In this document: positions 1 to 45,807 of the stretch, piece after piece
Position numbering within the stretch: position 1 is the first letter of the stretch
Layout of the letters: every line of letters begins with the position of its first letter
DNA from: a virus
Taxonomy: Duplodnaviria; Caudoviricetes
IMG/VR virus record: IMGVR_UViG_3300030376_002881
Coordinates: 1-45,807 of that record
Direction: 5' to 3' (one strand)
Length of the DNA: 45,807 nt
Translations under genes and position numbers: made by a program
The notes under the pieces: model-generated
The model's input: the letters and a program-made list of their open reading frames with translations, nothing else
Told to the model about the DNA's origin: nothing
The model's database searches: none

Positions 1-98
1 GAAAAGTACGGAATGTCACTTACTGTATCTACAGAAGTACTAGATTTAATCTGTACTCTTCTGTCTAATAATACTGGAGTTTTATCCTCCATTACTGA
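1..98. repeat. Terminal overlap of circular assembly (copy 1)
   Basis: 1-98 identical to 45709-45806; falls inside the tail tube B reading frame, which stays in frame across the join. Confidence 0.95.
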
Positions 99-2477
99 CT
101 CAGAAGTATCTGTAGAAAGGTTAAGTGTTTCCAGGTATACACCATCTGTTCTTTCAAATAGGACATACAGTTTTGATCCTAAGAACTCACAGTCCAATAT
201 GTTTGCATCAAACTTCCATACAGACCACGATGACATCAGCTTCTCATTACCCTGCCAGTAGTACCTGTACACGTACATGTTCTTAGTTTCTGTATCACTA
301 AGACACACCAGCATATCCTCGTTACTTGAGGATGCTAACTTGGTTACTTCTCCAGGTATGTATTGAGGAACGTGTGCTGTGACTTCTGTTGCATCGTTGA
401 CCTCGTTGGTGAAGTCAATGAAGTACTCACGTATGCCTGAAAAACTACCACGCTTGAATGGAAAGAATACGTACTTACCAGCAGGGGTAGGTTTAGCTTT
501 TGATGACGATTCAAACTGTGTAGACACATCAATAGAAACAGAAGTAGGAGTAAGAGCATCACCAGCAGTCACCTTGAATTGTTGTAGTTCTGAAAAGAGT
601 AGAAGTGCTTCGTTAAATGGTACTGCGTGTCGTAGGATTGACACTTGATTATTGGACACTGCAACGTCAATAGGATTACTATCTATTGAGGTAAGTGCAG
701 TAGTTGCAAAGAAGTTGTAGTAGTTACCTGCTTCACTAAATATCACATTCTCATCACTAAGAAATCCTAACCTGTTTCTGTGAAAGAAAATGTCGTTGAT
801 TGTGTTACCTAGAAAAGTAGGAAAAGGGTTAGTACTATCGTCACCAACCTTACGAGATCTCCAGCCCTGTCTGACGAATGGAGTAGATACTCCACCAACA
901 TTTTTAGAAATGGTAGCTTCTTGTATAGGCTCATAAATAAATGTAATACCAAGTGGATTTGTCCCTGATACAATGTTAGCATCGTCAAATATCCTCACTA
1001 ATCTGTGAGGCATGGTGGTCATGTCAAAGTGGATATTAAGTCCAGGTTTTACACTTTCTTTCCAGTTACTTCCATCCGCATTGAACTTAACGTAGTAGTC
1101 ATCTTGTTGACGAGTATTATCCCCAATGATACGAATGACAAAATCATCAGGAGAGTTAGCAGCAGGAAGGTCTGTAAACTTTGTAGCTTCTGGAATACCA
1201 TCGTTTTCAAAGTCTGGTGTGAATGAGAATATGTCTCTGTTACCGTGTGAATCTTCTACCTCTACCTGGAACTTTACTTTTGATTGAACGTGTATGACAC
1301 TGCCAGTTCTAGTAAACTTGTAAATATTACCAGATTCACCTGCTATCGTTGTTAAACTTGTTCTATATTTTGTATCAGTAGCACCGTCCTCATCTTTTTG
1401 ATCAGTAGGTAATCTTCCACCAAAACCAAGTTTGGTGTTGTTATCATTTCCTCCTGTTGTGTAATCAAACTCACCCCATGCATCAGTACTTGATGTGTTA
1501 GATGCAGTTTCACCATTAGTAAGTATGTCTGCTATCTTACTTGTACCGATGAACTCTTGGTTTTGTGCAGGAGTATTAGAAGGAGATTGGAAGGCTACTT
1601 TTAATTCAGTATTGTTAGCTAATGAATATCTTACTTGAGTAGCAGGACTACTAGATTCAGTTCCATTTGATTTTGTTAATGGAAAGGTATATGTTGTATT
1701 ACCTGTTCGTGTTATAGCTGGTGTAGTTATATTGAAATCAGTATCAGTTGCATTACTTATAGTAACTTTATTACCTGTTACTAATCCATGATTTGCTTCA
1801 GTTGTTACTGTAACTACATTACTTGATACTGCTAATGATTCTATATTTACAGTAGAAGGTGTAGACTCAGCTTCAGTATTCTTAATACTTACTACATACT
1901 TACTTGAATAGTCACCTTGTTTAACGTAAATTAAACCCTCGTATAAATACCCTGATGCTGTGTCAAGATCATCAGACCCAGAGGGAGATACAGTATTGGT
2001 TCCTCCTTCCCCAGAAGTGTTATTAGAATTAGTAGCTTCAGATACTGTTTTCTGTCTGTTAATAATAAATGTATTATCTGCTACTGTAGTTGCAACTATG
2101 TTTTCTGAGTGGTTAGTAAGACCATCAAAGTAAGTTAAGTCAGATGTACCTACATCAGCATAAGCACTGGTCTTAATAGGCATAGAGTTACCAGATCTGT
2201 CGTAGATCTTCATAAACTCATTGTTACTACTATCGGCCCCTACAACTAACGTATAAGACTCATCCTCATCTCTCTGTATAGTATGAATAAAAGCACCACT
2301 GATACTTGCTACATCTAACTTCTTAACATGTTCAGTACCAGGACGTTTTTCCAGGCCGTTGACCACAGAAGAAATACCATTCTCTTGGATTTCACACTGC
2401 GATGGTAATCTAATCTCAGGAGGTTGCTGTGAAACTCCATTAATAAGATTAGGAATCGTACTGGATACTAATGACAT
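1..2477 (-). CDS. Tail tubular protein B (T7 gp12-like), 5' part; continues across the origin into 45708..45192 (~997 aa in total)
   Basis: Absent from the ORF track; hand translation from ATG 2477 gives MSLVSSTIPNLINGVSQQPPEIRLPSQCEIQENG...GLEKRPG, the typical gp12 N-terminus; in frame with ORF 45192..45800; follows tail tube A. Confidence 0.92.
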   Translation of the reverse strand, partial: MSLVSSTIPNLINGVSQQPPEIRLPSQCEIQENGISSVVNGLEKRPGTEHVKKLDVASISGAFIHTIQRDEDESYTLVVGADSSNNEFMKIYDRSGNSMPIKTSAYADVGTSDLTYFDGLTNHSENIVATTVADNTFIINRQKTVSEATNSNNTSGEGGTNTVSPSGSDDLDTASGYLYEGLIYVKQGDYSSKYVVSIKNTEAESTPSTVNIESLAVSSNVVTVTTEANHGLVTGNKVTISNATDTDFNITTPAITRTGNTTYTFPLTKSNGTESSSPATQVRYSLANNTELKVAFQSPSNTPAQNQEFIGTSKIADILTNGETASNTSSTDAWGEFDYTTGGNDNNTKLGFGGRLPTDQKDEDGATDTKYRTSLTTIAGESGNIYKFTRTGSVIHVQSKVKFQVEVEDSHGNRDIFSFTPDFENDGIPEATKFTDLPAANSPDDFVIRIIGDNTRQQDDYYVKFNADGSNWKESVKPGLNIHFDMTTMPHRLVRIFDDANIVSGTNPLGITFIYEPIQEATISKNVGGVSTPFVRQGWRSRKVGDDSTNPFPTFLGNTINDIFFHRNRLGFLSDENVIFSEAGNYYNFFATTALTSIDSNPIDVAVSNNQVSILRHAVPFNEALLLFSELQQFKVTAGDALTPTSVSIDVSTQFESSSKAKPTPAGKYVFFPFKRGSFSGIREYFIDFTNEVNDATEVTAHVPQYIPGEVTKLASSSNEDMLVCLSDTETKNMYVYRYYWQGNEKLMSSWSVWKFDANILDCEFLGSKLYVLFERTDGVYLETLNLSTDTSESVMEDKTPVLLDRRVQIKSSTSVDTVSDIPYF

Positions 2478-2481
2478 AGTT

Positions 2482-3120
2482 TTAACTTGGGAATTGTTGT
2501 ATCGCTATACTATCATTTGTATGGGTAGCAGATTTAATGTTTCTATCTAATGCACGGTAAGTGTCGTAATTATCGAAGATGTTATAATCAGAAACTTCTG
2601 CTTCAGCTTCACGTAAAGAAATAAAGGCTTGCTGTTCATCCATAGCCAACATTTTTGACAAAGTATCATTACCAATAATACGTTGTTGGTAGGTTCTAGC
2701 TGCTCGTAGTGTTATGTATCTACGTGCTACTTCTGGTAGCTCATCAAATGACAGTAGAACCACCATATTAACTTCTATATCTTTACTAAATGTGTAGGTG
2801 TTACCTATGCGGTCATACAGTTTTCTACCTCTTTCTACTACATCAAGTTCGTAGTCTCTTAGAAGTGAAGATTTATCTACTTTTATGACATTAGCAGGTA
2901 GGTTAATTTCGTTAACTACATTACGATTTAATGTGTATCTTATCTCTGTATTAAAGTGCCATCCTGCTGACTGTACATCCCTGCTTACATTATCAAGGAC
3001 CACTTCAGCTATTTCAGCTTCTTGAAGACCAGATCCCAGTGTGTTCACTGGACTCTCTCCAATGCTGGTCAGCATGACATTGACAGCATCTAGTTCAGTA
3101 GTAGGTGTGGTTACACTCAT
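2482..3120 (-). CDS. Tail tubular protein A (T7 gp11-like)
   Basis: TELDAVNVMLTSIGESPV, GWHFNTE and LPEVARRYI motifs; position after capsid. Confidence 0.95.
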   Translation of the reverse strand: MSVTTPTTELDAVNVMLTSIGESPVNTLGSGLQEAEIAEVVLDNVSRDVQSAGWHFNTEIRYTLNRNVVNEINLPANVIKVDKSSLLRDYELDVVERGRKLYDRIGNTYTFSKDIEVNMVVLLSFDELPEVARRYITLRAARTYQQRIIGNDTLSKMLAMDEQQAFISLREAEAEVSDYNIFDNYDTYRALDRNIKSATHTNDSIAIQQFPS

Positions 3121-3169
3121 ATTCTTTCATTGGAAAAATTTCCCACCACATAAAGAAAAGAAGTGGTAA

Positions 3170-3357
3170 GAAAAAAATAACTAACCGTAGGTTCCTACGG
3201 ATAACCTATTTGGTGAGGGAAAAAAGGAGGGACTCTGTAGCGAGAGGTGTGTGGGAGGTGGGTGGAGCTACAGAGTTACCCTCCCTAAAAAAAGAAAAAA
3301 GGCAGAGCAAGCCCGTTAGGTCTTACATGGAATTACCAATGCCCCTCACTTGATGCC
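3170..3357 (-). terminator. Three tandem hairpin + U-tract elements after the capsid gene (T-phi-like)
   Basis: Stems at 3301-3357, 3226-3284 and 3185-3200, each followed on the minus strand by a T run. Confidence 0.7.
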
Positions 3358-3368
3358 TTAGATTGCTA

Positions 3369-4589
3369 TTAAGAAGCAGGAGCCATAAGAGCTACTGCCA
3401 TAGCAGGTCTGAGTACGTTATGACCCATCGCATATTTACTCACGATCAACGTACCTTGTCGTTGGATTTGATACTCAGATTCAACACTGAGATCCAACAG
3501 TTTAACGGTTGCAACTGCATCTTTGTGCATAACCAAAGCACGTACTTTTGCAGCTTCACCTCTGAGGTTAATACCAGAAGTAGTTCCATCAAGACCATCT
3601 GGGTGTCCGATGTTTGAACCATCGTTAACTACACCGTTGTAGTTAGCTGGAATATCATACTGAGCAGCACGGTTGGAATGGTCTGATCCTAAAGGTTGAG
3701 GACCAGTGGTTGTACCAGTGCTCCACAGTGAATCAGTCCATGCTCCAGTAGCTCCAGAAGCATAAGTTCCCAAATGTGGAGTTCTTACAACTGGAATTCC
3801 TGCGATAGTAGGAAGATCAAGATTATTGATAGACCCAGTTCCACCGATGTCACGATTCCAAGCAATTAAGTTGGTAATAGCTTCACCGTTTTGCTGAGTC
3901 ATGAACAACCTGTAGTACTGATCGGTTGCCATGATGCAGACAAGATCTTCTAAAGGTGCTCCTGCCATCTCTAGGATTCGTTTAGCTTCAATCAAACCTT
4001 CTACCATTTTGGCATTTTTCTTTGAATCAGCTAAGTTTGCAGCATAAGTAACATTAGATGTAAAATCTTCGTCATCCCATCCTGCATAATCCTGAATTAA
4101 CTTAGATGCACGTTGCTTGTTTGTGGTTAGTGCAGCTTTTACTGCCATCCTCAAAATGTTCTGGTCTGCAACTTTACTTAGTCCATATCCAGCTTCTTGT
4201 GTATAGATGGATCTGACATCATAATGTTGCATCGCCTCATCGATATTGGGGATGAACTGAGCGTTAATTAAGAGATCATCTACTGACACGACACGCTCAG
4301 AATTCTTTGCGTTTGCGACAGGTGCAATCTCTGCTCCTGGGGTATGATAGGCAGCATCACGATACTTACCTGTCATAATAAACTGGGCCGATTTCCCTTT
4401 AGAAATGGTCCTAGTACGAGTGTAATTCATCATGATGTTCTTCGTCTGGAAGGCAGTCATGACCTCACCTGCGTACAATTTTAAAAATAGTTCTCTTGAA
4501 CTACCTGTGGCATTCTTTTGACCAGTTCTCTGTCCTACATAATTCGTAGGATTAGCAGATACTGGATTAGTGCCTGTATATGTAGCCAT
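3369..4589 (-). CDS. Major capsid protein (T7 gp10-like)
   Basis: LFLKLYAGEVMTAF, RTISKGKSAQF, VDDLL and KYAMGHNVLRP motifs. Confidence 0.97.
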   Translation of the reverse strand: MATYTGTNPVSANPTNYVGQRTGQKNATGSSRELFLKLYAGEVMTAFQTKNIMMNYTRTRTISKGKSAQFIMTGKYRDAAYHTPGAEIAPVANAKNSERVVSVDDLLINAQFIPNIDEAMQHYDVRSIYTQEAGYGLSKVADQNILRMAVKAALTTNKQRASKLIQDYAGWDDEDFTSNVTYAANLADSKKNAKMVEGLIEAKRILEMAGAPLEDLVCIMATDQYYRLFMTQQNGEAITNLIAWNRDIGGTGSINNLDLPTIAGIPVVRTPHLGTYASGATGAWTDSLWSTGTTTGPQPLGSDHSNRAAQYDIPANYNGVVNDGSNIGHPDGLDGTTSGINLRGEAAKVRALVMHKDAVATVKLLDLSVESEYQIQRQGTLIVSKYAMGHNVLRPAMAVALMAPAS

Positions 4590-4705
4590 ATTTCCTTAGT
4601 TTAGCTATAGGGTTTAATTGTGCCTGTATAACTATCCTAAGTTTCAATTAGAGTTGTCCTCCTCAAAGGGCTAAAATCTACTCCGTTAGTGTTTGTTTTT
4701 ATAGG

Positions 4706-5500
4706 TCACATAATATTAGATCGTGCAAGTTTTTGTGTAACTTGATCACGAAAAGCAGGGTCTTCTGCGTACTTTGGATCTGACATAGCACTCCTTAGTT
4801 CAGCGAGTGAATTAAATCTTCCAGTACTAGGTGTCCCTGTGTCACCTTTTATAAGGTTAGGTTGAGAATTCTCTGCCATGTAACGTGCATTAAGATTCTT
4901 AATTGCAAACATGGAATCAGAGGGGTTTGAACTGTCCATAGCACGGTTGAAAGCATCAACTTCATTGGAAGGTAAACTGTTCGTTGCCCATTCCACCATG
5001 TTCTTGAAGTTTTCTTGTCCGCCTACTTCACTATATGCACTCTCAACAAATCGTTCTTGAAGTGCTTGTTGTCCTTCGATCCAGCTATCTACCATGTCTT
5101 TAGGAATACCAGACTTAGCAAGCTCATTGTATGAGTTTCCAGTAAGTCCACCTTCCTGGTTATATTCCTGGTAGTACTTATCGAAACTCAGTCCCTTATC
5201 TTCAATGAAATTTCTAGCCTCATCCTGAGTGGCTTGCTGTTCTTGAACTTCTGACTGAGGTGCTTCCTGATTGGATTGCTCTGGTGCTTGAGACTGTCTA
5301 TTGGAATGGAATTCCTTTTCAAGCTGACCATAAGCCTGTGCTAGATCTTCTGGACTGTTAAACTTTTCTGGAAGCCAATTAGGACGGTCAGGATCATTAG
5401 CTTGAACACTATTAGCATTCTCTGCTTTCTCTATCATCTCCTGAACATGCTCTTGACTCTCAGGCGGAGGTGCTTCATGCGTTTGTACTGAGTCTACCAT
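4706..5500 (-). CDS. Capsid scaffolding protein (T7 gp9-like)
   Basis: RPNWLPEKF, VGGQENFKNMVEWA and AMSDPKYAEDPAFRDQV motifs; between portal and capsid. Confidence 0.93.
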   Translation of the reverse strand: MVDSVQTHEAPPPESQEHVQEMIEKAENANSVQANDPDRPNWLPEKFNSPEDLAQAYGQLEKEFHSNRQSQAPEQSNQEAPQSEVQEQQATQDEARNFIEDKGLSFDKYYQEYNQEGGLTGNSYNELAKSGIPKDMVDSWIEGQQALQERFVESAYSEVGGQENFKNMVEWATNSLPSNEVDAFNRAMDSSNPSDSMFAIKNLNARYMAENSQPNLIKGDTGTPSTGRFNSLAELRSAMSDPKYAEDPAFRDQVTQKLARSNIM

Positions 5501-7092
5501 TATTGTCCTTCTGCTTGTTGCTGTTGCATTTGACCTTCTTTCATTGCTTTAACAACTTCAGGTGCTGCTCGTTCTCCAGCCTTCGCCATAGTTTGTTGCA
5601 TCATCATCTGTTGTTGTTGCTGTTGTTGTGCCTGTGCTTCTTGCTGTTTCTGTTCTTCTGTCTTGAGAAGTCCTTCTGTGTCAATTCCTAAAGATGCACC
5701 TAATCTATCTATGTACTCAGGAATATTAATCTCCTGCTGTACCACTTCTGGACCCAAAGGTTGTAGATACTGTAAGAATCCTGCGAGTTCATTGAGATCC
5801 TGTCCTCTTCCCAATGCCTCAACACCAGTAACGATCATAGGTTTCAATGATTCGTCAGGGAACTTAGGCAGTTTCTTCTCCCTTTGCATCCTGCTCATGA
5901 GGATTGACACTAATGGTAGTTGAAACTCTTGACTTAGGATGGAGTAAACTCCTCCTAGTGCAGTTTCGAGTTCTTGATATGCCCTTCGTATTTCTTCTGC
6001 GGTGACACGTTCTGCATCTCTTCTTATCGCAGAGTTATTGAGGAACGCATAGGACAGTCTTTCTGTGAGAGTCCTGATTGTTTCCTGTGCTACACGAAAG
6101 TCATTGAACTTCTGTAATTGAAGTGTGCTGACATCATTAGCATCTCCCATGACGATTGCACCATTGGGACTGTCTGCTAATGATTTTAACCTTGTGGTCC
6201 CATTAGGACGAACAAGGAAAAGCACCTTGGCAGCAGCAGCACTGCCTTCTACGATGGACTGAGTAAGTGATTCAAGACTCTTCAAGTCTCCAATATACTC
6301 CTCCACGTATCCTCTTCCATAGTCCTCAGAATCAATGTGAGTGAATCTGAGTGGTATGAATGGACACTTACCTTTCTTAAACGTACCTCTGCTTCCTGGT
6401 ACTTCTTCACCACCTAGTTCTTGGTGGACAATCCACTTGTTACTGTCCCACTTGACACAGGTGTAAAGATCTACTGACTGCATTGGAACACTGTCATCTA
6501 CGACAAGTGCTTTTGCTTTCTCAGGAAGTGAAAGAGGTGATACTGATTCCTTAGTAATGATCTCCAAGACGTTACCCATTACATCTCGCTTACACACGTA
6601 TCTATCTAGTTTAAAGATCCGTGGGTCATCCTTTTCAGGTATGTAGAGAAGGACATTACCTGCGACAATCAGTTGTTTCAGTGCTTCAAACACTGGGACA
6701 CGAATGGCACGTACCTCAATCTCTTGCATGACCATTCGTTCAATCTTAGATAGTGCTTCCTCTACTGCACCTTTCTGAGATTCGACCATTTGTTCCAGTT
6801 CTGCATCGTCAATGATTAGACGGAAGAACGGAGCATTGGGAGGTAAAAGGGAGAGAAGCAGTTTGCTGGCAAGGTTGTTTACACCTCTTGCACCTACCGA
6901 CTGAAAAGGAGTGGGTAATATACTTGAACCAGTATGTCCTTCTTTGGGTAGTAAAGACGGTATGGTTATAGCTGCTGCTTCTCTAGCTCTTGCTAGAAAA
7001 GTATATCTATCACTTGCATAGTTTTCGTACTTACCTTGAACACTGCCAGTAACTTGTTCTGGATCTGTGTTAAGTGTAATTGTTTCTACCAT
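5500..7092 (-). CDS. Portal / head-tail connector (T7 gp8-like)
   Basis: QSVGARGVNNLASKL, YGRGYVEEYIGDL and RVTAEEIR motifs; 530 aa. Confidence 0.97.
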   Translation of the reverse strand: MVETITLNTDPEQVTGSVQGKYENYASDRYTFLARAREAAAITIPSLLPKEGHTGSSILPTPFQSVGARGVNNLASKLLLSLLPPNAPFFRLIIDDAELEQMVESQKGAVEEALSKIERMVMQEIEVRAIRVPVFEALKQLIVAGNVLLYIPEKDDPRIFKLDRYVCKRDVMGNVLEIITKESVSPLSLPEKAKALVVDDSVPMQSVDLYTCVKWDSNKWIVHQELGGEEVPGSRGTFKKGKCPFIPLRFTHIDSEDYGRGYVEEYIGDLKSLESLTQSIVEGSAAAAKVLFLVRPNGTTRLKSLADSPNGAIVMGDANDVSTLQLQKFNDFRVAQETIRTLTERLSYAFLNNSAIRRDAERVTAEEIRRAYQELETALGGVYSILSQEFQLPLVSILMSRMQREKKLPKFPDESLKPMIVTGVEALGRGQDLNELAGFLQYLQPLGPEVVQQEINIPEYIDRLGASLGIDTEGLLKTEEQKQQEAQAQQQQQQQMMMQQTMAKAGERAAPEVVKAMKEGQMQQQQAEGQ

Positions 7093-7104
7093 TTATTCCT
7101 TTTT

Positions 7105-7986
7105 TTATGCTGCGATTCCTGACTTACCCGAACCAGGAAGACTTACACCATAGTCAATTCTTAATCCTTTTTTACCCCTTTTTTTCTTAGCTCTTAAATC
7201 ACTTTTCTTTTTGCCAAGTTGTATTAAATCTTCATCACGTACTACATCACCGCCACGTGTTCCTTCTGTTACTGCTCCACCTTGGGTTTCATCAGTAAGA
7301 CCCATTGCTTCACTGAACTGCTCTGCTACGTTAGTTCCAATGTCAGTGAGTACTTCATTTGTAGTACCAACAGTATCAGTAACTACATCTTCAAGATCGT
7401 CTAAACCTGTTTGTATATTTTCACCAGTTTCTTGAATAGTTGTCTGTGTATTAGTTAACTCATTTTGAGCATCTTCTACTTTACCTTCTGGTTTTCCTGT
7501 AACAATAGTCTTAACTACATCTAACATTAATTCACCAGTTCCCTGAGTATCCTCAAGAAAAGAATCTACATCAGAATCTTGGTAAAACTCTTCAATGTCT
7601 GCTAATAAATCTTGTGGAGTTGGGAGTTCCCATTCATCATAATTTATATCGAAACTAAAGTTTTGTATTTCATTAGTGAGATTATTAATTTTATCTTGTA
7701 TTGCTCCTAGTGGACCTCTGTTCCATTTTGAATCCCAGTAGTCTCTTTTTGTTTGTTCTTTTTTTTGAACAATTGTTTGGTATTCTTGCCACTTTTTTGC
7801 CTGTGCAGCATCTAGTTTCTTTTCAGTTTCAGGATCTTCCCATTTATAAGTTCTTGAGTTCCAATTCCAATCACCACCATATTTATCGTCTAACTGCTGT
7901 TTTACTAATGCATGTTGTTTTAACCAAGCATCGTCACCTCTTACTCTTCCACCACCTCTACCACCTCCTCCACTTCTAGCAGTCAT
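7105..7986 (-). CDS. Putative virion protein (gp7.3-like position)
   Basis: Directly upstream of portal; basic C-terminus KKRGKKGLRI resembles gp7.3-type ends; unusually long (293 aa). Confidence 0.55.
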   Translation of the reverse strand: MTARSGGGGRGGGRVRGDDAWLKQHALVKQQLDDKYGGDWNWNSRTYKWEDPETEKKLDAAQAKKWQEYQTIVQKKEQTKRDYWDSKWNRGPLGAIQDKINNLTNEIQNFSFDINYDEWELPTPQDLLADIEEFYQDSDVDSFLEDTQGTGELMLDVVKTIVTGKPEGKVEDAQNELTNTQTTIQETGENIQTGLDDLEDVVTDTVGTTNEVLTDIGTNVAEQFSEAMGLTDETQGGAVTEGTRGGDVVRDEDLIQLGKKKSDLRAKKKRGKKGLRIDYGVSLPGSGKSGIAA

Positions 7987-7987
7987 A

Positions 7988-8410
7988 TCATTTACCTCTA
8001 GGTTTCTTAATTACGAGTGACTTCTTGCCTACTGCATTCTTCTTATTAGTACTAAACTTTGCAGCTTTACTTCCTCCAAAACCTGCACCTGTAGTAACCT
8101 GTTTAAGTGCATTAATTTCATCAGTCTTTCCACTGTTACCATCATCTCCTCCACCCATACCATCTTTAAACTCACCCATACCCATTCGATCCATCCAGTT
8201 ACCTCCTCCCCAGGAGTCATCATACTGACCGCCAAATCTATTCTGCCAGTTGGACCCTCCTAATGATTCATCAAACTGTCCTCCTAATCTATTTTGCCAA
8301 TTAGTTCCTGAAAAACTTTCGTCATACATTTCACCTACATTACTCTTACTTAAATCTTCTCCTACTTCCTTTCCAGCTTTTGCTAATGTACCTAAATCAC
8401 ACATTGACAT
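7988..8410 (-). CDS. Putative virion protein (gp6.7-like) with three 17-aa repeats
   Basis: Start moved to ATG 8410 (AAGGAG RBS); MSMC start and GKKSLVI end. Confidence 0.6.
   Translation of the reverse strand: MSMCDLGTLAKAGKEVGEDLSKSNVGEMYDESFSGTNWQNRLGGQFDESLGGSNWQNRFGGQYDDSWGGGNWMDRMGMGEFKDGMGGGDDGNSGKTDEINALKQVTTGAGFGGSKAAKFSTNKKNAVGKKSLVIKKPRGK
8171..8335 (-). repeat. Three degenerate 51-nt coding tandem repeats
   Basis: GEMYDESFSGTNWQNRL / GGQFDESLGGSNWQNRF / GGQYDDSWGGGNWMDRM. Confidence 0.85.
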
Positions 8411-8648
8411 ACTCCTTTCTCTCAGCATCCTGTTCAAAGGATTCTTCAAATAGTTTTATAATCATATCTACTACTTGTTGTTGTCCCTGTAACAACCGTA
8501 ACTGATCCAAAGGAATGTCATGTCTTGGTAATTTGTCAGGGAATAGTTCTTTAAGTTTATTAATAAGTTCTTCTGTTATGTTATATTGACCAACCAAGTC
8601 TATAATGGCCCTTTCATACCACTTCGCATGAGTTTCCACTACAAGCAA
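8397..8648 (-). CDS. Conserved podophage protein (gp6.5-like position); real start may be TTG 8597
   Basis: LINKLKELFPDKLP...GQQQVV pattern; first gene of the late block. Confidence 0.65.
   Translation of the reverse strand: MLVVETHAKWYERAIIDLVGQYNITEELINKLKELFPDKLPRHDIPLDQLRLLQGQQQVVDMIIKLFEESFEQDAERKEYVNV
8599..8618 (-). promoter_or_regulatory. Phage RNAP promoter (late block)
   Basis: TATGAAAGGGCCATTATAGA, one of three copies; ends in TATAG like T7-family promoters. Confidence 0.85.
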
Positions 8649-10527
8649 GCTCTTGCGATGCTACTGTGTAGTCTTCTTTCTCATAGTTTTTAAGATTATC
8701 CCAGTTTAATTCAGGCATAGTTTTCTTCATCTTTTCATACTCTTCTTTACTGCATTCTTGATAAGGTGCTTGCTTATAAACATGATCAGAATGTGGTAGA
8801 AAACTAATACCACTTATACTGTCAAAGTTTTCATACACCCATGCTCCTACACTAAGCCATTCATCTTCTTTGACAGAGATAGTTACACTAGGCTTGTGTT
8901 CGCACCAATGATCTTGGTACACCTTCCATATCTTCAGTTGTTCTATAGCTGACATACTATCACGTGTGAGACAATTAGGTGGAGCTTCAACTGCAAAAGA
9001 GAATACCATTGTAGTGTCAGGCTTCATGACATCAGGCTCATGAGGTACACCAGAGTCAATCATGAACTGACACAACGGATCTTTAATATCCTGCCGTACC
9101 GTTCTGATGTAGTGCTGTGAATGCCTGGTATGTATACCTGATGCAGAGTCGCATAGCTGTGACACAGTACCACTAGGCTTCACGCAACTGATTGCTGCTG
9201 ACTCAGGGACACCTAACTTATCGGCCCATACTTTGTTGGTGTGTCGTGCTACACTTCTTAATGACTCAAGTAGTTCTGGTAGCTCAGTGTGATACTGCTG
9301 ACCACAGGTTAGGATGTTGTCCATGATCCCTGTCAAGGATACACCTAGCAACCTCTCTTCCTCACAGTTCTGCTTCCACGCTTTCGGTAGGTAGCGGAAA
9401 TTAGTGAGAGTGCTTTGCCATGTACCGAGTATAGTAGCCAGCTTCACCTTACGTCTTAGATCATCCTCATCATCACTGCTTCTGATTACTACCTCTGACA
9501 GATTACAGAACTCTCTGGGTCTTAATATTATTTCAGAACATGGATTCGTCCCGAAGTCATCTCTAGGATCTCTGTGATCGAATCGCTCGACTTGTTTTCT
9601 TGCATTGTATGAACTGTAGAACCCACGTTCTCCAGATTTCGAGTCATAAAGGGAAGCCCACTCTCTAAGGAAGGTTCCAGTGTCAGGTTTGGAGTGATAA
9701 TTGGCACTGTTGTTTGCGAGTGCTCTGTGTCCATAGTCTTCCCACCATGCTCCTGACTTAGCGAGTCGCATTTGCTCATCCCCAAGATCACTGAGACTAA
9801 TAAGAGCAGACCTACGAACACCACCAACCACAACGACTTCTGCTGTTTTTGTAACAATGTCATGGCATTCAATTGGTCTGAGTTTTCGTCCTTTTGCATT
9901 TTCAAATGTTTTACAGGTGAACAAGAATAGTTTATTAAGTGGATCAGGACCGCTTGCTCTACCTCCAAAAGTTTTGAGTATTGCTCCAGCTTTTCGTACT
10001 TTACTCATGTCCCATGTTGGTATTAGTCCTGCGTACAAAAGACTAATCAATTCACGGAACGCTTTAGCCCAACCTAGTTTACTGTCTCGTACATCTATAC
10101 ATGTGTCAGTAGGATGTAACTCTGATGGTACTACAGGTAACTGTGAAGTGTACTTTTCTTCCACACTAAAACCTACACCTGTACCATTCATTAGTGTGTA
10201 CAAAACCTCATCAAAACTACGGATGGTATCAATAGGTAAGTAGCTACAGTTGTACCCTGCTACATTCTCCTTTTCTAATGCTGGTCCTGCTGTCATTAAA
10301 CAACGCATACTAGGCATTACTTCTAACTCTAGTACTGCATCTTTTAATTCATTAAACTCATCAAGTTTAACACTATAGTTTTGGTTCCTTGATAAGTGGT
10401 CTAGGAAAAATCTAAAGTATCTACCTACTGTCTCTTCCCATGTCTCTCTTCTTCCACTGTCATAGTTCCACCTTGAGTACCTGGATAGGTGAATAAACTC
10501 TTGGTATGTAGTAGGCAGTTTATGCAT
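8614..10527 (-). CDS. nrdJ: Class II adenosylcobalamin-dependent ribonucleotide reductase
   Basis: GYNCSY, VVGGVRRSALI, TNPCSEI, VKPSGTVS and C-terminal CSGNSC; no beta-subunit gene in the genome. Confidence 0.93.
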   Translation of the reverse strand: MHKLPTTYQEFIHLSRYSRWNYDSGRRETWEETVGRYFRFFLDHLSRNQNYSVKLDEFNELKDAVLELEVMPSMRCLMTAGPALEKENVAGYNCSYLPIDTIRSFDEVLYTLMNGTGVGFSVEEKYTSQLPVVPSELHPTDTCIDVRDSKLGWAKAFRELISLLYAGLIPTWDMSKVRKAGAILKTFGGRASGPDPLNKLFLFTCKTFENAKGRKLRPIECHDIVTKTAEVVVVGGVRRSALISLSDLGDEQMRLAKSGAWWEDYGHRALANNSANYHSKPDTGTFLREWASLYDSKSGERGFYSSYNARKQVERFDHRDPRDDFGTNPCSEIILRPREFCNLSEVVIRSSDDEDDLRRKVKLATILGTWQSTLTNFRYLPKAWKQNCEEERLLGVSLTGIMDNILTCGQQYHTELPELLESLRSVARHTNKVWADKLGVPESAAISCVKPSGTVSQLCDSASGIHTRHSQHYIRTVRQDIKDPLCQFMIDSGVPHEPDVMKPDTTMVFSFAVEAPPNCLTRDSMSAIEQLKIWKVYQDHWCEHKPSVTISVKEDEWLSVGAWVYENFDSISGISFLPHSDHVYKQAPYQECSKEEYEKMKKTMPELNWDNLKNYEKEDYTVASQELACSGNSCEVV

Positions 10528-10732
10528 TGGCTTCCTCCCTTTCGATCAACCAATTAAGATATACTTGTGCCTTTCTAAGATCCCTTACACCACCTTTATG
10601 TGGGTATCTGGATACGTATTTAATAATGTTACCTTCGAGGAAGTCCATTTCGTTTGCCTTTATAAATTCAATAGGTTCTATACCAAAGTTCTCTGTGTAG
10701 TGCTGTGGGTTTTCAAACTCTTCACGATCCAT
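10520..10732 (-). CDS. DUF3310 / T7 gp1.7-like nucleotide kinase domain protein
   Basis: NPQHY...IEPIEFI...FLEGNIIKYVSRYPHKGGVRDLRKA. Confidence 0.88.
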   Translation of the reverse strand: MDREEFENPQHYTENFGIEPIEFIKANEMDFLEGNIIKYVSRYPHKGGVRDLRKAQVYLNWLIEREEANA

Positions 10733-11486
10733 AAGGACTCCATAATACAGGTTTATTATTTACGTACTCACCATGCCTGAGAATACGTGCCATACGTGCG
10801 TTCATAATCGCATCGTCTTCAGTCAGACCTGCTTTGATGTAGGTCTGTTTCACTGCTTCCCAAAGGATTGAGAAGTCATCTGTGTTTATGTCCAGTACTT
10901 TTTCTGCTGACTTGGGACCAATCTTAGGACATCCTTTATAGTTGTCTGTAGTGTCGCCAGTGAGAGTTTGAGTTAGGAAATAGTAGTTAGCTACTTCCTC
11001 TGTGTTGTAGAAAATCATACTAAGATCATCATCCCATTGATAAGCTGGGACTGTGAGAAGATCTTTATCTTCACTCACAACCACACGTTGAATTTCGTCA
11101 TCAATCTTTGATGTATGTATGCCGATAACATCATCAGCTTCTAATGTGGGTTCGATGATACAGGAGTAGTTCTCCTTGCAGTAATTAATTGCAGGAACGT
11201 AACACATTGGTTTCCGTGTAGTAGCACGATGAAACTTGTATTGTGGATTTAATTTTTTCCTGAAATTATTCCGACCGCTGAAACACATAACTACACTGGT
11301 AGCGTCCATGCGTTTTTTGAGGTCAACTACTGCATCATCTATTAATGTTTTTACCTGTGCTAAATCACAATGCATGGTCCACAAATCATTCTTCCAATTG
11401 ATAGGTTCCTCACAGGAAGATGTGATTCTGTAGACCCATATATCTGCATCAACATAGGCAATAATTTGGTCAGGTATTTTCTTCAT
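10722..11486 (-). CDS. 5'-3' exonuclease (T7 gp6-like)
   Basis: VDAD, NFRK, LEADDVIG, SEDKDL and GDTTDNYKGCPKIG motifs; start 11486 gives an ATGA overlap with the upstream stop. Confidence 0.93.
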   Translation of the reverse strand: MKKIPDQIIAYVDADIWVYRITSSCEEPINWKNDLWTMHCDLAQVKTLIDDAVVDLKKRMDATSVVMCFSGRNNFRKKLNPQYKFHRATTRKPMCYVPAINYCKENYSCIIEPTLEADDVIGIHTSKIDDEIQRVVVSEDKDLLTVPAYQWDDDLSMIFYNTEEVANYYFLTQTLTGDTTDNYKGCPKIGPKSAEKVLDINTDDFSILWEAVKQTYIKAGLTEDDAIMNARMARILRHGEYVNNKPVLWSPYGS

Positions 11487-11980
11487 TGAATTATGTCTGG
11501 GCGGATGGTGTATGTTTCTGGATCGTTTAAATCCCATTTGTATTCTGGATACTTAGAAAATGCGAATGATGTTTTACATTCTAATTTTTTAAATGGAACT
11601 ATATAAACGTAAGGAAAAGTACACGCACAGAGGTAATCAAAATCACCTTCTACATAGTGCTTTGCATCATCGTGTTTCTTAATCCTTGCCCACTTAGTTG
11701 TAGTGTGTTTTACCTGTAAGGTTTTCCACACCCCACTTCTCTCCACAGCAAAATCATAAACACAAGTAGGGTCCATTGTCTGATGTATATTGTAATTCCA
11801 CATGTGGAACAAATAACATACAAGATGTTCACCTGCTTGTCCGATCCTGCTAGTGGGTAGCCGACCAATCGGTTCCGTACCTAAATTCACCTGTAAGGGG
11901 GATTCTAAATTTGTAAGTATCCCCTGCAACTCCAATTGCTCTGACCGCAATGTTTCCGATTTCATCTTCAATCCCTTCAC
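11483..11980 (-). CDS. PD-(D/E)XK endonuclease (homing-endonuclease-like); start uncertain
   Basis: GQAGE...YDFAV...LQVK...YVEGDFDYL...YIVP pattern. Confidence 0.72.
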   Translation of the reverse strand: MKGLKMKSETLRSEQLELQGILTNLESPLQVNLGTEPIGRLPTSRIGQAGEHLVCYLFHMWNYNIHQTMDPTCVYDFAVERSGVWKTLQVKHTTTKWARIKKHDDAKHYVEGDFDYLCACTFPYVYIVPFKKLECKTSFAFSKYPEYKWDLNDPETYTIRPDIIQ

Positions 11981-13583
11981 GAACTAACATTTGTATTTCA
12001 TCATGAACGAATGCCACCTGTGCGTAGTCCTTACCGTATTCATACTTGGACTCTTGGAGCATTCGATCCAGTTCGACCACCCATCTTTTACAGATGATTG
12101 CACCTGCGGATTGCAGTAGAGTGTTGAGAGCAGCATGTTCAGATCTGATCGGTACTTTTCGACCATCCAGACCTAAGACCCAACCCTGTTTAGCACGTTT
12201 TTGCACTGCTTGTTTGAGGTTCTTTAATGCAGGTAACTTTGTAAGAAATTTATCCTTTAGTTTCTTTCCCTCCTTTGCACCTTTACCAACGATTTGACCG
12301 ATCTTGTTGTCTCCTGCACCATACAAGAAACCGTATACAAAAGTTTTCGCCTGATCTCTTGTAGCAAGTCCAGCAGCTTCTTGATTGGCAGTATGAATAT
12401 CGCCTTCAAGCAGGATCTTACCGTATGAGCCACCGTCAAACCTGCCCATATAATGAGCCAAGCACCGCAGTTCAAGACCAGAAACATCAACTCCCAAAAG
12501 GGAAAAACCTTCATCTGATTTAAAAAGTTCTCTGCATTCTTTCCCATAGGGTGCTTTAATGCTCGGAACTTGAGCCGAGTTCGGATGCGAATGAGAGCAA
12601 CGACTTGTGATGCTCCCCATTGTGTTAACCCTGCCATGTAGTCTGCCTTTCCTTTCAAGTTTGAGCCACGCTTGATCACCTTCTGCAAGCTGACCTATAC
12701 GTTTATTAATCATGAAATACTCAGCCATCAACTGAGCTTCTGGAAAGTCCAGTGTTAGTAGAACTTTCTCATCCACCTTTGCTTCACCTGACGGTGTAAA
12801 CTCTATCGGTTCCCATCCTCGTAACTCTTTCAGTCTCTTTGCAATGTGCTGTCGAGAGTTAGGATTGAAATCCACGATCTTAATCTTGTGGTACAGTCCT
12901 TTCTTCCGTTCTCCCTCATCTAAGATCCACGATCCGAATGCAGTTCGTAATTCTTTGAAAAGAATAGACCGTCTTTCTGACAATTTTGCGTAAAGAGAAG
13001 CAGCTTTAGGTATGTCAAAAGGAAATCCGTAGTGTTCCTGCTGATAACAGATGTCTGCAATCCTGTGCTCAAGATCAGATGCTGATTCAGAAGTCTTGTT
13101 GTACAGCATCCTGTACAGTTCTTCTGTGACCTCAACATCTTGGATACAGTAATCAACCATCTCTTCGGATAGTTCTGTGAATGCATCTACACCATTACCG
13201 TAATCACCTTTGAGCTTCTGTAGTCTATGGCCCCATGCTTCCAGGGAATGACTGCCCCAATAGCGAGTTGCCATTACCTTAGACTTTGAATCACGTGCTC
13301 TCATGTCTGAGTAAATCAAACGTGAAAGTACAAGTGTGTCTGTGACGTTCTCAATGTCCATCGTGTAACCGTACAACCTCTTTAGTACCTCAAGGTCATA
13401 CCCAATCAGGTTGTGTCCAATGAGGTGCTGATCCTGTACTCTTGCAAGACCCTCTTTAATTTCTTTGTCACCTATTAATACCCATCGCTCACCTGAATCG
13501 ATGTTCTTAATCACGATGACAAAGACCTTAGTTACAGTGTCAAGCAATCCATCTGCTTCTAAGTCCAATATGTATCTGTTCAT
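11850..13583 (-). CDS. polA: Family A DNA polymerase (T7 gp5-like)
   Basis: Exonuclease motifs DLEAD, GHNLIGYD and YCIQDV; polymerase motifs DVSGLELR, RDQAKTFVYGFLYG and VHDE. Confidence 0.97.
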   Translation of the reverse strand: MNRYILDLEADGLLDTVTKVFVIVIKNIDSGERWVLIGDKEIKEGLARVQDQHLIGHNLIGYDLEVLKRLYGYTMDIENVTDTLVLSRLIYSDMRARDSKSKVMATRYWGSHSLEAWGHRLQKLKGDYGNGVDAFTELSEEMVDYCIQDVEVTEELYRMLYNKTSESASDLEHRIADICYQQEHYGFPFDIPKAASLYAKLSERRSILFKELRTAFGSWILDEGERKKGLYHKIKIVDFNPNSRQHIAKRLKELRGWEPIEFTPSGEAKVDEKVLLTLDFPEAQLMAEYFMINKRIGQLAEGDQAWLKLERKGRLHGRVNTMGSITSRCSHSHPNSAQVPSIKAPYGKECRELFKSDEGFSLLGVDVSGLELRCLAHYMGRFDGGSYGKILLEGDIHTANQEAAGLATRDQAKTFVYGFLYGAGDNKIGQIVGKGAKEGKKLKDKFLTKLPALKNLKQAVQKRAKQGWVLGLDGRKVPIRSEHAALNTLLQSAGAIICKRWVVELDRMLQESKYEYGKDYAQVAFVHDEIQMLVREGIEDEIGNIAVRAIGVAGDTYKFRIPLTGEFRYGTDWSATH

Positions 13584-13611
13584 TTGCTCTCTCGCTGGAG
13601 TTGCTTTGAAT

Positions 13612-13950
13612 TTATACTGGTTTCTCTCCTCTAAGTTCCATCATGCATTGAGTCATAAACTGTTCTGACATTCGTTGTCTCACAGGAGAATCTATAATTA
13701 AAAACTGTTCGTAGCTGATCTCTTTTCTAAGAGCATCTGTTACACAGTCGCACAGTACGGCCTTAACCATAGCTGGTGTGCTAGGTTGGCTTTGATGAAC
13801 TGCATTGTTACATGCCATCCATAATGTTCTTAAAGAAAGGGTACTGTAATCACCCTTGTATTTTTGATCTTTCCCATACGCAGGTTGAAAACACGTATTC
13901 AGAAATAATATACAAAACGCATTTATTAAAATCGCTCTAATTTTTTCCAT
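13612..13950 (-). CDS. Hypothetical protein with signal-peptide-like N-terminus and several cysteines
   Basis: 112-aa ORF coupled to the helicase stop (TAATG); hydrophobic N-terminus. Confidence 0.7.
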   Translation of the reverse strand: MEKIRAILINAFCILFLNTCFQPAYGKDQKYKGDYSTLSLRTLWMACNNAVHQSQPSTPAMVKAVLCDCVTDALRKEISYEQFLIIDSPVRQRMSEQFMTQCMMELRGEKPV

Positions 13951-15569
13951 TAAAAATCCGAGGTTTCATTGTTTTTATTGAACCCATAAGGATCGTCATC
14001 AGACTCATGATCAAAGTCTACTTCAGTCATTCGACCTGTCTCTTTTGAGTACTCAAGTTTAGATGCTATACCAGTTTCACCTGTCCACCTGTTTTTCAGT
14101 ACTCTGAGTGTAGTCAGATTAGGATTCTCACCTTGTTGGTCCCTTTCACATCCAATACAAAGGTCTGATAGTTGAGCTATACCGTGACTCCCTCTAAGTT
14201 GACTGAGAGAGGTACGTGCTCCATCTTCATGACCCTTATCACCACTTGGTCTGCGTAAATGAGAGACTAAAATGAGTCCACACTGCACTTCTTCTACAAG
14301 TGAGCGTAATTTGGTCATAATATAGTCAAGCATCCTTCTTTCATCACCTCCCTGCATACCTGAGATGACAATGCTGATGTGATCAAGAATCAAATACTCA
14401 CAACCTAGACTCTTCACCATATAACGAAGTTTGTTGAGAAGATGTTCAGGGTCCATACTTCCCCAATGGTCATAGAGAAACAGGTTTCCTGTACCTAATG
14501 TCTCATTAAATGCCTGTCTGAGTTCATCCTCTTCTACTTCAATATTTTGAAGGTGTATTGGCTTGTTTAGGTATAACCCTACAAAACCTAATGCAGTCCT
14601 CCTGTTGTTCTCCTCCAAGGCTAAATACCCAACCTTATGACCCATAAGCATTAAGTGGTTAGCAATCTCACGACATACTTGAGACTTACCTACACCACTT
14701 CCTGCTGTAATGGTGACAATCTCACCCTTACGAATACCTTGAGTCATGGAGTTAAGGGAATTAAAGGGGTATGGAGAAGACTCCATCTGCTCCTGTGAAG
14801 CGATCAAGTTCCATAAATCCTTGGCATCAATAATACCATCTGGTCTATGTACTTTTGCTCCCCATATAGCATCAACCAACTCCCTTTCTCGTCCCTCCAT
14901 AATCATGTCGGAAGGGTCTTTTAAAGGAAGTGATGCCACCTTAATTTTCCCTGGAGAGAATAATGGAACACAGTCCTCAACAGCTTTTACTCCTGCATCA
15001 TCTTGATCGAACATCAAGACCACTGTTTCAAACTGCTCAAGCCATTCCAGTTCACGTGCTAAAGCCTTCCTAGCTCCAGCAGCACCGTTAGGGATACTGA
15101 CCACAGGCCATTTGTTTCCCAAGGCTTGCGACAGTGAAAGTGCATCAACCTCACCTTCAACTACTGTCACCATCTTCCCACCATCCCTCCAGAGATGCTG
15201 CCCGTAAAGACCGCTTTCTTTTAAGTCTCCTATAAATAGGAAATCTTTATTAGGGAATCTAAGTTTTTGTCCAACTACACGACCTGCTTTTTTATAGTTA
15301 GCAATCTGGACTTTCTTACCTTTAAAAGTTCCAGTTGTGTAGTTCCACTTTTCTAGTGTTTCACGGCCTATCCTACGTTTCCTAAGTTCTTCGTAACTAC
15401 CTTCTACAAAATCCACTTGTTCCACCCTCTCGTTATTATGTTTAGAATCACGATAACCGCATCCTGGTGTGAAGCACCAAGAGTGACCATCATCATATAA
15501 CGCAAGATTATCTTGAGATCCGCATCTAGGACACGGAGCATGACCCACACACCTAGATTCCTCTTCCAT
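13950..15569 (-). CDS. DNA primase-helicase (T7 gp4-like)
   Basis: CPRC...CFTPGC zinc finger, TOPRIM EGEVD/FDQD, Walker A AGSGVGKS, ILDHISI, LRGS. Confidence 0.97.
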   Translation of the reverse strand: MEEESRCVGHAPCPRCGSQDNLALYDDGHSWCFTPGCGYRDSKHNNERVEQVDFVEGSYEELRKRRIGRETLEKWNYTTGTFKGKKVQIANYKKAGRVVGQKLRFPNKDFLFIGDLKESGLYGQHLWRDGGKMVTVVEGEVDALSLSQALGNKWPVVSIPNGAAGARKALARELEWLEQFETVVLMFDQDDAGVKAVEDCVPLFSPGKIKVASLPLKDPSDMIMEGRERELVDAIWGAKVHRPDGIIDAKDLWNLIASQEQMESSPYPFNSLNSMTQGIRKGEIVTITAGSGVGKSQVCREIANHLMLMGHKVGYLALEENNRRTALGFVGLYLNKPIHLQNIEVEEDELRQAFNETLGTGNLFLYDHWGSMDPEHLLNKLRYMVKSLGCEYLILDHISIVISGMQGGDERRMLDYIMTKLRSLVEEVQCGLILVSHLRRPSGDKGHEDGARTSLSQLRGSHGIAQLSDLCIGCERDQQGENPNLTTLRVLKNRWTGETGIASKLEYSKETGRMTEVDFDHESDDDPYGFNKNNETSDF

Positions 15570-15904
15570 TACATGTCTTCTTCTGACTCGTACTCTTCAC
15601 CACTGATTGAGGTTGCAGTCAGCTTTGTGATGTAACTGAAACCACATGCCTTCATGAAGGTCTTAAACTGGTCAAGTACTTCACCTAAATACTCACCCTC
15701 GAACTTCATTTCAACTGTGCGATCCCAATCATGAGCACCTCTCCACAGACGTTCGCCTGATGGATTCCATCCTGCTTCCATCTTTAGACTGAAGCGTTCT
15801 GTGTAATCAGTGTCATCCTCGTACTCCTCTTCTTGTACTGTCGATCTCACTTCCATGTCATCTTCAGTACCGTCATTTTCATCTTCTTTTTCTTCTTGTA
15901 ACAT
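15569..15904 (-). CDS. Acidic hypothetical protein
   Basis: Start moved to ATG 15904 (AAGGA RBS); stop overlaps the primase start. Confidence 0.65.
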   Translation of the reverse strand: MLQEEKEDENDGTEDDMEVRSTVQEEEYEDDTDYTERFSLKMEAGWNPSGERLWRGAHDWDRTVEMKFEGEYLGEVLDQFKTFMKACGFSYITKLTATSISGEEYESEEDM

Positions 15905-16445
15905 TTTCCTTATGTTGAGCATGTTTACGTTTTTTACGTTCTTTAATCCATTGTTTAGGTACTGTTCCTTCTGAGTACAGGAAACCATATTTGTTGCACC
16001 ATTCGGCACATGTCATTTGACTACCTTGTACTCTAGAATTGACATTCTGAAAAACAAATCTGAGGTCTATCTCAGGATGTTGTTTCTGAATTGCTCTGTG
16101 CTTTCTTTGATCTGCACTTCTAAAGTATCCTTTAACTTCAACATGGATTTGATTTGGTAAAAGAAAGTCAGGTTTGTATTTACGTGTTACTGAATAATCT
16201 ATCCAAGCCCACTCATACTCATACTTGACTTTCTGTTCTTCTAAATTTCCTGCAACGGATGCTTCAAGTTTAGAACGATACTTATTCTCAGAAGTCTTCT
16301 TCGTCTTCTGTGGCTGTTTCGTAACCTTCTTCTGCTTTGAATCCGTCACTTGTTTCGTCTTCTGAGGCTTCAAAACCTTCCTCTTCTGAGAACCCAAGTT
16401 CAGATGTTGGTACATATTCCACCAAGTTAAGTACTTGCACTGCAT
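15879..16445 (-). CDS. Endonuclease I / Holliday junction resolvase (T7 gp3-like); true start probably further downstream
   Basis: YRSKLE, YKPDF, VEVKG, DQRKH and LRFVF motifs. Confidence 0.92.
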   Translation of the reverse strand: MQCKYLTWWNMYQHLNLGSQKRKVLKPQKTKQVTDSKQKKVTKQPQKTKKTSENKYRSKLEASVAGNLEEQKVKYEYEWAWIDYSVTRKYKPDFLLPNQIHVEVKGYFRSADQRKHRAIQKQHPEIDLRFVFQNVNSRVQGSQMTCAEWCNKYGFLYSEGTVPKQWIKERKKRKHAQHKENVTRRKRR

Positions 16446-16875
16446 CCATGTACATTTTCACTCCATCACCTCCTGGTGATTTATAAAGGCTAGGACGGAA
16501 GGAAACTTTAAGTTCACTTCCAGATCCAACATTCACCTTGATAGGATTCAACTTAGAATCGACCACATTAATAGTGACCTTTCTTTCTGAGTTATCTTTC
16601 TTGGAACGAAAGACTCCGTTTTGTTTAAAGACAAAGAGAATCTCATCTCCGTCTTCAACATAGGGAGGCTGTGCTTTACGTTTGGACTCGTGCATCTCCC
16701 AACACTCATCAAGCCACCCATCAATCTTCTTCATGAATGCTTTAGCTGATTTTGATGATGCAGGTAGTGCTAGTTTGACAATGTACTCACCATCTTCCTT
16801 ATACTTGGTTGATGGTTTATCAATCATCACGAACCTCCCGACTCCTTTCGGAGATACCTCTCGTTTTACTGCCAT
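16288..16875 (-). CDS. ssb: Single-stranded DNA-binding protein (T7 gp2.5-like)
   Basis: SPKG, VGSGSELKV and AVQVLNLVEY motifs; acidic tail ending in F. Confidence 0.92.
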   Translation of the reverse strand: MAVKREVSPKGVGRFVMIDKPSTKYKEDGEYIVKLALPASSKSAKAFMKKIDGWLDECWEMHESKRKAQPPYVEDGDEILFVFKQNGVFRSKKDNSERKVTINVVDSKLNPIKVNVGSGSELKVSFRPSLYKSPGGDGVKMYMDAVQVLNLVEYVPTSELGFSEEEGFEASEDETSDGFKAEEGYETATEDEEDF

Positions 16876-17006
16876 ATCTTCCTTGAGAAATGGTTGATTA
16901 AGTAGTTGACATCTACACCGTGCTCCAACAGCTTGGCTTCAATATCAACTGGAATAGGCTGATCTTCACGAATCAACCGTTTAACTGTTTTAATTAAGTT
17001 AGACAT
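16866..17006 (-). CDS. Small hypothetical protein (46 aa)
   Basis: Hand translation MSNLIKTVKRLIREDQPIPVDIEAKLLEHGVDVNYLINHFSRKIWQ; directly after a phage promoter, overlaps the ssb start. Confidence 0.7.
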   Translation of the reverse strand: MSNLIKTVKRLIREDQPIPVDIEAKLLEHGVDVNYLINHFSRKIWQ

Positions 17007-17015
17007 GTTTTTTGA

Positions 17016-17035
17016 TCTATAATGGCCCTTTGATA
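17016..17035 (-). promoter_or_regulatory. Phage RNAP promoter (replication block)
   Basis: TATCAAAGGGCCATTATAGA, one mismatch to the other two copies. Confidence 0.85.
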
Positions 17036-17036
17036 G

Positions 17037-17048
17037 TATTATCTCACA
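17037..17048 (-). promoter_or_regulatory. TGTGAGATAATA box (operator or extended -10)
   Basis: Exact 12-mer also at 19713, 26830, 27235 and 27429. Confidence 0.7.
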
Positions 17049-17059
17049 AGTGATTGAAT

Positions 17060-19498
17060 TTATGCAAAAAAATACTTGGACTCCATGATCTGATCAAGAT
17101 CCAAATCTCCCTTCTTTGGGGGATCTGGGACTTCATCCAATACCTCAAGGGCCGATTGGCGAAAATCCTCCAATACATCATACTGCTTGTAGAGATTTAC
17201 AAATGCTTCTCTCAAGCGTTTAGCGAGTATTGGAGTGTTGGATGCATGAGTTCCATAGGAGTCATGGATCATGCAATACGCATCAATACCGTCATTATTG
17301 CACATGTAGACGGTATTTGTCAAGGCAGAAGCATCTAATGCGTGGACAAAATTTGGGGCTGACCCATTTACCGCACGATTACGGTCCACGGATTTGTTTT
17401 CTTCTGTATTTAAAGTAGGTCTAATAAGATTCCCATCAATAGTAGTTTTTATCCTATGTTTTTTCATGTTTGGATACTGCTGATAAACAACAAAATCTGT
17501 GGGAGTTTTCCATATTAATGGGATATTTCTTTTGGACATCTCTCTGGCTATGTCTCTAATCCAGGTCATAGCTTCTCTTGCTGAGACTACTATATGATTG
17601 ATCGAGTCCCACACAATAGTTGAGATCCAATTTATAGGCACATGTAGTTGCTGTCCCTCCCAAGGGTTTCTATGGCCCTTATAAAACATATCTCTTACAT
17701 AGTCTTCAATATAGTTCCGACAACTAAATAAAGTACCGCCATAAGGTACTACCATTACTGGTCTTTTAGTCATCTTCCTATTGATAAATGAAGTATCTAA
17801 CCATTGTTTTGCCATCTCATCATTTTGAGAAGCTAACATCTTAACTTGATCTAAAGTGTAGTCAGCTACATCTTGATAGATGTCTTGTGGTATGTCTTCA
17901 GATGTAAGATTTGTTGCTTTTCCTCCTATTGGACAACGCAGCATAGCACTATAATGCTGTAGTCCATTGTTAGATCCATCTAAAGCTACAGGTAAACAAG
18001 ATAGGTATCCCTTTCCATGTCTTTTGTACTCTGCCCATTCATGACAGAATGCGTAAAACAACCAAGGATCATCCATCTTCTGCCAAAACTCGCAGTTAAG
18101 TCCATTCTGGGCCGACTGTATGATTGCATCATTGTTATCCCTAACAAACTTGATACGATCATAAAAGGATACCTTATCCACTCCTGCACAGTTTGCTCCG
18201 TGTATAGCAAGCCAATCTTCCTGCTCCTGAGTTTCAATAGGTTTACCTTCTGCAAAGGTTAAAAGAGACTTACTATATTCTGGTCCTTGTGGAGTCAAGA
18301 AAGCAGGTAAAGTGTACTTACGTCCTCTAAAATCTGCATTATGTGGGAAGTAAAACTGGTCATGCTTTAAATATTCTTCAGCTATTTTTATAGTTCTAAG
18401 GAACTGAAGTATCTTGCTAGTTCTCCGTACATTTTCCTGGTAAATCTCTGATGCTGTGATCTTCCACCTTATAAACTTTTCAAATGTTTCCTTATCCATA
18501 TCCTTCTTCTTTAGATCTGGCGGGACAGGGGCAGGAGGTATATCAATGGAGTTTCTCCCTGGAATAGAACCTAACTCTACGTGGTTCTGCCACGCTTCAA
18601 GCTGAGTCTCGTAAACTGGCTTGTTTATCTTCCACTTTGTTTTTTGTATGGAGTTTACGCACTGATACTCAATGTCGTAATTTAACTTCTGCAAGTCTTC
18701 CATTACTACTTGGTTCCTCACCTTTATAAAAGGAACTCGTTTTGTTAAGTAACCTCCGCTATTAAAATCAACCCAATCTTTAGGAGGTACTAACATAGGT
18801 TTGTAAGCAGGACACAGGACTTCACCTTTTATGTTGACACCTTGAATCCAATCAAGAGTTTTTGATGTAGGTAGAACCTGTAATTCCCTTTTCTTAGTAC
18901 CATGTGTCATTACTTGTATTCTTATAAGACCAGTAGCAAGTAATACAATATCTAATAATTTAGACCCTACGTGTATTCTCTCTTTAACAGTCCAGAAGGA
19001 TAGGTTCTCAACTTCTATATTTGATCTACACTGTCTTATAAGACCATACCTTTTGAAATGTCTCGATGCTGTTTGCTTAGATAATTTTTCTTTTAAATAT
19101 CGGAATGTTTTTCTGTCGTGATCTTGCCAAATGTTGAACTTGACCTGATCCTCAATTGCCTGTCCTATTCTACCTGCTAATGCAGTAAACTGTTGCTTAA
19201 AACTAATACCATCAATAGTAAGTTTTAATGAAATGTAGGATGCTACATCTGCATCTAACTGTACTAGATAAGATGCAACGTGATGTTTCTTACCTACACC
19301 GCCTGACAATGCTTCACTAAGGTATTTGTTAAGTTTCTTCTCCACTGCATCTACACTATGTTTCATGAGCATAATGCCGTGTAAAGATGTACTCTCTGTA
19401 CCCTTTTGTTGAGCTTCTCTTACCTGTTTTCGATACTTCTCAATTCCGTAGTTTACCATGCCTTCTTCAAGGCTTAACTGCTGTTCTTCAAGTGTCAT
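17060..19498 (-). CDS. Single-subunit DNA-directed RNA polymerase (T7 gp1-like)
   Basis: DFRGRKY, DGSNNGLQHYS, RKMTKRPVMVVPYG, APNFVHALDA, IHDSYG and C-terminal YFFA. Confidence 0.98.
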   Translation of the reverse strand: MTLEEQQLSLEEGMVNYGIEKYRKQVREAQQKGTESTSLHGIMLMKHSVDAVEKKLNKYLSEALSGGVGKKHHVASYLVQLDADVASYISLKLTIDGISFKQQFTALAGRIGQAIEDQVKFNIWQDHDRKTFRYLKEKLSKQTASRHFKRYGLIRQCRSNIEVENLSFWTVKERIHVGSKLLDIVLLATGLIRIQVMTHGTKKRELQVLPTSKTLDWIQGVNIKGEVLCPAYKPMLVPPKDWVDFNSGGYLTKRVPFIKVRNQVVMEDLQKLNYDIEYQCVNSIQKTKWKINKPVYETQLEAWQNHVELGSIPGRNSIDIPPAPVPPDLKKKDMDKETFEKFIRWKITASEIYQENVRRTSKILQFLRTIKIAEEYLKHDQFYFPHNADFRGRKYTLPAFLTPQGPEYSKSLLTFAEGKPIETQEQEDWLAIHGANCAGVDKVSFYDRIKFVRDNNDAIIQSAQNGLNCEFWQKMDDPWLFYAFCHEWAEYKRHGKGYLSCLPVALDGSNNGLQHYSAMLRCPIGGKATNLTSEDIPQDIYQDVADYTLDQVKMLASQNDEMAKQWLDTSFINRKMTKRPVMVVPYGGTLFSCRNYIEDYVRDMFYKGHRNPWEGQQLHVPINWISTIVWDSINHIVVSAREAMTWIRDIAREMSKRNIPLIWKTPTDFVVYQQYPNMKKHRIKTTIDGNLIRPTLNTEENKSVDRNRAVNGSAPNFVHALDASALTNTVYMCNNDGIDAYCMIHDSYGTHASNTPILAKRLREAFVNLYKQYDVLEDFRQSALEVLDEVPDPPKKGDLDLDQIMESKYFFA

Positions 19499-19686
19499 AC
19501 AAATGGTCTGTCTTTGTCTGCTTGGTTAGAACCTTTAGTTTTGTAATCTCCGTAGCCATCTTCTTGCCACGTTTTAATCATCTTCTGCACACCAACAAGA
19601 TCGTACTCCAGTAGCTTTAAAGCCTTCAGGATTACATCTAGCTGATGATCAGGTGCTAGGTAGTCTTTAGAAGTGTCCGTCATCAA
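19495..19686 (-). CDS. Small hypothetical protein
   Basis: ORF with ATGA overlap to the RNAP start. Confidence 0.55.
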   Translation of the reverse strand: MMTDTSKDYLAPDHQLDVILKALKLLEYDLVGVQKMIKTWQEDGYGDYKTKGSNQADKDRPFV

Positions 19687-19712
19687 TTACACCAAATCAC
19701 ACCAGGGTTAAA

Positions 19713-19724
19713 TATTATCTCACA
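19713..19724 (-). promoter_or_regulatory. TGTGAGATAATA box upstream of the RNAP operon
   Basis: Exact 12-mer repeat; no good -35 at normal spacing. Confidence 0.7.
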
Positions 19725-19807
19725 TGTAGCACTAGATATATGTCTAGAATACATGTAATAAGTTCAACTATTTGTATATTGAATTACTGGTGGAATTAAT
19801 TAAGATG

Positions 19808-19848
19808 GATTTCGAGTCTACCGCCTTCGACCACTCGGCCATCTCTCC
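19808..19848 (-). other. attP core = 5' half of tRNA-Ser(CGA)
   Basis: GGAGAGATGGCCGAGTGGTCGAAGGCGGTAGACTCGAAATC; resemblance ends just after the anticodon loop; 9 bp from the integrase stop. Confidence 0.88.
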
Positions 19849-19857
19849 GCAGTAATA

Positions 19858-20910
19858 TCAATGGGTTACGTATTCAAGATTTTGAATGTTGGTGTAATTT
19901 TGCTCTTTTTTTACACCAGATTGCACCAAATCCACACCACGCTGTTCCAGTACGCTTATGTCTTCTGCACCGTGATCAGGTGCTAAGTGAGCATACCTCT
20001 TTGTCATCTCCTGAGTATTATGTCCCATCAACTCTTGGACGTTATAGATAGGTCTTCCACCTTGCACTAAACGAGAAGCAAAAGTGTGTCTTAATGTGTG
20101 AATAGTAACGTCCTCATAACCTAAATCTTTCGATGCTCTTTTCATCAATCTCCTCATCCATGAGTAGGAATAATTAAGAGGAGTTTCTGCATAAGGATCT
20201 TGCATCTGTCTTCGCCCAAGCATATCCATAACTCTCTTGGTTAGTTTTATTGATCTAGGTTTGTCAGACTTATTAACCCATATTCTTACATAACCATTGT
20301 TATAATCTGAATACGGAACACTTAACATTTCTCCTACTCTCATACCAGTATCACACCCCAAAATTATGACATCCTGCATTTGGACTGCATCTGAAAAGTA
20401 ATTAAGATACTGGTCTTCTTCTTCCCATGTTAACCAACGTATCTTTCCAGGTGGTTCATCCTCCCATAGAAAGTCAGGTACTTGGTTACATTTTTTATAG
20501 GTTTTAGCAGTTTTAAATATCTTACTGAGGCAAGAGTATTTTCGGTTTACTGTAGCATTAGAATTACCTCTCTCTGACTTACAATAGAGTTTAAATTCTA
20601 ATACTGACTCAGAATCTATTCTATCAAGAAGTGTAGTTTCACCAAAGTAATCCATCAACTGTTTACCATTGATTCGTTGGGTTTTTTCACCTCTTGTATT
20701 AGCCCAATGTAGGCTATAGGTTTTTCTAAAACCTTCCATAAGAGTCCATACATCAGTTTTTAATGTTACATCAACTCCATTACGGATCTTGAATAACATA
20801 TCCTTTTCCCAGAATTTAGCTTCTGCTTCACTGGGAAAAGTCTGATCGTATCGTTTACCTTTATGAGTAAACTGTGCTCTGTATGAATTACCTCGTTTAA
20901 TTACGCTCAT
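19858..20910 (-). CDS. int: Tyrosine recombinase / integrase
   Basis: TGMRVGE, K, HTLRHTFASRL, MGH and RYAH catalytic set; N-terminal arm-binding-like segment. Confidence 0.97.
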   Translation of the reverse strand: MSVIKRGNSYRAQFTHKGKRYDQTFPSEAEAKFWEKDMLFKIRNGVDVTLKTDVWTLMEGFRKTYSLHWANTRGEKTQRINGKQLMDYFGETTLLDRIDSESVLEFKLYCKSERGNSNATVNRKYSCLSKIFKTAKTYKKCNQVPDFLWEDEPPGKIRWLTWEEEDQYLNYFSDAVQMQDVIILGCDTGMRVGEMLSVPYSDYNNGYVRIWVNKSDKPRSIKLTKRVMDMLGRRQMQDPYAETPLNYSYSWMRRLMKRASKDLGYEDVTIHTLRHTFASRLVQGGRPIYNVQELMGHNTQEMTKRYAHLAPDHGAEDISVLEQRGVDLVQSGVKKEQNYTNIQNLEYVTH

Positions 20911-21247
20911 TCAATATATCTACAAGAGATTGAACAAATAAGTCACCTTTCTGGGTGATACTGACTAACTTCTCTACTCTGAACTCTGGATTCTCCTCAG
21001 TCTTGAGAAGTCCATGACCGTTATCTTTAGCACGGTTACGTTCACAGTATGCCATTACATTACGTGATGCACTACCAGACTTCTGACCTGCTAATGCACC
21101 TAAAGACTTTACAGACTTAGGATGTTTAGGGTCTTGCATCGCAGCTTCTAACAATATAAGTATCGTAGGAATTTGCATTTCCATGTCAAGCTCTTGAAAA
21201 CGGTTAAGAACACGTTTGAGCTTTTTCAGTTCATTGTACTGTTCCAT
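20897..21247 (-). CDS. MarR-like winged-helix regulator (putative repressor)
   Basis: EMQIPTILILL...SVKSLG...SASRNV...GLL...VSITQKG; overlaps the int start. Confidence 0.8.
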   Translation of the reverse strand: MEQYNELKKLKRVLNRFQELDMEMQIPTILILLEAAMQDPKHPKSVKSLGALAGQKSGSASRNVMAYCERNRAKDNGHGLLKTEENPEFRVEKLVSITQKGDLFVQSLVDILNERN

Positions 21248-21332
21248 AGTGCTTTTTTATAGTTGGCATCACCGCAACAACTCCGACTCATGCATACTTG
21301 GCCTGTCTATCGGGACTTCGCCTTTAGTTGAG

Positions 21333-21626
21333 TTAGATTGGTGGTGGTAGATCAATTATCGATCTTGATGAATAATCTTTTTCGAAATGCAGTGTTGCAT
21401 TTCTAGTTATTTGGCTGATGGTTCTGATCGTAAATCCCCAACCTTTCCACATACCCTGAAAAACAGCAGTATGAGCAATGCCAGTTAGACTTTTCGCCTT
21501 CAGTACCATTCGATCCCATCTCCCTCCTGCGGTAGATGAACTGATTTCTCGGCTGATCTTTGAGTTGTTAAAGCGGTGGTGTCTAGCCACTAATTCGCCG
21601 CTGTGTATGTGATTTTTACCTATCAA
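21333..21626 (-). CDS. Hypothetical protein in the lysogeny module
   Basis: TTG start with GGAGG 5 nt upstream; overlaps the leader ORF stop. Confidence 0.55.
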   Translation of the reverse strand: MIGKNHIHSGELVARHHRFNNSKISREISSSTAGGRWDRMVLKAKSLTGIAHTAVFQGMWKGWGFTIRTISQITRNATLHFEKDYSSRSIIDLPPPI

Positions 21627-21732
21627 TAGGCCCTCCCCATCTGGAGCCTTGGCCCCAATTCCAAAGCCCTTTAATCATTGATTGTGGTGGAAACCAGTAA
21701 TTTGAGCTTGGGCGAATCTTTAAAATTTGCAT
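21616..21732 (-). CDS. 38-aa Trp-rich leader-like ORF
   Basis: AGAAAGGTGA RBS; MQILKIRPSSNYWFPPQSMIKGLWNWGQGSRWGGPIDR. Confidence 0.55.
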   Translation of the reverse strand: MQILKIRPSSNYWFPPQSMIKGLWNWGQGSRWGGPIDR

Positions 21733-21846
21733 AATCTCACCTTTCTTTATGAAATAGTTAAACGAATTCCAAATAAATTAACATACGTAACATTATCATA
21801 CCGCTTGAAATAAAGCAATGGTAATTTATTGTCACATATAGCTTTA

Positions 21847-22044
21847 TTACGAGTTAAAAAGATCTCGTATTCTCCTACTTTCAGCAACATACGGCACATC
21901 CTGTTTCATATTTACAATCACACGTGTCCACTGAAAAGAAAGAAAGTATCCTAAGATACACATTGCAACTACATAAAAGAATAATTCTCTCATATCAATT
22001 AAGCACTTGTGGTTCAATATTACTATGCTCAGAAGCAATGACAT
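21847..22044 (-). CDS. Small membrane protein (start uncertain)
   Basis: Hydrophobic stretch LFFYVVAMCILGYFLSF; last gene of the early block. Confidence 0.5.
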   Translation of the reverse strand: MSLLLSIVILNHKCLIDMRELFFYVVAMCILGYFLSFQWTRVIVNMKQDVPYVAESRRIRDLFNS

Positions 22045-22252
22045 CCTGTGTAGCTTCTATGAAATCATACAGTTCTTTCTGCATAAACTGATATGCTTGC
22101 ATTGCAGTCAGATCCTGATCATTCAAGATAGCGTGGGTCTGACCTACAAAGATCTGCATGAGATTGAAGAAATGAGATGCAAGCCTAGTCTTAGACTCAT
22201 CATCCAATTTCTCAAACAAACTACTGAACGTGTCCTGAGACTGCATATTCAT
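21995..22252 (-). CDS. Early hypothetical protein
   Basis: Packed minus-strand ORF. Confidence 0.6.
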   Translation of the reverse strand: MNMQSQDTFSSLFEKLDDESKTRLASHFFNLMQIFVGQTHAILNDQDLTAMQAYQFMQKELYDFIEATQDVIASEHSNIEPQVLN

Positions 22253-22481
22253 CTACATTGCGAGTAGTTTCAGAAGTAACTACACGAAAACGTCCGTTGT
22301 AGTCTTTGGCTAAGACCTTGATAAGTAGATTCTTGATATGCTCAATGTTCATATCGTCTAAACTCATCCATTCCTTACGAGACTCGCTATAATACATTAC
22401 CTCACGTGCAACATTCTTATGTGAGTGAGGCATGTGCTCATTTCGAGTCTGATCCGTCCACTTCACTAGGCTTACTGGCAT
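22221..22481 (-). CDS. Early hypothetical protein
   Basis: Packed ORF containing YYSESRKEWMSLDDMNIEHIKN. Confidence 0.6.
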   Translation of the reverse strand: MPVSLVKWTDQTRNEHMPHSHKNVAREVMYYSESRKEWMSLDDMNIEHIKNLLIKVLAKDYNGRFRVVTSETTRNVDEYAVSGHVQ

Positions 22482-22689
22482 TTTCTTTTCCTTTCATGTT
22501 GGATTTAACAAATTCTCCTAATTTCTTAGGATCTTCACACAGTTTTGCACCTTCCATCATGGATAACTTCACAGGCTTATCCTGGCCTGGAAACACAAAT
22601 TCGATACTAGGCATTGATTTCTCCATAAAGTTCCATACAGCGTTCAACTTCTTCTTGATCATCACAGTCCCACAAGAACATTGCTTCAT
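22438..22689 (-). CDS. Early hypothetical protein (true start probably near 22614-22626)
   Basis: Packed ORF. Confidence 0.5.
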   Translation of the reverse strand: MKQCSCGTVMIKKKLNAVWNFMEKSMPSIEFVFPGQDKPVKLSMMEGAKLCEDPKKLGEFVKSNMKGKENASKPSEVDGSDSK

Positions 22690-22849
22690 CTTGAGCTACA
22701 TTAGCTATCAACTCTTTCTGTGAGAGTTGGTTAGCATAGTTCTCACCTGCTTTTTCAAACTGTTCAAATGTGAAACCGAAGTTGTCCTTCTTTTCTGAAA
22801 TAATTTTAAAGGACTCTGATCTACCCATCTCATAGAGACTTTTGCTCAT
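22607..22849 (-). CDS. Early hypothetical protein
   Basis: ATGA overlap with the upstream gene. Confidence 0.6.
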   Translation of the reverse strand: MSKSLYEMGRSESFKIISEKKDNFGFTFEQFEKAGENYANQLSQKELIANVAQDEAMFLWDCDDQEEVERCMELYGEINA

Positions 22850-23091
22850 TTGTTTCTCTCAATGAGTTGAATCAAGTTCTGTGTCGCTTCAGACACTTGC
22901 TTTGCCATGTCGATTGCATCAAAGCACTTATCCTTCCAGACAATGTGATGCCAACCAGTATGGTCCTTGCCTATGTACCGTCCTTGTCTACCTTTGTACT
23001 TTAACCATTGCCCACGTTGAGCTATTTGCAAGATAGCAAGCATCCCACGTGCATTGCGGTTATTTGCACTTACCTGATTAATGTATTGCAT
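22846..23091 (-). CDS. Early hypothetical protein
   Basis: ORF with AGGA RBS. Confidence 0.6.
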   Translation of the reverse strand: MQYINQVSANNRNARGMLAILQIAQRGQWLKYKGRQGRYIGKDHTGWHHIVWKDKCFDAIDMAKQVSEATQNLIQLIERNK

Positions 23092-23134
23092 AGTCTATCC
23101 TATGTCAAGGTTAAAATCACACGTAGATGAATTT

Positions 23135-23755
23135 CTACGCAGTTAGCCATTGAGGGTGTAAACTAGACAAGTGTTCACCGTCAATGAGTTTAGGCATTTC
23201 TAAGGGTCTGGCATTACACCATTGATCCCATAGATACCCACATCCACCGATCTTACGGCAGAAGTCTAGGTAATCAAGAGTCTTTCTATTCTTAGTCTCT
23301 TGACTATTACCACTGGTCTGCCACCGATTCGGAGTGCCTTTTTTGGCATCCACATCTGGCATATACTTTTTAATGTTATGGACATCAAAACAACCTGCCC
23401 ACCCATTCATCATTTGAGCTACAAATGCAGCTTTAGGAATACCAAGACCTGGAACTTCAAGCCACCTCATAATGAAGTCTCTATCTGAATCCTTTTTCTT
23501 GGATTTTATGATCTTCATAGAGTCGGTATACAATTCATATCTATTTTTATAGACATAATCTGCTCCTGCTCTTTTGTTTTTCATCTTCTGTATTGGCTTA
23601 CAAGCAAACCCTTGGTCCCTGTACTCTTGGATTTCTTCACAGAGTCGATCTGTCCTAGTACGGATGCTAATACTAACTAAAGCATATCCCTGCATCATAC
23701 CTTCAACCGAACCCTGCATTATCTCACGGCACTGGGGATTGTGTTTTCTATACAT
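23135..23755 (-). CDS. Helix-hairpin-helix DNA glycosylase-like protein
   Basis: VPGLGIPKAAF HhH motif followed by CFDVH; C-terminal LWDQW. Confidence 0.65.
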   Translation of the reverse strand: MYRKHNPQCREIMQGSVEGMMQGYALVSISIRTRTDRLCEEIQEYRDQGFACKPIQKMKNKRAGADYVYKNRYELYTDSMKIIKSKKKDSDRDFIMRWLEVPGLGIPKAAFVAQMMNGWAGCFDVHNIKKYMPDVDAKKGTPNRWQTSGNSQETKNRKTLDYLDFCRKIGGCGYLWDQWCNARPLEMPKLIDGEHLSSLHPQWLTA

Positions 23756-23907
23756 TCCTCAACGTCAATGTTAGGGTTATCAATAGTACCACACCACACA
23801 CAGTCCTTCTGAGTTAGTATCACCTTCACGTGATAGTTCAAAAAGATGTATGCCATTCCAATTGCTACACTAAATAGCATTGCTAGGAATATCATCACGA
23901 GGATCAT
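23719..23907 (-). CDS. Small membrane protein with CxxC
   Basis: Hydrophobic N-terminus, CVWC. Confidence 0.55.
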   Translation of the reverse strand: MILVMIFLAMLFSVAIGMAYIFLNYHVKVILTQKDCVWCGTIDNPNIDVEECIENTIPSAVR

Positions 23908-24079
23908 CTTGTTCCTCCTTTGTTAGTTTTAATTCTTCTCTAAATTTCATTTCTTCTAATAGAACGTGATACATGTGTTGATTTCTACCATCATCCCATT
24001 TATAAAACTTTCTCTTCTTGTCTTCATGGACCTGTGTTCCACGGTTTTTTATGCCTTTTGTTCTATTCGATTTTCCCAT
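23870..24079 (-). CDS. Early hypothetical protein
   Basis: Packed ORF. Confidence 0.55.
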   Translation of the reverse strand: MGKSNRTKGIKNRGTQVHEDKKRKFYKWDDGRNQHMYHVLLEEMKFREELKLTKEEQDDPRDDIPSNAI

Positions 24080-24258
24080 AGTCTTATTAAACTTTGAGTG
24101 TGAGTCATTTGCTCTAATAGTTTTAATATTGAATCACACTTAATTGTATTATCAGGCTCAGTTGCCCAATCGTTTAACTGTCCTAACTGCTTAACATACT
24201 CATCTTGAGTATTGCAGTAACGGAGTGCCATTCCTGGTGTTAGTTTAGTTTGATTCAT
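24049..24258 (-). CDS. Early hypothetical protein
   Basis: GGAGG RBS. Confidence 0.6.
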   Translation of the reverse strand: MNQTKLTPGMALRYCNTQDEYVKQLGQLNDWATEPDNTIKCDSILKLLEQMTHTQSLIRLWENRIEQKA

Positions 24259-24401
24259 GATTCCTCCAGTGTGTTTACTGCTTCTGTATCTACTTCATCA
24301 AGTAATTGAGCTAAAGTATCTGAATGGGGATACCCTAGTTCCTTTGCTACTTCTTTAATAAAATCAGTAGCAACCAGTATCTTGTTTAAATCTAATTTCA
24401 T
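24255..24401 (-). CDS. Early hypothetical protein (48 aa)
   Basis: Hand translation MKLDLNKILVATDFIKEVAKELGYPHSD...; GAGG RBS and ATGA overlaps at both ends. Confidence 0.65.
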   Translation of the reverse strand: MKLDLNKILVATDFIKEVAKELGYPHSDTLAQLLDEVDTEAVNTLEES

Positions 24402-24685
24402 GATTCCTCATCTGGATTAGTTATACTGTCTTGAATTGCATGAATATCTGCGATTAATTCTTCAATATGAGTTTGAATATGATCCACAGAATTCCATGCA
24501 GTAGATACACACAGGCTATCAAGTTCACGTGCTACTTTACGTAGTGACTCTATATCACTTTGACATGCACTTAATACAATCTGGTCTTTAGGACTTTTAT
24601 CCCTAAGAGATCCGTAGAATGCTACATGTTCTTCAGGTGTAAATATGTCATGCTGCATGTTCGTACCATTCTTTTTCAGTTTCAA
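24398..24685 (-). CDS. Early hypothetical protein
   Basis: Packed ORF. Confidence 0.6.
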   Translation of the reverse strand: MKLKKNGTNMQHDIFTPEEHVAFYGSLRDKSPKDQIVLSACQSDIESLRKVARELDSLCVSTAWNSVDHIQTHIEELIADIHAIQDSITNPDEES

Positions 24686-24872
24686 ACATTAATGGAATTA
24701 CATTTTCATGTATGAACTTAGCTTTCTCATTTGAAAGACTTGTTACTCCCATCACATCACATAACGACTTTGCTCTGTTATTCACAGGATACATTAGAGT
24801 CCTGCCATAATTAGCTTTAGCTTTGAAAACAAAACTAACGTCACCTTTGTACTCTGTTGAATGTATATTCAT
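24648..24872 (-). CDS. Early hypothetical protein
   Basis: GAGGT RBS; YGRTLMYPVN pattern. Confidence 0.65.
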   Translation of the reverse strand: MNIHSTEYKGDVSFVFKAKANYGRTLMYPVNNRAKSLCDVMGVTSLSNEKAKFIHENVIPLMFETEKEWYEHAA

Positions 24873-24873
24873 A

Positions 24874-25092
24874 TTACCTCAATATAGTTACAGGTTGATC
24901 TGTTTCTATCCATAGGGTTGCACCACAGGACAGAGGTTTATCGGGTTGATAAACAACCCTTCCACAAGTGAAAGCTACTTCAGAACATTTAATGTTCGAT
25001 TTGTAGGTTTTCACTGTGATTGGAGGTAATTCCGTACCATGTTTTTTGTTATGCTTAACATGATGGGAATTAACATGGATTAAAGTTTTCAT
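24874..25092 (-). CDS. Conserved phage protein of unknown function
   Basis: IHVN...PPITVKTYKSN...VYQPDKPLSCGATLWIET, a pattern I recall from many phages (unverified). Confidence 0.7.
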   Translation of the reverse strand: MKTLIHVNSHHVKHNKKHGTELPPITVKTYKSNIKCSEVAFTCGRVVYQPDKPLSCGATLWIETDQPVTILR

Positions 25093-25378
25093 AGAATTTC
25101 ACATACTTGTTTCCATTACGTTTTCTGGTACTATGCCCAGACCCTACACCAGACCGACTTCTAAACTGATTTAGATACTTTTCATTATCACTCTCACCTT
25201 GAATCAATGAGACTTCCATTGAACTAAGGTCAAAGTACTTTTGGTTGTAATCAGTGCATTCCTGGCAGATACGGTCAGGTCTAACCGTTCTACGACTGCA
25301 TTGATTGCACGTGTAGTCCTTATAGATCATATCTGTGTCCCTATAATTGTTCCGTATCCCACCAAACCATGTGTTCAC
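25070..25378 (-). CDS. Zinc-finger-like early protein
   Basis: CNQC...CQEC; start uncertain. Confidence 0.55.
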   Translation of the reverse strand: MNTWFGGIRNNYRDTDMIYKDYTCNQCSRRTVRPDRICQECTDYNQKYFDLSSMEVSLIQGESDNEKYLNQFRSRSGVGSGHSTRKRNGNKYVKFYENFNPC

Positions 25379-25417
25379 CTTGGCAGAATGTGAAATATCC
25401 GTATTCTGGTATTGTAC

Positions 25418-25627
25418 TCATTCATTTTCCTTTTTTGCTGTAGTTATACAGGCATTACAATAGTTATTACCTTTGAAACTATACTTAACACTTCTAGTTT
25501 CACCGCATGTAATACATGTAAGTTTCTTATTAGGCCAATCATCAATAAGAGTAGCTCTTAGAAACTTAGTTGTATCCATCCAATCTGAAAATACATCACT
25601 CATTATTACCCTCCTTCCTTTGAGCAT
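25418..25627 (-). CDS. Zinc-finger-like early protein
   Basis: CITC...CNAC; GGAGG RBS before an internal ATG. Confidence 0.6.
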   Translation of the reverse strand: MLKGRRVIMSDVFSDWMDTTKFLRATLIDDWPNKKLTCITCGETRSVKYSFKGNNYCNACITTAKKENE

Positions 25628-25824
25628 AAATAACCTTCAGCCCATGCTATTAATGCATCTAAACTTTTGGTTGTTATGTAGGCTTTTCCTGCAAAATAGT
25701 CAGGATGTGTACTCCATTTTCTAAAGCCTTTGCCTTTAGTTAAATAGATGTCATATACGAACATTCTATTCTGTAAGGTTTGTAGCCAATTATGCTTTTC
25801 TGTAGCTGTCATAATCACTCCCAA
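25606..25824 (-). CDS. Early hypothetical protein
   Basis: Packed ORF. Confidence 0.6.
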   Translation of the reverse strand: MGVIMTATEKHNWLQTLQNRMFVYDIYLTKGKGFRKWSTHPDYFAGKAYITTKSLDALIAWAEGYLCSKEGG

Positions 25825-26075
25825 TGATAGGTGTAAGTTCTACCGCTTGTATGAGCCTTGTAACATCCTTCAGGTGGATGATGGCACACACCATAGACAA
25901 GACCATCCTTGCCATACTTCAGTTCAGATCCTCTTGAACCTGATTCTGCAGTTCCCATGACTTTGTACTCTTTAGTTGTGTCCTTGTCAGGATCATGGAT
26001 TGTGACCCTTTTGGGGATTGATCTATCCATCTTTAGACATCTCATCAAACTTGTTTTTAGCGACTTGCTCCGCAA
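25815..26075 (-). CDS. Early hypothetical protein (start probably MDRSIP)
   Basis: Packed ORF. Confidence 0.55.
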   Translation of the reverse strand: MRSKSLKTSLMRCLKMDRSIPKRVTIHDPDKDTTKEYKVMGTAESGSRGSELKYGKDGLVYGVCHHPPEGCYKAHTSGRTYTYHWE

Positions 26076-26229
26076 ACTCTGGACTCACATCATAAGATGA
26101 TTTGTCTTCATAATGATTGAAGCAGTTATACTCATATCCATCCATAACTAGGTTGAACATTACTCTCCCATGATTCCAGATCTCAATGCCTGGAAACCGT
26201 TCGTCTGTGAAGACTAGCTTTGATTCCAT
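26023..26229 (-). CDS. Early hypothetical protein
   Basis: GAGGA RBS. Confidence 0.62.
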   Translation of the reverse strand: MESKLVFTDERFPGIEIWNHGRVMFNLVMDGYEYNCFNHYEDKSSYDVSPEFAEQVAKNKFDEMSKDG

Positions 26230-26235
26230 AGATCC

Positions 26236-26436
26236 TCACTTATAGACTTGGTTAAAGGCATTCTTACCTATCATTTCACGTAACTTGATCTTAGCTTGCT
26301 TCAAGTTATACAGAACTCTATCTGTATCTTCCTTGTCAATGTCATGGTCTACCCATAGATCACTGACCTTATTAATTAGATCCATCAAGTCATGTCTTGA
26401 CTCAATGATAAGGTTGTTTTTCACCGCCATAATCAC
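26236..26436 (-). CDS. Early hypothetical protein
   Basis: GAGGTG RBS. Confidence 0.62.
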   Translation of the reverse strand: MIMAVKNNLIIESRHDLMDLINKVSDLWVDHDIDKEDTDRVLYNLKQAKIKLREMIGKNAFNQVYK

Positions 26437-26461
26437 CTCTCGATTTGAATGTTACTAAATT

Positions 26462-26531
26462 TGGCGGGCCATGAAGGAATCGAACCTTCCTAGTCTGGTT
26501 TGGAATCAGACCGCATCCCAGATGATGACCC
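26462..26531 (-). tRNA. tRNA-Trp(CCA)-like gene with a shortened D-arm (70 nt)
   Basis: Acceptor GGGTCAT/ATGGCCC, G discriminator, encoded CCA, T-arm GAAGG-TTCGATT-CCTTC, anticodon loop TTCCAAA; only 14 nt between acceptor and anticodon stems. Confidence 0.8.
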
Positions 26532-26536
26532 ACAAT

Positions 26537-26611
26537 TAGCGAGTGGAGCTGCACTGCATGGTTTGGAAGCATGCCCACTATACCTATGTACAGTATAATG
26601 AAACCCCACTC
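26537..26611 (-). ncRNA. 75-nt tRNA-like three-way junction with a Trp anticodon loop and no T-arm
   Basis: 10-bp closing stem GAGTGGGGTT/AGCTCCACTC + GCTA tail; 8-bp hairpin CATTATAC/GTATAGTG; GCATG-C-TTCCAAA-C-CATGC. Confidence 0.65.
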
Positions 26612-26618
26612 TGGGCTC

Positions 26619-26807
26619 TTACTGCTCTAAGTTTGGATTAGCATCCAGTATCATGTTTCGTATTTGATCCATTGAAGTGAATCTAATCCCATAAATAACA
26701 TTGTATCCATCACTATCTTGAGCAGGATGAAATTGACAGTATCCTTTAGTACTAGGATTCCAGTATTTTTCTGGCCTCCTAAAAGGATTAGGTATTTTAC
26801 TTCTCAT
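26619..26807 (-). CDS. Early hypothetical protein
   Basis: AAAGGGA RBS directly after an early promoter. Confidence 0.65.
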   Translation of the reverse strand: MRSKIPNPFRRPEKYWNPSTKGYCQFHPAQDSDGYNVIYGIRFTSMDQIRNMILDANPNLEQ

Positions 26808-26830
26808 AAATCCCTTTCACTGTGAGTAGT

Positions 26831-26859
26831 ATTATCTCACATGTGATGCTAATTGTCAA
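26831..26859 (-). promoter_or_regulatory. Host sigma70-type early promoter
   Basis: TTGACA-17-GATAAT with extended -10 TG. Confidence 0.85.
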
Positions 26860-27206
26860 GACCTATATTTTCCTCTGTGTACCCTGCATTGGATGTAATC
26901 ATTATAAGACTCATATCCTTCTGCTTCCCATTTTGGAACGGTCCTGTCCTTTTCTACTGTGACCGCTTGGATCACAATAGTCTCGCCATTCCTGCGAATG
27001 GATCTAGCTTTTTTCTGCTCTGTTCCTTTGCTCCTGGACTTCTTACCATTGCGATCAATGGCAGACTTCCATTCCTTTGCGTGATTAAAATTCATGAATG
27101 CTTTCACATTCAACACAGGTTCAATCCTAGTATCACGGAATGTCTGTGTTTTAATCTCACCTTTTGAGCTTGGAACTGGCAGAACCTGAAACTGTTGTTC
27201 TGTCAT
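26856..27206 (-). CDS. Basic early hypothetical protein
   Basis: 116-aa ORF between two early promoters. Confidence 0.65.
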   Translation of the reverse strand: MTEQQFQVLPVPSSKGEIKTQTFRDTRIEPVLNVKAFMNFNHAKEWKSAIDRNGKKSRSKGTEQKKARSIRRNGETIVIQAVTVEKDRTVPKWEAEGYESYNDYIQCRVHRGKYRS

Positions 27207-27221
27207 GTTCTATCTCAATTG

Positions 27222-27266
27222 TTACTGTTTGTGATATTATCTCACATCCAGGTCTATATTGTCAAG
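27222..27266 (-). promoter_or_regulatory. Early promoter within a 45-bp direct repeat (copy 1)
   Basis: TTGACA-18-GATAAT; 43/45 identical to 27416-27460. Confidence 0.85.
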
Positions 27267-27390
27267 ACTTTTTACCGAATACCTTTTTTAAAGTCTTTTC
27301 GCTTGTTTTATACTCGAACAGAATCATTAAACTAATGTCTGCATAATCGAGTCCGATCATATATTGATCGATACTGATACCTTTTTTCAT
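27262..27390 (-). CDS. Small early protein (42 aa)
   Basis: MKKGISIDQYMIGLDYADISLMILFEYKTSEKTLKKVFGKKS; AAAAGGT RBS; stop lies in the next -35. Confidence 0.55.
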   Translation of the reverse strand: MKKGISIDQYMIGLDYADISLMILFEYKTSEKTLKKVFGKKS

Positions 27391-27415
27391 GATACCTTTT
27401 ACTGTTCTACTGTTT

Positions 27416-27460
27416 TTACTGTATGTGATATTATCTCACATGCAGGTCTATATTGTCAAG
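27416..27460 (-). promoter_or_regulatory. Early promoter within a 45-bp direct repeat (copy 2)
   Basis: TTGACA-18-GATAAT. Confidence 0.85.
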
Positions 27461-27462
27461 TT

Positions 27463-27615
27463 TTATTTTCTAAACTCGACTTTCTTAAATACAGTTTCAT
27501 TACATTTGTCACATTGATATTCATTGTAAAGACTTCCAGATCCTACGGATTTGAAACCGTAATATCTCATCAACCTTTTGCAATGGTTTGGATGTGACTT
27601 TTCTAAACCAATCAT
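27463..27615 (-). CDS. Small early Zn-ribbon-like protein (50 aa)
   Basis: MIGLEKSHPNHCKRLM...YQCDKCNETVFKKVEFRK; AAAAGGT RBS. Confidence 0.6.
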   Translation of the reverse strand: MIGLEKSHPNHCKRLMRYYGFKSVGSGSLYNEYQCDKCNETVFKKVEFRK

Positions 27616-27661
27616 AATTACCTTTTACTATGTTCTACCGTTGAAACTTTACCGTATCAAA

Positions 27662-27715
27662 ATGACTTTCTCGGTCAGTCCTCATTCGAGAGGTAGCGTG
27701 CCGTGCTTTCGTCAT
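27662..27715 (-). ncRNA. Structured 5' leader hairpin of an early transcript
   Basis: ATGAC/GTCAT, CGG/CCG and CCTC/GAGG nested stems with purine-rich internal loops, starting at the predicted TSS. Confidence 0.45.
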
Positions 27716-27722
27716 GTTGAAT

Positions 27723-27751
27723 ATCGTCTCATTTGTAGATTTAACTGTCAA
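27723..27751 (-). promoter_or_regulatory. Host sigma70-type early promoter
   Basis: TTGACA-17-GACGAT preceded by TGA. Confidence 0.7.
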
Positions 27752-27800
27752 GGTTTTTTTTGAATGACTCAAAAATTAAGTCAATCGATCAGTTTCGACA

Positions 27801-27829
27801 ATTGTCTCACAGGTAGAAATGATGGACAA
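27801..27829 (-). promoter_or_regulatory. Host sigma70-type early promoter (weaker match)
   Basis: TTGTCC-17-GACAAT preceded by TGTGA. Confidence 0.55.
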
Positions 27830-28229
27830 GAAAAAAGATTATCAATAAAAACAGAGACTTAGAGCTAAACAACTGAAATCATTGACGAAAAAAAATGCAT
27901 AGATAAAACACAAAAAAACGCTATAAGGATCCCCGCGCGTTCGTTACTTTGCAAATCGGCTGGAATGGTCGAAAATAGATCCCATATCTACTGAATCATG
28001 AATAAAATCAATGACATACAGCGAAAAAGGGCCGATTTGGGTGAAAAAATAAAAAAAAGGAGAAGGGGGACACCCTCCGACCCACACATCGTTATACCCC
28101 CTCATATTTTTTCTTTAAATATTTGTGGAGAAGGTCTAGGCCGTACACAGCCGAACTCAGTGGTGCATAGAAACTAAGTCGGATAGGCAGTGTAAGGGGT
28201 ATTATAAGTATAAGTTTAACCTAGCCTGA
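27830..28229. other. Non-coding region probably containing the physical genome termini
   Basis: A-tract-rich, no ORF, between terminase and early promoters as in T7-like phages. Confidence 0.65.
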
Positions 28230-28249
28230 TCTATAATGGCCCTTTCATA
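28230..28249 (-). promoter_or_regulatory. Phage RNAP promoter facing the genome end (phiOR-like)
   Basis: TATGAAAGGGCCATTATAGA overlapping the terminase stop. Confidence 0.85.
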
Positions 28250-29912
28250 CCCTTATCCACGTAGGCTGTTTATTTTCAACGTATTCAGACCCTACTATTC
28301 CATTTATAAATTTCTCTAACTCCATATCAAACAATTCATCCCTTCTATCCCTTATCTCTATGTCTGCATCAGCAGCCATCTGGTCAACCCAGTATTTGAC
28401 AGCCATTGCTAGGGCATCAAGCCTATCATCATGTGTCAAAGCACCTTTATCCCTGGTTATCCTAGTCATCTGGTGCATCAACATGTATTTACACTGTGAC
28501 TCAGCAGGATAATGTTGCACAGTCTTATAGTCATTTTCAATAACTTTAGGATCAATGACTAACCTATGAGAATTCATCACAGGTTCAATTGTGTCACATA
28601 TACGTCTTTCTTTTTGTACATTAGAACGTATCTCCTCCATTGTCACCTGATAGATTTTAAGGAGAACTGGTTTCCACAGTTCCATAAACATCCCATCACC
28701 AAAGTTACTTTCAATGATCACCATATTGACAGCATTACGTTTTGCTATGACTGACAATGCTCTAAGGTTACTTTCATTGTATCCTCCTTGGATTCCACCG
28801 CATTCTGTGACATAGAGGTATCCATTCAGCATCTTGACTACAGCATAACCGCATTCGTCTTTTCCTCGCCCACTAGGGTCAACTGACATCACACTGCCAG
28901 TGTAAGGTAGCCAATCTCCTAACTTTGTCTCAGGACCGTAATATGAATCCCCAGGAAGTCCTACATTCGGCAGGTCTGTAATCTTATTGTTACCATCACG
29001 ACTCCACACAGGTTTTTCAGGTGCTGTTGTGTCGTCACATGCCATTATAATAAGGTCATTCAATTTTAATGGGTATCGATCTGCATCTGACAGTGAGGTG
29101 TCTAACTGAAACTGTAGGTTAAACCCAGAACGACCATACGACAGTTCACGTTCTAGGAGATCCTCATCATCAAACCGCAATGGATCTGTAGGATTTCCTT
29201 CTATCTTCTCCTTCTCTAGTTTTTCCTGTATAAAAGGTGCTAGACGATTATTATACCTGAGAAGCTGCTGGTGTGTAGGGTATCTACTAGGCCAGATCCG
29301 TGTCTCGTACCCTCTATCTGGAAGTGTTTCATACAGTGACATTTCAGTTTGAGGTGTGCCTAAGTACACTATAGTTCCATCTGGTTTAAGGACAGCATCA
29401 AACTCCTTCACAGCCTCACTCAGCTTGTCTCTCATGGTCTGAGTCATACTGTTATTAGGTACTTCCACATCGTCTGCTACGATCAGGTCTGCTCTGGACC
29501 CTGAAAGCTGACCTGTGATACCTACACTTTTTACAGATGGACTGTGAGAAGCCTTAGAAGGGCCAACATCGAAAGAAACTTTAGACTGCCTCTGTCCCTC
29601 CCGTGATCGTAAATGATGCAGCACAGGTAGTTCTGAGATTAATCTCTGGGTAAATGTAGAGAAGTCATCTGCTCTGATCTTACTTGCAGATACCACCAGC
29701 ACTTTTGTTTCAGGATCTTTTAACAATCTCCATGTGACATAAGCACTGGTGATGTAGGATTTACCCACTCCTCTGAATGCTTCAACGACTGCACGTTTTG
29801 GTGAGTTTTGAAGATAGTCAGCTATGTCGTACTGTACTGGTGTAGGATCTGGAAGATTCAGGTGTTTCCAGCATAGATAAAGGTAGTTCCTGAAGTCTTC
29901 CAGTTGGTTCAT
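28245..29912 (-). CDS. terL: Terminase large subunit (T7 gp19-like)
   Basis: AFRGVGKS, GSRADLIVADDVE, LGTPQT, DPSGRGKDE and HDDRLDALA motifs. Confidence 0.97.
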   Translation of the reverse strand: MNQLEDFRNYLYLCWKHLNLPDPTPVQYDIADYLQNSPKRAVVEAFRGVGKSYITSAYVTWRLLKDPETKVLVVSASKIRADDFSTFTQRLISELPVLHHLRSREGQRQSKVSFDVGPSKASHSPSVKSVGITGQLSGSRADLIVADDVEVPNNSMTQTMRDKLSEAVKEFDAVLKPDGTIVYLGTPQTEMSLYETLPDRGYETRIWPSRYPTHQQLLRYNNRLAPFIQEKLEKEKIEGNPTDPLRFDDEDLLERELSYGRSGFNLQFQLDTSLSDADRYPLKLNDLIIMACDDTTAPEKPVWSRDGNNKITDLPNVGLPGDSYYGPETKLGDWLPYTGSVMSVDPSGRGKDECGYAVVKMLNGYLYVTECGGIQGGYNESNLRALSVIAKRNAVNMVIIESNFGDGMFMELWKPVLLKIYQVTMEEIRSNVQKERRICDTIEPVMNSHRLVIDPKVIENDYKTVQHYPAESQCKYMLMHQMTRITRDKGALTHDDRLDALAMAVKYWVDQMAADADIEIRDRRDELFDMELEKFINGIVGSEYVENKQPTWIRV

Positions 29913-30043
29913 GTGTAGCTATTTTGTATCTTTAAATTATCCTTTGGAGTTTTCTTCTTTTTTCTCTTTTTCTTCATCGCCTTCTTGTACTCACTCATAC
30001 CCTTCTTATCGTAAGAATACTCCTTACCGTCTAACTGTGGCAT
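29909..30043 (-). CDS. Small basic protein (44 aa)
   Basis: MPQLDGKEYSYDKKGMSEYKKAMKKKRKKKK...; GGAGG RBS; ATGA overlap with terL. Confidence 0.7.
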   Translation of the reverse strand: MPQLDGKEYSYDKKGMSEYKKAMKKKRKKKKTPKDNLKIQNSYT

Positions 30044-30186
30044 TACTGTCCTCCTCGTAATTTAATTAGTTCTTTTTCCTTTGAAACTTCCTCCTGAGAA
30101 AACCTGTCGTAGTGCATACCACGCATTCCCATTGATTCCTGGTAACTGATTCTGTGTTCACGCTGCTTCTGTGACTCTTTCTTCAT
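30043..30186 (-). CDS. Small hypothetical protein (47 aa)
   Basis: MKKESQKQREHRISYQESMGMRG...; TAATG coupling to the next gene. Confidence 0.6.
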   Translation of the reverse strand: MKKESQKQREHRISYQESMGMRGMHYDRFSQEEVSKEKELIKLRGGQ

Positions 30187-30190
30187 GATC

Positions 30191-30415
30191 TCAGTTTCCT
30201 CTTCTTGCTTCATCTAACTCCATCTGGGTTGGAAAAGGCATATTAGTCATTAGTTGTTGTAAAGGGTTGTCATTCACTGGCAATGCAGTGATCTCGTTGT
30301 CTTTGAGGAATTTCACTGCCACTGCTAGGTCTGCTGGCTTTGCATCACCAGTTTGAATGCGAAGCAGTAACTCTTTAGCCACTTCGTTGTGGAGTTGCTT
30401 TAGTTCATCACTCAT
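30191..30415 (-). CDS. terS: Terminase small subunit (T7 gp18-like)
   Basis: LKQLH...ADLAVAVKFLKDNEI pattern. Confidence 0.85.
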   Translation of the reverse strand: MSDELKQLHNEVAKELLLRIQTGDAKPADLAVAVKFLKDNEITALPVNDNPLQQLMTNMPFPTQMELDEARRGN

Positions 30416-30872
30416 GTATACCTTCAGTGTACTGTGTTTTACCGTCTATCCGTGAAGCAGTAAGTACTCTGCTACGGTTTTCTCCTTCATTGTTGTATGA
30501 GACATGAATCCATCCACTCGTAGGTTCTCCCTGCTCGTAGAATTCAAGGATAAGTTGATCAAACGTAAGATTCTGCTCAATCCATTTTGCTAGTTGTAGG
30601 TTGTCAATTGAGGGTGCTTCTAGGTCTGCTGCCATTCCCAGGACATGCTGGCTCGAATCGCCACTTCCAATCTTGCGGTTAAGCTCCAAGACTCTCAGGG
30701 CCGAATTAATGGTAACTCTCCCATGTTCTTCTCTTATGGGTTGTAGTACAGCAGTAGTTAGTGCTGTTAACCTTATTAGTTGTGTAAGATCGGGAGAGTT
30801 ATCAATACCGTGGCGAATAGCTGTCTGTGACCTAGTAAGTTCCTTCAATGAGAAGTTCTTACTTAGTTTCAT
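30408..30872 (-). CDS. Endolysin, peptidase M15A family
   Basis: LSKNFSLKEL, SQH..G.AAD and WIHVSY zinc-binding motifs. Confidence 0.9.
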   Translation of the reverse strand: MKLSKNFSLKELTRSQTAIRHGIDNSPDLTQLIRLTALTTAVLQPIREEHGRVTINSALRVLELNRKIGSGDSSQHVLGMAADLEAPSIDNLQLAKWIEQNLTFDQLILEFYEQGEPTSGWIHVSYNNEGENRSRVLTASRIDGKTQYTEGIHE

Positions 30873-30955
30873 ATATTATCGTCACATGCACATGGGTCAG
30901 AAAGGCAATCAGGACACATCTCAGTTTCTTCTACTTGTGAGTCATTATTATCCAA
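30869..30955 (-). CDS. Cys-rich micropeptide (28 aa)
   Basis: TTG start after AAGGA; ...EMCPDCLSDPCACDDNI; ATGA overlap with the endolysin. Confidence 0.45.
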   Translation of the reverse strand: MDNNDSQVEETEMCPDCLSDPCACDDNI

Positions 30956-31136
30956 GGAAATCCTTTACACTTTTAAATGAGTTTTCAGGCATTTGGTCTA
31001 CTACTGCATCAACCATTTTAAGTTGATCTTCGCTAAGATTATCTTCCATTACTTTTGCTACGTGTTCTTTAGCTAAAGACTGTGCTTGGTCTACAACTAA
31101 AGATTGAATTACATTAAGGAGTAACGATGCTACCAT
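30948..31136 (-). CDS. Hypothetical protein in the lysis cluster
   Basis: Packed ORF. Confidence 0.6.
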   Translation of the reverse strand: MVASLLLNVIQSLVVDQAQSLAKEHVAKVMEDNLSEDQLKMVDAVVDQMPENSFKSVKDFLG

Positions 31137-31458
31137 TTGCTTCTTCTTCTTCTTCTATAGGTTTTTTAGGTTCAGGGTTATGTTCTGGTTCGTCATGAGA
31201 CACTTCAAACCAGTGTTTACCTAACATTCCGATGATCGGTAAAAATGCACCGAATGCTAAGTTAATTAGGTCTTTACTCGATTGAGCTAGTTCATCTGGT
31301 TTATTAACCATAGTAAACACAAGCCAACCAAAAAGACCGAAGGCAAGTAACGATATAAGAAATCTTGCCCAAAATCTTAGTTTCATAAGTTGAATGTGTG
31401 GATCATCTTTCTGCTTTCCACCGTTTTTTACAGTTGTTTTTTCTGTTACTGTTTCCAT
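31114..31458 (-). CDS. Two-TM membrane protein, holin candidate
   Basis: Two hydrophobic helices; near the endolysin. Confidence 0.65.
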   Translation of the reverse strand: METVTEKTTVKNGGKQKDDPHIQLMKLRFWARFLISLLAFGLFGWLVFTMVNKPDELAQSSKDLINLAFGAFLPIIGMLGKHWFEVSHDEPEHNPEPKKPIEEEEEANGSIVTP

Positions 31459-31791
31459 CTACTTTTTTGTAATTTCTTTAATTGCTTGTGTATTAGCTTC
31501 TAAAGCTAACTTAATCTGAAGAATAGCATCTGAGGATCTCTCGATCATATCCAAGAGTCTACTATCGTGTTCCTCGTCTTTCTTCCAGAACTCTTCTCGT
31601 TCTTTCTTCGCTAGTTCACTTTGGTACCTAATAAACCAAAATGCAGCGATAATGACACAGGCTGGAATGCCTAAGTCCATTACCATCTGATATAATGTGC
31701 TTACTTCTGGCATAACTTCTGTTGCTTGTGTTGTTGTTGTAGGATAATTATAGTAAATAGAATCCGCTGGGTTAGGGCTATGTCCACTCAT
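31459..31791 (-). CDS. One-TM coiled-coil protein, holin-like
   Basis: LGIPACVIIAAFWFI followed by a charged coil. Confidence 0.65.
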   Translation of the reverse strand: MSGHSPNPADSIYYNYPTTTTQATEVMPEVSTLYQMVMDLGIPACVIIAAFWFIRYQSELAKKEREEFWKKDEEHDSRLLDMIERSSDAILQIKLALEANTQAIKEITKK

Positions 31792-31937
31792 TCTTCCGTT
31801 GGTTTTTCATTGTTTTCTTCCATCTCAACTAATGCTTGTCGATACCCTATTAACTGCTGAAGTTGATTTTGCATTTGTGGAATCTCTTGTTGTAGTTTTG
31901 CGATTTGAATGTCTACTTGTTCTTTAGTTAGTTGCAT
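31788..31937 (-). CDS. Small coiled-coil protein (49 aa)
   Basis: MQLTKEQVDIQIAKLQQEIPQMQNQLQQLIGYRQALVEM...; ATGA overlap. Confidence 0.65.
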   Translation of the reverse strand: MQLTKEQVDIQIAKLQQEIPQMQNQLQQLIGYRQALVEMEENNEKPTEE

Positions 31938-32043
31938 TTTCTAGTGCGGTTACTTTTTGCTTATATTATTAACCAACTAGCGTTAAATCTGAAAAGCTAG
32001 TAGCTGATCTGTGTCCTAATAAAGTCGCTTTAGTTGTTGCCAT
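31924..32043 (-). pseudogene. Putative collapsed tail-fibre gene remnant
   Basis: MATTKATLLGHRSATSFSDLTLVG**YKQKVTALENATN* in one frame. Confidence 0.4.
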
Positions 32044-32045
32044 GT

Positions 32046-32351
32046 TTACTCAGGTTTCGGGTATTTTGCTTTAACTGCATTACGTTTTTCTATGATTGAT
32101 GCCTTGTCTGACTCATCGTACAATGCGACTACTAATTCTTGGATTGAAGGGTATTCTTGTAGTCTGTCACGTTGGTACTGAGTGTCTTGAATTAACTGCT
32201 CTTGTTTTACTAACTCTACTTTTATTTCTTCATCAGTAGGTTTACTTTCAGGTTCTATTTCCCATTCTATATTTTCAATTTTATCTTCACCTAAAATTCT
32301 CCATTTGCCAGTTGGTGATAATTTTAATAGGGCATTTCCTAAAGCACTCAT
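32046..32351 (-). CDS. Tail-fibre-associated chaperone-like protein
   Basis: KPTDEEI...YQRDRLQEYPSIQE...AVKAKYPKP pattern following a fibre gene. Confidence 0.7.
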   Translation of the reverse strand: MSALGNALLKLSPTGKWRILGEDKIENIEWEIEPESKPTDEEIKVELVKQEQLIQDTQYQRDRLQEYPSIQELVVALYDESDKASIIEKRNAVKAKYPKPE

Positions 32352-33034
32352 GTTTGTACCTCATAAAAAACAATACTTGATGTTTTGTTACTATTAGATT
32401 GATTCCTTATTTTCCCAATACTTAATTCAACAGATGTAGTCGTGTAACCTCTTAATTTAACAGTAAAATTATTGCCATCAGTATTATCAAAAAAACCAGT
32501 TCCAACGTGAGGTAATGGTTCTTCACTGGCAACTCTTGAATGCCAATACGTTTCAATTACTAAACCATGCGTGCCACTTTTTGAAGACCATAAAGCTAAT
32601 TTTGTTGGGGTTGGTCCAGCACTATTAAGATCACCATGAACAGATAAATGAAATAAAAACTTACTTGAGTTTGATTTTGGTGTAATTGTTGTGTCACCTA
32701 ATAGAGAACCTCCACCGTCATGAACTACATTAGTACCCGAACTAGCATCACCATTACTCCCATCGTCACAGTTAACAGCAGTTGCAGGCAGGTCTATAAT
32801 TCCACCTTGAATAACATTACCAGCAGGGAAAGTCCCATTAAACGTACCAGATGTGACAGTACCCAACCGAGTAATATTATCCTGAACTGTGTTACTTAAT
32901 GTTCCACTTGTTATTTTATCCCCTGCTAAATTAGGTATAACTGAAGTAGAAAAAGTACCGGTAGTTATATCACTAGCATCTAACCCTGACCCAGCTTGTA
33001 CACCAAGGTTTGCCATGTCTCTTGCCCTACTCAC
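32348..33034 (-). CDS. Secondary short tail fibre / receptor-binding protein
   Basis: MSRARDMANL start, ITTGT/ITSGT repeats, FPAGNVIQ...TITPKSNSSKFL...FYEV tip domain. Confidence 0.75.
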   Translation of the reverse strand: MSRARDMANLGVQAGSGLDASDITTGTFSTSVIPNLAGDKITSGTLSNTVQDNITRLGTVTSGTFNGTFPAGNVIQGGIIDLPATAVNCDDGSNGDASSGTNVVHDGGGSLLGDTTITPKSNSSKFLFHLSVHGDLNSAGPTPTKLALWSSKSGTHGLVIETYWHSRVASEEPLPHVGTGFFDNTDGNNFTVKLRGYTTTSVELSIGKIRNQSNSNKTSSIVFYEVQT

Positions 33035-33082
33035 TTGATTCCTCCTGTTCTTTTGGATATTTACTTTTTAAGGTTTTTTGTA

Positions 33083-36000
33083 TTATCCTGCTATTTCTTT
33101 TAAAATAATATTACTTGAATACTCTCGAGCCGTCCCCCCAGATGCAGAATCGTTAATACTTAATGTTTCTCCTGCATCATCAACCGCACCATACAGATCG
33201 ACTGAAAAAGAACCTGAACTAAAACTTGGTGGAGTGTATAGGATTTCATAAGTAACATTTACTCCTCCATATAGGGCGTTACCATTATCGAAATTACCAA
33301 ACAGCCCAGCAGTACCTTCATTTCCAATTACTGCGTTAGAGTTTGTGGCATCTACTAACCTAAACCATGCGGCACGATTCGTTTCGTTTATTGAGTAATG
33401 CAAATAACAACTAATTAATATTTTACTTCCAGATCGACAGTTTGAAATCGTAGTCCTTAGTGGGTTACTACTAGCGTCTTGAAATTGGTAAAAAGTACCT
33501 CCAGACGTAGTATAAACTGAATAAAAAGTGGTGAATTGATTTTGTGTTACTTGATATAAAGATCCAGGGGGAAAAGTAGCAGATGAACCAATTGTTCCAT
33601 TGAAGCTTCCACTATTGGGAGTTGTAATTGATCCAGAAGTATCAATTTCTAATTTTGAACTATCATTTACTGTAAGTTTTAGTGGATGATTTGACCTAGC
33701 ACCAACAAGAACAGAACCACTGCTTGCATCTGTCGCGATCTCTTGACTAATTACTCCACCATCAGTTTCTGTTAGGTTTATTGCATCACCAGCAGCATTT
33801 TTGTGGTGGACTGTTGTAAAATTGTTAAATGTTGTCGGACTTGTAGTACCAATGCCTAAATGTCCATTTTTCTGAATACGCATTTTTTCGGAACCAGCAA
33901 CGTCAAATCTTATGTCAGCACCTGCTCCGCCAGCATTAGAAGTATCTGCACTCAGCTTTAGACCATCACCATTAGATAACACCTCATGATAATAGGATTG
34001 CCCTGTTACCCCTATCCTCAGACCTTTTGTGTCTGCACCCTCAATATGAAGTAACTGGGCTGGACTTACTCCAATACCAACATTTCCACTATTGAAAAAA
34101 GTTGGTTGGTTCGCTGCACTTGTTATCTGTACTTTCTGCACTCCATTTTGATATAAATCCAAATATCCATTGGAATTGGTATCGGAGTCATTTCTAATGT
34201 TTGCAATAATTCGATTACTATTTGATTTAATACTAAACTTATTCCCTGCAGAATCTGAATCTATTTCAACATTCCCAGAGGAACCAAGTGTCATAGTATT
34301 GGCAATACTTGATCCATTTTTTCGTGTATGAAATTTAATATCTCCAGCATAGTCACCATCAGTACCATTTTCTTTACCAAAATCAATACCTGCTATTTCT
34401 GTAGAATCTCCACCAGAATTATATTTTACTTTTCCAAGAATCCCAGCACGAGGGTTTGCATTATAGGCATTTGTTGATTCTAGTTTTTGACTAACCATCA
34501 TTGATGCCGAATTAGTGCTAGGATTTACTACTGTAAAATCGGCATTTACCGCAACATTCCCAGAAAAGGTTCCACCAGTAGAAGCAGAAACGGTATCTGC
34601 AACAGTGAATGTTTTATAAACAACAATTTTGACTATATCACCTGAAACAACAGCACTATTAAAAGTTACAGTATTGGATGCTGGAGTAAGCTGATAATCA
34701 TCGCTAGCCCCTTCAACCAACTGAACACCATTCAGATAGACATGAACGCTTTCATTTGATCCAAAACTTACAGCATTACTATCGTTTTCTGCAAAGCCAG
34801 TTCCTGAAGCTCCTACGATGCTAGTCACCGATCCTGTGATGTCGTAAACGTATTCTAAAATCGTGGCATTTTGAGCAGCACTAGCAGCCAGCCAGTTATT
34901 ACCATCGTACACACGCATTTCGCCGTCAGTCGTATTGAAATACAATGCTCCTGTGACCAGCGTGTTTCCGTCATTGTCTGTGGTAGGCCCATCCTTTGAT
35001 GTATTAAATGCTCCGTATACCCCCTGACCTCTAAAATCGAGATCCACGTTTGCTCCAGCCGCATCCATGTTTTCAGATATAGTGACTTCATTTGAAGTAC
35101 TGCTTACTGCAATAACATTTGCATCTTCGGGTATTCCTGTTCCTGTAACTTCTTGACCAACAATAATATTAGATTTTGATGCTACAGTAATAACACTAGA
35201 ATTTGTAGCCCAAGTGCCTGTAGTGTCTGCATCCGTGGCCGAAGCTCCATCAGCCATTTGCCCTAGATATTTGTCATCAAATTTATCAAATATTTGTGCG
35301 ATACTAGCCGAACTTGCAGCAGCAGCAAGTTTTGATTGTTCTGCAACTAATGCCCAATATTTAGCAGAATAATCTACATTATCTACTGTACCACTTGTGT
35401 AAGTAGCCCAATCTTTTGACGAACCTTCATTTGCAACACCACGACCTTGTGTTCCTACTGCCCATTCTTTAGAGGACATATCTCCTGCAGTACCACCTCT
35501 AACATCTCCTGATGTATAAACTGCCCAATCTTTAGCAGAACCTCCAGTAGATCCTGTCGTTCCTATTGCAAATTCTTTAGCAGAATAAACTCCTGCTTGA
35601 TCCGAAGGGCTACTATCAGAAGTGTTATTTGTTGCACCATCAAAATGCCTTACTACTGCACCTGTGCGAGTTGCATAATCTTGTGCTGTATCACGATGAT
35701 CTAAAGCATCATCACGATAGGTTGCTGTAGTGTTAAGTGTGGAGTCTGCATAACCTTTTGTAGCAACGTGATCATCACTGTCATTAGCTGCTGGAGTAGC
35801 TACATTTTTAATTTTTCTATTAGCACCGCCTGATTCACCATTCCATTTGCTGTCTGTATCCACCACCATAGCTTGAAGTGCAATGTCGATAGCTTCCTGT
35901 GCAGTGTGGAATACCTGTGTGTTTGCATTGTCAAGGTCTGCTTCTCTGATTACAGATCCAGGTGCAAAATCTACTTTCTTAGCAGTACGATCAGAGACTC

Positions 36001-36319
36001 TACGGATTAGTACTGTGTCATTATGTGCAAGTGTCGTAACTGCACTATCACTAGCAGTATTTAAAGCACTGTCGGCTACTATTGTTATCTTGGATACATT
36101 ACCGTCAACAGTAAACTCATCGCCAGTAGCGTTAAGACCGCTTCCGACTAACTTTACACCGTTGACAAATACTTCGAGCACTTCACCAATAGTCGAATCA
36201 AAGATAGCATTCGTAAGTGTGAAGTCTCTGGGTGCTGATGGACTTGCTCCTGCTTGATTAGCAGCAACAGTCAGTTCGTCATAACTGAATGGTCCACGTT
36301 GGACTAGAGATACTGGCAT
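33083..36319 (-). CDS. Tail fibre protein (T7 gp17-like anchor)
   Basis: IRRVS...FAPGSVIREADLD...AQEA anchor; SAKDWA repeats; GNVGIG repeats; tip domain ending LKEIAG. Confidence 0.9.
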   Translation of the reverse strand: MPVSLVQRGPFSYDELTVAANQAGASPSAPRDFTLTNAIFDSTIGEVLEVFVNGVKLVGSGLNATGDEFTVDGNVSKITIVADSALNTASDSAVTTLAHNDTVLIRRVSDRTAKKVDFAPGSVIREADLDNANTQVFHTAQEAIDIALQAMVVDTDSKWNGESGGANRKIKNVATPAANDSDDHVATKGYADSTLNTTATYRDDALDHRDTAQDYATRTGAVVRHFDGATNNTSDSSPSDQAGVYSAKEFAIGTTGSTGGSAKDWAVYTSGDVRGGTAGDMSSKEWAVGTQGRGVANEGSSKDWATYTSGTVDNVDYSAKYWALVAEQSKLAAAASSASIAQIFDKFDDKYLGQMADGASATDADTTGTWATNSSVITVASKSNIIVGQEVTGTGIPEDANVIAVSSTSNEVTISENMDAAGANVDLDFRGQGVYGAFNTSKDGPTTDNDGNTLVTGALYFNTTDGEMRVYDGNNWLAASAAQNATILEYVYDITGSVTSIVGASGTGFAENDSNAVSFGSNESVHVYLNGVQLVEGASDDYQLTPASNTVTFNSAVVSGDIVKIVVYKTFTVADTVSASTGGTFSGNVAVNADFTVVNPSTNSASMMVSQKLESTNAYNANPRAGILGKVKYNSGGDSTEIAGIDFGKENGTDGDYAGDIKFHTRKNGSSIANTMTLGSSGNVEIDSDSAGNKFSIKSNSNRIIANIRNDSDTNSNGYLDLYQNGVQKVQITSAANQPTFFNSGNVGIGVSPAQLLHIEGADTKGLRIGVTGQSYYHEVLSNGDGLKLSADTSNAGGAGADIRFDVAGSEKMRIQKNGHLGIGTTSPTTFNNFTTVHHKNAAGDAINLTETDGGVISQEIATDASSGSVLVGARSNHPLKLTVNDSSKLEIDTSGSITTPNSGSFNGTIGSSATFPPGSLYQVTQNQFTTFYSVYTTSGGTFYQFQDASSNPLRTTISNCRSGSKILISCYLHYSINETNRAAWFRLVDATNSNAVIGNEGTAGLFGNFDNGNALYGGVNVTYEILYTPPSFSSGSFSVDLYGAVDDAGETLSINDSASGGTAREYSSNIILKEIAG

Positions 36320-36322
36320 TTA

Positions 36323-39300
36323 TTATTCTCCGATCATTGTTTCGGTTGCATTTTTAATTGTAGCTTCTATGTACCTATCCCTTAGTTCTGGGAAAGAGGT
36401 AATCATCTCCCACTTAGCTGCACCTTTATTCATTCTAAGTTTTGCGTATATTTCTGTTTTAATTTTTAAGAACTGTTTTGGAAACATAGGTGCTAATGCA
36501 GGTCCGTCTTTCTTTAATTGTTTGACAACTTTTTCCATTTCTTTTGTACCAAATACACCTCTGTTTCTTTTACCAAAGTGTACAGCCCACATAAGTTGTT
36601 GTTCTGGCGACAACGGTATTTTCTCATTACCTACATTAAGATTTACCCATCTTTTAGGATGACTAAAATTAATGTCCAGATTCTTTATAAGTACAGAGGT
36701 ATTGGTTTCGTTTACTTTTTTACTGCTAAATGGAATAAGATTTTGCTCAAGAAACCTTTCATATATATTAGCTTCACGATCATTAAAACCTATTGGATTT
36801 GCCTCAAGATCTACCATTGGTACTGTACCTGGACGAATGATAGGAGATCCATCAGAACCCATATCTAGGATGTTAACTTTCCTAAATTCTTCTGTAATTT
36901 CTCTAAGAAGTTTGTCGATAATTCCTAGTTGCTTTTGTTTTTCTTCTGTCAAATTGGGATACTCAAATCCTGACTTAGATACTTTTCTATCCCCTTCTTC
37001 TGTAGGTATAAACTCTGATTTTACTCTACTAACATTGTAATATTTGTGGTTGTCGGCTGCTCTGACTAAACCTCTAAAGAAGTTAGCAAGAGGGACTTGA
37101 CCAGCATATTTAGATGCATAGTTCGTAAGTAGTTCTCTAGGATCAGCATTAGGACTAAATACTGAATCAAACATGTCTCGTACACCACGGAGCATTGCTT
37201 TATCCATAAAGAAATTACCCATGTGAAACAGTAATCTCTTATTTTTGTCTGCTAATGCATTACTTAAATTATTGACATCTTTTATTTCACGGTATGGTTC
37301 AACATGGTTTCTAATAAATGCTTCATGATTTCCTATAATTGCTCCTGCCATTATGAGGGAAGCAATAGGATCTGCTCTACCAATAGGAATAGTACTAGCA
37401 TCATAAGTAGACATGTTACGAATGAATATTTCTGGCTGTGTTCGTAACTGATCTGCTGCTATGTCTCTGCCTTGATATGAAGGATTAGATCCACCAGTAA
37501 TACTTACATCCAACCCTTCTGGTGTAAGTAAATCTTTTGTACCTTCTGCACCAGGAATAATCTGTCCTCCACCTAATGAATAGCCTAAGTGCATTAAAAG
37601 ACCGCCTGTAAAAGTTTTAGCTAATACATCCTGTCTAAAAGCAGCATCACTTTTAAATTTTAATCTATAATCGTTGTAATCTGTTAGCCACCGAAGACCA
37701 TGTACCATCCCATTTCTCTCTACCATTGTTTGCTTAAATATATTGTAAGGAGTTCTGAAGAATGGAATCTTAGATGAAGCAAAAGATGCCCACGCATTCC
37801 CAATTAATGAGTCTGCCATGTTACGACCTGTTGCAGATCTATTAGGTTTTCTCCAGTTTTCAATAGCTTTAAACATCTTTTCCATACCACCACCATCTAG
37901 CGGTTGTTGAAACAGTGATATCTGTGCGTAGGTTTGAGCAGCTTCATCAATATCTTGTGGAAGTGACTGTACTATTTGTCTATATCTTTTATCTAATTCA
38001 GCACCTTTAAGACCCTCATCATGTGCTCTTTTCATCGCTAGTGAGTGAATTGCTCTTCTGTAATTAATAGAACGAAAGAAAGCATCGCCTGACATAAGTA
38101 ATCTGCCAGGAAGTCCCATAATCGTACCTGTTCCATTTATTACTGTTCTGAAGTAATCGTTAAAATCTCCTTCAGTAAAGTTAAATGCTTCTTCTACTTC
38201 TTTTGCATTTGCTGCTTCTGGAACTTTTAATCCAAGAAATCTTTCTGTAGATCCCTCCGACATGTGGCCTATGTCATATCCTTGGTGAAGTCCTGTATCT
38301 AGTTCTTTAAAACCTTCCCATGCTTTTCCTACTGCGGATCTTTTGGCAATGTCATCATCAATTCCGATAAACAATGACTCAAACAATGACTGCACAACAC
38401 CAAACATGTCTGCTTTTGATTCATCAAATGTAGTGCCTTCTACTGGTTCTGCTCCAATAATCTTTCTACCTACATTTTCAGCAGTATTAAACCCTGCTGA
38501 CAACATCTTTTCAGACACCAGTAAATTAGTCATTGCTGCTGAACCCACAGTATTTACTGTCTGAGTAGACATATTAGACAGGAAAGCGTTTATACCATTA
38601 AAATTTATAAGATCAAATATTCTGGTGAAGTTGTCTTTTTTAAACAGGCTGTTAATTTGTTCTACTGTTTTAAGACCCTGCATTTTATCTATAAACTTCA
38701 ACAGTTTCTTCTCAGAACCTTTTATAGTCAAAGAACTTGTAAAATCTCTAATTATTGCTTCAGCAGCTTCTCTTCTTTTTTCTACTGGAACAGACTCAAT
38801 ACTCATCGCCTGAAGAGTTCGAGCTACATCTCTTTCGCTTGCTCTTAATTGAGCAAACATGTTAGACATTTTTGCAAATTCAGTAACAAACTTTAACTGT
38901 TGCTCTGGTTCTAGTTTTCCATTTTGACTTCTTACTAATTGTCTGTATTGATCTCCAAGTGTGTCGATATAATTAGTTCCAGATTGTACAAGATCACGTG
39001 CAAGTAGCATAAGAACTGGCATGTCTTCAGTGTAAGCAGAAAAACCATCTAAAAACCTTTCAGGACTGTAGCCATTAGATTTCATCCATTCTGCTGCAAG
39101 TCCAGCCTGTTTCTTTAGTTCTTCGTTGGTGAGTACATTTCCTTCAGTTACATACGTACCATCAGCTTTCTTTCTTGCTTTACCTTTTTCGCCAAATCTT
39201 AAATCGTTAGGATACTTGTTCTCTAACTGTATAAACATTCTTTGGATGATTTCTTTTGCCGACACAGTTCCACCCATGTTAGCAAAATTTATCTTCCAGT

Positions 39301-40714
39301 TAGCTTCACCAGTAGGCTTGTCCTTGGCTATGTCCCATTTGAACAAGTCTTTTATTTTAATGTCCTCTGGTTGCATAGGTGCTGGCTTTTTACCAGTAGG
39401 CATAATTGTTTCATCCTTCTGGGTCAAAGTTGCTTTAGCTACTTCTCCTTCATCTAGTACTGGTTTCTTCTCTAGTATATCCTTTTCTAACTTAGCCTTG
39501 ATCTCTTCTAGTTGACCTACACTTTGTTCTAGTGTTGGGTCTTTTAAAGACACCAAAGGATCAGAAACCTTAAATTTACCTGTCTCTGCATCTACAGTAG
39601 GTACAATTTCTAATAACTTGTTGATAAATCTTTCAGATTCGTTAAGTAATTTCGCTGCTTTTTCAGGATCTTTTTCTGTTGTTTTACCTAAGAATCCCAT
39701 GTTCCAAGCTGCTCTACCTAGCTTTACAAAAGGTTCAATAAGCAGTGTTCCTCCCATACCTGCCAAAGCACCATCTAGGTAAGATTTAAATCTTGCTGTA
39801 AATGCGTCCTCATTCGGAGCACCAGCTATGAAAGCAATAGCTTGGTTATCTACACCTAACTCAGTAAGTGTCTTAGCGAATCTGTCTTTTTGTTGAAGTG
39901 TAAGTGCTTCACCAGTAGCAGTGTTTAGTACGTTTTGAACTGATCTGGTACTGAAGAAGGATTTAAGTTTAGGTATTGCTACTTGTAATGCTTTTGCTGA
40001 ATTGAGTGCTTTGTCTCCAAGAAACCAGCTAAGTCCTGCCTGTGTAGCTACTCTGTACAGATCCCCAGCTTCAGTTTCAGGTTCTCCTCCTCCTGGTATC
40101 TTAATTAATGGAACTCTTTCCTCTGGAAGTCCTGACCATCCAGTACCTTTACCTCCGAGTAGTCCCTTTCCAAGTTGTTGTGTTGCACTTCCTTCTGGTA
40201 GTTCTACACCTTGAGGTGAAGACACATACACACCGTCCTCAGTTAAACGTATCCCTGCGAGATCCAGCATTGGGTTAGCAACAGCATCTACAACTCCCTG
40301 CTCAAACTGCTGTACACCAGTGGTAATACCTTTCCATGCTTCTTCAAATCCAGTTGCAATGTGGTGAAGGATAGGGGTCTTTGCTTCTGATTTACTTATC
40401 TCTTCAAATGCTACAATAGCAGCTTCTAGTTTCTCAGAATTTCCTTCGTTAATTCTAATATTGTATAACGTGTCAAGTAACTCTTCTGCTGATTTACCGT
40501 GCAACGGAGTTCCAGGTCCAAAATCTTCTAATTGCTTTTCGTAGTTATTGATTATCTGTGTAGTACGCTCTCCTAATTCATTAGGCAAAGGTGATATAAG
40601 AGGTTGTGGTACTGAAAATCCTAGTTCCTGTTTTAATTTACTTCTAGCACCTTCAGTTCCTGGAGAAGTATCCTCTGCTTTTTGTGCTTCTCGTAAAAGT
40701 CTTTCGTCAGCCAT
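36323..40714 (-). CDS. Large internal virion protein (gp16-like position)
   Basis: 1463 aa; synteny; IPFFRTPYNI motif. Confidence 0.75.
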   Translation of the reverse strand: MADERLLREAQKAEDTSPGTEGARSKLKQELGFSVPQPLISPLPNELGERTTQIINNYEKQLEDFGPGTPLHGKSAEELLDTLYNIRINEGNSEKLEAAIVAFEEISKSEAKTPILHHIATGFEEAWKGITTGVQQFEQGVVDAVANPMLDLAGIRLTEDGVYVSSPQGVELPEGSATQQLGKGLLGGKGTGWSGLPEERVPLIKIPGGGEPETEAGDLYRVATQAGLSWFLGDKALNSAKALQVAIPKLKSFFSTRSVQNVLNTATGEALTLQQKDRFAKTLTELGVDNQAIAFIAGAPNEDAFTARFKSYLDGALAGMGGTLLIEPFVKLGRAAWNMGFLGKTTEKDPEKAAKLLNESERFINKLLEIVPTVDAETGKFKVSDPLVSLKDPTLEQSVGQLEEIKAKLEKDILEKKPVLDEGEVAKATLTQKDETIMPTGKKPAPMQPEDIKIKDLFKWDIAKDKPTGEANWKINFANMGGTVSAKEIIQRMFIQLENKYPNDLRFGEKGKARKKADGTYVTEGNVLTNEELKKQAGLAAEWMKSNGYSPERFLDGFSAYTEDMPVLMLLARDLVQSGTNYIDTLGDQYRQLVRSQNGKLEPEQQLKFVTEFAKMSNMFAQLRASERDVARTLQAMSIESVPVEKRREAAEAIIRDFTSSLTIKGSEKKLLKFIDKMQGLKTVEQINSLFKKDNFTRIFDLINFNGINAFLSNMSTQTVNTVGSAAMTNLLVSEKMLSAGFNTAENVGRKIIGAEPVEGTTFDESKADMFGVVQSLFESLFIGIDDDIAKRSAVGKAWEGFKELDTGLHQGYDIGHMSEGSTERFLGLKVPEAANAKEVEEAFNFTEGDFNDYFRTVINGTGTIMGLPGRLLMSGDAFFRSINYRRAIHSLAMKRAHDEGLKGAELDKRYRQIVQSLPQDIDEAAQTYAQISLFQQPLDGGGMEKMFKAIENWRKPNRSATGRNMADSLIGNAWASFASSKIPFFRTPYNIFKQTMVERNGMVHGLRWLTDYNDYRLKFKSDAAFRQDVLAKTFTGGLLMHLGYSLGGGQIIPGAEGTKDLLTPEGLDVSITGGSNPSYQGRDIAADQLRTQPEIFIRNMSTYDASTIPIGRADPIASLIMAGAIIGNHEAFIRNHVEPYREIKDVNNLSNALADKNKRLLFHMGNFFMDKAMLRGVRDMFDSVFSPNADPRELLTNYASKYAGQVPLANFFRGLVRAADNHKYYNVSRVKSEFIPTEEGDRKVSKSGFEYPNLTEEKQKQLGIIDKLLREITEEFRKVNILDMGSDGSPIIRPGTVPMVDLEANPIGFNDREANIYERFLEQNLIPFSSKKVNETNTSVLIKNLDINFSHPKRWVNLNVGNEKIPLSPEQQLMWAVHFGKRNRGVFGTKEMEKVVKQLKKDGPALAPMFPKQFLKIKTEIYAKLRMNKGAAKWEMITSFPELRDRYIEATIKNATETMIGE

Positions 40715-40725
40715 AATTTTTCAGT

Positions 40726-43700
40726 CTAAAACATTTTCTTAATAGCATCATACACAGTATCTTGAACATTAAACCCTTCATCTGTTGCTTGAGTTTCTAT
40801 TTTATTAAGTTGTTCCTTAATCTGCTCTATTCTTTCTTTGTTATTTTCTAATACTGTTTCGTAGATTTCTTTTGTTCTATTTCTTCTAACTGTTTTGTTA
40901 GTATTAAAATCAGGATTAGTCTCGTACTCTTCAGAAATTGCAGTGTCGTACTCTATTAACAAATCCTTATAAACTTCATTTCTGGACTCTTGAATGTTTT
41001 CAAGAAATGTAGCAGCACCAGGAAGACTAAAGTAAAATGCATCAGACTTTCCTACTTCTAAGTACAATGCCTTTCTACGAGTATTTATAATATTAACTGG
41101 ATCGTTCTTAAATCTTTCTTTCCTAGCATCTATACCACCTTCAAGCATTGTATCAAGACTACCTTTAAGCCTGTTAAACGATGTTTCAAGCAACTTACCG
41201 TTAGTGTATGCATCAGCTAGTTTTTTGTATATTTTTGCATGTTCATCTTCTGCACGTTTATCAAAAGCATCGTCAGACTCTCCAGCTTTTAGCTGTGGAA
41301 AGTTGTAAAGATCTTTCTCAATAGTAAGAACTACACCAGGATCAGTTGAAGTCTTAACATCTGTAGTTTTAAGTTTATGCTTATATTCCTCAACTCTTAC
41401 TGTATCGTAAAGTCTGGACTGTTGTGACATACCAAACACAGTAGGATTACTTGTGTCTAGTTCTTTAGTCTCGTCATTGTAGTCTACTTTATTAAACCTA
41501 CTAGCAATCAACTCCCTAGCTTTTGTAAAATTAGGATTGTCTCCAACTATAAGTTGATTGACTTGCTGTAGTGTTTTAGTTTGCTCTTCTAAAAACTTTT
41601 CCTGTGATTCTTTAGCTTTCTTTTTTAACTCAATTGCTTTGTTTCTTTTGCTAGTTTCGTTTGTATTTTCTAACATTTTAACAGCAGCATTTTTAAACTC
41701 ACTGTAGAGCATTTCTTGTAGACCAGGATCAGCACCTAATGGACCTTTTAACGCTACGTCAAAATCTTTCCTTAGTTTCTTAATTTGTTTTTCGTCATTG
41801 TTTTCTACAGCTAAAGCAAGAGAAGTTGATAAGTTATCATAGACACTGAATGACTTTCCTCTAGCAATATCTTGCTTAGTCTTCTGTTTTTTTTGTCTAT
41901 TTCGCTCTTCGTTTTTTACACCCTTTGTATAAGCACGTGAATTAAGTACACTAACATACCCTTGTGCTTCTTTCATCAAGTCATCATATCCGCTATCTTT
42001 TGCTTCTTTGATGTACTCTGTTAACTTATCCATCTTCTCAGAGTTTTTATATATCTTTTCTCTGAGTTCTAACTTTTTCTTTTTTGTCTCGTTATCAAGT
42101 GTCTTACTATTGATCTCAAACATACGATCATACAGTGTTTTGATCGCTGTTTTCTTATCTCCTGCATCTATGTTAAACATGTAGCGAACTTGATCTACAG
42201 CAGTCTGAAGTGTTTCTACTGTAACTTTAGGATCTGCTGTAAGTCGTTCTGCTTTAGCGACTGCTTCTACACCATTGTCTTCAAACAGTTTGGTCTTGTT
42301 GCTTGTGTTAATATCTTGAACAGTTTTAGTCAGTAGTTTTCTTATTGGTTCATACTTAGGATCTAAGTTTTCTCCTAGTACTTTCTCAATTGCTTTGATT
42401 GCTTGTGCAGTGTAAGGCACATCACCACGTTGTATCTTACTTAGATCATTGTAAAGTTTCTGTACGTGCTCATCTACAGCTTTACTTTGTTCTTCTTTGT
42501 ATAATACACCCTGCTCATTTTTTACTTTCTTTTCGTATTCAGTTTTATTTTCTTTAACTTTGTCTAACAAAAGACTTAACTCAGGATACCCTTCATATTT
42601 AGAGTACTTTAATAAAGATCGTGTATACCTATCTATGTCTTTTTGCTTAGTAGGACTTGATTTAGCACTTGATGCTAAAGATTGTAACTCTGCCTTTAAT
42701 TGTCCCATCAATGATGTCTCTTCTTCACTAGGAGTAAATCGTGATGGATTGAGTGAAGTACTATTGACTACTGTTTCAATAGCTTCTTGTAGCTTTGTTA
42801 ATGTAATTCCAGAGTTTGATGATGTTCCTTCTCTAAACTTCTTTATAAATTCAACACTGTTAATTTTCTTCTGTAATTCAAGTGCTTCAGGTTTAGTTGT
42901 TATCTCTTGTATTTGACCAAATATTTCACCAGCAAGTGTTGTAGCTTCACGTTTAAGCTCATCTTTTTCTTTTTCAGTTGATGTTTTATTGTTATCTTCT
43001 TGTTCTTTTTCGAGTTTTTCTTTTTTAATTCTTAGATTCTCAACTAATTTATAGAATCTTTGAGATACAGTTTTATAATTGGAGTTTGTAGACTGACTTT
43101 GAGATAATTTAAATCCTATACCATCACTAGGCTGAGAGTTAAATACAAAGTCTAACGATTCAAAAACAGGATCATCTGGTGATGTAGCGATTTTTAGTTG
43201 ATTTTCTTTATCGTCTAAGAATGCGTTCTGTTCTTCAGCCTTTGTGTAGAAACTTACACCGTCTATTTCTAAACGTACATTTGAAGCAGCACTTTCATAA
43301 TCACCATAAATTTTATGGTTAGTTTTATGTATTCTTTGTACTCTTTGACTTAAAACTGTTTTCCTACGAGTGTCTGCTTCTTCTCCCATGTGTTTAGCAA
43401 GAGCATCCTGTAAAGGACCGAAATCTATTCCTTTCTCGCTAAATACCTTCCATGCTACAGGGTCATTCTGATACCCCTGCATTAACCCTTCTCTTTCCTT
43501 TTGTATAAATACAGAAGCATACTCTGCTAATGGTATATACTGCTCACCTTTATTAGCTTTTTCTTTACTTGCTGAAGACCACCTAGCATAAATTTTATCT
43601 GCTAAGTTTGGAGCAAGAGCTTTTATGTAGTCATTGTCGTCATCTATTTTAGATGAGTATATCTCTGTCTTATATCCTTCTTTAAATGCAGGTGTCTCAT

Positions 43701-44013
43701 TCTCTATAAAGTCAGGAGACATTACACCTTTTTGCTGTGCTACAAACTTACCTCTTAAAATATCAGCAGTCTTTTGTTCCTCTAGTATTTGTTGTTCTAC
43801 TTTTTGCTGTCTAAGGTATTCTCTCTCGCTTACTTCTGCACCTGCTCTAAAAGCACCAGCAAAACTTTTACTAAGTGACATTAATGACTCAGCAACTTGA
43901 CCCATTTGATTCAGTCTAGCACTATCACCTTGTTGCTGTGGTACTCTAGGACTAAACTGCATGGGATTTCCAGGCTGTATCATCCTTGTTGCAAATCGTT
44001 GTCTTTCAGCCAT
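40726..44013 (-). CDS. Internal virion protein (gp15-like position)
   Basis: 1095 aa, helical and charged; synteny. Confidence 0.7.
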   Translation of the reverse strand: MAERQRFATRMIQPGNPMQFSPRVPQQQGDSARLNQMGQVAESLMSLSKSFAGAFRAGAEVSEREYLRQQKVEQQILEEQKTADILRGKFVAQQKGVMSPDFIENETPAFKEGYKTEIYSSKIDDDNDYIKALAPNLADKIYARWSSASKEKANKGEQYIPLAEYASVFIQKEREGLMQGYQNDPVAWKVFSEKGIDFGPLQDALAKHMGEEADTRRKTVLSQRVQRIHKTNHKIYGDYESAASNVRLEIDGVSFYTKAEEQNAFLDDKENQLKIATSPDDPVFESLDFVFNSQPSDGIGFKLSQSQSTNSNYKTVSQRFYKLVENLRIKKEKLEKEQEDNNKTSTEKEKDELKREATTLAGEIFGQIQEITTKPEALELQKKINSVEFIKKFREGTSSNSGITLTKLQEAIETVVNSTSLNPSRFTPSEEETSLMGQLKAELQSLASSAKSSPTKQKDIDRYTRSLLKYSKYEGYPELSLLLDKVKENKTEYEKKVKNEQGVLYKEEQSKAVDEHVQKLYNDLSKIQRGDVPYTAQAIKAIEKVLGENLDPKYEPIRKLLTKTVQDINTSNKTKLFEDNGVEAVAKAERLTADPKVTVETLQTAVDQVRYMFNIDAGDKKTAIKTLYDRMFEINSKTLDNETKKKKLELREKIYKNSEKMDKLTEYIKEAKDSGYDDLMKEAQGYVSVLNSRAYTKGVKNEERNRQKKQKTKQDIARGKSFSVYDNLSTSLALAVENNDEKQIKKLRKDFDVALKGPLGADPGLQEMLYSEFKNAAVKMLENTNETSKRNKAIELKKKAKESQEKFLEEQTKTLQQVNQLIVGDNPNFTKARELIASRFNKVDYNDETKELDTSNPTVFGMSQQSRLYDTVRVEEYKHKLKTTDVKTSTDPGVVLTIEKDLYNFPQLKAGESDDAFDKRAEDEHAKIYKKLADAYTNGKLLETSFNRLKGSLDTMLEGGIDARKERFKNDPVNIINTRRKALYLEVGKSDAFYFSLPGAATFLENIQESRNEVYKDLLIEYDTAISEEYETNPDFNTNKTVRRNRTKEIYETVLENNKERIEQIKEQLNKIETQATDEGFNVQDTVYDAIKKMF

Positions 44014-44723
44014 TAAGTATGACCTCCATAGTAGTCACTTCCTGATCCCATACCACTTCCTCTAATTTTCTTCTTGTAACCTGTATTTTTATAACCTCCA
44101 GGTAAATTAGAACTTGATTTACTTGGTGTATCATTACTAAACCAAGATTGCCTGGATGACTCTGGCATTGAGTAATATGTCTGTACTGAATTAAGACCTA
44201 CACCTAATCCACTTATCATTGCAAGTGCTTGGTTAGGTTGACTTTGGTATGTAGTAGAATTGATTGCATTTATTGTATCCATTCTTGCTAAATCAAGTCC
44301 TGTTCCTACATCTCTTAATTGATAGTTTAGATTGAGTTTATCTACACCAGCATTTTCTTTAATAACATCCTTAGTATTAAGAGATTCTCTCACCATCTGT
44401 CCTTTTAGTAATTCAGTAGACTGTCCTTCTGCTAGTTCTGCTACTTCCATAGAACCTTCTGCCCTAAGAGCATCTAATTCAGCAGACATAAGACCTTGTT
44501 GCTCAATGTCTTGTACTTGCTGTCTTTGTTTTTCTATGTCAGCAACTCTCTGAGCACCCATGCCATATTCAAACAGGAGTTTCTCTTTAAGGAATCCATC
44601 CCTAATGTCTTTCTGTCTGTTGGCTTCAGTTACAGCTTGCTTTTGTTGCTGGTAGGCAAGGTATGTTCCAAGCAATCCTAATGCTGCTTGACCCCCTGCA
44701 ACTGCTCCTGCTCCACTACACAT
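44013..44723 (-). CDS. Internal virion protein (gp14-like)
   Basis: MC start, Gly/Ala-rich hydrophobic N-terminus, Gln-rich; synteny. Confidence 0.75.
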   Translation of the reverse strand: MCSGAGAVAGGQAALGLLGTYLAYQQQKQAVTEANRQKDIRDGFLKEKLLFEYGMGAQRVADIEKQRQQVQDIEQQGLMSAELDALRAEGSMEVAELAEGQSTELLKGQMVRESLNTKDVIKENAGVDKLNLNYQLRDVGTGLDLARMDTINAINSTTYQSQPNQALAMISGLGVGLNSVQTYYSMPESSRQSWFSNDTPSKSSSNLPGGYKNTGYKKKIRGSGMGSGSDYYGGHT

Positions 44724-45195
44724 GTCTTACTCTCATAAATAGGTAAAATGGAATTTTCTCGAAACCGTAGTCTTCGATTAGTTTTGGAAACTCGAACTTC
44801 AAATGCTTGAGCCACCTAATCGTGACTTCGTTACGTGCATCAACGTAGTTAAACAGCATCTGATAGCGTTCATTCATATCGTCTACCCATTGTTTAGTAC
44901 ACTTGTAAAAAGTCTTCTTATGGTCCTTTTTAAAGTCTTCTAGGGCATTACTACACAGCATCCAAGGGACTGCTGAGTTTTCATTTACTTCTCGTATTCC
45001 TGCAATGGCTACAACCTTACTCTCATGAAGAAAAGTAAAGTTCTCATCAGACAGTTCCACTGAAGATAAAATAGCTTGTAATGGATTATGACCTGATGAT
45101 GCGTAGACCTCATCAATGTCTACTTGTCTCATGTTTTCTGCTAACTCAGTACCATGCCATTCTTTATAGGGACGAGAATACTCCCGATAGCTCAT
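44716..45195 (-). CDS. gp13-like internal virion protein / GNAT-like fold
   Basis: MRQVDIDEV...PWML...LFNYVDARNEVTIRWLKHLKF. Confidence 0.8.
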   Translation of the reverse strand: MSYREYSRPYKEWHGTELAENMRQVDIDEVYASSGHNPLQAILSSVELSDENFTFLHESKVVAIAGIREVNENSAVPWMLCSNALEDFKKDHKKTFYKCTKQWVDDMNERYQMLFNYVDARNEVTIRWLKHLKFEFPKLIEDYGFEKIPFYLFMRVRHV

Positions 45196-45807
45196 ACTCG
45201 TTGTGATCTAAGGTGTAAGAATCCTTCCCATTCAGCACTTTGGAAGGCACAAGGCAAGTACTCATCGTTGGTGAGTGATACCTTACAGTTAGATGCATTG
45301 GAAAAGATGGACCCTTTAAAAGTTCCTGATAGTAGGGTGTATTTGTCAACGGAAGAAACATTGGTAATGAATCCATTAAAAATCTTTTGGTATTGTTTTC
45401 TTGGTTTAATAGTTTGTGTACTACCAGTACCATCGTTGACAAGTAAATCGTAGGGTGCTAGGTCCACTTTAAAAGTGAAATACCCACTATCGTTATACAG
45501 TAGGTTAAGGTTTCGCAGTTGTAGTTTTGCAGTCTGTATAGGTACTTCATTTTGTTTATAGGTAAACTTTGAAAATTCATACTTAAATGTGAAAGGAATA
45601 CCTACATACACAACATTACTCGCATGTGCTGCTACGTATGCATCTACATCCGTTTGTGCTATTTTTCTAGCATTGTCAGTGACAAATACTTTGTTACTAG
45701 GTAAAGATGAAAAGTACGGAATGTCACTTACTGTATCTACAGAAGTACTAGATTTAATCTGTACTCTTCTGTCTAATAATACTGGAGTTTTATCCTCCAT
45801 TACTGAT
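45192..45807 (-). CDS. Tail tubular protein B, 3' part
   Basis: YVGIPF, KLQLRNLNLLYNDSGYF and FQSAEWEG motifs; continuous with 1..2477. Confidence 0.92.
   Translation of the reverse strand, partial: SVMEDKTPVLLDRRVQIKSSTSVDTVSDIPYFSSLPSNKVFVTDNARKIAQTDVDAYVAAHASNVVYVGIPFTFKYEFSKFTYKQNEVPIQTAKLQLRNLNLLYNDSGYFTFKVDLAPYDLLVNDGTGSTQTIKPRKQYQKIFNGFITNVSSVDKYTLLSGTFKGSIFSNASNCKVSLTNDEYLPCAFQSAEWEGFLHLRSQRV
45709..45806. repeat. Terminal overlap of circular assembly (copy 2)
   Basis: Identical to 1-98. Confidence 0.95.

Follow-up and report, generated by a model that had tools for sequence, protein, structure and literature searches.

A compact tRNA-Trp with a rearranged D arm, predicted from covariation in phages and mobile tRNA arrays

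Atypical tRNAs and the locus in the window

To our knowledge, nearly all cytoplasmic bacterial tRNAs have U8, A14 and the 8-9 connector, the known exceptions being tRNA-Pyl, tRNA-Sec and mitochondrial tRNAs. One tRNA-Pyl has no connector, a 4-nt D loop and a 6-bp anticodon stem, yet it translates (PMC7609411). The class of tRNA-Trp genes described below resembles tRNA-Pyl (Methanomethylophilus alvus and other Pyl users) in the missing base between acceptor and D stems, the tiny D loop, the elongated anticodon stem and the short variable region; service to the ordinary translation machinery is a feature of tRNA-Pyl (PMC7609411). However, tRNA-Pyl has a CUA anticodon and a dedicated PylRS, whereas the class has CCA, and the tRNA-Pyl of Methanosarcina and Desulfitobacterium is without G18/G19 and T-psi-C (PMC7609411), whereas the class keeps G18-G19 and a canonical T loop. 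Among the 23 window proteins scanned, no synthetase and no pylS/pylBCD product was found near our gene, and membership of the tRNA-Pyl family was rejected on the CCA anticodon and the absence of pyl family genes.

Mammalian mitochondrial tRNA-Ser(UCN) of type I combines a shortened connector and D loop with a 6-bp anticodon stem and a short variable loop, and keeps G18-G19 and T-psi-C (PMC7609411). It differs in being organellar, in its one connector base and in its Ser identity, whereas the class has a bacterial-type Trp identity, a triloop and up to seven anticodon-stem pairs. By analogy, M. alvus tRNA-Pyl and this mitochondrial tRNA would be the nearest architectures. The D arm of tRNA-Sec is also similar, with a fully paired stem, a 3-4-nt loop and a 16:59 contact (PMC7609411), and the 6-bp D stem of the 16-nt variants described below is tRNA-Sec-like, but tRNA-Sec also has an acceptor branch of 13 bp, a long variable arm and the anticodon UCA, which occur nowhere in the class. 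Allo-tRNA and selC*, with 8/4 or 9/3 branches, were rejected since the class covaries as 7/5.

With regard to biological context, T5 and SP15 tRNA-Tyr acting against retron Eco7 and T5 tRNA-Lys acting against PARIS share the phage setting and a strong promoter with our locus, and the L-arrays of tRNA genes (PMC8421152) have their mobile context in common with the class. The phage clade examined here likewise has Tyr and Trp genes at one early site. These counter-defence tRNAs (PMC11555353, bioRxiv 10.1101/2025.02.04.636281) and the L-arrays are canonical cloverleaves with tested activity, whereas the class is known from sequence. No description of its fold was found in the literature searched, which was thin on subscription journals, and no mention was found in the available parts of a review of non-canonical tRNAs (PMC7609411) and a study of novel cloverleaves (PMC5389517). 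In the Anabaena trn operon neither ARAGORN nor our pattern found a Trp gene, and its aminoacylation data consequently do not cover the class.

The window, by which we mean the whole stretch of 45,807 nt analysed, is a complete-looking 45.8-kb virus record in which two small RNAs lie side by side:

26462..26531, minus strand: element B, compact tRNA-Trp(CCA), 70 nt
26537..26611, minus strand: element A, 75-nt T-armless tRNA-like RNA, 5 nt upstream of element B

A sequence-only reading of the window had reported a 70-nt tRNA-Trp with CCA anticodon, G73, T loop and CCA end, all of which are present on the minus strand; it had the location right, but did not state the strand and missed element A. 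The acceptor stem of element B has 7 bp (G1-C72, G2-C71, G3-C70, U4.G69, C5-G68, A6-U67, U7-A66). Position 8 is C, not U, and the D arm has no connector, consisting of a 4-bp stem, a UGG triloop and then 1 nt, in a D region (CATC-TGG-GATG plus 3 nt) of 14 nt against 18-20 in canonical-length genes. The anticodon stem has six pairs plus an open A31.C39 and carries the loop UUCCAAA, with the CCA anticodon at 26503-26501 (-). The 3' side consists of a 2-nt AG variable linker, a 5-bp T arm, a canonical T loop, G73 and the encoded CCA. The missing U8, the CATC-TGG-GATG region and the A31.C39 mismatch had all been pointed out before, and all can be read in the sequence.

Compared with a canonical class I tRNA, element B has the acceptor stem of 7 bp, the T stem of 5 bp, the consensus T loop and NCCA; U8 with a two-base connector, A14 and a 7-11-nt D loop are absent, a triloop taking the place of the latter, and the class departs from a 5-bp anticodon stem with an unpaired 26.44 junction. 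The features expected of the Trp isotype are all there (CCA in a 7-nt loop, U33, purine 37, G73). Determinants of TrpRS include G73, the anticodon, G2-C71 and G3-C70, and those in the acceptor of tRNA-Trp from B. subtilis comprise A1-U72, G2-C71, G3-C70, G4-C69 and G5-C68 (PMC9976931); element B shares G2-C71 and G3-C70 with the latter and differs in G1-C72, U4.G69 and C5-G68.

Standard tools gave little. ARAGORN, suggested as a check in the sequence-only reading, called no tRNA gene in the window, and its relaxed and mitochondrial settings returned only noise. The Rfam tRNA model (RF00005) scored element B at 26.8 bits, below the 29-bit gathering threshold. Its single-sequence fold was no better than shuffles (z -1.2), and the homologue-derived structure has -22.6 kcal/mol, the minimum being -23.3. 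When a 401-nt region was compared with cultured phages by blastn, the only matches were to the anticodon and T arms of other tRNAs. Taken alone, element B could pass for a decayed tRNA, and homologues were needed to decide.

A compact class among phage and array tRNA-Trp genes

Homologues were collected in two scans. The viral scan, in which the pattern fixed only the 3' end, the T loop, the anticodon loop and two GG pairs, listed 120 stretches of an estimated 650; at least 119 distinct Trp-like genes had been parsed at that stage, and at least 30 of the 119 had 14-16-nt D regions with varied but pairing stems around an NGG loop. The metagenome scan fixed the inner TC-NGG-GA, left the acceptor-stem position free and listed 118 stretches of an estimated 720, among which at least 98 loci parse as tRNA and the D region is exactly 14 nt in 76 of 100 distinct sequences. 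Together, the listed matches yielded 89 distinct members with a 14-nt D region, and 70 Trp genes of canonical length served as comparator. Mean identity among the 70-nt members is 63%. No evidential weight attaches to the two inner D pairs or to the anticodon and T loops, which the search patterns had set.

The outer two D pairs, which the metagenome pattern left free, are Watson-Crick in 85/89 and 82/89 members, with maxima of 52 and 39 in shuffle controls, which ignore the relatedness of the sequences. Position 8 is G, C or A, and never U, in all 89. Positions 26:44 pair in 81/89 members versus 22/70 canonical-length genes (p 2e-15), 25:45 in 69/89 versus 38/70, and the variable region ends in AG in 72/89 versus 2/70. 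G73 is present in 88/89 and an encoded CCA in 45/89. In 64 of the 65 members that are 70 nt long, L293 being left out, pairing holds in 94.6% of cells, and two-sided changes occur at 20 of 23 pairs; slid controls pair at 34-53%. RNAalifold predicts the same helices unprompted. Element B has the characters of the class: the 14-nt D region, a 4-bp, C-G-closed stem round NGG, the extended anticodon stem and AG.

With at least 89 distinct homologues and compensatory changes in all four helices, element B is more than a chance resemblance and, judged by this covariation, is a real gene and not a decayed one. Covariation among homologues had been proposed as a check, and it is strong across the 89; random decay was not seen. 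The class as a whole is a widespread, covarying compact tRNA-Trp architecture of phages and mobile tRNA arrays. The D arm had been described as truncated. It is indeed short, but our results do not favor simple truncation: it is rearranged and offset by a longer anticodon stem. The open 31-39 pair, presented as distinctive, proved not to be so, being found in 23/89 class members and 14/70 canonical-length genes (Fisher p 0.45); these tRNA-Trp genes show it in general, and it is not specific to the class.

The likely fold, as modelled, has the D stem directly after base 7, closing an N-G18-G19 triloop, and continues after one base with up to seven anticodon-stem pairs, the loop, AG and the T stem. 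The L shape would be kept because the D stem shifts against the acceptor stem and replaces the U8.A14 and 15.48 layers, while the 26:44 and 25:45 pairs would lengthen the anticodon stem. Four D pairs, one junction base and seven anticodon pairs would give the same number of stacked layers as in a normal tRNA; such layer compensation in atypical tRNAs was reportedly described by Steinberg and Cedergren. The 16-nt D-region variants behave as a constant-length rule predicts, with a 6-bp D stem in 12/19 and a mean anticodon-stem extension of 0.6 pairs versus 1.75 in the 14-nt class. G18 and G19, together with a covarying 16:59 contact of the kind known from tRNA-Sec (PMC7609411), would still be docked onto the T loop. 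In 115/122 sequences the first base of the triloop is of the same ring type as T-loop position 59 (both pyrimidine or both purine), with a shuffle mean of 92 and maximum of 103 and a match in 36/74 canonical genes. Pairing of the UGG triloop with the CCA anticodon or the variable region was dropped, since the first loop base varies with 59 and not with those.

At least three other tRNA genes accompany 46 of the 89 members; 21 have none, many of them in short loci. The class member is mostly the sole Trp gene seen in its locus. A second, canonical Trp gene was found beside 0/89 by the filtered count, with one present in L342, which the filter dropped; L205/L251 have a 16-nt variant beside a canonical tRNA-Trp. 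No SecE or ribosomal L33 family match came from the 90 ORFs close to 21 members whose neighbouring tRNAs are few or absent, so that in this small sample there is no sign of a housekeeping chromosomal copy. Plasmid searches gave no 14-nt member among the five matches inspected.

Short D regions were also observed elsewhere. In the same mobile arrays tRNA-Arg, tRNA-Ala and tRNA-Gln genes occur with 14-16-nt D regions and a non-U position 8 (L279, L288, L293, L315, L318, L320, L323, L327, L331, L384, L388 and others), so that the compact D arm may extend beyond Trp. Two candidates did not hold: 36 of 38 viral matches to the 16-nt D-arm pattern alone were chance, and a short-D Trp candidate in L095 was a false parse.

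Cultured phages carry the gene too. On the class model, where clear members score 56-78 bits and canonical Trp genes 27-35, the exact 14-nt form in Acinetobacter phage YMC13/03/R2096, unannotated at L418 478-547 (+), reaches 78.1 bits on a model trained without it. Scores of 56-67 bits were obtained for Streptomyces phages GiJojo and pSt2308 (15 nt), Salmonella phage pSal-SNUABM-01, Klebsiella phage phi1_175008 (16 nt) and Escherichia phage PJNS034. Unannotated compact tRNA-Trp genes of Escherichia and Klebsiella phages lie at L414 about 795-866 (+) and L419 490-561 (+). The GiJojo tRNA cluster with its compact tRNA-Trp ends in a Ro-like RNA-binding gene (L408 2405-3053).

A near variant has been hand-annotated in T5 as one gene, a 71-nt tRNA-Trp(CCA) (GenBank AY543070 35177-35247) and is also found in BF23. 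It resembles the class in its 15-nt D region with an AGG core, non-U position 8, A26-U44 pair, open 31-39 (C31.A39), G73 and CCA, and is missed by ARAGORN. It differs in its single connector base and in its D stem of 3 bp with U.U at the closing position, whereas the class has no connector and a 4-bp D stem closed by C-G; the OSYSP copy scores 36.9 bits on the class model. The T5 gene is matched by 117 T5-like records and is mostly unannotated among the 60 records listed. A T5-type gene was also seen at L421 9248-9178 (-). It is quite possible that the T5 gene has been described earlier.

The early region, its relatives and the integration site

The phage has a T7-type RNA polymerase, the best cultured matches of which are 34-38% identical, as well as primase-helicase, DNA polymerase and head-tail genes; a tyrosine integrase lies just upstream of the polymerase. 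The sequencing run with the best coverage of the window is a marine metagenome and may be the sample of origin; runs with a small share of it were left out as evidence of habitat. Features outside the two RNAs that matter here are:

26831..26859, minus strand: sigma-70-like promoter (TTGACA, 17 nt, GATAAT), an 11/12 consensus match only
27265-27236 and 27459-27430, minus strand: further sigma-70-like promoters, 11/12 consensus
26619..26807, minus strand: 62-aa ORF between promoter and the two RNAs
26236..26436, minus strand: 66-aa ORF directly downstream of the tRNA, strong ribosome-binding motif
19808..19850, minus strand: probable core of attP, identical over 43 nt with the 5' half of a bacterial tRNA-Ser(CGA)

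The tRNA lies in the early region behind the three sigma-70-like promoters, the only strong ones noted in a scan whose total of 12 sites was below the shuffle mean. The element at 26831..26859 recurs at the syntenic site of a close relative, and RNA reads from one run cover the promoter side only, not the tRNA itself. The three near-identical promoters each overlap a conserved, partly palindromic motif (about 48 nt at 94% identity), which may be a repressor operator and is likewise repeated in L004. The 62-aa ORF is missing together with the RNAs in one relative and one strain contig, and phages retain the ribosome-binding motif of the 66-aa ORF whether or not they have the cassette; neither ORF has a PHROG or Pfam match. 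Elsewhere, about 400 nt between small ORFs and a regulator gene upstream of the integrase (21333-21740, minus strand) hold no convincing coding-strand gene, and several GC-rich stretches there have no Rfam match.

The distribution of the gene is patchy. The closest relatives (terminase 95%, RNA polymerase 78-80%) are without it: 0/5 related records match the class model, and in the syntenic position the downstream ribosome-binding motif follows immediately on the promoter. A contig from another sequencing run skips 26441-26830. Phages with an RNA polymerase 48-51% identical carry the gene at 90-94% identity, and the changes among these copies all keep pairs, two of them two-sided in L132. Given its absence in near and presence in distant relatives, the gene is an accessory, exchanged cassette. 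The statement that tRNAs are uncommon in such phages does not apply to this clade: we fetched 80 terminase relatives, 16 of them with at least 4 kb of downstream DNA, and in 12 of the 16 that DNA holds a tRNA (Tyr in 11, canonical-length Trp in 3). The three canonical-length Trp genes share the UUCCAAA loop and A31.C39, and their presence at the site in 3/16 relatives indicates that the compact fold is dispensable there. Across the clade, tRNA-Tyr(GUA) repeatedly occupies this early site, in two distinct sequence types and often directly before tRNA-Trp (L055, L062, L066, L069, L075, L092-L095, L105, L117, L123, L132, L139).

The arrangement of the downstream ORFs bears on the idea of a tRNA that reads through UGA for programmed extension or recoding. 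D-arm changes in tRNA-Trp, as in the Hirsh suppressor, reportedly raise UGA misreading, and in our case the D arm is rewired, TGA ends 17 of the 42 genes examined, and the gene just downstream would gain 70 aa, running into the next ORF. However, the long genes are complete under table 11, read-through would add no more than 10 codons at 11 of the 17 TGA ends, and the closest relatives share the genes but have no tRNA. We regard read-through as very unlikely; recoding was rejected, as the genes read cleanly under table 11. The ORF at 26436-26236 (-) ends with a TGA in frame with the ORF at 26229-26023 (-), so that read-through would fuse them, an arrangement that is likely due to chance. L002 has a similar small protein twice.

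The integration site bears on a further possibility, namely that element B is a decayed pseudogene or complements a host tRNA-Trp broken by integration. Tyrosine integrase, a score below the Rfam cut-off and the ARAGORN miss are in line with it, and tRNA-dependent lysogeny is a published mechanism (PMC10865867). The probable attP core adjoins the tyrosine integrase (19858-20910) and its match to tRNA-Ser(CGA) reaches through the anticodon loop; of that tRNA, it is the 5' half and not the 3' half that the phage supplies. The same site is present in L004 and L005. With a 43-nt core of Ser isotype, long enough to rebuild tRNA-Ser(CGA) and not tRNA-Trp, the integration target is not tRNA-Trp and tRNA-dependent lysogeny falls away. 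Moreover, relatives with the same integrase and core are without the tRNA, and decay is contradicted by the covariation across 89 homologues. We therefore consider this reading largely refuted already, and hardly credible in either form.

The host is not fixed by the att site, since 39 nt of the core occur in 10 GTDB genomes (titled Deltaproteobacteria, uncultured Pseudomonadota/proteobacterium, Geobacteraceae, Nitrospinales and uncultured bacterium). Five candidate host genomes carry a canonical tRNA-Trp; their best class-model score, 43.5 bits at G004:C36:80181-80255, falls between the canonical and clear-member scores.

Element A and the function of the compact tRNA

Element A is predicted to have a closing stem of 9 bp with G and CTA after it, a hairpin of 9 bp whose loop has 7 nt, and an anticodon-like arm with a UCCAAA loop (CCA at 26566-26564), a short linker replacing the T arm; it has no encoded CCA. 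It precedes element B in three variants, namely in the window, in L002/L003 (L002 3133-3058, minus strand) and in L365/L368 (L365 365-291, minus strand). A 188-nt block is 85.6% identical with L002, the flanking 4 kb being unalignable. Changes in its stems all keep pairing and none is two-sided among the three variants, which weakly supports the predicted fold. In two of the three variants, the loop of its first hairpin likewise reads UCCA. Element B occurs without element A in most loci, and in one low-depth contig A seems to lie directly before the downstream ribosome-binding motif without B, a weak observation of 19 letters. An element A pattern with the window's own loop gave no matches, a looser one gave three, one of them chance, and the T5 stable RNAs had no match. 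Element A has no T arm, which makes use by EF-Tu unlikely. One may guess that it is a decoy for an enzyme that binds tRNA-Trp; it may also be a processing or leader structure.

The decoy idea, put forward before for the tRNA itself, fits the T-armless element A better than element B. As a general explanation it would make the pair a non-translating mimic that soaks up TrpRS or a tRNA-targeting toxin, perhaps as a two-headed decoy. Element A keeps the UCCAAA loop and a G after the closing stem in three variants without T arm or CCA, the T5 amber derivative is inactive, and a sponge role has been proposed for array tRNAs (PMC8421152). On the other hand, element B keeps the 7+5 helix, the T loop, G73 and CCA (45/89) under purifying selection, usually fills the Trp slot of multi-isotype arrays and mostly occurs without A, and we find the mimic improbable.

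On the strength of the conserved 7+5 acceptor-T helix, G73, anticodon loop, CCA and the Trp slot in multi-isotype arrays, element B is very probably a working elongator. What it is kept for is less certain. The explanation that we prefer, at a probability of roughly 0.55, is that this conserved, rearranged tRNA-Trp replaces host tRNA-Trp removed by a tRNA-attacking defence; among the functions suggested in the sequence-only reading, a replacement tRNA also appears to be the best. A host-type promoter would give early transcription, host TrpRS would charge the tRNA, UGG codons would be read with it, and the phage would keep it as a compact spare for when defence enzymes remove host tRNA-Trp, the loss of the single-stranded D loop lowering recognition by host nucleases. 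Several observations are consistent with replacement. In related phages this early site is occupied by a canonical tRNA-Trp or tRNA-Tyr, and infection can be rescued by phage tRNAs when a defence depletes tRNA (PMC11555353). Cleavage by AriB is impaired by a U16 change in the D loop (bioRxiv 10.1101/2025.02.04.636281), and differences between T5 and host tRNAs cluster at the D loop (PMC12475279). However, this interpretation should be treated with some caution, as some defence nucleases cut phage tRNAs too (PMC12475279, PMC13056530) and against retron Eco7 the rescue was linked to a strong promoter, not to resistance (PMC11555353). In addition, GenBank notes that the amber version of T5 tRNA-Trp is no suppressor, although the anticodon is a Trp identity element and 10 other T5 tRNAs carry the same note.

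The same structural and identity evidence would also suit a working tRNA-Trp that merely adds supply, through dose or through independence from host modification at 8, 16, 17 and 20, with no resistance to nucleases. The class is without s4U8 and dihydrouridine sites at the positions generally assigned to these modifications, strong consensus promoters lie upstream, and overexpression sufficed against retron Eco7 (PMC11555353). Trp use is ordinary, though, at 1.34% of 12,428 codons in 42 genes, and codon compensation is excluded since Trp has a single codon with ordinary usage. The patchy gain and loss among close relatives, moreover, looks like conflict-driven turnover. We hold added supply to be a tentative alternative to replacement.

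A bolder version of the replacement reading is doubtful in our view. It takes the genes as a second elongator tRNA architecture (Trp and, more loosely, Arg, Ala and Gln) that would shed the D-loop surface read by nucleases and act with a mobile spare-tRNA/decoy cassette. We are just as hesitant about the architecture in that role, with no U8 connector, a fully paired D arm, an NGG triloop and a 7-pair anticodon stem, and give similarly low credence to its decoy part, a T-armless double-CCA RNA paired with the compact tRNA in the clade.

As ARAGORN reports a gene at only 30 of the 89 class sites, tRNA-Trp is under-counted in the annotation of phages and arrays, which bears on surveys that rank Trp among the rarest array isotypes (PMC4758250). 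The compact scaffold may also serve orthogonal tRNA design. In conclusion, a covarying class of ordinary isotype without U8, A14 or connector in cultured phages would make testable how far the ribosome, EF-Tu and TrpRS tolerate such tRNAs, and whether rebuilding of the D arm may be a route by which phages escape tRNA-cutting immunity.
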